Assembly (NCBI GenBank): GCA_965112735.1 | Contig: OZ218952.1 | Location: forward strand, 2,418,001-2,482,000 | DNA: 64,000 nt | Source: Phaeosaccion multiseriatum | Lineage: Eukaryota; Protista; Ochrophyta, other classes | Direction: 5' to 3' | In this document: one piece after another, positions 1-64,000 of the stretch | Layout: each line of letters opens with the position of its first letter | Numbering within the stretch: position 1 is the stretch's first letter | Notes under the pieces: generated by a model | Told to the model about the DNA's origin: nothing | The model's database searches: none | The model's input: only the letters and a program-made list of their open reading frames with translations | Position numbers and translations under genes: made by a program

Positions 1-4155
<4,155 letters not shown>

Positions 4156-4635
4156 ACGGAATACGCCAGTGAAGCAGGCGCCCATTCAGGTGTGCATCAG
4201 TGTCAAAGGAGATGAGATGGTTTCGACCGGACCAAGTCCGTGAACGGGCCGGACAGAAGCGAAGCATTGGACTTCGCAGCGACTTACTGCTCCTTCTGTT
4301 GTAAGAGTTTCCTTTGGAAGTGAAGGAAGGGGGGATGGAGGGGGGAGCAGGGGGAGGAGGAGGAGAAGGAGGAGGAGGAGGAGAAGCAGGGGGGGCTGTT
4401 GCGAAAGATGTACTTCGTACAAGTTACATCTCTCGGGGGAGAACTACGCGGGCTGAGGGGAGGAGGCGTGTGTGCGTGCGTGCGTGTGTGCGCGTGCGTG
4501 AGTCGCCGCTCGCGTCGTCGCGTCGTGTACATAGAACAGATTAAATTCCCAATTTGTAAAGAGAACTTATCAATTTTTTAGAAATTCGATTGCGGCTTCA
4601 GATGCGGGCGAGCCGTGAATGGTGCCCGCAACATC

Positions 4636-4999
4636 GTACGACATTGTCTTCCTGCCGCAGTTCAACACCCAGGATATGGTGCGGAGGAGGTAGCCCCGTG
4701 GCTTCAGAAGGATCAACAGCAAGACGGCCAGAGCCATGATGACATGGTCCCACTTTAGGTTTCGCGAGATGCTGAAAGCCAAGGCTCTCGAGAAGGGGAC
4801 CAACGTCGTTATGGTGACAGAGGAGTGCACCTCCAAGGCCTGCTCCGAGTGTGGCGCCGTACGCAACAATCTGGGTGGTGCGAAGGTCTTCCAGTGCCTC
4901 CATTGCAACTTTAGATGCGGGCGAGACGTGAATGGGGCCCGTAACATCTTCATCAAGAGCATTGTGGAACAAGGGTTGACAATGACATGGTCCAGGTGA
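4636..4999 (+). pseudogene. Fanzor2 copy A: C-terminal fragment (RuvC-II, zinc finger, RuvC-III)
   Basis: YDIVFLPQFNTQDMVRRR*PRGFRRINSKTARAMMTWSHFRFREMLKAKA..VVMVTEECTSKACSECG..LGGAKVFQCLHCNFRCGRDVNGARNIFIK. In-frame TAG at 4691-4693. Preceded by an extra RuvC-III fragment at 4587-4635 (DCGFRCGRAVNGARNI). Confidence 0.9.
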
Positions 5000-5134
5000 T
5001 GCCAGAGCGACAAGCGCTGCCAGCCACAAAGCGGACACTCTCCGTGGATTCCAGAGTGTGGAGGATGCGACCGCAAGAAGCAAGGCTGCTGCGCAAAACT
5101 CACTTCGATCCAAGCGGAGGAGAGGGGTGGCATT
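4981..5134 (+). ncRNA. Candidate Fanzor omegaRNA scaffold / right end of copy A
   Basis: Sequence overlapping and following the ORF end, conserved with copy B up to a sharp boundary at ...GGGGT(G/A)GCATT. Position matches the known TnpB/Fanzor RNA location; expression is not shown. Confidence 0.55.
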
Positions 5135-5145
5135 GTTTCTTTTTT

Positions 5146-5310
5146 AATGCTACCCCTCTCCACCGCTTGGATCGACATAAGCTCTGCGCAGCAGCCTTGC
5201 TCCTTGTGGTACTCGTTCGCCTCCTCCACACTCTGGAATCCACGGAGGGTGTCCACTAGCTATGTGGCTGGCAGCGCTTGTCGCCCTGGCATCACCTGGA
5301 CCATGTCATT
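5146..5310 (-). ncRNA. Candidate Fanzor omegaRNA scaffold / right end of copy B
   Basis: Reverse complement aligns to 4981-5134 with two small indels and scattered substitutions, and ends in the same GCATT. Confidence 0.55.
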
Positions 5311-6551
5311 TTAATGCTCCACGATGCTCTTGATGAAGATGTTGCGGGCCCCATTCACGTCTCGCCCGCATCTAAAGTTGCAATGGAGGCACTGGAACAC
5401 CTTTGCACCACCCAGATTGTCTCGTACGGCGCCACACTCGGAGCAGGTCTTGGAGGTGTACTCCTCTGTCACCATAACGACGTTGGTCCCCTCCTCGAGA
5501 GCCTTGGCTTTCAGCATCTCGAGAAACCTAAAGTGGGACCATGTCATCATGGCTCTGGCCGTCTTGCTGTTGATCCTTCTGAAGCCACGGGGTTGCCTCC
5601 TCCGCACCATGTCCTGCGTGTCGAACTGTGGCAGGAAGATAACATCGTACTCTTCGCACATTGCCTTCCTTCCTATGCACATCCTGCTGCACGAGATTCT
5701 CGATCCGCCGGATCGCACGATGCCACGCTCGACGCCGCCGATAGCGGACCTTGGACTTGACGTTCCGATCGACGGATCGAGATTGTAGACGGTCCAGGTG
5801 TGCAAAAAGAGGTCGATACACGCGCCACACATCGCCCGGGGCCACCTCCGTGACAACTCCGTGGTGATCGATGACGGTGTTGAATGTGCGCACGCCTGCT
5901 GGGTCCAACGCGCACACCCCAAGGTTGCTCGCGTCTCCCTCAAAGTCCATCTTCAGACGCCTCTTCTCCGTTACCACTGTCCAGAAAGTCGCACAAAGTG
6001 GCTCCTTCACATCCCTTCCCACCGTCCCCGTCCTCGAGCTCCTCAGTATTCCAACTCTTGCCTGGCACTTTCATGGTCTGCACGTCCTTCTTCCGTCTAT
6101 AGTGCAGGTCGAAGTGGTGTCCGGGGTCTTTCTGGCGCTTGGCGACGTCGCTCTCGTAGGCCTTGACAATCATGACAACATCCACCATCGCCCCGTCCCG
6201 GATCGCCGCTGCCGTCTCCAACACCCACGCTGTTTTGCGCGGAGTTCGCTGGAGCAGCCCGTGGCATCTTCCTCCAGCTGCCCCTGTGCCTTCCCTTTCT
6301 CTTCTTCTTGACGCGCCGCTGCTTGTTGACTCCTCCATATGCACGTGGCTGGGCCCCGATGACCTTGGCGCGAAAGTCTTTCACATTCATTTCGCACTTG
6401 CCCTCCTTGTACATGGATGTCCAGCGGGCAGTCCCAAACCATCTGTTGAGCCTCTCGGTCCAGGCCGGAGTCGGAAGAAGCTTGATGCGCCTGGCACGAT
6501 TCCCGAGCACGCTGTCCGGCGGAACCTCCGTCCTTCTCTTCTTCCTCCATC
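5311..6551 (-). pseudogene. Fanzor2 copy B: near full-length, frameshifted RNA-guided endonuclease
   Basis: Successive frames give RRIKLLPTPAWTERLNRWFGTARW (TnpB N-terminal motif), WVLETAAAIRDGAMVD..KAYESDVAK..FDLHYRRKKD, GVCALDPAGVRTF (RuvC-I, D at about 5903-5905), RRIENLVQQDVHRK, YDVIFLPQF, VTEEYTSKTCSECG..FQCLHC (relocated Glu plus CxxC..CxxC) and RDVNGARNI (RuvC-III). At least 3 frameshifts. Confidence 0.92.
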
Positions 6552-6900
6552 ACCCAGTGGTTCGTGGCCGGAGATCGACGGAGAGAATGGGCGGGGTGCT
6601 CCAAGAAGAAAAAAAGAAAAGAGGATGGAGGAAGAAGAGGAGGACGGAGGTTCCACTGGACAGTGTGCTCGGGAATCGTGCCAGGCGCGTCAAGCTTCAT
6701 CCGACTCCGGCCTGGACCGAAAGGCTCAACCGATGGTTTGGGACTGCGCGCTGGGTCGACCCCTGACACGCTATCGCCCACTTTCTCGATAGCGCGCTAT
6801 CGGCCGCCGGCCGATAGCGGATAGCGCGCGCCGGCTGGCGCCGGGATAGCGTTAGCGTGTCAGGGGTCGAGCTGGACATCCATGTACAAAGGAGGGCAAG
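6552..6900 (+). pseudogene. Inverted Fanzor2 N-terminal fragment with a basic NLS-like stretch, interrupted by a MITE
   Basis: 6624-6900 is a diverged inverted copy of 6397-6551 and encodes EEKKKRGWRKKRRTEVPLDSVLGNRARRVKLHPTPAWTERLNRWFGTARW. Confidence 0.85.
6756..6870. mobile_element. 115-bp MITE inserted in the Fanzor fragment
   Basis: Perfect 18-bp TIR TCGACCCCTGACACGCTA (6756-6773 / 6853-6870). Flanks GCTGGG / GCTGGA. The empty site CGCTGGACATCC is visible in copy B (about 6415-6426, minus strand). Internal GATAGCG/CGCTATC repeats. Confidence 0.9.
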
Positions 6901-7018
6901 CCGCGCGCCATAGTTGGCACCAACTTGATCATTCTCGACCATCCTTTCTGATGGTATCGAGGCACGAAAAGGATGGTCGAGAATGATCAAGGTGGTGCCA
7001 ACTATGCCGCGCGGCTTG
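6897..7018. repeat. Fold-back hairpin: 51-bp arms, 2 mismatches, 20-nt loop
   Basis: 6897-6947 is the reverse complement of 6968-7018. Confidence 0.92.
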
Positions 7019-7167
7019 TTCACGTCCGTAGCGGTAGAGTCACCCGCGAGACGGAAGGGCCACGTCCGCGCCACAATGGAGCAGAAGCGGTTCCAGAAGG
7101 GCTGGAACAGCAGGGGACCCCGATCACTTGGCTGGCTGCCATGGGAGAAGTCTACGCTCGCCTCCAT
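6968..7167 (-). pseudogene. Possible extreme N-terminus of the Fanzor2 ORF
   Basis: MEASVDFSHG..LLFQPFWNRFCSIVARTWPFRLAGDSTATD resembles, from memory, the PFWN..W.P..TD N-terminal segment of Fanzor2/IS607 TnpB. Same strand as copy B and upstream of it. Confidence 0.5.
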
Positions 7168-7320
7168 GGACAAATGGCCTCTTTAATTTTAAAAAGTGCG
7201 GAGCTTTGTACGGAGAGAGCCCTTTTTCTACAACCCCCTGTTGCTTCTATTGGAAATTGGAAATTCTCTCATTCTTTCTCTTTTTCCAACCTCACTGCTC
7301 CTCCTCCCCCTCCTTCTCCA

Positions 7321-10300
7321 TCACACCACCGTCGTGACCCTCAGTGGTAGCAGGGGCTGCTCTTGGTCAGAGAAGGAGACCCCCCTCGCGAGGGGGCGGT
7401 TCACAGATGGGCTAATCACAGATGGCATTGACGCCGCCTCCGGAGGCACAACAGGCCCAGACTCTGGGAGATAAAGAGAGCCCCTTCGCAACTGCCCGCG
7501 GAGGTGCTGTGGCTTGCGCCGGGCCTCTCTCTCCAGCGCGCCCAGCTCGTCTCCGAGCCGCAGCATACGCTGAAGGTAGATTCCCCCCCCCCCTTCCCCC
7601 TCTCCTCCTCCTCCTCCTCCTCCTCCTCCTCCTCCTCCTCCTCCTCCTCCTCCTCCTCCTCCTCCTCCTCCTCCTCCTCCTCCTCCTCCTCCTCCTCCTC
7701 CTCCTCCTCCTCCTCCTCCTCCTCCTCCTCCTCCTCCTCCTCCTCCTCCTCCTCCTCCTCCTCCTCCTCCTCCTCCTCCTCCTCCTCCTCCTCCTCCTCC
7801 TCCTCCCCCTCCTCCTCCTCCTCCTCCTTCCCCTGCTGCTGGCGATACCGCCTTTGACGTGTTCTTGGCCTTGATCTCTCCTGTGGTTTCTGCCGTCGGC
7901 CCCCCGTAGTCCGCTGCAGGGAGGTGTTGCAGTCGAAGAGACTCGCAGAGCTTCTTGGTGGAGCGCACGAGGGCGTCGTCGCGGAGAATGCTGGTCATGC
8001 CTTGCTTCAACTCCACCAGTGTCACCCACCTGAGTGTGGTCACGAGGAGCAATGAGCGTGTGTGAGAGTGAGCTACTTCGTGAACGGACTGCAGCTACAA
8101 GACCACACACTACTGGGTTCATTACCACCGACAATAGAGAGGGCAGGGAGGGGAGGTTAGGCCTTCCTCACTCCTCCTCCTCCTCCTCCTCCTCCTCCTC
8201 CTCCTCCTCCTCCTCCTCCTCCTCCTCCTCCTCCTCCTCCTCCTCCTCCTCCTCCTCCTCCTCCTCCTCCTCCTCCTCCTCCTCCTCCTCCTCCTCCTCC
8301 TCCTCCTCCTCCTCCTCCTCCTCCTCCTCCTCCTCCTCCTCCTCCTCCTCCTCCTCCTCCTCCTCCTCCTCCTCCTCCTCCTCCTCCTCCTCCTCCTCCT
8401 CCTCCTCCTCCTCCTCCTCCTCCTCCTCCTCCTCCTCCTCCTCCTCCTCCTCCTCCTCCTCCTCCTCCTCCTCCTCCTCCTCCTCCTCCTCCTCCTCCTC
8501 CTCCTCCTCCTCCTCCTCCTCCTCCTCCTCCTCCTCCTCCTCCTCCTCCTCCTCCTCCTCCTCCTCCTCCTCCTCCTCCTCCTCCTCCTCCTCCTCCTCC
8601 TCCTCCTCCTCCTCCTCCTCCTCCTCCTCCTCCTCCTCCTCCTCCTCCTCCTCCTCCTCCTCCTCCTCCTCCTCCTCCTCCTCCTCCTCCTCCTCCTCCT
8701 CCTCCTCCTCCTCCTCCTCCTCCTCCTCCTCCTCCTCCTCCTCCTCCTCCTCCTCCTCCTCCTCCTCCTCCTCCTCCTCCTCCTCCTCCTCCTCCTCCTC
8801 CTCCTCCTCCTCCTCCTCCTCCTCCTCCTCCTCCTCCTCCTCCTCCTCCTCCTCCTCCTCCTCCTCCTCCTCCTCCTCCTCCTCCTCCTCCTCCTCCTCC
8901 TCCTCCTCCTCCTCCTCCTCCTCCTCCTCCTCCTCCTCCTCCTCCTCCTCCTCCTCCTCCTCCTCCTCCTCCTCCTCCTCCTCCTCCTCCTCCTCCTCCT
9001 CCTCCTCCTCCTCCTCCTCCTCCTCCTCCTCCTCCTCCTCCTCCTCCTCCTCCTCCTCCTCCTCCTCCTCCTCCTCCTCCTCCTCCTCCTCCTCCTCCTC
9101 CTCCTCCTCCTCCTCCTCCTCCTCCTCCTCCTCCTCCTCCTCCTCCTCCTCCTCCTCCTCCTCCTCCTCCTCCCCCTCCCTTCATCACCGGCACTCACCC
9201 TCTACTAGCAAGGTCGAGGTACTGCACGAGACTCTCAAGCTCTCCCGCGTTATGGGGACTGCAGAAGTCAACAAAACACAAAGAGTGAGCAGGCAGGAGC
9301 AAGGCCAAGGCGAGGGTCGCATAAGAGGGAAATAAGTTGCCGCGGCCGCAGGGTGGACTCACGCAAGACGTGGCTAATCGTACGGACCATCCATCCTCCT
9401 CCTCTTCCCCCTCCTCCCCCTGCTGCCCTCACCAACAAAGCAAGCCTCCGTCCCGCCCGCCCTTTGCTGTTACACCCCCCCCCAACACACGCACACACAC
9501 ATACACATACACAAACGCGCGCGTCTCTCTTGGCTGCCCTTCTTTCCCACCCTTTCTCCTCCCCTCTCCCCAACCCCCCTCACTCACTCACTCACTAACC
9601 CCCCCCTGCCCCCCACGCGGACTCACACGTTGGCCCTTTGCAGCAGGCCCTGGAGGAGTCTGGAGTCGATTTCGGTAGCCGGCTCGATGCCGCAGCGGAA
9701 GGCGAGGTCGATGAGGCGAAGTCGAACCTTACGAAGGTAACTGTCCAGTGCTTGAAGAATGGTCAAGGTGCCCTGGCTCTTGGCAACGAGTAAGCGCTTG
9801 TGCGATTGGACGATGCGGTGCGCTTCCAGCTCCACTCGTTGAGTCTCTTCGACCTACAGTTTCATGGAAGTGATTGGTTGGTTGGTTGGTTGGTCGGTTG
9901 TTTGATTGGTTTGGTTCGGATTAGGGTTAGGTTTAATTAAAGAAAAAGGAAATCAGAAAGCCCCAAGACCCCAACCCTAAACAAGCTCTTCACGAGCCCA
10001 TAACAAGTCGGTACCAAGCCGTTAACGAGCCGTTCACAAGCCGTTCACAAGCCGTTAACAAGCATCGCCTCGGCATACCTTGCGTTTCTCGGCGCGCTTC
10101 TTGGCTGCGAGTCGGCGAAGATTGATGGGCCGAGATGGACGACCCTCCTGCGGGATGCCCAAGGTGGGGGGGAAATAGAGGGAAAGGCGGGGGGGGGGGG
10201 TTGGGGAGAGAGAGGGGGAAGAGAGAGCGAAAGCGAGGGGAGAGACGGGAGACGGAGAGAGGAGGGAGAGGGAAAGAGACAGAGAGACGAGAGAGTCCCA

Positions 10301-13233
10301 CGACGGACGAAGGACGAGGGACCAGCCCAGGCAAGGTGAGGCAAGAGAGGAAGGCGGCGCAAGGTCAGACAAGACAAAAGTAACACGGAATGTAAAAGCA
10401 AGTAAGAGAGAAAGCCCACGGAATGTAGAAGCGAGTAGGAGAGAAAGCCCACGGAATGAAAAAGCAAGTAAGAGAGAAAGCCCAGTCAGCGGGGGCGAGC
10501 GAGAGGCATACGTCACAGCTCGGAAGGGAAGGGAGCCGAGTGATCCATGGGCTGAGCTTGGACAGCTTTGGCCCCATACACCCCTAACCAAGTGCGCCGT
10601 CCGCCCTGCCCGTGTGCCTCTAACCAAAGTGCCCCGCCTATTCCACCCATGTGCCTCTCACTGACTTCTCCGACGACGCTGCCTACCTCGATATGCAGGA
10701 GAGCGTTGCGCAGCTCTGCGCGAGAGATGACCATCGCTGCGTCTTCGTCGTGAGGGTGGTGCAGGGCTCCCGACCCTCCTCCTCCTTGTCGGGGGGTGGA
10801 ATTGTGGGTGTGCAGAGCTCCCGATCCTCCCCCTCCTCGGCGGAGGGGGGGGGTGTGAGGGTGCAGGGTTCCCGACCCTCTTCCCCCCCCCCCTCCTCCT
10901 GCTCCTCCTCCTCCTCCTCCTCCTCCTCCTCCTCCTCCTCCTCCTCCTCCTCCTCCTCCTCCTCCTCCTCCTCCTCCTCCTCCTCCTCCTCCTCCTCCTC
11001 CTCCTCCTCCTCCTCCTCCTCCTCCTCCTCCTCCTCCTCCTCCTCCTCCTCCTCCTCCTCCTCCTGCTGCTGCTGTTCCTCCTCCTCCTCCTGCTGCTGC
11101 TGCTGTTCCTCCTCCTCCTCCTCCTCCTGCTGCTGCTGCTGCTGTTCCTCCTCCTCCTCCTGCTGCTGCTGTTCCTCCTCCTCCTCCTCCCCCTCCTCCC
11201 CCACCTCGAGCGCTGGGGGTGCGGGCGAGCAGCGCCCCCGATCCTCCCCCTCCTCGGGGGTTGGGTGTGTGGGTGTGCAGGGCTCCCGACCCTCCTCCTC
11301 CTGTGCCCGCTCTGGGGGTCGAGGGCGTGGTAGGCTTCGGTCTGATGCGGAACAGGTCTACGAGTTTGAGTTTGTTATGCAGGAGGTATTCCTCCAAATG
11401 AGAAAGCACCTCCACCCCTTGCACCTCTTCTGCGCTGAAGCGATTGGTACCCTTCAGCACTGCATCCGCCGCGCTGAGAAACTCTTCTCTTGTAACCGTT
11501 GTGCTGCTGTCCGGGTCCACAAAGCGCATACTCCACAGGATCTGCGACTCTGACACCATGTACTGCCGCAGCCACTGTTTTGTGCTCTTCACCTTGTGCG
11601 GTTTGCGTTGATTGTAGAAGCGAATCCTCTCGCCCACGTCGTAGGTGGTGACGTAGTGCGTCCTCTTGTGCATGTGTTGAAGATCATTGAAGAGCGAGTA
11701 CGCCCCAATGTTGTGCATTTCCAGCATTCGCAGTGCCTTGGCAAAGTCTGCGGAGCCCCGCTCGTGCACGTGGAGACGCGCCGCTAGCCTGTGGTATCCA
11801 CGTATGACCTGACGTGTGGAGGAGGAGGAGGAGGAGAAGGAGGTGGGAAGAGAGGAGGAAGAGGAGGTGGGTGTGAGTGGAGCGTGGAAGCCATGCCGCG
11901 TGTGGGCCTTGTGCTGTGGGGCCTGCTGGCAATGGACCACTGCCCACGCATGTCAAGTCCCACTTAAAGATAGCAACAACAGACAAAGCAGCAGCAGCAG
12001 TTGGTGATTCAGCAGCAGTTGTGTGATGCACCAGGCCAGCACGGGGCAAGAAGCAAGGTGAGACTAAGGTGAGTCTTCTCACCTTCTCCAGGCGGTCTCT
12101 GGTGATGGGCTCTCCCTTGGGAAGGCTGGCCGTGAGATGGTGCAGGACGAGCTCCACATTGGCCTCTGTGATCTCCCACTCGCGCTTGTCGCCCCCCCCC
12201 TCCCCCCCAGCCCCAGCCCGGGCGGCTGCTGCTGCAGCTGCGGCGGCGGTGGCTGCTGCGGCGGCTCCCGAGGACGCTGCCCCCTCTTCCACCACGACCC
12301 CCCCCCCTGCCTTGCCCTTGCCCTTGCCCTTGCTCTTGCCCCCCTTGCCTGGCCCCGAGGGGGCTGTCGTCCCACTCCCACTCGCCGTCGAGAGCCGCTG
12401 CTGTCTTACGCTGGCCGTGCGGGGCCTGTGCTTGCTTGTTTCACTCGTTTCGCTCATCCTCCGACCCTCTAGTCCCTGCAGTGATCCCTGCTCTCCCACG
12501 GCACTGCTCCGCCTCCGCGACGTGTCATTGCGCCATGGAGGGAGGCTGGCTTGACCTCCTGTATTACCAACTGCTGCAGCTGGTATGATTCGGATACTCG
12601 AAGTCCGCCGTTGTGGTGCAGTATCATGTCCATCTCCCCCCCCCTGCTGCTGCTGCTGCTGCTGCTGCTGCTTCTGCTTTCCTCGGGTGCCGTTCCAAGT
12701 GCAGGCTCGCTTGACAAGTCTGCTACTCTTGTGCAAGGAGGAGGAGGACGAGTCAGTATCGAGGGATCCAGACGCTCTGCCCCCCTCCCGGCCATACAGG
12801 GGACGCGTGAGGAGACTGCTCGGAAAGTGTTTTTCGAGGGTGGGAAGGTCGGGACACTCTTTAGCAGGGAAGGGAGAGATCGGCCGTACACCCAACACGG
12901 GTGGCTGGCCGTCGTGACGCTTCTCCTCCTGCCGCTTCTGCAGCGCCTCCTCCTCGTTTTGCTCCTTCGCGGCCGTGGTTAAAGCCACGGGTAATCCCCT
13001 CTGGGCCCGCCTATGGTGCTGCTGCTCCTGAGGCGGCTGCTGCTGTGGCTGCGGCTGCTGCTGCTGCGGCTGCCCAGTGAGATCAACTCCCTCGTCTGGG
13101 ATGTCTTTCCCGCTCTCGTTCCTAGACGTGGGCTCGACTCTTGCCTCGTCCCCCTCCCCCGCCGCCGTGGAAGGCTCTTCCTCACTCCCCACCACGGGCG
13201 GCAACAGCGTGCTTCCCGTCCCATCCCTCCTAA

Positions 13234-13284
<51 letters not shown>

Positions 13285-14201
13285 TCCCCATATCCATCAA
13301 CCCCTCCAGCCCGTCCACTGTCTCGGCCACGCCTACGCCCAAACTAGCCTCCATAGTCGCCCCGCCCCCCCCTCTCCCCGCCCACCCCTCCTCCCTCCTC
13401 CATCCGCTGCCATCCCCCCCATCCTCCTCCTCGTCCACCTCGTCCACCTCGTCCTCCTCCCTCTCGTCGTCCTCCTCCTTCTCCTCGAAGTCGTCCTGAA
13501 GCCCTTCCAGAGAAGCAAGCGAGCGCAGCGCATCGGAGTCCCACGTTTCTTCCTTTGGCGAGCTCAGCAGGCCCAGCGTCACTATCAGCTCTTGGCGTGG
13601 GGTCGGGATGTGATGGTCGGCTGCGGGCTCCAGCGGAGGAGGAGGTGGTGCCATGGGCGCTGTCGCAGTTGACCCTCTAGTGCTTCCTCGACGACTCCCT
13701 CCTCCCCTGCTGCTGCTACTGCTGATGATGCTAGATGTCGAAGGCCCTCTCGTGCTCCTCCTTCTGCCGACACACGTCTGGGCTCTCTGCTGTGGCTGGT
13801 GCTGCCGGGGAAAATGGAGACTGTCTTCTTCCCCCCGACCTGTGATGCTCTGATCTTCCCATGAAACACTTGTCCGTCCTCCATTCACTGCGGGGATTCC
13901 AGCCTCGCACCCCTTGTCAGCTCCTGGGAACGGCGGGAGACTGCCCTCATGCTTGTTGTTCTGGTGTGCCAGCGGGCGCCTTCTGCTACCTCCCACGCTG
14001 GTCTGCGCCCTGCTGCTACTCCTCGTACTCAAGTTGCTGATGATGCTGCCGCTGCTACCGCTGTCCATACCTGCGACTCGAGCCGTTGCGCGGTTCCTTC
14101 TAATCTTCCCCCCCCCTTTTCCCGAGGAGCATTTCACACCAGCGGTGGACGGTTTGACTCTGTTGGTGGAAGCAATGTAAGCCCTCGCCTGCTCGATAAC
14201 A

Positions 14202-14234
<33 letters not shown>

Positions 14235-14416
14235 CTGCTGCCGCTGCAACCCTCCCCCTTCTCCCCAGCCTTGACCTCCTGGGCAAGGCCTTCCTCCTGC
14301 TCGCTGGCTGGGCCATACAGGGCCTCTGCTAATGGAAGCTTGGATAGAAGAGTGCTGGGCTTCCGTCGCCGGCCTTTGCCTTTGTTGCATCGACTCGTCC
14401 GCCTCGCTGTCACCAT
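7321..14416 (-). CDS. Large low-complexity protein with degenerate EF-hand motifs (EFCAB-like), multi-exon
   Basis: Approximate exons 14416-12082, 11809-10688, 10148-10080, 9854-9628, 9258-9200 and 8030-7321. Motifs FVDPDSSTTVTREEF, LEEYLLHNKLKLVDLFR, LDSYLRKVRLRLIDL, and ELESLVQYLDLASRG|WVTLVELKQGM joined across a GT-AG intron. Confidence 0.7.
7604..7827. repeat. (CCT)n tract, in frame as poly-Gly in the last exon of the EF-hand gene
   Basis: Seen directly; ORF 7321-8052 stays open across it. Confidence 0.9.
8172..9172. repeat. About 1 kb uninterrupted (CCT)n microsatellite, intronic
   Basis: Seen directly. Confidence 0.95.
10010..10062. repeat. 11-bp tandem repeat (CAAGCCGTTMA), about 4-5 copies, intronic
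   Basis: Seen directly. Confidence 0.8.
10385..10483. repeat. 33-bp minisatellite, about 3 copies (CACGGAATG..AAGC.AGTA.GAGAGAAAGCC), intronic
   Basis: Seen directly. Confidence 0.85.
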
Positions 14417-14781
14417 TGTTGCTTGGCTCGAGCCCCTTCGGCTCCTCTGAGCGTTCCTAAGACCCTCGTGCTATTCGGCTTGATGGCCTCCTATAGCCAG
14501 GAAGGGGGAGAAGAGGAAGGGAAAGGGGAGAGAGATCGCCCGAAAAATTACTATTAGGCATTTGGCCGTTTCAGAATCGTTTCAAGGGAGAATTATAATT
14601 GACTTATTCACACCTAAGAAACTGAAAGTGTTTCCGGGGCCCTTGAGGGGCCGGTGCAGGACAGCAAGTTGAGGACAGCTCCTAACGCGTTTTTTCGGCT
14701 GCAGCTGACGAGACGGCGAAGTCTGGTCAGGACGTGGCCCTTGGTGGTGCCCCTTCTCCCCCTCTTCTTTCCTTACTACTA

Positions 14782-15200
14782 TCGGCCCCGTGCACGCCTA
14801 GCGGCCTAGGCTCTAGGCCGCTAGGCCGCTCGGCCTTCGGCCGAAATAGGCCTAGGCCGGCGGCCTCCGGCCGCTCTAGGCCGCTCACTTTTCAGCCCTA
14901 GGCGGTCTATAGCCCGCCTCTAGGCAGGCAGCCTCCCAGTGACCGTGGGCGCGTGCGTGGTGCCGCCCAGCCAGTGGGTAGCAGCACACCTGTAGGCCTG
15001 CACTCCTCGTAGGGCCAGCGAGGCGGAAAGAGACAACACGAACCAAGTCAAGTCTACTCCTCCCTTTTCCTTAACATTGGCTTAAAACTGACGACACTTG
15101 GGCGGGTTCCGGGCCAGCCCAGGGGCATATAGTTGGCGTCTCCCCTAGGCCGGGCAATTTTCCAAAATAGGCCTAGGCCGCTAGGCGTGCACGGGGCCGA
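14782..15200. mobile_element. 419-bp MITE with 30-bp perfect TIRs and 6-bp TSD
   Basis: TIR TCGGCCCCGTGCACGCCTAGCGGCCTAGGC (14782-14811 / 15171-15200). TSD CTACTA (14776-14781 / 15201-15206). Internal CTAGGCC repeats; no ORF. Confidence 0.92.
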
Positions 15201-15254
15201 CTACTACTCCTACTGCTACTACTACTACTACTACTACTACTCCTACTACTACTG

Positions 15255-15319
<65 letters not shown>

Positions 15320-15338
15320 GCTACTACTACTACTACTG

Positions 15339-15423
<85 letters not shown>

Positions 15424-15441
15424 CACTACTACTACCACTAC
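15201..15441. repeat. (CTA)n microsatellite abutting the MITE right end
   Basis: Seen directly. Confidence 0.95.
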
Positions 15442-15459
15442 TCCTCCCCCTCTCGGTTC

Positions 15460-17216
15460 TTAGCCGCCTGAAGCCTGCACTGATCGCAGAGCGACCAAAT
15501 CTTCTGTGACGAGAGGCTGCTGTGCGATGGCGCGAAGAGCCTGTTCAGCGACCTTGTCCTTGAAGCGCTGCATATGCCTGCGTTCATCCAGCAAGGTCTG
15601 CAGCACGAGCGCCTGCTCCTCCTCCACCGAGGCGAGGTTAATGCCCATACGCAGCCGCTGCCGATGAATCCACGACTTGGCCTTTCTCTTCTGAGCTTCC
15701 AAGTGGGCTTGGGCTTGGACATACGCTCTTTCAAGCTGTTCGCGCTGCCTCTCTGCCATTCGGGCTTTCTCGGACATACCAGCTGCTATTCCATCATATC
15801 CCCTATCCCCACCTCCTCTTCCTCCTCCTCCTCCGGCGAAGGAAGACGAAGTTGAAGAGGGTAGCAACCCGACTGTGGGGGTGATGACCGGGGCGGTATG
15901 AACCAGACGAGACTGCTTCTCCTTGCTCAGCCAGGGTGCGCTCTCTGCTGGCGAGGCAGCACCACCGGCGCTCGCAGAGGCAGCAGCAGCAGCAGCGGCG
16001 GCGGCAGACTGAACCATCCTACTACCCCCCCCCCTCGGCCCCAGCTTTGCATCGAGGATGGCGCGCTGCTGAGCCACGCTTTGGTGCAGCTGTCGCTCGT
16101 GAACCTGCCACTCCGAGTCCAGGCGGCGCAGCTGCAAGCCGATGGCGTGATCCAAGTGAAAGTGCTCATACTCCGCCCACCGTTGCTTCATGCCGAGCCG
16201 CATCATCTCCTCGAGTGCGGCAAAGTTTCCGACATGAATGTCCTCGGCAGAAAGAGAAGCAGTTGTCACGCGAGGGTTGAAGAGAGCATCGCTGGCGCTG
16301 CCCCCACTGGTATAGCTGTTGCCACTGCAGCAGCTACTGTTGCCGCTACTACTCCCACTACCGCTCCTCTTTAGGCTCGGCCTGCCACTGCCGCCGCTGC
16401 TCTTGTACGCGTCTCCACGGGCCAAGTCAAAAGAGGGGTGAGGAGGGAGCGGGCGAGTGGACGAGGGCAGAAGCGCGGGGCTTTCACCGTCAGACCTTCT
16501 TCCTCTGCCTCTACTACTGCTCCTGCTTCCGCCACTACCATTACTACTACTGCTACTATTATTGCTGCTGCTGCTGCTGCTGCTGCTACCACTACTCCCT
16601 CGCACTATCTTCTCTCTCTCCACCCGCTGCTTCTCGAGCAAGTCCCTCCAACTCTTTTGCCTGCGCTGACCCTGAATGCGAAAGTGGCGCTCAGTTTCTA
16701 CTGCCAGTAGGCTGTCTATCTTCTTGCTCAGCATTTCGGGGCTGTGCATTGCGGCTGCGGTTCTTGCATTCAGCCCGGAAGCCGCCATAGCGAGGGCGGA
16801 CGGTGCCGATCCTCCTCTCCGCGCAGCAGCCTCCTCCCTCCGCATAAGGTCCACGAGCTGGGCTGAGTACTTCGATTCATACTGTATCACGAGAGCGAAT
16901 GGAATGAGGGCAAGAGTAATTGGCACAATTAGTAGGGGGAAGAAATAGCAACAACCCCCCCCCGTCGTAGAGGCTCAGTAGAGTAAGGAAGGCCTTCTTA
17001 TTCTTTCGGCATGCGGCAGGTACGTCTATCAATCCTCCTGCTCATCTTATCACGGATAAAGAGAGACAGATAGACAGACGGCAGAAAAAAAAGGGGTCGC
17101 CAGATCCTCCCACTCACGGGCGTGCTTTCAAGTATAGCCTCCAGTCTGCGCCTCTGCTGCTCGTGCGTGACCCTTAGGGTCTCGAGTCGCTCCTGTGCGC
17201 TTCTCCGGGTTGCCAT
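15460..17216 (-). CDS. Hypothetical coiled-coil protein, 2 exons (about 17216-17118 and 16881-15460)
   Basis: MATRRSAQERLETL..ESTP|YESKYSAQLVDL.. joined in frame by a GT-AG intron. Long ORF with helical E/Q/R/K-rich segments. Confidence 0.65.
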
Positions 17217-17398
17217 GGCCTCCTCTACGGCCTCCCGCGTCTTCAGCTCTGTGCGAGGTCTCGCCGCCCTCGGACAATTCCGTAACCTCCTTTTTGGGGC
17301 GGGATGAAAAAGCGGGAAGGAGACGACACAGGCTCCTTCCCTCAAGAGGATTGTGTGCGCCTTGTGATCATGCCCAGTGTATAAAACAGGGGGTGGAG

Positions 17399-24396
<6,998 letters not shown>

Positions 24397-24737
24397 AAGA
24401 CGGAGCACCACAAGCTACAGAGCACCCTCATCATCACCTTCGGTCATGTCGACATGATAAAAGAACATAAAGCCAGCCGTAAACCCCTTCATTCAACTGA
24501 AATTGGTATTAACTCCCTCTCTTGTCCGCCCCCACTCCTCCCCCATTCTCCAGTCTTCTATCGTGGGCTCAGCACAAGGGGACCACACGAAAGCAGCCCC
24601 TGCCCCCCCGCCGGCAGCTTGGCCTTCCAAGACGTCGAAGCTGCTGTTTACCACCACCACCGCTACCACCACCTCCTCCTCCCCCTCTTCCTCTCTAGTC
24701 CCTCCCTCACCCACTCGCAATCAATCCCCCTCTTCCC

Positions 24738-25422
24738 TCAATCCTCCTCCTCGTCGTCCTCCATAGCCCCATCATCAGCATCTCCTTCGTCGTCTGCAGC
24801 CCCTTCATCATCCTCGTCGGCTTCAGCTTCGGTGGCCCTCGGGGGCGTGGCACCGCCCTCCCTCACGGCTTTCTCCTCCTCCCCCGTTGCCTTGGCTCTC
24901 TTGGCTGCCTGCTCCGCCTCCTGCTCCTCCAAGTGCTGCTGAAGCATTTGCTCCTGCATCTCTTGCTGCTGCACCACCGAGTGATGTGCGTGAAGTGCCA
25001 TCTGCGCCATTTGGTGCACCACCGTTCCCAAGTGCGTCACTCCGCTCACCTCCAGCACCTCCCCCTGAGGGCGGCCCCCGGTGGGTCGTTGAGTGGGGTG
25101 TCGCTCCCCAATCACAAGTTGCAGCTTGGACGGGCGCTTCAGGAGCTGGGAGAAGGTGGGGGACAGCTCGTAGCAGTTCTCAAAGAGGCTCGTCCGGCAA
25201 AACACATAGAGCCTGAGTGAGATGAGCGAGAGAGCGACAAAAGGAGAGGAAAGGGACGGCGTGTGTGTGATATCAGGACAAGGGTGGGCAGGAGCGACAA
25301 CGGACATGTTGTTGCGTTGTGGTCAGGACGAAGGGTGTGAAACACAGCAAGAGGTAGGAGGAAGGGATAAATCAAGAGAGGGAGAGAGAGATGGGCGGTG
25401 CCTTATCATGGCTCCTACCCGC

Positions 25423-25456
<34 letters not shown>

Positions 25457-28400
25457 CACACACACTTACCCTAATCTCGCTCGAGACATGGCCACCACAA
25501 GACGCCTCACGTCCCTCAGATGCCCCACTGACTTGGTCCGCACCAGCGACAGCAGCACGTAGTCGTTCTGCTGCCCCTGGTATCGATCCACCGTCGTCAC
25601 CCTGGCAGGCATGCCAAACAGTGGCGAGTTTTGGCAGCGCTGAGACAGCACGTCTCGGATCAGCATCTTCTGGCCATTGTAGGTGGCGAGGATGGTAATC
25701 TTCTCCGCGGGGTAGCCCTGCAGCCGCATGTACTGGTACATGGCCACCGCCATCTCGGCCTCGCCCAAGTTTTGGTAAAAGTGCGGCGTTGGCGTGAACT
25801 CCCCCTGTCCCTGAAAGTCGGGGACATCAATGGCCTGATACTCCAGCGCAAGCCCACCATTCGCTCGCGTGTAGTCTGCCGCCCGACTAGCCCCTGCCGT
25901 CGCCGCCCCTGCCCCTGCCGCGTCCAGTCCTCGCACCACGGGGAGATCACCGAGGGCATCGTATCTCCAGCTGTAGAGGGCAGAGATGGAGGGCCGGGCT
26001 CTTCCCTGCGCGTTGAGCTGCACAGCAGGGGTGCCCAGGCGGATGAAGCGAGTGAAGAGAGACTGGTCCAGCTTGGAGTATTTCTGAAAGGCCATGGACT
26101 TGACCACGGGTGGCAGCTGATGGTGGTCCCCAATGAGCACCACCCGCTTTAGCCGGCAGCCCTCTACCTTGTCCACCTCCTGTGGTTATGAAAGTGGGAA
26201 TGTGATGGCGAGAGAGGGGAGAAAGAGAGAGAGAGGCGATGGTAATGGACGGTAATGAGTGTCGTGTGATGTGGGTGGGTGATGATGGGATATGTGTGTA
26301 CGAGTGGGCGCATAGGCGAGCATCGCAAACGATACGATGCAAAAGCAAGCGCCACATAAAAACCATACGACACACACCACAACGCGCACCACACCCACAC
26401 GCACGCACCCACACGCACGCACCTGCAGCATCATGGGGATGAACGTCTCCACCTCAAGGATCTGCGCGGACTCCTCCATGATGAGGGAGTCATACTTGAA
26501 GCCGAGCCCCACGAGCTTGCGCCGCATCAGGGCGGCATGTGTACACGTCATGGCCACCACACGGGCCTGGCGGGGGGAGGCAGGGGGGGGGGAGGGAGAG
26601 GGAGGGAGAGAGAGTTAGAGAGAGAGAGTGAGTGAGATAGAGAGGAAGAGCAGGCTACCCGCTACTCCACACAGACCATCACCTGATCACAAAGAGATCT
26701 TTCCTCCCTCCCTCCCCCTCTCTTCTTCTCTCACCTGCTTGGTGAGCAAGTAATCCGCTCTGGCCCCCATGGTCCTGAGCAGCTCGAAGGCCCTATAGTC
26801 CGCCAGCTCCTCGAACAGCCCCGCCAGGTGCTTGTAACACCCCTTGGCCACCTCCAGGTCTGCCTGCAGGTCCTCCCCACGGAAGAGGGGCTGCCCCGGC
26901 GCGTTGGAGAAGAACTCCTTGAAGGGAAACAGCTCCTGCACTAACCCCGCGTGTGCGTGTCCCTGCTCCTTCTTCCTCGTCGCACTCCTCTTGCCCCCCC
27001 CACCCCCTTGGGCCTGGGCTTGTGCCTGTGCCATCTCTGCCTCGAATCGCTCAATTCTCGAGGTGACGTGAAAGAGCTTGAAATACTCCGCCGTCTCGCA
27101 CGTGTCCCCCACATCCCCCTCCACCCCAATGCTCCTCGCCAGGCGCTGTACCTCCTCCAACAGCTTCAAGCGGCGTGCGAGTGTGTAATTCACTCGACCC
27201 CACTTGGAAAAGTCTCTCCCTGACTCCGCCCTCAACTCCTTCTCACCCGCACCCAGTCGGATCAAATGCCGTTCGTCAAAGTCACGCTCCAGCAGCTTCT
27301 CAAAGAGATCGTTCAAGGCGGCGTTACTGTGGGCCACCAGTAGCATGCGCTGCCCCGGGAAGCTGTGGTAAATGTTGCAGATGATCTGCACAGCCACGTC
27401 GGTCTTTCCCGTACCGGGCGGCCCGACGATCATGGTGAGGCCGGGATTCATGCCGCTGCGAATGGCCTCGAGCTGCACGGGTGTGAAGCGCACCTTGTTC
27501 TGATTGGGAATGTCCTCCGGGTAAGGGCCCGGGTGCGGCATGCGATAAGGCCGCACCTCCACCACCTCCCCCTCTCCTTCCTCCGCCCCTCCCTCTGGAG
27601 CACCACCACCAGCCGAACCTGATGACACCGCCCCCTCCTCCTTCTTCTTGGGAGTGCCCCTGAACGACAGCTTGAAGGGCGGGGAAGGCACAGCATCGTC
27701 GTCGCCACCCATGGGCAGCGCATTCCCCTCCTCGTCCTGGAACACTACCTTTGTGTCTGGGAAAGCCTCCTTGACGTGTTGTGCATCGAGCAATGTGTCT
27801 CGAAAGTCCACCCCCGAAGTAAGCTGCCCCGCCTTGGGCAAGCTCCGATAGTGAGCCCCTGCAGGGTCTCCATAGCCCAGGAAAATGTCATGCAGCCAGG
27901 GGGGCACACTCCGCCCCACTGCGGCGGTGTTCATGAGGTCCCGGATGGTCTCGAGAATGCCCTTGAAGTTGTTCTCCTTTGCTTTGCGGCGAATCACCAG
28001 GTTGAACTGGTCATAGCACTCGTTGCCAGACTGCATATCCGCGTGGTACTGGGCGGCGTCGAGGCGTCCACGGAGGGTGCGCTTGTTTCCCTTGGCAAAG
28101 GGCCGGTCGGGCTGTGTGTGTGGGGGGGGTGGGAGGAGGGAGAGAGCGAGCGAGATGTCAGGGGGTTCAGGGGGTGGGGAGGTGAGTGTTTAGAGGCGCA
28201 TGGAAGAAGGAAAAAAGGGCAAAATGGGGGGAGGGGCAGGGGGGCTGACGCCCACATTCAAAATACCTTCCTCCCCAACGCGTTCTCACGTATGGTTTCG
28301 TCCCTCTCACTCCTTCCCTCCCTCCCTCACTCTCTTTCACTCATTCACCCCCTTTCACTCACTCATTCACTCACTCACCCACTTCCTCCCTCCCTCATTC

Positions 28401-31400
28401 ATCCACTCCATCCCTCTATCCCTTCCTCATTCCCACACTCACCTTGGTGGGGTCGTTCATGACGTTATCCTCCTCGTCCCTCTGCTCGTACACCTCCATG
28501 CCCCGCACCGCCACGACCCCGTACATACCACAAAAGTCCTCGTGCTGCTCTCCTCCTCGCCTCTTCTTGTGGTCACCACCTCCACCCTTGTTGTGCAGCT
28601 GCTGCTGCTGCTCCATCGACATGTAGGCTTCGCCCCCTCCACGCTTGGGCCCCACTATGCTCACCAGAAACACGATATCGTGCTCCCGGAGGTTGTCCCA
28701 CTCCTCACGAACGTCGCCTCGGAACCCGTTGACGCTGAATTCGACCTCTGCCTTGACTTGTGCAGGCACTCTCTCCCCCAAGAGAGGCTCCTTCACCTCC
28801 CGAATGGAGAAGCGAGCCGCAGGAGCAGCCATCCTCGCCCAGCCATCAAACTTGGTGGCATTGACAGGCACTGCAATGCCCTGGTCCTGCGCCTCCGCGG
28901 CAATAAAGTGGTCCACAGTGGGGTTCATCCTGGTAATGGCGTCTACCAAGTCGTCTCTAATCTCGTAGGCGCTCTCCAGCCGAAAGAGGTTAAAGTTACG
29001 CAGCAGGTAGTCGTGGAAAGTGAGGAACTGCAGATTGAGCTTCGGAAGGGCCATGACCTGCCCTCCGTAGAACTGCCCCAAGGGCACGAGGTTGGCGTCC
29101 CACAGCAGCGCCTCAGAGGGCATGATGGGCGTAGCGTTGATTTGCTGCAAATGGCTGTCTCTCCTGGCAAAGTGGTTCACCAGCATCTCCAGGACAAGCG
29201 CTGGCGACGACGACTCTGATGCTGACACCAGCGCTCCTCCTCCTCCTCCTCCTCCTCCTCCTCCTCCTCCACCACCACCACCACCACCGCCGCCACCATT
29301 CCCCTGCTGCTGCACCAGCTTCAGACGCTCGCCGATTTCGATTAGCGTTTCTGTCGGAAGAGCCCCTAGTGTCTCCAGCAGATAGGCCCTCTGACCCGCC
29401 GCGGCGATGCTCGCAAACGGTAGCTCTGGCAGGACCTGTTGGTAATACTTAAAGGCCAGGCGCTGCAGCAGGTGCATGTTGGTGTAGTGCTCACTCATAA
29501 CGTCGTGATCTGTAAGGGGGGCGCCCGTTTGGTCATTGATCTCGAAGCGCAGGTAGAATTTGAGCATGTCCAGCAGTTGACAGAATAAGCGCCCCTGCAG
29601 CAGCGTAGGAGGAGGAGAGAGAGGGGGGAGGGATGGGGGGAGGAGGAGGAGGTGGAGGAAAGAGTTGTTAATACCCGCACGGAGATAAGAAAGGAGAGGA
29701 GAGAGGAAACAAGAGAAGGGAATCAAAGAAAGGGAAAATGACATAAAAGTCCCTCGCCCCCCCCCCCTCGCAATTACCAATCCACGTGTGGCTCGAGCTC
29801 ACACACATATACTCACTCACACACACGAAGTCACACACACACACACACACGAAGTCGCACACACACACACACACACACAATCACACACACCTGCCCCTTT
29901 CTCCTGGCCAGAGCGCTGAGAGAGCAACGCTCCGCCACGCCCATGTCGAGCAGCACCACCCTTAGGAAACGCCTTGTGGGCAGCTGGCAGAGAAGGTCAA
30001 TGAGCAGCTCCAGGCAGCGCTCGCAGAAGCGCACTTCCTCCACCTCCTGCCGCTTCTCCTGACTTGTCAGCGCGGGTTTCTTCTTCGTCTTCTTCTTCTG
30101 CTGCTGCTCTCCCCCCTCTCCGCCCTCCCCCTCCTCCTCCACCACATCCTCCTCATCCTCCTCCCCTTGTGGCGCGTGAAAGCCCTCCGCCACCTTGAGG
30201 AAGCTCCTGACCAGCGCGGGGACGAAGGTTGACTCATACTTCTCCAAGCCACTCGTCGCCACATCGGCACCATCACCATCGGCACCTCCTTCTCCCGCCG
30301 CCCTTCGCGCCTGCAAGACCTGCCAGTGCCTCTGCAGCTGCGGATAAGCAGCCAGCTCCAGACGCAGCCTTCCGGGCTTCAACGCCGCCCACAGAGGTAG
30401 CGAGAAGAGCCGCAACACACTGGCCCGCACGGCAGGCTGCTCCAAGCTCTGCCCCACGTTGATGAAGAAGCGAATCAAATGTGTGCGCTCAAGCATGCTT
30501 AATGACTCCTTCTTCTTCTTGTCCTTGTCCTTGTCTCCGGTGTCATCCCCCTCCCCATCCGCCACATAGAGGCCCAGCACCGCTTCGAGAAAGACGGCGA
30601 ATACCGCGGCAGGTGACGAAACCGCCTTGTTCGCAGCTGTGGTCTCCTCCCCACCACCCTCTTCTCCTCCCTTCCCTCCGATGCCAATCGCCGCCCACAC
30701 ATCATTCCCTTGGCTAAACTTCTCATTGAGCATGAGCACCACACTCATCACGTGTGCCTTGCCCCTCTTGCCCCCCTTCTTGGTGGTAGCAGTACCAGCA
30801 AAGTTTGGCCAGAGGTAGTTCTCCAGATAGCAGCTGAACTCCAACAGCTGCAATCGAGCGGATGCCATCTCAGACCGTTGCTGGTGCTGGTGCTGCTGTC
30901 CACTCTCCCCACCGCCCCCGTCCAGCTCTTCGCGGTAGATCTTCTCCACCTGAATTCATAGAGAGGGGACGCATTCATTTGTTTGTTTCGTGTCAGGTAG
31001 GGCCGCAGTCAGACGGGAGGGGCTGAAAGACAAAGCAAGCGGATGACAGTGAAGAGCAGAGCAGAGAAAGGGAAAGGCGGGGCCTTCTTGAAATAGACGC
31101 ACAGAACTGCATATCGAGCACTGAGCAGAGTTCCCCAAGTAGGCAACTTCTCCCTTGCTAGTTCTATCCTCATATCCTCACGTCCTCCCCCCTCCCCCAC
31201 CCTCCAGTCACCCCCTCCCCCTTCTCTCCTCTCGCCCCTCGCCCGCTGTTGCACGTCATATCCTAACGCCCCCCCCCCCCTCTCCTTTCCTTTCGCCCCT
31301 CGCCTCCTCGCTCACCAACTCGGGCTTGAACGTCCGAGTCTTTGCAGTCGTGCTCGCCGGTGCCCAGTTCTCATTCGCGACTGCAGTGAGGCTGTCGGTG

Positions 31401-32209
31401 AGAATCTCAGACACTGTGGGTGCAGGACCTCCCACACGCTTCCTCTTCTTGCCACCGTCCTGCTGCTGGCCCGGAGGAGGCCCCGGGGGCGGTCCCGGGA
31501 CCTGCCCAGGGAAGAGCTGTGGCTGGAGCGAGTTGCCCATTGGGTACATGGGAGCCACCTGCTGCTGCTGCTTGAACGAGCCTGTCCCTGTCCCTGCCCC
31601 GCGGCCTCCTCCACCGCCACGCCCCCCTCGCCCTCCTCCTCGCCCTCCTCCTCGCCCTCCCCCTGATCCTCGCCCACCACCTCGCCCGCCACCTCTGGTA
31701 CTTCCCTTACCCCCCCGGCCCCTCGTACTGCCTTTCCCCTTCGCTGGGCTGGGCTTGTACGTTGCTTTCGCGTCGGTGCCGTCAGCAGCAGGAGTAGTGG
31801 CACTGTCATCAGCAGTATTATCATCTCCTTCGCTCGCGTCGGCTGTAGCTTCTCCTGCTGCTGCAGCGCCGTCGCCGTTGGTGGCTTTGGTCTGTTCCTC
31901 CCCTCCATCCACCTCCATATCTTCGCCCTCTTTGGCTGCAGCTGCCACTGCTACTGCCGGAGACTTTCCCTTTCCCTTGGCCTTCTTCTTCCCCTTCGTC
32001 GGTGTTTCGGTCTCGTCCTCTGCTGGAGCATCGGCCTCACCAGCCTTGGCCGGAGGTGGGGACGGGGCAGGATCTTCGCCCGCCTCCGATGCATCAGCAG
32101 TCGCTGTGCCTGCCGCCGATTCTTCCCCCTCCTCCTTCTTCTTCTTCCCCGAGGTGGCAGCACGGCCACCGCTCTTCCTTCGCCCCCCTCCCTTCTTGGG
32201 GGTAGCCAT
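24738..32209 (-). CDS. AQR: RNA helicase Aquarius (intron-binding protein 160), multi-exon
   Basis: [142 protein letters not shown] and [16 protein letters not shown]. Confidence 0.97.
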
Positions 32210-32481
32210 CGCAGAGAAGATGGAGAGGGGAGAAGACAGGGGGAGGCCCCGGGGGGTAACCTATTTTACTCTTAGGCAATGATATCCCACCATCACGGCC
32301 TCACTGCCTGCCAACCAGTGAATGAAAGGTGAAAGGAAAAATCAAAGTGATTTTTAAATATGGAGACCACCCGCCTTCCAAATGTTCCTCCTCCTGCTCC
32401 CGCAGACGCCGCCGCCGCCGCCGCTGCTGCTGTTGCTGTTGCTCCAGCACCAAGCGGCTGACTGGCTACTGTATCACTGTA

Positions 32482-32876
32482 TCAGCCCAGGTGGTGCTGT
32501 GAGTTCTCGAATAGAAAGCTGAGAATGAAGGCCTGACTTAACAGGGGCTCAATCTCGCCTTCTCCCCACTCCTTCGTGGGCAGTGTTTGCAGAAACATGA
32601 TGACTTCGTGCTCGTCCATCCCCTGCAGGTCTGCGCTAAACTTGCACAGCAGAGCGGCACACCTACATGCACATTCAGGAGTGTGCACAGAGGGACGTAA
32701 GGGAAGAGGAGGAGGAGCGGGAGAAGGAGGAGGAGGAGGAGGAGAAGAGGAGGGAGAGGAGGGAGAGGAGAGGAGAAGGAGGACGACGAAGAGAGTTTAG
32801 GCTCATTGAAGACAAGCCTCGCACGGATCCAAGGGGGGGGGGGGGGTGAAGCGAACCTAGGTTCTTTGTATCAACT

Positions 32877-32911
<35 letters not shown>

Positions 32912-35101
32912 AAAGGATCGGCATCAACAGGGAAGAAGACTCAGTCTTGCCCATATGCCCACTAGATCCATCGATCATGAAGGCACCACAAGGGAGAAAG
33001 AGCTCACATGTACACGTGGAACGACTCGAAGCCGTTCTCCTCCGCGAAGTAGGTGTCCCACGCCCTCACAATGGCGGGGAGGGGAAGCTCCCGCATGAGA
33101 AGGCAGTTCATCCACCGAAAGCCGAACTGCAGAAATTGTACTTTGCACTCCATCAAGTGGTTGAACAGGTTCTCTGTTGACGGGGGAGGGGGAGGGGGAG
33201 GGGAGGGGAGGGGAGGGGAGACAGAATTCAGCACACTTCATTGCCTTCCCGTCGGCTTGAGCATGCGGCCCCATTCCGGCGGTGAAGCAGGCGGGAAGTG
33301 CGGCGGCGGCGGGGGGGGGGGGGGTAGGGCGGGGCTGGGCAAGCAAGCACATGCAAGGCAGGGAGGAAACAAGCCTTCAAACCCAACAAAAAAGAAGCAT
33401 CACTACCACCACTGCTATTTCTTCCTATTACTACTGCTGCTATGACTTTTACTGCCATTACAACCATAGCCATTTCTCCTCTTCCTCTTCCTCCTCCTCC
33501 TGCAGCTGCTGCTGCTCACCGTCGATCCGCTTGACGAGCTCCTCCAACCTGAGCACCATCCGATGGACGCCTTGCTGCATGTTGGTGTAGTGGTCCTGGA
33601 TGTTGTCCAGCAGCTTTGTCAAGCACCAGTACGTGTCGGCCTCCACTTCGTCCTGTTTCGATTTCGATTTTGATTTCCATGTCGATTCGGTTTGGTTGGT
33701 TGGGGGCGTATGTCGAGATTGTCAGAAGGAGAGGGAGGGAGGGGGGGAGAGGGGAGGACGGGGGTGGGGGGACAAAAGCGACGTGGGTCTTTCAGCAAAC
33801 GCGAAGGTCAGGGAGACGTGTCGACCGACAATGACAGGAGAGCACGAGGCGTGTGTCTCAAAATGACAGGATAGTGCCAGCAGTCTGTCTTGTACTGACA
33901 CATGGACGCAAACCCCCACCTTCCCACCTCCCTCCTCCCCCCCTCTCTGCCTGCCTGCCTGTCTGCCTGCCTGCCCTATGCGGCTCTTGAATGTCGAAGA
34001 ACCAACCCCTCCCTTTCCTCACTCCCTCCCTTGACTCACCCCCCTCCTTCACTCACTCACTCACCAGCACGTCTGGCGACAGTTTCGTCGCATCCACCTC
34101 CTCTACCCTCAGCCCCCCCCTCTCTGCCAACACATGCGCTCCCAGAAAGGCCACATACAGAGGCGTGGTCAAGCCGTCGATCCCTTGCACGTAGCCAGTG
34201 GCCGGGTGCCGAATGGCCCATATGTACAACACCCGTTCCATACTTCGCTGAATCAACCCCTGATGAAAGAGCGGCACATCGGGGCTGGCACGTGGCACAT
34301 CCACCAATATTTGTCGCAGGATGGACTGCTCCTGTGAGGTGCGGCTGACGTCGGGAATGTCATAGTACGTGGGGATGGACTCGAGGTATTCGCGCCGCTT
34401 CCGGGCCAGCGTCCAGCTGCGGCGGTCAGCGTTGGCGGGTAGGTAGCCCACGAGTAGCTGCCATACCTTGGCTCGGAAGCGGGAGGGGATGCCGTTCCTG
34501 TTTGGTTGGTGTTTTGGACATTCGTGTGGGATTGAGAGGAGGGGTTGTGTGGGTTGGGTTTGTTGTTGGTTTGTTTGTTTGTTTGTCAGCGTTTCGAGTC
34601 TTTTAGGTAGATCAGTCAAGGTCACCAGCCCAATTGATGTGCCGAGAGGAGAGGACGTGGAGAGAGAGAAGAGTTGAAGCTCGGACACCAAGGCTTGCTA
34701 TCGCCATAACAGATGTGTGAGGGAGCAACACCTCAAGAGACCAGCAGCGAGGTGAGAGCCAAATTCCAAAGTCCCTCGGTTTTCAGCCCGGTAGTACATG
34801 CAGATAGAGAGAGAGAGAGATGGATGATAGACTAGATAGACGAAGCGGATTGCTATTGCAGCTGAAAACCAAGAGTTCAGAGAGAGAGAGAGTGTGGGGT
34901 GGAAGGCTTGCGATCGAGAGGCACACAAGAACACACACACACACACACACACACACTCACCAACTCAGTTTCCGAAGCTCGTCCATCTCTACCACATCTG
35001 CCTCAAGAAGCTTCTCGAACTTCTTTTCCCGATAGCCCACTGTGGGAGCACTGCCTGCCCCCTCTGCTGCCCTCCCGATGTGCCCGCTGCTTCCCTTGCC
35101 A

Positions 35102-35132
<31 letters not shown>

Positions 35133-35745
35133 CCCTGCTGCTGCTACTGCTGCTGCTGCCCTTTGCCCCGTCGGCGCCGAAGGAGGAAGGGGGTTCCCCT
35201 CCTGCAGAAGCTGACTGCGATCGCACCGTACCCTCTCCTTCCCCTCCTGCTTCTCCTCCATCCCCCTCTTCCCCGGCACTGTCTCCTCCACCCTCTAGGA
35301 CTGCTATTGCTGCCGCTGCTGTTTCTGCGGCTGCCTCTGAGGCTGTTACGACCGATGTGTCTGCTCCCCCGCTAGAAGAGCTGCTTTCCCGCGATCCTGT
35401 CGCCCCGGAGAAGCCTTCCTGCTGTCCCATTGACGCGGGTGGGGATGGGCAGGGAGAGGCGATGATTTGGGCTGCTGTGCGGGTTCTCAAGGACCCTGGC
35501 ACGGCAACCGCCTTCTTCCCTTTGCCAGCCCCCCCGGATCCACCTCCTGATCCCCATATTCGACTCTCTTTCGTGTTGTGATGGTGACTATACCGGCCCT
35601 TCCTCTCCCGCTGCTCTTTTTGCTCCGACTGGGGCGGCGGCGGCGGCGGCGATTCCTGCGCTCCGCTCCCTGCTCTCCACCTGAAGAGCGAGTCAAATAA
35701 CGATTCGGTCTCGACAGGAGGGCTGTCATCGGGGGGAGGCCCCAT
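32482..35745 (-). CDS. TBC-domain Rab GTPase-activating protein (TBC1D22/Gyp1 family), multi-exon
   Basis: ELRKLSW|NGIP..RAKVWQLLVGYLP, QILVDVPR, IWAIRHPATGYVQGI, EADTYWCLTKLLDNIQDHYT, QFGFRWMNCLLMRELP..RAWDTY and FLQTLPTKEW. Confidence 0.93.
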
Positions 35746-36038
35746 CCCCTCAAGCCTTGAGAGATGGCTTGTCTCCCAAGGGCCAGGGCAGTTAAGCTGG
35801 AAGAAAGGGAGATGCCGCCCCTGTGTTACCCACTGCTGCTGGACGCTTGTTGGCCTGGGCGCTACTACAGCTCCATCTGCAGCTGATGCTGTAGCCTCAA
35901 GTGCCGTGTGCGCCTCACTCTGATGGAGCGAGAGACAGAGCGCGTATGGGAGGGGAAATCGATTGGAAATCTCTGCACGAGCCTATTGCATAGGGCAGGG
36001 CTCAAGCACGCAGATTTCGGAAAAACTATATCAAGATC

Positions 36039-38658
36039 ATGAGGCTTAGCCAAAGGATCGCGCTGGCAGTGCTTGCAACAGGTATATCCAACTCGTGCTG
36101 TTAGCTCTGCTGTTAGTGGTGTTGGTTGTGGTGGTGGTATGCTGCAAGGGACGTAGTTGGTCGCTCTCTGAGGACTGCCGCCTGACTCCTCCCCCCTCTC
36201 CACCTTCCCCTACTCCTCGTGTGTGCTTCTGTTCTGGCATCGACCGCCTCAGCACCTTGCTGCAAAGCCTTTGTGCCTGTCGCTGTGAGAACCACAGGGC
36301 CCAGTGCAGGGGGGTGTGGGGTGGTTTCGGCAGGACGGGCAACACCAGCATCTACGACTGCGTCATGTAGCCCCTGCAGAGCAGTGCCAGCAGCTGGCAC
36401 GCACGTCCGAAGAGAGGGGAATAGGAGAGTCGTGCTGCGGCAGACCATGTCTGATGCGGAGATGGAGGAGGATCAGGTGAGCGTGGAGGAGACTGCAAGT
36501 CAAGGGAGATGAAGGACGAGGCTGCCTCCTCGTATGGCGTGAAGGCGTCACATTTCCTGGAGTTTGCGGGCGACTCTATATTGCAGGGTGCTGCTCTAGC
36601 TTGCCTTCAGCTCAACTCCTAACTTGCTACATGAACTTGCCTTAAACTCACAGCTCCTAAGCCCCCAATCCATGTCTGTGCCTCTTTGCCCTCTCACAGG
36701 CCCTGATCGCTCGAGTGGCGGCGGAGGTGATGGAGCAGGACGGAGTCGGCCTTGACCAGCTCATCAACCCCTCCAAGGTGAGTGGGTGAGTGAGTGCGAG
36801 GGTGGGTGGGTGGGTGAGTGGGTGAGTGAGGGGGTGGGGAGGGTGGGTGGGTGAGTGAATGGGAGGGTGGGTGGGTGGGTGAGTGAGTGAGTGGGTGAGT
36901 GAGTGGATGGGTGGCCGGGGGAGGGTGGATGGGTAAGTGAGTGAATGGGTGGGGTGGTGGGTGGAAGGGTGGGTGCGTTGCTGTGGTTGGTTGGGTGGCA
37001 GTGTGTTCTTTGTGTTGGTCTTCTCGCGGGGAGGGCCAAGGGGTGGTTGGGTGGGCGAAACCCTGCAGTGGTGAGCAAGTACTACACTACCTCGCTTGTG
37101 TCACAGCCTGTCTGTCTGGCCTCTAAGCTCATCTCCCCGTCTCCGGATCACCCCCAATCTCTCTCTCTCTCTTCCCTTTCTCTCTCTCTCTATCCACTCC
37201 CACCCCCCTTCCCTCCCAAAGGTCATCAACTTGGAGCGAGAGCTGGCCAAACTGCAGAAGGAGATGGAGGTGGTGGGCGCGGACTCCTCCGTCCTCTCTG
37301 CTGAGATGGACAAGATCCAGGCCAAGCTCAGCGTGGAGAAGAGGGCGGTCATGAGAGACTGGTACGTACGCAGTCATGTCATCCTTGGCGAGGAGCAATA
37401 TCCTCTTTTAAAGGCACCCCTCTCTCTACCCGCCATCACCACATAAACATCTCCCTCCCCGCGTGCCTGTTCCTCTCCTTGGGCCTCCATCAACCCCTCG
37501 TCTCCCCTATCTTTCCTCCCATCCCGACCTTTGCTTCACTCTGCTCGACGGTCTGCTTTCCTCGCTGCAAACAACAAAAGGCTCAAAACCATTTTCGTAG
37601 GACAGTCAGTGCTGGCAACGTTCATCGCCGGCCTGATGGTGTATGACAAGGTTCCTGGCTTCGAACACGTGGACCTGGTGGTTCGAGTCCTGGGCTTTTG
37701 GTGCATATGGCTCTTTGTCGTGCCATCCCTGCGAGCGAGGAAGCCGAGCAACCCAGCGGAGAAGGTGCGTGTGTGTGTGCGTGCGTGCGTGCGTGCGTGG
37801 GTGCGTGCTTATGTTGTTGCTGGCTCTCGATCGATCGATAACTGGACATGACGATGGTGGGGGCGGGGATGAGTTACGTTTTGGTACAGTACCATTTTGA
37901 GTTATTCCTTTGAGGGATGAGAGGGTGTGCTGCTGCTGCTGCTGTCACGGCCAGTTTCTCGCGTTGGGTGGCCTTGAGGTGGTGGTTCTGACTGTAGGTT
38001 GCTGGTTTGCACACGACCTTCTCGGTTCCCCGGGCCTCCTTCCTTTGTTCGTTCCTTCCTTCGTTCCTTCCTTCCTTCCTTCCTTCCTTCCTTCCTTCCT
38101 TCCTTCCTTCCTTCCTTCCTTCCTTCCTTCCTTCCTTCCTTCCTTCCTCCTTCCGTTCCTTCCTTCCCTCCTTCCTTCGTTCGTTCGTTCGTTCCTTCTT
38201 CTTCCTTCCTTCCTTCCGTCCGTCCGTCCGTTCGTTCGTTCGTTCGTTCTTTCGTTCTTGCCTCTTCCTTCTTTCCTTCCTTCCTTCCTTCCTTCCTTCC
38301 TTCCTTCCTTCCTTCCTTCCTTCCTCTCCCCCCCCCCTTCGCCACTTCCCTGGCCCTCCTGTTTACCACGCCATGTAACTTCCTGACGGACTCATGCACC
38401 CCCCCACCTTCGGTACACCAGACGGCACTCAATGCGGCCTTCATCGCCACTCCATTGACCAACTTGCTCGCGCCCTTCGTGACCAAGGATCCCGTGAGCA
38501 TATACTGGGCCAACATTGCTGTTGTAGGGGCGTGCTACGCGTGGGGATTTGCCAGTGGAGGGCAAGAGGGGGATGATGACAACCAACCGGAATGGCTCAA
38601 GTTTGCCATGAAAGCACTGGACTTTGGCTCTGGCAAGGAGAGAGGAGCGAGGAAGTGA
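36039..38658 (+). CDS. Plastid-targeted membrane protein, RESISTANCE TO PHYTOPHTHORA 1 (RPH1)-like, multi-exon
   Basis: Exons 36039-36081 and 36253-36476 splice to MRLSQRIALAVLATAPCCKA|FVP (signal peptide plus ASAFAP-like motif). C-terminal WCIWLFVVPSLRARKP..EK|TALNAAFIATPLTNLLAPF..K...IYWAN matches the RPH1 pattern. Confidence 0.75.
38036..38325. repeat. (TTCC)n/(TTCG)n compound microsatellite, intronic
   Basis: Seen directly. Confidence 0.9.
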
Positions 38659-40033
38659 GGCTAGCGAGCCTGACCTTGCCTGATACGACAGGGCATGAAT
38701 AGAAAGTAGGCATGAAAATGGCGTCTTGACGGCTTGGGGAAGGGGGGGGTGGGTGCTTCTTAGGTGGTCGGCTCCTTTGAATGGTGTGTATGGATCCCCA
38801 CTCAAGGTATCCAACTCGTCTATAGGGTTGGCATTTATGTCCACTCATCCGAGAAAAAGACAATAGAGAGAGGGGGGGGGCGTACTGAGGCTGTATGCCT
38901 CGAAACGAGACACGTATATAATACTATACTATTTACATCAATCGTCTACAGTTGTACCTTCCTTCCTTGTTCTACCCTTTTCGATCATCGATCAAGTACT
39001 TGTACGTCTATTACTACAATCGCGACTGCAACAACTCCTACCACCACACGTTTGCTTTCCCTGCCCTGAAGCAGACGAATGGGTTGCTCAGACAACCACC
39101 AAGACATCGTAGATCTTCACCTTCTCATCGCCCGCATACCCACTGACTCAGCAGATGCGCTTGTCGACCAAGCGGATCTTGCGGAGGCAGGCACTCGCTG
39201 TGGGAGATGGCCACTGTATCACCGACTGCTTGCTGCCGTTGCTGCCGCTGCTACCGTCATGCCGTGTTGCGTCACTGGCTACTGGTGCTATTACCGCTGC
39301 TGCCGCTGCTGCTGGCTGCTGCTGCCACCTCGGCTAGTTGCTGCCTTGGTGGCCCTACTTTGGGCCGTGCACTTACCAACGCGTGATTCCTCTCGAACGA
39401 CGGTGAGCGCGAGAGGGTCGGTTGCCTGAGCACCTGCGTTTCTTCTTTCCTGCTCACCTCCTCAGTCCGTGAGTGGCCAAGCAACAAGCAAGAAGACCGT
39501 GTCGCCCACTTTGTGTCCCAATGACCACACATTCACGGCGAGGCTTTCCCTCTGCCGGGCGCCCTCCACTCCTCCCTCCTGCCGCTTCTGCTGCGCGAAG
39601 CAGCGGGGCGCGCTTCAATCCTTGTAATTGATGGACCCTTCTCAGAACAGAAAGGGCAACGCTGAAAGACCCCGCCCGCGTGCGTATCCCCCCCAGCCAT
39701 GGCAGCTTACGGCATCAGCGCTTTGGTGGAAGGTTGGCCTCCCCACTCCTCCTCCACAAAAAGCGGCTTAGAAGCCCCCCTCAAGTGGGTGGAAGCCAAC
39801 TGGGCCTCGCTGCTGCTGCTGGCCTGAGCTATTAGCAGCTTCGTGCGGCAACAATGTCGTTTCAAAGTAGGGAGGGAGGGAGCCAGGAGCGGGGGCAGAT
39901 CGCAAAGCGGTTAGGCGTTGGGGCATGGCCTTCAGCGCTCCCTTTGCCACCGCTTCCATACCCCTCTCTCTCTTTCTCTCTCGCGCGCACTCTCTCTTCT
40001 CCCCCCTCCTTCTTTCCCTCTCTACCAAAATGC

Positions 40034-41098
40034 TCAGGACACAATGCAGCACTTTCTGGCGCTCTCGAGCCTCTTGATCTCCTCCTCAAGCTCCTTGACG
40101 AGAACGTCGTGGCGCCTGCCTTCTCTCTTCATGCGACGTTCGAGACGCTCCTTCTGCTCCTTCTCGTCTTCCAACTGAGCCTCTGTGTTGCCGAGCTGAG
40201 CACTGTGCAGCTTTGCCTTCTCCCTCAGTCTCGCATTGTCCTCCACAATGTCTCTGCCGAAGAGGCGCCGCAGGACTTTCCTGCGCGCAGCCTAGAATTT
40301 TACACACAGACACCCACACAGACACACACGACGCACACAAGGCTGCGTGAGTGCCACTGTACTTTTTCGACATGATCTACGACGATTCGCTCTTTACACT
40401 CATGAACAGCAATAGGGACGCTTGCTTAGCGGGGGAGAAAACGAAAGCGCAACGAGAGTCAGCCACGTATGAACGCATGTATACGCCAGCCCTCCCTGGA
40501 AACCCACCTACTCACATCCTTTGTCGTCATGGCCTCCGCGAGCAGTTCCCAGTCTTCGTCAGCCTCTCCGCACCTCATTCGCAGAATGCGATTCTTCACA
40601 TGGCACGCCATCGAAAAAAAAGGGACAGATGTAAGAAGTCTGCTGCAAAGAGGCTTGTCAACAACGAAAGAAAGAGGCCACTGACCTCCAGTCTGAGCAT
40701 GGCCAGCTCACCCAGGGCGTCTTCGACCTCATAAAAGCCGCTCTGCTCCAGCGCCTGAGACAAAGAAGGTAGTGGTAGGTCAGCAAGGGAGCCTTCTTGG
40801 AGCACCAGGGGCCGGGAAGGCAAACACGGTATGATAACTGTCTCACCTGCGTCTTGAGGCGTCCCGCATGCCGATAAAGAGCACAATCAGCCTCGATGGT
40901 CGCCGCATCGAGATCTGCCCCACCTCCCCCCCAGGTAGCCCCAAACTCGTCGGTCATGGACAGAGCAGTGGTGCCCTTCACCACAGACGGCCGCCGCCGC
41001 TGCTGCTGCTTCTGGCTGAAGCTCGTTGCAGCCAGAGGGCTTGCCGGCGTCAGCGTGTCAAAGAAGCTCGAGCCACCTTCTCGACTATTTGGAGCCAT
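40034..41098 (-). CDS. Hypothetical coiled-coil protein, multi-exon, ending in a CaaX-like KCCIVS
   Basis: Approximate exons 41098-40846, 40755-40687, 40595-40517 and 40291-40034 with GT-AG borders. Heptad-rich LEEEIKRLE. Confidence 0.55.
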
Positions 41099-41234
41099 GA
41101 TCTCCAGCGGCTTTCGCCCCTTTGTAGAGCAGTTAAGGGGGGTAGTACAACACGCGAGGGGCGTCGTGTTGTCACAGATTTTGGAGCAGACAGACAGATA
41201 GACAAATCGTCAAATCCACAAAAGAATAAGGGCA

Positions 41235-44200
41235 ATGAAAACGAAAGATGACAATGCCAAGGAGCAGCAGAAGCAGGAGGAGGAGGAGGGGGGTGGTTTG
41301 GGTGAGATGGTCAATGTCCAGGAGTTGGAAGCATGGCCGACGGAGCGGCTGGGGCCCTTCGAAAAGGCAATAGAGAAAGTGCTTGCGAATACGGACATGA
41401 TCATCATGAGCCTGGACGGAGGACTTCCCTCAGGTGCGCTTTCCTCGTTTCTGCACTGTGTACGGTCCTGGCCTGCTGAGTGTGCTAACTCTCTTCCGCG
41501 CCCAATCCATCCACTCCCACACTCCCCCACGCCCCCCCCCCCCCCTTCTTGCGCAGGAGAGGGTAACCACGAATTGGACTACCGACAGACCCTCTTAGCC
41601 ATCGCTCGGAGCTTCGTAGAGGGCGCTACGCTCTTTGTGTGTCAGGATGAGGAGCAGGAGCAGGTGAGAGTGGTTGAGGGTGGACGGAAGGCGGAAGGGC
41701 TTCCCCCCGCGCAACTTTGGCCAAACTTCGTGCACCTAGCGTAATAATAGAACACACACGACGTGCGCCGACGCCGTTTGCGCAAAGAGAGTTGTTCTCT
41801 CGGGAATCTTTGGGGAGACGCTGTGTCTGACACCATACACTCACTCCCACCCTTCTACACATCCCCCCTCACTCCCACCCTTCTCACCTCCCCCTTCCAC
41901 CAGGCGGTCCTTATACGCGTGAGAAGCGCTCGCGTGTGCCCCGACGGCGAGATGCCGCTCGTTGAAGTGGGCTGGGGCACGCAGACGAAGGCCAATTTCA
42001 CAGGCGAGATCTAACATGCGATGCTCCTCATCCAAAGGGAGCGGACACATGAGTGATGGATGGATAAACAGGGTTGGGCAACAGCAAAGGGATCGCGATG
42101 GTCTTCTGCTTCGTTTATTGTGTTGATACGTCGTCTTCCTCTCTTTTCTCTCTCGCGTCATGGCCACACACACCAAGCTTGCCGTGTCGTGCGGACGCCA
42201 ATGCTTTTTTGCTTTGGTTTGAGTAGAAGTGAATAGGTACATAAATACTGCCGTTGGTGTGGCATCGATGGGTGGGGTGGAAGCGCTTCCTCCATCGCGA
42301 TGTCGTGCACATTCCCTTATACCCGTACTCTCTCTCCCTCTCACTCACTCTCTCTCTCACAGGTCACGGAGACGACTACGGAAGGCTGATTCAATTTGAG
42401 CTTGAGGCCGCAAGGCAGAGCCCCGCTGGGAACAGAGGCGTTGTCTCAGTAAGGGGGGACGAAGGCAGGGGCGGAGGAGGGAGGGAAGGAAGGAAGGAGG
42501 GAAGGAAGGAAGGAAGGAAGGAAGGACGGAGGGAACGAAGGAAGAAAGACAGGTCGCTCTCTCTCTCCCTCTCTCTTCGTCTCTCGTACTCACTCACTCA
42601 CACACGCACACACACACATAACACACACTTGGTCTACAGATCAAATCAACGCTGGAGGAGCAGGAGATAATGCTTAAGGCCTTGCGAAAGAACGAGAAAC
42701 GTGTCATCCAGAACGAAGGCGACGAAGGAGGGGGAGGGGGAAAGAAGGGCAACAAGTCCCGAGGGGGGAAGAACAAGGTGGGTTTAGGAGCAAGCGAAAG
42801 GGGGAGAGGCAAGGAGAAGAGTAGGAGAGGGAAGGGAATAGGGGAGGAGGAGAGGGGGACAGAGGGAAGTAAGAGGGAAGGAGAAAGGGACAGGCGACGG
42901 GATAGGAGAGAAGGAGATAGGCGCGAGAGAAAGGGCGAAGGGGTATTGGTGATGATAAGACGATGAAGTGGTCCGTTCCTTCCATCGCCGCAAGAGCCTA
43001 TGGAATATCTTCTGCCTCCTCCCCCACTCCCCTTCTTGTATCTGTACCCCCACCCACGCCCACGCTTACACCCACACCCACACCCACACCCACGCTCGCG
43101 CCCACACCCCCTTTTTTTGATGTCATCCCCTCAGCAGAAGAAGAGCCCCAACCCGCACCCCGATCCCGACCAAAGCCCCAACTTCCCGCCCCCCAGCATC
43201 TCGTCCGAGCACGAGCTCGCCACCCTCCGACCGTCCTTCCTCGTACCCCCCAAAGCACCGCCGAACAACTATGAGAAGAAGGCCCACCGGCCCAAGACGA
43301 AGTGCGCTGTGTGCTCGTCCCCTGCCGGCTTCTCCTGCTCGGTGTGCAAGAGCATGTATTACTGCTGCAGGGACCACCAGACTCAGCACTGGAAAGAGAA
43401 GCACAAGTGAGAGTACACATGGGGGTTAGGCAGGTCGACAGGTCGGCGGGTCGAGATGTTTTGTTGCGAGGTCGATGTGAGCAACCCAGGCAGCAAGCTT
43501 CACAGCCTCCTGATGGGCTCTTCATTGACCCTCCCTCCTCCATCCATATTATCCCGGCGACGGGCTCGTCACTTCACTTCACTCACACCGCTTCCTCTCT
43601 CTTTTCGACGCGACCGCGACTGCGACTGCGACTCCACTCCACTCGACTCAGGCTTGTCTGTGGCAAGAACAGGGGCGCCGGGGCTGGAAAAGAGGCAGGA
43701 GCAGGAGCAAGAGGAGGGGGCAGCAAGGGAGCTCAGAGCAAGGCCAAGGCAAGCAGCAAGAGCATCGACGAGCCTCCGGACGAGGCTGTCCTTGCCTCTC
43801 TGCCCAGTGCATCCATCCCCTTTCAAGCCCCGGAGGATGGGCCCCTCGGGAGTACGCCGCAGCTGGCGAACATCTCCAGGTGATGGGTGGATGGCAATGG
43901 ATGCGTGGATGGCAGTGGATGGGTGAATGGCAATGGATGGATGGGTGGGTGGGTGGGTTGATGGATTGATACGCTACCCCCCCCCCTTGTGATTGTGATG
44001 CATGGACCGGAGACGGGAGGGAAAACAAGATCTCTTTCCGACCTACTCACACAATCACCAACTGCTGCTGTTGCTGTACCGCTGCTTTTGAACCAACCAA
44101 CTGCTGATCCTGCCAAAAAAGGCACGTGGGCACAACTCCTGCGCGTGACCTCGCCAAGCTTGATCGAAACATACACGCCGACAAGCTCTTCGCAGGTCAG

Positions 44201-44699
44201 TGGAGAGGGGGGAGGACTGTGAGTTTATTGTGTGGCGGTTCCCCTCGCCTTCTCTCTCTCCCTCTCGCCTTCTCTCTCTCTCCCTCTCGCCTTCTCTCTC
44301 CCTTCCTCTCGCCTTCTCTCTCTCCCTATCTCTCCCGGGGGCGAGTCTGCACTCATCATCCCCCCCCGTTAGTGTGCGTGTGCGTGTGTCCCCCTGTTCG
44401 CTGCTGTGTGAATTGATGTACGTATCACCAACTGCTTCTCCTGGACCCCCTCAGTGAAAGTGCAAGTACCGATCATGCCCATGGGGGACGGCGGCGCCAT
44501 TTGCATTTACGACCGAGAACGCTCCTTCCAGCGCATCTACTTTGCCGCGGAAGATCGAGAGGAGTACGCCAAGTTATCCACAACTTGCAAACAGGAGGGC
44601 ACCCTCGGCGGGCTCAAAATCTACCTTTGGGCAGTGAGGGAGGGTGTTAACATTCGCATCTTCTTGGACCCCGTCATTGCCCCCCAAGAAGACTGGTGA
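41235..44699 (+). CDS. MYND zinc-finger protein with a conserved C-terminal domain, multi-exon
   Basis: CAVCSSPAGFSCSVCKSMYYCCRDHQTQHWKEKHK|LVC (MYND). C-terminus NIHADKLFA|VKVQ..IYDRERSF..GGLKIYLWA.R..IFLD..W*. Upstream exons link in frame; one intron is GC-AG. Confidence 0.8.
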
Positions 44700-45435
44700 A
44701 AGATTTCTCTTCTCTCATCGTATCCTCTGGGTTGAAGAATCTCTTCCAAGGGGGGACGACGCTCTCTGGCGACGAATATTTCTCTCTCCTTCCCTCTCCC
44801 TCTCTCCTTCTCTCTATCGTCCTCTGTCTCTCCTTGTGCCCCTATCTCTCCCTCTCGGGTGCAGCCAAGTGGCAATTGCTTGCCTCATTTTAACACTCGA
44901 TTTGCGTAAGAATCGCCCAAAGTTATCGGGCGGCAAGGGCGAGTGCTCCTGCGGAAACGCTGAAAACTAGGGAAGGAAGGAAGGGTCGAAAGACGAGAGA
45001 CTATGTGTCGGTAGGCATCTCAGAGAGCTACACGAAGAGCTTCTACATAGCGCTTCTCCCACCATCATTTTGCTGTCCAAAAACTTTATTCAGGCGATTT
45101 GCACGATTTTTGCGCAAATCGAGTGCAACAAATTATTTTTTGCAACAAATTTTTTTTTATTTCGTGCTGAAAAAACGAAAGGCATTTACTCTCGCGTCTA
45201 ATCATTTGAACTCCACCCCCCCGCCTTGTGCCTTCTGCTGCACTCCGATCACCACAAAGCCACACGCCACCTGCCCGCCACGCACATTACTCTCAACACT
45301 CTCCACCGAGCGTACGACTCACCCAGTCACCTCACTCACTCACTGAACAAGTCACTCACTCATTCAAATTTACCACTCACTCATTCCTCAACAAGTCACT
45401 CAACTCAAAAAAAAAAAAAAAAACTGCCCACAAAT

Positions 45436-53524
<8,089 letters not shown>

Positions 53525-54021
53525 CTCTCCTCCTTTGCGCCGGTGTCAGGGACTGCCCTCCCTCCTCCTCTCCCTCCCTCTCGCCCTCCCCTCTTCTCTA
53601 CTTTTGCACCAGCGGCAGGACTCGAGAGGAGGGAAAACCTGTGTCTCTTTCGGTCTCCCCTCTTACTCTACTTTTGCGCCAGCGGAGGATTGCCGTCCGC
53701 AAAAGAAGCGAGGCCCTTTATTCGGGCATATACTTAATACGCTTCCCTGTGTGTCCCCGCCGCTGCTCTACAATTATCTCGACCTACTCTCGACTCCAGA
53801 CTCCAAGGATCGCGCAGTAAGTCAAGGATGTGCCAAATCGTTACTTTTAGGACTTCTGTTACGTTCTCTTCGGCTCCAGACTTCGACCAGACTGGCCTAG
53901 AAGCCTATGCTCTAGGCCCTAGGCCAAGCGGCCGTTGGACGCTCTAGGCCTAGGCCGGCGGCCGTTGGCCGCTCTAGGCCGGCCATTTTTCTCTCTAGGC
54001 CGGCGGTTCTAGGCCTAGGCC

Positions 54022-54120
54022 TTGACCTATCTGATTACTGATTATGGCGCCAGCCCGAGGAAATGGCCGGCGCCAATTATGATTACGGCCGGCGCACACC
54101 GTAATCTTGTCCAGGGTCGA
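54022..54120. mobile_element. Nested MITE copy 1, left TIR partly deleted
   Basis: Ends TAATCTTGTCCAGGGTCGA; shares GATTACTGATTA/CCGGCGC repeats with 54716-54906. Confidence 0.7.
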
Positions 54121-54715
54121 AGGGAGGGAGGGAGGGAGGGAGGGAGGGAGGGAGGGGGGGAGGGAGGGAGGGAGGGAGGGAGGGAGGGAGGGAGGGAGGG
54201 AGGGAGGGAGGGAGGGAGGGAGGGAGGGAGGGAGGGAGGGAGGGAGGGAGGGAGGGAGGGAGGGAGGGAGGGAGGGAGGGAGGGAGGGAGGGAGGGAGGG
54301 AGGGAGGGAGGGAGGGAGGGAGGGAGGGAGGGAGGGAGGGAGGGAGGGAGGGAGGGAGGGAGGGAGGGAGGGAGGGAGGGAGGGAGGGAGGGAGGGAGGG
54401 AGGGAGGGAGGGAGGGAGGGAGGGAGGGAGGGAGGGAGGGAGGGAGGGAGGGAGGGAGGGAGGGAGGGAGGGAGGGAGGGAGGGAGGGAGGGAGGGAGGG
54501 AGGGAGGGAGGGAGGGAGGGAGGGAGGGAGGGAGGGAGGGAGGGAGGGAGGGAGGGAGGGAGGGAGGGAGGGAGGGAGGGAGGGAGGGAGGGAGGGAGGG
54601 AGGGAGGGAGGGAGGGAGGGAGGGAGGGAGGGAGGGAGAGAGGGAGGGAGGGAGGGAGGGAGGGAGGGAGGGAGGGAGGGAGGGAGGGAGGGAGGGGAGG
54701 GAGGGAGGGAGGGAG
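54121..54715. repeat. (AGGG)n microsatellite between the two nested MITEs
   Basis: Seen directly. Confidence 0.95.
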
Positions 54716-54906
54716 TCGACCCTGGACAAGATTATCTGATTACTGACTACGGCCGGCGCAGCCGGCCTGATTACTGATTGTGACCGGCGCCAGCCGGCCT
54801 GGTTGCTTACAGCCGGTGACCAGCCGGCCTGATTACTGATTATGCGCCAGCCGGGGGCTGATTACTGATTACGGCCGGCGCACACCGTAATATTGTCCAG
54901 GGTCGG
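54716..54906. mobile_element. Nested MITE copy 2, about 191 bp
   Basis: Left TCGACCCTGGACAAGATTA and right TAATATTGTCCAGGGTCGG match at 17/19 as an inverted repeat. Internal GATTACTGA repeats. Confidence 0.8.
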
Positions 54907-55702
54907 TCTAGGCCTAGGCTTCTAGGCCAGTCTGGAGCCGATTCTCTGACTTCTGATATCGACTTCTCGCTTCTCGCAAGCCTTTGGGTGGTTGGCAAGA
55001 AGGATATCAATCTGCTAAGGTAAGAGGTCCTTGTTGGCGAAAGGGCTCTCCCACAAGGTCTCTCCACAAGGCTGGAACTGAAACTGGATTGCCCCTTGGC
55101 CCATGCAATGAAATAGCCCTGATGTTCCATCGGAGTTCTGCAGCCTCCGCTGTCGGTAGCACACACAACACAGGCAGAGAGAGAGGGAGCAATGTCGCGG
55201 GGAAGCTGATGCTCATGTAGTAACACTATTGATGAGTGTATTTAAGGTCTTACGAGATGCCAGACGACAAGACACGCGTGGAGGACAAAAGTGCCACCCC
55301 ACCCAAGGTCCAATCCATATCAGCCCCCACACACGACAGCGTCTAGCTACACAAGAAAGACGCAAAGAGAGGTCACCATCGCGGCCCTACACGTGGGGCA
55401 CTTTTGCCGCTGACCACAGTCCTATGGGTACAGCTCTCGAGACACCTCCCCAGCAGATGAACACCCCTTCTCCTGTATCACCAACTGCTGCGGCATGCGC
55501 TTCGGCCCGACTCGGTCCTGCCGCGGCGGCTCTTGCTGCGGGGAAGAGTCACCCCCACCCCGCCCCAGAGTCTCCAAAGCCAGGGCCAGGGGGACGTCTA
55601 GCAAGGAAGGTCGTGCGCAGCTAGCTCAGAAGGTAGGACACTCGGCGGGCTTGTCTACGCAGCAGTACCGAGCGTCAGGTGTGTCAAGTGGGAAAAAATC
55701 GA

Positions 55703-56129
55703 TCATACATTGACAGGGTTGGTGCTTCCGCCATTGTGATGCGGCCTGTTCCTCCCCTTGGAAAAGACTCGAATTCGCTGGCCCGGCTTCACCATACCAC
55801 AGGAGCCTCCCACCACCCCACGCCCGCCCGAAGGATCAAATGCTTCATTACCGCCACCACGGCCTTGTGACGCGGAGGTGATGCCTTCACTCCTCTTGGC
55901 AGCCGCAGCAGCTTTTCTACTCTCCCCCGCCCTGCGCTGCTTGGCATGCCCTCGCGGCACCTCGTCAAGGCCAGCAATGCCCAATCCTGCCTCTGACTGT
56001 GACTGTGAGCCTACTGATGTGCCTGGGGCTGGGGCTGCTGCGAAGCCCCCCCCCCTCGGCCCTCCTCGCCCCGCTGTGTCCGCCCTCCGGCTCACGTCGA
56101 TGGCGGGAGCACCATACCGCCGCCGCCGC

Positions 56130-56174
<45 letters not shown>

Positions 56175-58036
56175 GGCGGCGGCGGCGGAGACTTCTTCTG
56201 ATGCTGCTCCTGCTGATGCTGCTGCTTCAGCTGGCGGTGCCGGGAAGCTCTTCCTCCTCCCGCTTCTCCTCCCACTCCTCCTCCTGCTCCCCCTCCCGCT
56301 CCCCCTCCCGCTCCCCCTCCCGCTCCTCCTCTCACTCCTCCTCCTCCTCCTCCTCCTCCTCCTCCTCCTCCTCCTCCTCCTCCTCCTCCTCCTCCTCCTC
56401 CTCCGGGACCTCCTCCTGCTCCTCCTCCTCCTCCTAATCCTCCTCCTCCTCCTCCTGCTCCTCCTCCTCCCCGTCCTCCTCGTCCTCCTCCCCGTCCTCC
56501 TCTTCCTCTCCTGCCTTCCCTCCTGAGCACCTGCTGCTGCCGGCTCTGTGAGTGCTGCTGTTTGCCATCACTGCCCCACCCAGGCGAGTCGACTTGTCTT
56601 TCGGTACTGTGAGGCGAGGAGTGCGGCATGTGTTGCCCGTCCCCCCTCTCTCTCGTCCCCACCACCGGTGTGGTCTGCGCTCTTTGCCGGAGGGGAGGGG
56701 CCACGAAGACTTCCACTGCCCCTATTGTATTGCCACCGTGGGGCTCTCTCATGGACGAGGAGAGGCCCTGACAACGAGAATGAGGCGAGGGGGGGGAGAG
56801 TTCCTCCTTCTCCGTTCCTACAGCGGCTGAATTCATCTGCGCTCTCTTCTTCCGACCTCGACCGGCCCCACGCGCATCCTCAGCAGCACCTTTCTTTGCA
56901 GGGAGCGGCGATCTATTTCGCCCCGGCTGTGGCAGCGCTCTCAAAGAAGCATCATGGTCATCATCACTATCGGGACAACCGCTGCTGCTGCTGCTGCTTG
57001 CCCAATTGCGTTTCGTCAAGCCTCGTTCTCGTGCCCTTCTTTTCCTCCTCTCCCTCTTGCTCTCCGTCGTCGCTTGGCCTCCTCCGGTCGTCACTTCACA
57101 GGCTGGTGCTTCATCACCGGTTTCACTTGGGCTTACTCTTCGTCTTATCCCCCTCCTGCTGCTACTACTACTACTACTACTGCTGCTACTACTACTACTA
57201 CTTCTACCGTCATCCTCCAGCCCTGCAGCAATCCCTATCGTATCGACTTGCTGCTGCTGACGCACCTCCTGGTGTGCTTGATCCTGTTCTCTTCGAGTGG
57301 GGTCAAAAACTCCGCCCTCCCCTTCCCCACTTTTGGAAAGTGCAGCGGCGGAATCGACCCCCCGCCTCCTACGATCTCTAATGTTTTTCAGAGCACTGAC
57401 CCCTTGAACCTTACCCGTACAAATCATCGCTGCTTGCGCGCCCTCTGCTCTCGCTTCGGACCCCCCCCCTGCGGTTGCTACTGCTATCGAGCGATGGACG
57501 GGGTCCATTTCCTTCTCCCTTGCATCCGTCTCTTCCTCCTGCTCCCCTCCATTCTCTTCTCCCCCCCCCTCGTCACCACCCCTGTCACTGTCATCGCCGT
57601 CTTCTGTGCTCCGCCACCGCAGTGCTCTCCTGTCCTTCCGGGTCAGGCGGACACGCTGTGGAGGTACACTACCGCTCATATCCTCCTCACTGTCCTCATT
57701 CCAGCCATCGCTGCTCTCATAATACTCGTCCCGCGGGTTTGCCAGCCCCTGCCGTCTCCCGTCGCCTCCGTAACCCCCTGCCGCTACTTGTACGCCCCCC
57801 CCGCTGGTGCCACTTCTACCGCCGAACCTTCCCGCCTGCTGCATCTGCTGCTGCATCAGCTCGTCGTGTCGCCTCTCCCTCTCCTCCTCTTCCTCCGTCC
57901 TCCGAAGACCCTCCCGGACCAAATCGTTGAAGGCCTCGACACCTCCTTCGATGCCCCTCCAACTGCCATTCGAGCTGCGCATAGCCCGGATGACGGAGGC
58001 AGCATGGCTCCTGGAAGTGACTGCAACGCTTTCCAT
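55703..58036 (-). CDS. Hypothetical low-complexity, probably disordered protein; 3' end may be spliced
   Basis: 777-codon ORF; no recognisable domain. Confidence 0.55.
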
Positions 58037-58357
58037 AGCGTGGTCTTTCCTCCTCCTCCACAGTTCTCCCGCCAGCGGTGGGAGAAGAGGATCAGAAGAG
58101 AGAGAGGGAATCCGAGAGGCGAGTTCCGTTACATCGTTGACTTACGAAAAATCACGTTGATTTTTTTTTTTTTTTTGGGTGCTTCCACTTCCCCCAGAAG
58201 CTCTCTACCTTCATCAGCCAGCCAGAAGAGAATGTTAGGGCTGAGTCTGTGGGCCTCACGTCCCTCCCACCATCTCCTCGCGCTAAACGTTGGATTTGCG
58301 CAGCGTTGTGGGAAGAACTTGTCAGGGGGATGGAAGGTGTAGTCCAGTCGGCGAGCA

Positions 58358-61300
58358 ATGGGGGTGATCGGGGATGTGACGTTGCTGGACCACAAAGGGA
58401 GCGCCGGCTTTGCAGGAGGGGCTACCAAGAGGGGCTGCTCAAGACGGAGGGCCCAGCTGGTCGAAGCATTTCGCGGACCTGAAGACGGGCAGAGCATCAT
58501 CCGGGTGGGTTTTCGGATCCATTGCAAGCAAGACTTGCCCCTGAAAGGCATTTTATCTCGTTTGTTCCTGTTCACGGGTCTCTCTCTATCCTTGCCCTAC
58601 CCCTGACAACCTCTTCGCTTGTCGTGCATGCCAATCTCGCTTTTGCGTAGGTCACAGGCGAGGCCTGCACGGAAAACTACACGTAAGCCAAAGCGGGTCG
58701 GTAGGGCGAACCGACGAATGCTGCTGCACCCTCGCAAACACTCATTGGCTCGTTACTTGCTCACCCCCGTCCCTCGTCTCGCCCTTGCAGCTTTAGTACT
58801 CAGCCCGAGTCCGGGTGCAAGCTCTACGGCAGCTTCATCGCGCAAGGAAAGCTCTCAATAGGGACAGTGGAAGGCGCCTTCTCCATCTTGATTAGTGAGG
58901 CAAGCCCCACGGAGCTGGAGAGACTGTGTAAGGCGTTAATAGGAGCCCGCTGGAGACCGCCGCCAACGCAAGTAGCCGCCAGCGGAGCTGTCGCGTCGGG
59001 CAGAGACTCCTCCCAAAAAGTGAGACCAGGACCAGTGCCTCGTTGGGGAGCCCGGAAGCGTGCCCGTCCACCCTGCTCGGCACTCAACCCGAATAGCCTT
59101 TCCTCTCGGCCACAGCAGCAGCAACAGAAGGGGGGATCTGGTGTGAAAGCCAGCAGGCCAAGTGCGACCACGAGGGGCTTTTCCCCTCCACCCCGTACTG
59201 CTGCTGCTCCGCCTCCTCCTGCTGCTGGTGCTGCTCCTTCAGCTGCCTCTCAGGCTACTGCCGCTGTGCCACCAACTGACGACGCTGAGCTTCGCTTCAC
59301 ACCAGAGCAGCAGGGGGCCATCGACTCTGTGCTGCAGGGCAAGTCCATCTTTCTCTCGGGTTGCGCCGGGACGGGCAAGAGTGGAGTGCTCAAAGCCATC
59401 ATTCAGGCCGTCAAGGACGCCGGAAGAGGAGCGGGCCTTGTGACGACCGCTACCACATGGGCAGCAGGTGTGTGTGTGGGTGGGTCTAGGCAGAGAGTGT
59501 ATGGAGCGTTTGGGGGTGGGTGGGAGCATATTCCAATACGCATTTCAGAGAAGGGAGGGGAGGAGGAGTGGAATCGAGAGAGTGTGACTCCTCCACTCGC
59601 TCGTGATTTGATCGTCCTCGCTCCCTCCTTCACCGTGAAGAGAGTATAAAGTAATACTCAAACTCTCTCTCTCTGTTGTGCCCTTTCACAGCTGGCGAGC
59701 TCAACGGCACGACAGTGCACATGTTTGCTGGCTTGGGGGGTGGAGCGAGCGGGCCCAACATCAATCGGGAGGAGCTCGTGAGAGCAGTAAGGAAGAGGCC
59801 TGAGGTGGTGACCAGGTGGACGCGATGCCACACGCTCATCGTGGACGAGATCTCCATGATGGATGGCCACGTGCTGGAGCTGCTCGATTTCCTGGGGCAG
59901 CAGGTGAGGCAAGGGGGAGAGAGGAAGGAGGGAAGAGAGGCTGTTGCGTATCTTTACCGGGTAGTACTTGTACATGTAGCGTCGATGGAGCGACTAGGGG
60001 GGGTGTGGAAGGAAGTTGCACTCATGTAGTGTGTATGCAGGGTGCGACAGGGCGACCGACCTCCGAACCCTCTGTATCCCCCCACTGAAAAACGGAACCC
60101 CTTCGCCCCCCCCCTCCTCCTCCTCCTCCTCCTCCTCCTCCTCCTCCTCCTCCTCCGGGACCTCCTCCCTCTCCTGTCGGCAGATTCGGGGGAATTCTCG
60201 ACCTTTCGGGGGCATCCAGCTCGTGCTGTGTGGAGACTTCTTTCAGCTTCCGCCCGTCAAGGACGCGCAGCAGCAGGACGTCTTGTTCTGCTTCGAGACA
60301 AGGGCGTGGACCACCGCCGTGGAGGAGGTTGTCATCCTCTCGCAGGTACCCGCTGTAACCGTTGAAACCCTCACCTCGAAAGAGAGTGTGGCGGCGAGGC
60401 GAGAGAAAGAGGGAAGGGGATTGGGGTTGTCCGCTTTAGTCACCACATCAAACCTCTACGCCACTCTGCTTCCCTTCTCTTTTCGCCTGGTGACCTACTC
60501 TGACGCCTCTCATTCTCTTCGTCTCCCACTCTCTCTCCCTTTGCTCTATATCCGTGGCGATGCGCACCCTCCCCATCACACTCCTCCTCCTCTTCCTCCT
60601 CCTCCTCCTCCTCCTCCTCCTCCTCCTCCTCCTCCTCCTCCTCCTCCTCCTCCTCCTCCTCCTCCTCCTCCTCTTCCTCCTCCTCCTCCTCCTCATCCTC
60701 ATCCTCATCCTCATCCTCTCCCCTGTCTCTCTACTATCTATCGTTCTCCATCACCATCGTCGCAGGTGTTCCGGCAGAAGAACAAGGAAATGATTACAAT
60801 CTTGGAGTCTATCCGGTAAGGGCATGGTGTGTGGGCGTGCGTAGGACAAGATGGTGACTACACCTTCGCCCCCGTCTAGACTTGAGGGGAAGACCCCTCC
60901 CACTCTTGTTTGCCCTGCTGTGCCTCCCCGCCCGTCTTTCCTCATCCCCCCCCTTTCTGAGCCGGTACTCCTGTCCCCTTCGTGCCTTCTCGTCCTCCCC
61001 TTTACCTTGCTGCGTGTGTGCGTGCGTGTGTGCGCGCGCGTCCTTCCATCACTACCGCTCAAACTCCAGGTGGGGCGTCGTCTCACAGGTGAGTACGAGT
61101 TTTAATTCCTTCTTGCCAGCGGGACAAGGAGATCCCATTTATCGTGTTCGATACTGATAAGGTCACGTAAACTAAAACTGAAAACCGGGACGAAGAGTCT
61201 TCCGCCCGCACCCCCCCAGGGGCACGTTGTTCTAAGCACACCTTCACAAGAACACTCCCTCCACCCCTTTTCACAAGCAAACACCCTCTCTCTTCTCCTT

Positions 61301-62875
61301 CTACGCATACTCTCCTCTCCTCCTTTCCCTATTTTGTGGCATCACAGGAGGTGTTGCTCATGTTGCAGACCTGCCAGCAGCAGGAGAGGCACCGCTTGAG
61401 CAAGGAGGGGCAGGAGGAGGAAGCCAGAGACAGCGCCGCCGGTGAGACGCAGCTGCTGACGCACAGAGCGGACGTGGACCGCATCAACCAGGCGGAGCTG
61501 AACAAGCTCGCGGGCGACGAAGTGGAGTTCAGGTATGTGTGCCTGTGTGTGTGCCTGTGTGTGTGCGTGTGTTGGTAAATGTGTGCGTGTGGGTATATAT
61601 GTGCGTATGTGTGTGCGTGTGGGTACATGTGTGTGTGTGTGTTTGTGTGATCAATGAGCTCAGGGCAAATGTGTGCAATGTGTGTGTGTGTGTGTTTGTG
61701 TGATCTGTGGTGCGTGGGCTTGCCCTGAGCTCATTGATCTCTCCGTTGAATAAGACCGTCCAACCCCTGGCTCGTTGGTCGCTCTGCATGTACCTGTTCT
61801 ACTTGCTGCTGTCGTCATTCGGATCGATGGACCCACCACTCAGTGCCATCGACGAGGGGAGTCCGCATCACCGGCGGCAGCTCGACACAGCGTGTGTCAT
61901 CCCCAAGAAGATCAGCCTGAAGGTACGCCATCTGCACGGCACTTTATACCATTTCTCTTCAACCAAGTCACTCACTCACTCAATGACTCACTTACTCACT
62001 CACTCACTCACTCACTCACTCCCCTACTCACCCACTCACCCACGCGCTCACCCACCCCCTCACTCACTCATTCACTCATTTCCACTCTCTCACCGCAGCG
62101 AATATGCCTATCAGCACCCCAGAATGTCACTGTCTCTTCCTAAGAACAATGTACTCTCCTCGCCTTTGTGCCCTTCAATACCGCACGTGATGCTTGTCGC
62201 TTGGCTACTTGTCCTGCCTCGTCTATTCCCGTATAGGTGGGAGCAGAGGTGCTGCTGCACAAGACCATCAAGGCCAAGCGAGTCACCAAGGGGGCGCGAG
62301 GCGTCGTGGTCAGGTAAGCAGTTGGTGGTACAGCACGGACTACAAGATTGGCCATCGGGCAGGAATATGGGTGGTGTTCCATTTGGTCTGTTGTTCGAGC
62401 GCATCCATCTCACACCTCCTCCGCCTCTCCCTTGCACACACGCATGACCCCACATCTGCTGTGCACGCTCACGCTGCACTGCATTAGATTCACGGGTGGT
62501 ACGGCTGGGTCTAGGCTGCCTGTGGTGCGCTTCAAGAAAGGGGTGGAGGTGGTGATCGAAAAGATGGCGTTTCCCCTCTACGCCAGTGGAGGCTCTGTCG
62601 TGAGCGCTCGTCGGCGGCAACTGCCTTTGCAGCTGGCCTGGGGTATCAGCATCCACCGAAGTCAGGGCATGTCCCTCGATAAAGTGGCTGTGTCACTGCA
62701 GAGGGTGTTCGAGGCAGGCCAGGCCTACGTGGCCCTCAGCCGGGCAAGGAGTCTCAAGGGGCTGAGAGTGGTGGGGAAGATCAACCCGCGAGCCATTCGG
62801 GCACACCCCAAGGTTGTGGATTTCTATACCAAGCTTGGCTGCAAGCCTCCCTCGCCCGTCTCATCGTGGGCGTGA
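58358..62875 (+). CDS. PIF1: PIF1 5'-3' DNA helicase with N-terminal PINT-like region, multi-exon
   Basis: [28 protein letters not shown] (N-terminal domain), [70 protein letters not shown] and [37 protein letters not shown]. About 10 introns. Confidence 0.95.
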
Positions 62876-63207
62876 AACGCACACTGTGGCAATCGTTGGC
62901 TGCTTGCTTGCCTTGCCTTGGCCAAAATATAAAAAAAAAAAAAAAAAAAATCAACCCGCTACTAAGCACTTTCTCACCGTAACAATTGACATATGTTTTT
63001 CCAATTCAAACATCAAACATCGAGTCGGCGTGTTGAAAGAGTGGCAATAGGCAGCGGCAGCAGCAAGCAGTGCTGGACGTGAGATAAAGCCAAGGCAAGA
63101 CGCCGAAAGGGAAGTACAGAGAATGAGACGGTAGAAGGGGGACGACGGGCCTTTCTCCTGGAAAACTGGGCAGCTCTTTTGAAATTGCAAACTTGTCAAC
63201 TGCAAAC

Positions 63208-64000
63208 ATGGGGTTGGGTGTGGTTGATGGGGTTGATGGGGTTGAGGAAGGTCATCAGCAGCCGCACCGCGAGGAGAAGGAGGAAGAGGAGACCGTGCCA
63301 CAGGTCCAAGGTGAGCTCTGTCACATGGAGCAAGACTCAGAAGAGGAGACTCAAGCGCAGGTCCCCATGAAGGTTGGGGGTGAAGTCAGCAGTTTAGATT
63401 CCAAGCAAAACTCGGAAGAGAAGGACGAGACTGGGGATAGAGACGCAGCAGCAGCAGGAGGAGGAAAAGGGGCGGTGGGAGATCTTGATGCTGGCACGAA
63501 AGAGACAGATGAGGAGGGACTAAGCTCAGCGGAGGACGGGCAAGGAACAGCAAGTACTGCAGCAGTAGCAACCGAGGAACAGCGGCCTCCGAGCCATGCT
63601 GCGGCTGATCCGATGAGCACAGCGAGCGATGAAGATGATGACGGCAGAGCTGGTGCTGCCAAACTCTCCCATGGCGAAGCCGGGAAGGCTCCTGTGCCGT
63701 CCAAGTCTGTTGCTGATGATTCCTCTTCCGACGAGGGTGACGACAAGGCTGATGGGGAAGAGAAGAAGGGGGAGGAAGAAGAGCAGAAGGATAAGGATAA
63801 GGACAAGGAGGGGGAGGAAGAGGAAGTAGAAGAAGCATCGCAATCTCAAGCGAGCACCGCGGCAGAAGACGATACCAAGGCAGTTGGTGTTGGTCCTCCA
63901 TCTGAGACTGCTCTGGCAGGTGCACTTGCTCACTACCTCAAGCAAACGGCCGGGGAGGATACGAACGACACTATCAAGAGTCTGAGAGCGCTGATGGCTT
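63208..64000 (+). CDS. 5' part of an acidic low-complexity protein, possibly entering a DEK-C-like helical domain; runs off the window
   Basis: Frame open from ATG 63208 to the window end; D/E-rich, ending PSETALAGALAHYLKQ..DTIKSLRALMA. Confidence 0.55.
   Translation, partial: MGLGVVDGVDGVEEGHQQPHREEKEEEETVPQVQGELCHMEQDSEEETQAQVPMKVGGEVSSLDSKQNSEEKDETGDRDAAAAGGGKGAVGDLDAGTKETDEEGLSSAEDGQGTASTAAVATEEQRPPSHAAADPMSTASDEDDDGRAGAAKLSHGEAGKAPVPSKSVADDSSSDEGDDKADGEEKKGEEEEQKDKDKDKEGEEEEVEEASQSQASTAAEDDTKAVGVGPPSETALAGALAHYLKQTAGEDTNDTIKSLRALMA

Follow-up and report, generated by a model that had tools for sequence, protein, structure and literature searches.

The locus described here lies in a window of 64,000 nucleotides (the whole stretch of DNA that was analysed) and, taken as a whole, is very probably best explained as a decayed, rearranged cluster of Fanzor2-type gene fragments, which would have been integrated in the nuclear genome of an alga, probably a stramenopile. 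A near-complete copy, termed copy C (5314-6549, minus strand), runs from HTH to RuvC-III and is flanked by a second C-terminal half placed tail-to-tail (fragment B), by an N-terminal part placed head-to-head (fragment D) and by an extra tail piece (fragment A). The locus is a relic of a giant-virus-associated mobile element, and its Fanzor2-type nuclease is of a known kind. Catalogues list thousands of Fanzor genes from eukaryotes, algae included, and from giant viruses. The unusual feature is the palindromic arrangement, and only that; the rest is of an already known kind.

Identity and motif layout of copy C

Copy C was read in four minus-strand segments. Segment 1 (6253-6549) holds WRKKRR, the HTH_OrfB_IS605 domain (RARRIKLLPTPAW...FGTARW) and a K/R-rich insert, as delimited by Pfam PF12323 (E 9e-5), the alignment of relatives and three-frame translation; the motif RIKLLPTPAWTERLNRWFGTARW is found at 6421-6489. 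Segment 2 (6060-6251) represents part of REC/WED (KTAWVLET...DVQTMKVPG, with KTAWVLET at 6213-6236) and is 52% identical in tblastn to residues 264-320 of the full-length homologue P0003. The end of WED, RuvC-I (CALDPAGVRTF, with ALDPAGVRTF at 5882-5911) and the bridge helix make up segment 3 (5669-6010; tblastn 49%, P0003 residues 377-462). Segment 4 (5314-5667), assigned by PF07282 and the alignment to 9b0l, comprises RuvC-II (VIFLPQF, 5623-5643), the relocated Glu of VTEEY (VTEEYTSKTC, 5443-5472), the CxxC..CxxC zinc finger (CSEC 5434-5445, CLHC 5380-5391) and the RuvC-III Asp (RDVNGARNI, 5338-5364), and the stop codon is at 5311-5313. Every TnpB/Fanzor motif quoted in the sequence-only reading could be located on the minus strand. 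The same reading placed the locus at 4587-7170, an interval that had to be narrowed for the gene itself: the stitched gene excludes 4587-5310, which holds the second C-terminal half, the tail fragment and the shared 3' flank.

Comparisons of sequence and predicted fold support the view that the locus derives from an RNA-guided nuclease gene of Fanzor2 type, similar to TnpB, that lies in nuclear DNA of a eukaryote. The expected match to Fanzor/TnpB profiles was found, well in excess of what chance would give. PF07282 (TNB) matched copy C at E 1.6e-20 and fragment B at E 8.7e-20, while PF12323 matched fragment D (E 5e-5) in addition to copy C, the HTH being present in homologues too. The NCBIfam profile guided_TnpB matched the last 118 aa (E 7e-20). 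With a threshold of E<=1e-3, the protein library yielded 8193 matches, the strongest of which had an E of 1e-36. The best PDB match of copy C was 9b0l (ApmFz2, E 1.7e-12). P0003 matched 9b0l at 1e-26 and ISDra2 TnpB at 4e-9, with no Fanzor1 at <=0.01; the RuvC-I piece by itself, which is too short and too divergent, had no match in the PDB. An AlphaFold model of segment 4 (pLDDT 80.5) had 9b0l_P as its top Foldseek match (E 1.4e-5), the Fanzor1 structures PpFz and GtFz ranking far lower (E 0.06-0.5).

The D-P-G motif and the relocated RuvC-II Glu were used as the fingerprint of Fanzor (Yoon et al. 2023, PMC10711439). The first Glu of VTEEYTSKTC, near-invariant across the family, aligned with E467 of ApmFz2, the RDVN Asp of copy C with D501 and the ALDP Asp, via P0003, with D324. 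In copies C and B, as throughout the family, Pro stands at the canonical Glu site, and the RuvC-III Asp and the zinc finger are both present in copy C. These alignments agree with the earlier description of a RuvC-II that lacks the canonical Glu and of a relocated Glu in VTEEY.

It is highly improbable that the gene belongs to Fanzor1 or to the ordinary prokaryotic TnpB proteins. The Ectocarpus and EsV-1 elements were indeed classed as Fanzor1 by Bao and Jurka (PMC3627910), and NCBIfam IS200_TnpB outscores IS607_TnpB, both scores being far below the cut-offs and hence uninformative on type. However, the family combines the relocated Glu with DPG, its core is compact (~410 aa) and it has an HTH domain, ApmFz2 is by far the best match by sequence and fold with Fanzor1 structures weak or absent, and the context is a eukaryotic nuclear genome.

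The proposed derivation from IS607, with an adjacent recombinase, found no such backing. No serine recombinase or transposase was detected by Pfam in 20 ORFs in and around the locus, including the long ORFs of the window, nor in 10 ORFs upstream of relatives; six contigs carrying relatives likewise showed no recombinase beside them. The sole hint of IS607 is the right end of the relatives, TAGGYG, which carries the GG fitting the IS607 crossover (PMC10711439). A conserved ORF of ~139 aa upstream of relatives was also considered as a partner and rejected, the three being mutually unrelated and absent from the window.

Lesions, palindromes and host context

Frameshift-aware alignment of copy C with homologues gave 52% identity across ~400 aa with three +1 shifts. 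The first shift is one extra base at 6249-6252. The second falls in a zone at 5978-6059, together with a gap of ~25 residues relative to homologues, and its placement depends on the homologue used (6011, 6059 or 5978). At the third, 5668, comparison with P0003, P0165 and P0005 shows an additional base and the loss of two residues where DVHRK meets KAMCEE. In addition, RuvC-I of copy C reads D-P-A-G by a one-codon Ala insertion, against DPG in 15/15 aligned relatives, and on the simplest reading the gene descends from one with DPG, so that DPAG would be damage acquired since. Three-frame translation placed a stop at 6550-6552, directly upstream of the HTH segment, with the start codon and the N-terminal domain absent. 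Given the three +1 frameshifts, the internal gap, the upstream stop and the missing start, copy C has no uninterrupted reading frame. Read-derived unitigs from three runs, from the sample that probably yielded the assembly and therefore not fully independent of it, showed 0 differences at the breaks and at the centres of both palindromes. Unitig 5563-5735 across frameshift 3 matched exactly in three runs, unitig 5828-6783 matched exactly across the frameshift 2 zone, and unitig 4912-5368 spanned the centre of palindrome 1 with 0 differences in three runs. With the frameshifts mapped and recovered in unitigs, the description of a dead copy whose catalytic residues are still readable holds, and we infer that nothing functional as a nuclease is left at the locus.

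At least four Fanzor fragments lie in three palindromes. Fragment A (4588-4635, plus strand), a 16-codon tail piece (DCGFRCGRAVNGARNI) in which the RuvC-III Asp is replaced by Ala, abuts fragment B, forms a direct repeat with 4899-4948 (86%) and has an inverted match to 5338-5387 (88%). Fragment B (4636-4990, plus strand) is an inverted second C-terminal half running from YDIVFLPQF through the zinc finger to RDVNGARNI, with an in-frame stop at 4691-4693 and 90% aa identity to copy C (tblastn). Its 3' flank (4991-5134, plus strand) is the left arm of palindrome 1 and aligns at 91%, with two internal indels, with the 165-nt 3' flank of copy C (5146-5310, minus strand); the A/T-rich loop measures 11 nt (5135-5145) and the whole tail-to-tail palindrome covers 4636-5650.

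A 72-nt spacer (6552-6623) is the head-to-head centre of palindrome 2. Fragment D, the inverted N-terminal HTH part (plus strand), occupies 6624-6754 and resumes at 6871-6900 past a MITE. It is 93% identical to 6421-6551 (nine differences, three of them nonsynonymous), and its continuation at 6871-6900 is an inverted match to 6397-6425 (97%). The MITE (6756-6870, 115 bp) has perfect 18-bp terminal inverted repeats and a target duplication of 5-6 bp, GCTGG(G/A), the empty site of which is kept in copy C; it is a high-copy element, with a unitig depth 250-600 times single-copy. This stretch had been counted as part of the nuclease locus, but it is unrelated to the Fanzor gene, and the host MITE entered fragment D at a later stage. 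Palindrome 3 (6897-7018), which is single copy, begins where the homology of fragment D stops and consists of 51-nt arms, 96% complementary, around a 20-nt loop. Palindromes characterise neither the family nor this region of the genome; within the window they are unique to the locus.

The stretch KKKRGWRKKRR, previously taken for an upstream NLS, is located at 6611-6643 on the plus strand and runs from the spacer into fragment D; it belongs to another fragment, an inverted partial duplicate, and is not in the same reading frame. Minus-strand copy C keeps only WRKKRR, with a stop before it. The K/R stretch directly precedes the HTH, in the position of the basic 'thumb' of ApmFz2 (residues 109-130) rather than of its NLS (1-53).

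The 3' flank, here 5146-5310, is where the scaffold of a guide (omega/re) RNA would lie and where the element would have its right end. The 165-nt flank is common to the two arms and within the range of the intact relatives, which end 151-220 nt past the stop codon with a conserved right end TAGGYG and a terminal hairpin. Its fold had a z of -1.26, with one compensatory pair between the two arm sequences, and the consensus fold had no significant structure. The right-end model of the relatives (R1) had no match in the window, and RNAalifold found no pairs in their trimmed right-end alignment. Rfam over the locus gave only generic miRNA-hairpin matches at the palindrome centres, all below gathering scores.

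With regard to the host, a multi-exon gene for the spliceosomal protein Aquarius lies on the same contig, within the window, and host microsatellites share the contig with the locus. The 'algal-type' genome of the sequence-only reading remains plausible as far as an alga is concerned, while comparison of Aquarius, one partial gene, points to a stramenopile rather than a green-algal host.

Two readings would deny a decayed nuclear locus, and we give hardly any credence to either. If the gene were functional, its frame changes would have to come from introns, from programmed frameshifting or from errors of sequencing; each of the three shifts is +1, segments 1 and 4 of copy C are in a common frame, and introns are frequent in Fanzor genes (PMC10530073). 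Introns were nevertheless rejected as an explanation, since homologous codons lie side by side and no intron would fit between them, the 5668 shift being a single base between two such codons. Moreover, all break sites recur in unitigs, and the stop directly 5' of the HTH, the lack of N-terminus and start codon, the ~25-residue gap and the DPAG insertion also speak against a working gene. A chimera of the assembly, or contamination from a bacterium or a virus, might be suspected from the closest intact relatives, which occur in giant-virus contexts and metagenomes, and from run X5 (another sample of the same organism), which has no depth across 4612-6483. However, the contigs of X5 amount to only 34 M letters, and its coverage of the flanks is scant as well. 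The fragments and the centres of both palindromes are bridged by unitigs whose GC content resembles that of the flanks, a host MITE with hundreds of copies, in X5 too, is inserted inside the island, and the microsatellites and the spliceosomal gene are on the same contig.

Relatives and known systems

In a tree of copy C and related proteins, copy C formed a clade with Ectocarpus/Pylaiella proteins and metagenomic, NCLDV-context proteins (SH-aLRT 100), branching deep within this brown-algal/NCLDV-context clade. As judged from these sequences, the ancestral family is shown to be a clade of giant-virus (phaeovirus-like NCLDV) and brown-algal genomes. The Ectocarpus/Pylaiella and NCLDV-context proteins (P0178, P0170, P0173, P0003 and others) are 50-53% identical to copy C over ~350-400 aa and have the same domain order. 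Such relatives are intact ORFs among viral genes with the right end TAGGYG, whereas copy C is surrounded by host DNA free of viral genes and shows no recognisable right-end motif. An IMG/VR scan with P0173 found no relative, and one with the clade alignment found a single 155-kb viral contig at 26% identity.

ApmFz2 (mimivirus L79, PDB 9B0L; PMC11832414) shares with copy C the D324, E467, D501 layout, the zinc finger, the HTH at the start of REC and the basic stretch just before the HTH, at ~32% identity in the C-terminal module. ApmFz2 is intact and resides within an IS607 element with TnpA, whereas copy C is a broken gene with DPAG in place of DPG, no N-terminal domain and no recombinase in its vicinity. 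By analogy with ApmFz2, the intact protein would have bound an RNA transcribed from the 3' end of its gene and cleaved matching DNA next to a short motif.

An algal nuclear case outside an IS607 element is QDZ22394.1, which we take to be the Chloropicon primus Fanzor2* of Yoon et al. 2023, though it may not be the accession studied there. Its C-terminal module is ~50% identical, and it falls in a different clade of the tree from copy C. It is described as lying within a cut-and-paste transposon with TIRs and TSDs (PMC10711439), and no such ends could be delimited at the present locus. ISDra2 TnpB (PDB 8H1J/8EXA) is alike in TnpB architecture and core size, P0003 aligning over residues 217-577. 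It differs in having the canonical RuvC-II Glu, where the family has Pro, and in lacking DPG; it comes from a prokaryote, as part of an IS200/605 element that has a Y1 transposase.

Origin of the palindromes and implications

Copy C and fragment B diverge with a dN/dS of 0.2. Over both arm pairs, 16 synonymous and 11 nonsynonymous changes were counted among 27 (codon positions 8/4/15), and 10/18 changes in the first arm pair are synonymous (binomial P 0.002-0.02). Within palindrome 1 the coding divergence is 5.7% and that of the 3' flank 8.7% plus indels. A variant unitig (5725-5857) and a joint that connects 4636 with 5690, together with the synonymous-biased arm divergence, point to other paralogues that may exist in the genome, in line with the earlier suggestion of a family with further copies there.

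Most likely, the palindromes would be scars of a fold-back or template-switch rearrangement that joined pieces of two or more diverged members of the family, each once under selection. The dN/dS of 0.2 and the 16:11 excess suggest that the arms come from selected paralogues, and mutation bias or gene conversion may contribute to the excess. This account has weaker points: symmetry down to an 11-nt loop is more easily obtained by in-situ fold-back of one copy than by juxtaposition of two, and the synonymous excess comprises only 27 substitutions. It is conceivable, if rather unlikely, that all palindromes arose by in-situ fold-back of a single copy whose arms decayed neutrally, with no second paralogue. 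The symmetry to the 11-nt loop and the 72-nt spacer, the 6-7% divergence in both arm pairs, the restriction of palindromes to this locus in the window and their not being typical of the family would fit such an origin. Against neutral decay stand the synonymous excess, in the pooled arms as in the first pair, and a coding part less diverged than the 3' flank. A quite improbable alternative, by analogy with maize Mu killer, is an exapted hairpin-RNA locus whose dsRNA or small RNAs would silence the Fanzor/virus-derived family. Long near-perfect inverted repeats of coding sequence and a multi-copy mobile family are what such a locus would offer, but the runs resemble DNA (flat depth) and the palindrome centres gave nothing in Rfam beyond generic, sub-threshold miRNA hairpins.

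The finding adds a case in which the clade carried by phaeovirus-like giant viruses has relics in nuclear DNA of a further alga, probably a stramenopile, and the synonymous-biased divergence and the variant unitigs are indirect signs that paralogues were under recent selection. The palindromic arrangement, together with small-RNA data, could show how the host handles such elements; if the hairpin-RNA reading were true, the locus would serve the host in silencing an element that encodes an RNA-guided nuclease. Finally, the TAGGYG right end and the terminal hairpin of the intact metagenomic relatives would help in the search for natural intact members of the clade.

A degraded Fanzor2-type nuclease gene

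The motifs quoted in the sequence-only reading, which described a dead Fanzor2 locus at 4587-7170, are all present on the minus strand, as seen in an ORF listing and a three-frame translation. In profile searches, a 210-aa ORF (5311-5943) matched the Cas12f1-like TNB domain (Pfam PF07282, E 1.6e-20), the ORF at 6097-6510 matched HTH_OrfB_IS605 (E 9e-5), and the last 118 residues of the main gene relic, hereafter copy C (5314-6549, minus strand), matched the NCBIfam entry 'RNA-guided endonuclease TnpB family' (E 7e-20). These matches are far above chance expectation. Among 1.8 billion representative proteins scanned, 8193 matches were obtained, the top one at 1e-36 with 61% identity. The identification of a Fanzor2-type, TnpB-like nuclease gene was correct, as supported by the Pfam and NCBIfam profiles and by sequence and fold matches to PDB 9B0L, the Fanzor2 of Acanthamoeba polyphaga mimivirus (ApmFz2).

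A frameshift-aware alignment with the intact homologues P0003, P0165 and P0005 aligned about 400 residues of copy C at 50-52% identity, in four minus-strand segments (6549-6253, 6251-6060, 6010-5669, and 5667-5314). Three +1 shifts part the segments: the first lies near 6250, the second, accompanied by a gap of about 25 residues relative to the homologues, in the interval 5978-6059, and the third at 5668. An intron at 5668 is excluded, because the homologous codons on either side of this shift are neighbours and only one base separates them. Furthermore, a stop codon (6550-6552) lies immediately 5' of the first segment, and the N-terminal 70-170 residues of the homologues are missing. Given the shifts, the gap, the upstream stop and the absent N-terminus, copy C is indeed dead, as had been proposed.

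Regarding the family, the catalytic layout as aligned matches that of Fanzor2. Using the residue numbers of ApmFz2 (PMC11832414), E467 aligns with the Glu of VTEEY in copy C, D501 with the Asp of RDVN and, via P0003, D324 with the Asp of ALDP. The canonical RuvC-II Glu site is Pro in nearly all family members, and the relocated Glu is near-invariant in the family alignment. According to Yoon et al., DPG together with the relocated Glu constitutes the Fanzor fingerprint (PMC10711439); the RuvC-I motif of copy C reads DPAG, as opposed to DPG in 15 of 15 relatives. The family core is about 410 aa long and carries an HTH, which is a Fanzor2 trait according to Jiang et al. In a PDB sequence search P0003 matched 9B0L (1e-26) and ISDra2 TnpB (4e-9), while no Fanzor1 structure matched at ≤0.01. 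In the AlphaFold model of the last 118 residues of copy C (pLDDT 80.5), the top fold match was 9b0l_P (E 1.4e-5, TM 0.64), with Fanzor1 entries scoring E 0.06-0.5 in the same search. Core size, HTH, the structure matches of P0003 and the fold search favour Fanzor2 over Fanzor1.

Fragments, palindromes and their origin

The locus comprises several clustered fragments rather than a single gene. Besides copy C, it holds a second C-terminal half on the plus strand (fragment B, 4636-4990, with an in-frame stop at 4691-4693), a third tail piece in which the RuvC-III Asp is changed to Ala (fragment A, 4588-4635), and a second N-terminal piece (fragment D, 6624-6754, continuing at 6871-6900), B and D being inverted. 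The stretch KKKRGWRKKRR (6611-6643), previously read as an upstream NLS, is part of plus-strand fragment D; it directly precedes the HTH and occupies the position of the basic 'thumb' of ApmFz2, not that of its NLS. The two parts of fragment D are separated by a 115-bp MITE (6756-6870) with perfect 18-bp terminal inverted repeats (TCGACCCCTGACACGCTA), flanked by a 5-6 bp target duplication, GCTGG(G/A); copy C retains its empty site. Very long (CCT)n arrays occur at 7586-7841 and 8164-9200, and a (GGA)n array at 4325-4395, on the opposite side of the locus.

Self-comparison revealed three palindromes and no others within the 64-kb window: a tail-to-tail one with an 11-nt loop (4636-5134/5146-5650), a head-to-head one with a 72-nt spacer (6421-6551/6624-6754), and a third at 6897-6947/6968-7018. 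Three runs of a single sample, which is probably the assembly source so that the support is not independent, yielded Logan unitigs with zero differences from the window over 4912-5368 (first palindrome centre and stop codon), 5563-5735 (third frameshift) and 5828-6783 (first and second frameshifts and second palindrome centre). Run X5, which comes from another sample of this organism, showed no unitig depth over 4612-6483 and only traces on the flanks, but so small a data set cannot distinguish a missing locus from poor coverage; a weak unitig joint connects 6545 to 7294.

The near-perfect symmetry of the arms makes it look as if the palindromes arose by fold-back or template switching. However, the coding arms have diverged with a synonymous bias. 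Fragment B differs from copy C by 5.7% (10 synonymous and 8 nonsynonymous changes, dN/dS 0.2; binomial P 0.002-0.02 for the synonymous excess) and fragment D by 6.9% (6 and 3, respectively), the changes of both pairs being distributed 8/4/15 by codon position. Since the coding arms show this excess and the 3' flanks diverge by 8.7% plus indels, the comparison suggests that two or more family members, having diverged under selection, gave rise to the arms. The unitigs also give signs of additional paralogues in the genome. One is a variant unitig over 5725-5857 (7 changes, 3 indels); the other is a joint between B-like sequence at 4636 and the opposite strand at 5690, which omits 39 nt including the 5668 frameshift and probably derives from a third copy at another place in the genome. 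As a family trait the palindromes were ruled out, an inverted repeat of at least 80 nt being found in only 2 of 87 related loci. A hairpin-RNA locus is an improbable reading of the arrangement. The palindrome centres (5085-5195, 6524-6651, and 6909-7005) gave below-threshold Rfam matches to assorted miRNA-precursor models, which represent generic hairpin similarity and do not point to miRNA genes.

Relatives, element ends and host context

In a maximum-likelihood tree of 107 proteins, with copy C read through and X placed at each break, copy C fell within a 32-member clade (SH-aLRT 100) that includes proteins of Ectocarpus and Pylaiella, as well as metagenomic proteins neighboured by giant-virus genes (D5 primase-helicase, VLTF3, PolB, and AEP primase). 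In contrast, the protein of Chloropicon primus was placed in a separate clade; Chloropicon proteins have been termed Fanzor2* by Yoon et al. (PMC10711439). An IS607-TnpB origin, as earlier suggested, was not demonstrated, because neither the window nor the surroundings of any relative examined yielded a serine recombinase.

Among the intact relatives L005, L006 and L009-L032, conservation extends 151-220 nt beyond the stop to a conserved TAGGYG, and copies of one element differ immediately past it (L020-L025, L013-L017). The relatives also have a 5-bp terminal hairpin with compensatory changes. These loci resemble solo, mobile elements of Fanzor2 type residing in marine giant-virus and metagenome DNA. 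The centre of the tail-to-tail palindrome in the window is 165 nt past the stop of copy C, within the same range. The anticipated 3'-end RNA remained unconfirmed, as the 3' flank of copy C showed no significant fold (z = -1.26) and the right-end model built from the relatives had zero matches in the window. One metagenome contig (L022) carries two TnpB/Fanzor-like genes head-to-head (1-1092, minus; 1201-2838, plus) that are 34% identical.

The window also contains a multi-exon gene for Aquarius, a spliceosomal intron-binding helicase, on the minus strand at approximately 25.4-31 kb. One of its exons shows 67% identity over 279 aa to a partial Ectocarpus fasciculatus protein and at most 57% to all others of comparable length, plants included. 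Judged by this one partial gene, the host may be a stramenopile alga and not a green one. The unitig depth of the MITE is 250-600 times that of single-copy sequence, and the MITE is abundant in X5 too. Given this gene and the high-copy MITE, the Fanzor island lies inside a eukaryotic nuclear genome and is old enough for a host MITE to have inserted.

The palindromic arrangement is the sole unusual feature of the locus and could be a plain rearrangement scar. Fanzor2-type genes of algae, occurring also in algae-infecting giant viruses, have already been published (PMC3627910, PMC10530073, PMC10711439), and copy C is an inactive addition to this already known gene type.

Follow-up and report, generated by a model that had tools for sequence, protein, structure and literature searches.

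Genes of the TnpB/Fanzor type carry their guide RNA in the 3' flank. In the window, by which we mean the whole 64-kb stretch of DNA analyzed here, two Fanzor-like gene ends face each other tail to tail and stop resembling each other at the motif GCATT. Does this motif mark the place where an element and the scaffold of its guide RNA end, or the place where DNA was rearranged? A sequence-only reading had taken GCATT for the right end of the element and the junction between scaffold and guide, with the guide of each copy made of the spacer plus the terminus of the other copy, an idea that depends on GCATT being that right end. If it were, the locus would show directly where scaffold and guide meet in an algal Fanzor2, and this boundary is the piece usually missing when Fanzor nucleases get tested. 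Our analysis leads to another answer: GCATT is most likely the center of a local inverted duplication, and neither a transposon end nor a guide-RNA junction is proven there.

The gene-end locus is an imperfect palindrome of ~1 kb, composed of two decayed Fanzor2 copies lying tail to tail (Table 1). Its arms form a single BLAST alignment of 510 columns with 90% identity (overall they are about 90-92% alike), and both match Pfam entry PF07282 (Cas12f1-like TNB) with E values of 1.6e-20 in the right copy, R, and 8.7e-20 in the left copy, L. Similarity stops exactly at ...GATCCAAGCGGAGGAGAGGGGTGGCATT on the left (5134), where the arm end reads ...GGGGTGGCATT, GGCATT, and at ...GATCCAAGCGGTGGAGAGGGGTAGCATT on the right (5146, minus strand), where it reads ...GGGGTAGCATT, AGCATT. 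The two facing Fanzor 3' ends, the abrupt stop at GCATT and the 11-nt spacer described by the sequence-only reading were thus all recovered. Its tail length of 155-165 nt holds for the right copy (165 nt) and not for the left, which measures 135 nt from its own TGA; a left tail of 154 nt results only when counting starts where the stop of R aligns. The coding parts of L and R are 94% identical over 336 nt, and the tails differ by 13 substitutions in 154 aligned nt (8.4%) and by two indels of 4 and 7 nt; a further 5-nt indel at the stop codon displaced the stop of R.

Table 1 Features of the Fanzor2-like locus (positions in the window)
Feature	Position	Strand	Remarks
Fragment X, 50 nt from another Fanzor zinc-finger/RuvC-III region, FDCGFRCGRAVNGARNI	4586-4635	+	Abuts the start of the left arm
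Left arm of the tail-to-tail palindrome	4636-5134	+	BLAST alignment with the right arm
Copy L, coding part, RuvC-II to C terminus only, last ~120 codons	4636-4999	+	5'-truncated
Left noncoding tail, 135 nt, ends GGCATT	5000-5134	+	Counted from TGA 4997-4999
Predicted stem with a small hairpin inside	5039-5041/5076-5078, 5044-5047/5071-5074	+	RNAalifold, pair probabilities
Palindrome center, unique spacer GTTTCTTTTTT, 11 nt	5135-5145	None	
Right arm of the tail-to-tail palindrome	5650-5146	-	BLAST alignment with the left arm
Right noncoding tail, 165 nt, ends AGCATT (minus strand)	5146-5310	-	Counted from TAA 5313-5311
Copy R, near full-length Fanzor2/IS607-TnpB-like gene	5311-6510	-	N-terminal RRIKLLPTPAWTERLNRWFGTARW, then ALDPAGVRTF, EEYTSKTC, CGRDVNGARNI
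5' leader of R, reaching the head-to-head palindrome's inner edge	6511-6551	-	
Spacer of the head-to-head palindrome, 72 nt	6552-6623	None	At least 6579-6623 contiguous with T in the paralogous contig
Copy T, third copy, with its 5' leader and opening ~40 codons	6624-6900 (6624-6754, 6871-6900)	+	MITE-interrupted

A palindrome of such size is far beyond chance, and we evaluated whether it was created during assembly. Palindromes are known from long-read chimeras, and the runs supporting this one all come from one sample, which may be the source of the assembly as well. We nevertheless regard an assembly artifact as scarcely credible, since the arms differ by 8-10% plus indels, unlike an artifactual foldback, and since a 457-nt Logan contig (a de Bruijn contig, in three runs) spans positions 4912-5368 and crosses the center without differences. 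A further run, X5, contained none of the locus. Because of this contig, we conclude that the tail-to-tail junction is real DNA and no long-read chimera. In the whole window, short-spacer palindromes number only three, and all lie within 4.6-7.0 kb.

We then analyzed the sequences of the encoded proteins. The arms encode the C-terminal TNB/RuvC-III part of an IS607-type TnpB/Fanzor2 protein, with zinc ribbon and RuvC-III motifs (CxxC...CxxC, RDxNGAxNI) present in both L and R as CSECG...CLHCNFRCGRDVNGARNI. R also has a RuvC-I motif of the D-P-G type (CALDPAGVRTF) and a TnpB-like N terminus, and a tblastn search with P0005 matched R over residues 4-352 of the query, with a gap at about residues 97-152. 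The frame of R is broken at least three times (near 5665-5680, near 6000, and near 6250-6290), the first of these breaks leaving no space for an intron. L begins mid-ORF, joined directly to fragment X, contains an in-frame TAG, and has its otherwise invariant EEYTSKTC motif altered from Y to C and from T to A. T is 93-97% identical to R. None of the three copies has an intact ORF, each being truncated or frameshifted, and the locus as a whole is an alternating array, with X and L forward, R inverted, and T forward.

Fragment X is a fourth Fanzor fragment, in which the catalytic RuvC-III aspartate is changed from D to A (GRAVNGARNI). It is 86% identical to 4899-4948 and 88% identical to 5338-5387, with a weak tblastn match, and its divergence of 12-14% from L and R marks it as older than the L/R/T set or as further degraded. 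Ahead of their first codon, R and T (6511-6551 and 6624-6664) read in frame as a basic, NLS-like stretch, WRKKRRTEVP(P/L)DS; an ATG at 6550 sits in a different frame from the TnpB-like N terminus.

The evidence for an element end at GCATT depends on how many copies share it. In the read contigs of four runs, the tail has no third copy with an identity of at least 80%. Between 5076 and 5257, the depths of all contigs add up to no more than the depth of the one contig that spans the junction (106.5 in X1), and the surplus depth over the coding parts is mostly cross-mapping between the two arms. The tail "family" thus has only two members, which mirror each other across 11 nt, and this argues for a rearrangement. 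Because similarity stops abruptly at the center of any palindrome, such a stop at GCATT does not speak for an element end, and the locus serves as a caution that a palindrome center mimics an element end.

The other side of R could be examined with an additional copy. A second palindrome lies there head to head (6421-6551 and 6624-6754, 93% identical, 72-nt spacer), in which the 5' leader and first 30 codons of R are repeated in T; T then resumes at 6871-6900, past an inserted MITE. A paralogous contig (1148-1190 nt, about 87% identical, depth 113.1) covers the R-like body at 6026-6166 and 6355-6502 and then switches strand, running from 6645 back to 6579 and differing at 6609-6610; its joints are 6502/6645 (opposite strands) and 7002/6579. 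In this paralogue, the 5' end of the gene adjoins the sequence that forms the 72-nt spacer here, over 45 nt or more. Since the contig runs from the 5' end of the gene into the spacer, the spacer belongs to the lineage of T. The stop of similarity between R and T (6551/6624) is a rearrangement junction and not an element end. Shared sequence continuing past the boundary, which the sequence-only reading had named as the sign of a rearrangement junction, was thus found, but on the head side.

Several repeats surround the Fanzor relics. The MITE inside T (6755-6870, 116 bp) has terminal inverted repeats TCGACCCCTGACACGCTA... and a 5-bp duplication, GCTGG; its summed contig depth of 40,000-57,000, against about 110 for single-copy sequence, implies hundreds of genomic copies. 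Directly after T lies a palindromic element (6897-7018) whose 51-nt arms are 96% complementary and enclose a 20-nt loop, and a similar palindromic piece lies beside the Fanzor 5' flank of the paralogous contig (joints 7002/6579 and 6962/7048). Simple repeats are abundant: very long (CCT)n/(GGA)n microsatellites at 7590-7830 and 8120-9190 (the second exceeding 1 kb), and (CCAT)n at 3300-3420 together with GT/GA runs.

We propose that the locus probably arose by local inverted triplication, or by two foldback events, of one Fanzor2-like gene that subsequently decayed, GCATT being a breakpoint. Rearrangements of the DUP-TRP/INV-DUP type have an inverted middle copy and involve foldback priming or template switching. 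Here, foldback or template switching, in the course of replication or of break repair, would have inverted the middle copy, and later decay would have truncated L and T, inserted two MITEs and frameshifted R. GCATT would be the inner breakpoint, the 11 nt a loop or a stub contiguous with one arm, and the 135-165-nt tail simply the sequence between the 3' end of the ancestral gene and that breakpoint. The tail may include part of the former guide-RNA region, its end not being defined by the locus. We infer this mechanism from the anatomy, and we also infer that a single event was involved. Hallmarks of inverted duplication are seen at the head junction (inverted arms, and a spacer that continues one arm in the paralogue), and the rearrangement is further supported by the junction at the 5' boundary of R, by the outer end of L lying mid-ORF, and by the occurrence of all three palindromes in one locus. 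The tail side may be read as a junction by analogy with the head side, because no third copy shows sequence past GCATT. Against the rearrangement, the inner boundaries hug the gene, at 41 nt upstream of its start and 135-165 nt beyond its stop, just where real element ends would be expected, so that arbitrary breakpoints this close to it require a mild coincidence. As it stands, the locus tells us that the genome holds decayed Fanzor2-like copies, probably arranged by local inverted duplication.

Boundaries just outside the gene, a strictly alternating order and equal divergences would also be found in the integrated and decayed remnant of a concatemer of hairpin-ended or foldback-replicating DNA, the unit ends then being real replicon ends. 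We consider such an origin very unlikely, as both spacers are nonpalindromic, the head spacer is part of one arm in the paralogue, and most relatives carry a serine recombinase instead, which adjoins the gene in 115 of the 162 relative loci fetched. We know of no hairpin-ended or foldback replicon among IS607/Fanzor2 elements. A retrocopy or twin-priming origin ranks only as a minor alternative. A retrocopy was suggested by the strand of the right copy, which reads GCATT and then AAAAAAGAAAC: GCATT would be the polyadenylation site of the Fanzor mRNA, and these A-rich 11 nt the poly(A) remnant of a retrocopy that later folded back. This is highly improbable, given that the A-run is very short and impure, that the 5' leader of R is shared with T and the paralogue, and that the left arm cannot bear poly(A) on its own strand; in addition, no target-site duplication around R was seen when its flanks were read.

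The remaining alternative is that two Fanzor2-type elements inserted independently and that GCATT is their true right end, where a lineage-specific omegaRNA scaffold would stop and the guide would begin in the flank. We looked for traces of it in the divergence between the copies. L and R differ at 20 of 336 coding nt (7, 2, and 11 at the three codon positions; dN/dS, 0.2), a synonymous bias that favors independent right ends, as it fits two lineages diverging while functional somewhat better than it fits a copy L that was dead from birth, as the rearrangement would have it. Indels number 0 in the 336 coding nt versus three in the tail, including the one at the stop codon. At the head, R and T differ at 4 of 41 nt in the leader and at 5 of 90 coding nt. 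The divergences are alike (6% for L-R coding, 8.4% for the tail, and 6.9% for the R-T head), and the equal divergence of the L-R and R-T pairs fits a single event. Among the nonsynonymous differences that can be polarized against relatives, 6 of 7 fall in L, including the stop codon and the EEYTSKTC changes, which is the pattern to be expected of an L that never functioned beside an R still under constraint. Using the tail rate as neutral, a model in which R is constrained and L has evolved neutrally since it arose gives about 12 nonsynonymous and 7 synonymous differences; the 9 and 11 observed are an acceptable fit, and the absence of indels in the coding part of L is mildly unexpected. The divergence pattern does not separate local duplication from independent insertion.

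We next considered the tails as RNA. On the sense strand, the tail begins at the stop codon, which is the position of an omegaRNA scaffold. Its position and length fit both the reRNA of ISXfa1, which has about 150 nt and extends ~17 nt past the transposon boundary (bioRxiv 10.1101/2023.08.09.552727), and the noncoding conservation of mimivirus Fanzor2, which reaches the right inverted repeat ~200 nt downstream of the ORF (PMC10530073); this, too, favors independent right ends. Among the sequencing runs that contain the stretch, none is recorded as RNA. The folding energy of the tails is no better than that of shuffled sequences (z of +1.2 and +1.0), and the scaffolds of relatives score similarly (z of -1.9 to +0.3), so the test has no power and we rejected it as evidence either way. 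Rfam matches were likewise set aside, being sub-threshold hits to miRNA precursors only, produced by the palindrome itself.

The substitutions were more informative. RNAalifold predicted 41 pairs for the two tails, with 8 of the 13 substitutions located in pairs and all 8 keeping the pair, and both tail indels sit in unpaired columns of this two-sequence consensus. Two are double changes: a compensatory U-A/C-G at 5039-5078 (U-A on the left, C-G on the right, at 5248-5202), and a U-A/G-U in a stem turned into three wobble pairs in the right copy. In 1000 simulations with random substitutions and recomputed folds, kept pairs received at least 8 substitutions in 0.9% of runs (p 0.009), and at least 2 double changes arose in 2.7% (p 0.027); the antisense strand shows no double change. 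This excess of pair-preserving changes is an argument for independent right ends and against the rearrangement. On the opposing side, the single-sequence minimum free energy folds of the two tails have just 4 pairs in common, the consensus pairs have mean probabilities of 0.10-0.14, and the own fold of the right tail is 18 kcal/mol better than the consensus fold. The stem at 5039-5047/5071-5078 is the only one with appreciable pairing probability in both tails (~0.9 right, ~0.3 left). Between the two stems put forward by the sequence-only reading, CTCC..GGAG is kept in both copies and the closing stem ATGC..GCAT is broken in the right one, where ATGC became AGGC without a compensating change. 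We take the pair-keeping pattern as a weak but real hint that the tail may once have been under selection as RNA; on where such a putative RNA ended, the predicted pairs are silent. Overall, an omegaRNA in the tail is possible, if on balance doubtful.

A scaffold shared with relatives would give the tail an independent reference. The closest proteins are IS607-type TnpB/Fanzor2, with metagenomic relatives at 57-62% identity, and further matches come from Chloropicon primus (the second-best named match), Chlorella, cyanobacteria, and giant viruses. A protein word search returned no relative above 60% identity and none from Phaeosaccion multiseriatum; relatives in viral contigs were at most 51% identical, and no exact match to the tail was found there. 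In a set of 82 metagenomic loci (80 plus L001 and L002), ~20, including the closest (L003, L001, L002, and L004/5), have a common 3' scaffold, which comprises, in order, a variable stem-loop, the hairpin GYTGGGRCYTACCCC, a second stem-loop, and TGCA. The alignment of L003, L068, and L002 extends ~190-220 nt further, to an end that they share, TTTTTATAWAGGCG (a variant in L068), and L033, L038, and L042 diverge exactly after TGTAGGCGT, a right end defined by these independent copies. The motif ...TGTAGGCGT or TATAGGCGC is common to L033, L038, L042, L079, L003, L002, and L068 (the last as a variant).

RNAalifold on a MAFFT alignment of 15 of the relatives' scaffolds recovered the central hairpin only, and we therefore compared the tails with the relatives by nhmmer, pattern search, and local alignment instead of a covariance model. 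The relatives' right-end motif is absent from the tails of the window (best match, 2-4 mismatches in 8-10 nt), as is their ...TAGGCG end. For the scaffold core, GGGRCYT..CCC, nhmmer gave no match in the tails and the pattern is absent, with 4-5 mismatches at best. Local alignments of the tails with the relatives' scaffold reached z values of 2.4 or less, against 3.8-21 for the relatives among themselves. The copy-defined core and right-end motif of the relatives can serve as a positive control for intact Fanzor genes of this genome.

These results bear directly on two independent insertions, which we judge unlikely: the core hairpin and end motif of the closest relatives are lacking; the copies are only two, adjacent and mirroring each other; the head-side boundary of R is demonstrably a junction; and the closing stem is broken in the right copy, with both genes dead. 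Also counting against such insertions, no serine-recombinase tnpA was found in the 64-kb window (tblastn with the resolvase of a relative; best E, 1.0), the two ends of unit R (LE and RE) do not form a terminal inverted repeat, and a reading of its flanks revealed no target-site duplication. The two ideas could be combined, with a lineage-specific scaffold truly ending at GCATT, unrelated to that of the IS607 relatives, and a nuclease that cuts at or near the right ends of its family, so that foldback healing would yield tail-to-tail pairs; we find this very unlikely. The claim that GCATT is the right end of an element and a scaffold/guide junction is thus left unsupported by two mirror copies, a left arm that starts mid-ORF and relatives that end otherwise, and the right end and the guide drawn from it are, judged by context, unlikely.

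Compared with known systems, the proteins resemble Fanzor2 and the "pro-Fanzor" IS607-type TnpB in their TNB zinc ribbon and RuvC motifs (PMC3627910; bioRxiv 10.1101/2023.08.09.552727), and differ from the IS607-type TnpB relatives by the lack of a neighboring serine recombinase, by truncated or frameshifted copies, and by an unrelated 3' flank. Like the omegaRNA, reRNA, or fRNA regions of ISXfa1 and mimivirus ApmFNuc (PMC10530073), the tail is a sense-strand sequence of 135-165 nt directly 3' of the ORF; unlike the omegaRNA of the relatives, it is without their stem-loops, GYTGGGRCYTACCCC, TGCA, and the ...TGTAGGCGT or TATAGGCGC end. Elements with a tyrosine or serine recombinase transposase, including IS607, are without terminal inverted repeats and target-site duplications (Bao & Jurka 2013, PMC3627910), and Fanzor2* elements that possess both exist in Chloropicon primus and in molluscs (Yoon et al., bioRxiv 10.1101/2023.08.09.552727). 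Our locus is like the Chloropicon Fanzor2* transposons in being a Fanzor-only unit without TnpA in an alga, and unlike those of Chloropicon and molluscs in that R has no terminal inverted repeat and its flanks, on reading, no visible target-site duplication. Although far smaller than the human DUP-TRP/INV-DUP cases, with a unit of 1.4 kb and a mechanism read from anatomy alone, the locus is like such rearrangements in its forward-inverted-forward order, its copies of equal age, its arbitrary outer ends, and its short asymmetric junction spacers, one of which continues an arm.
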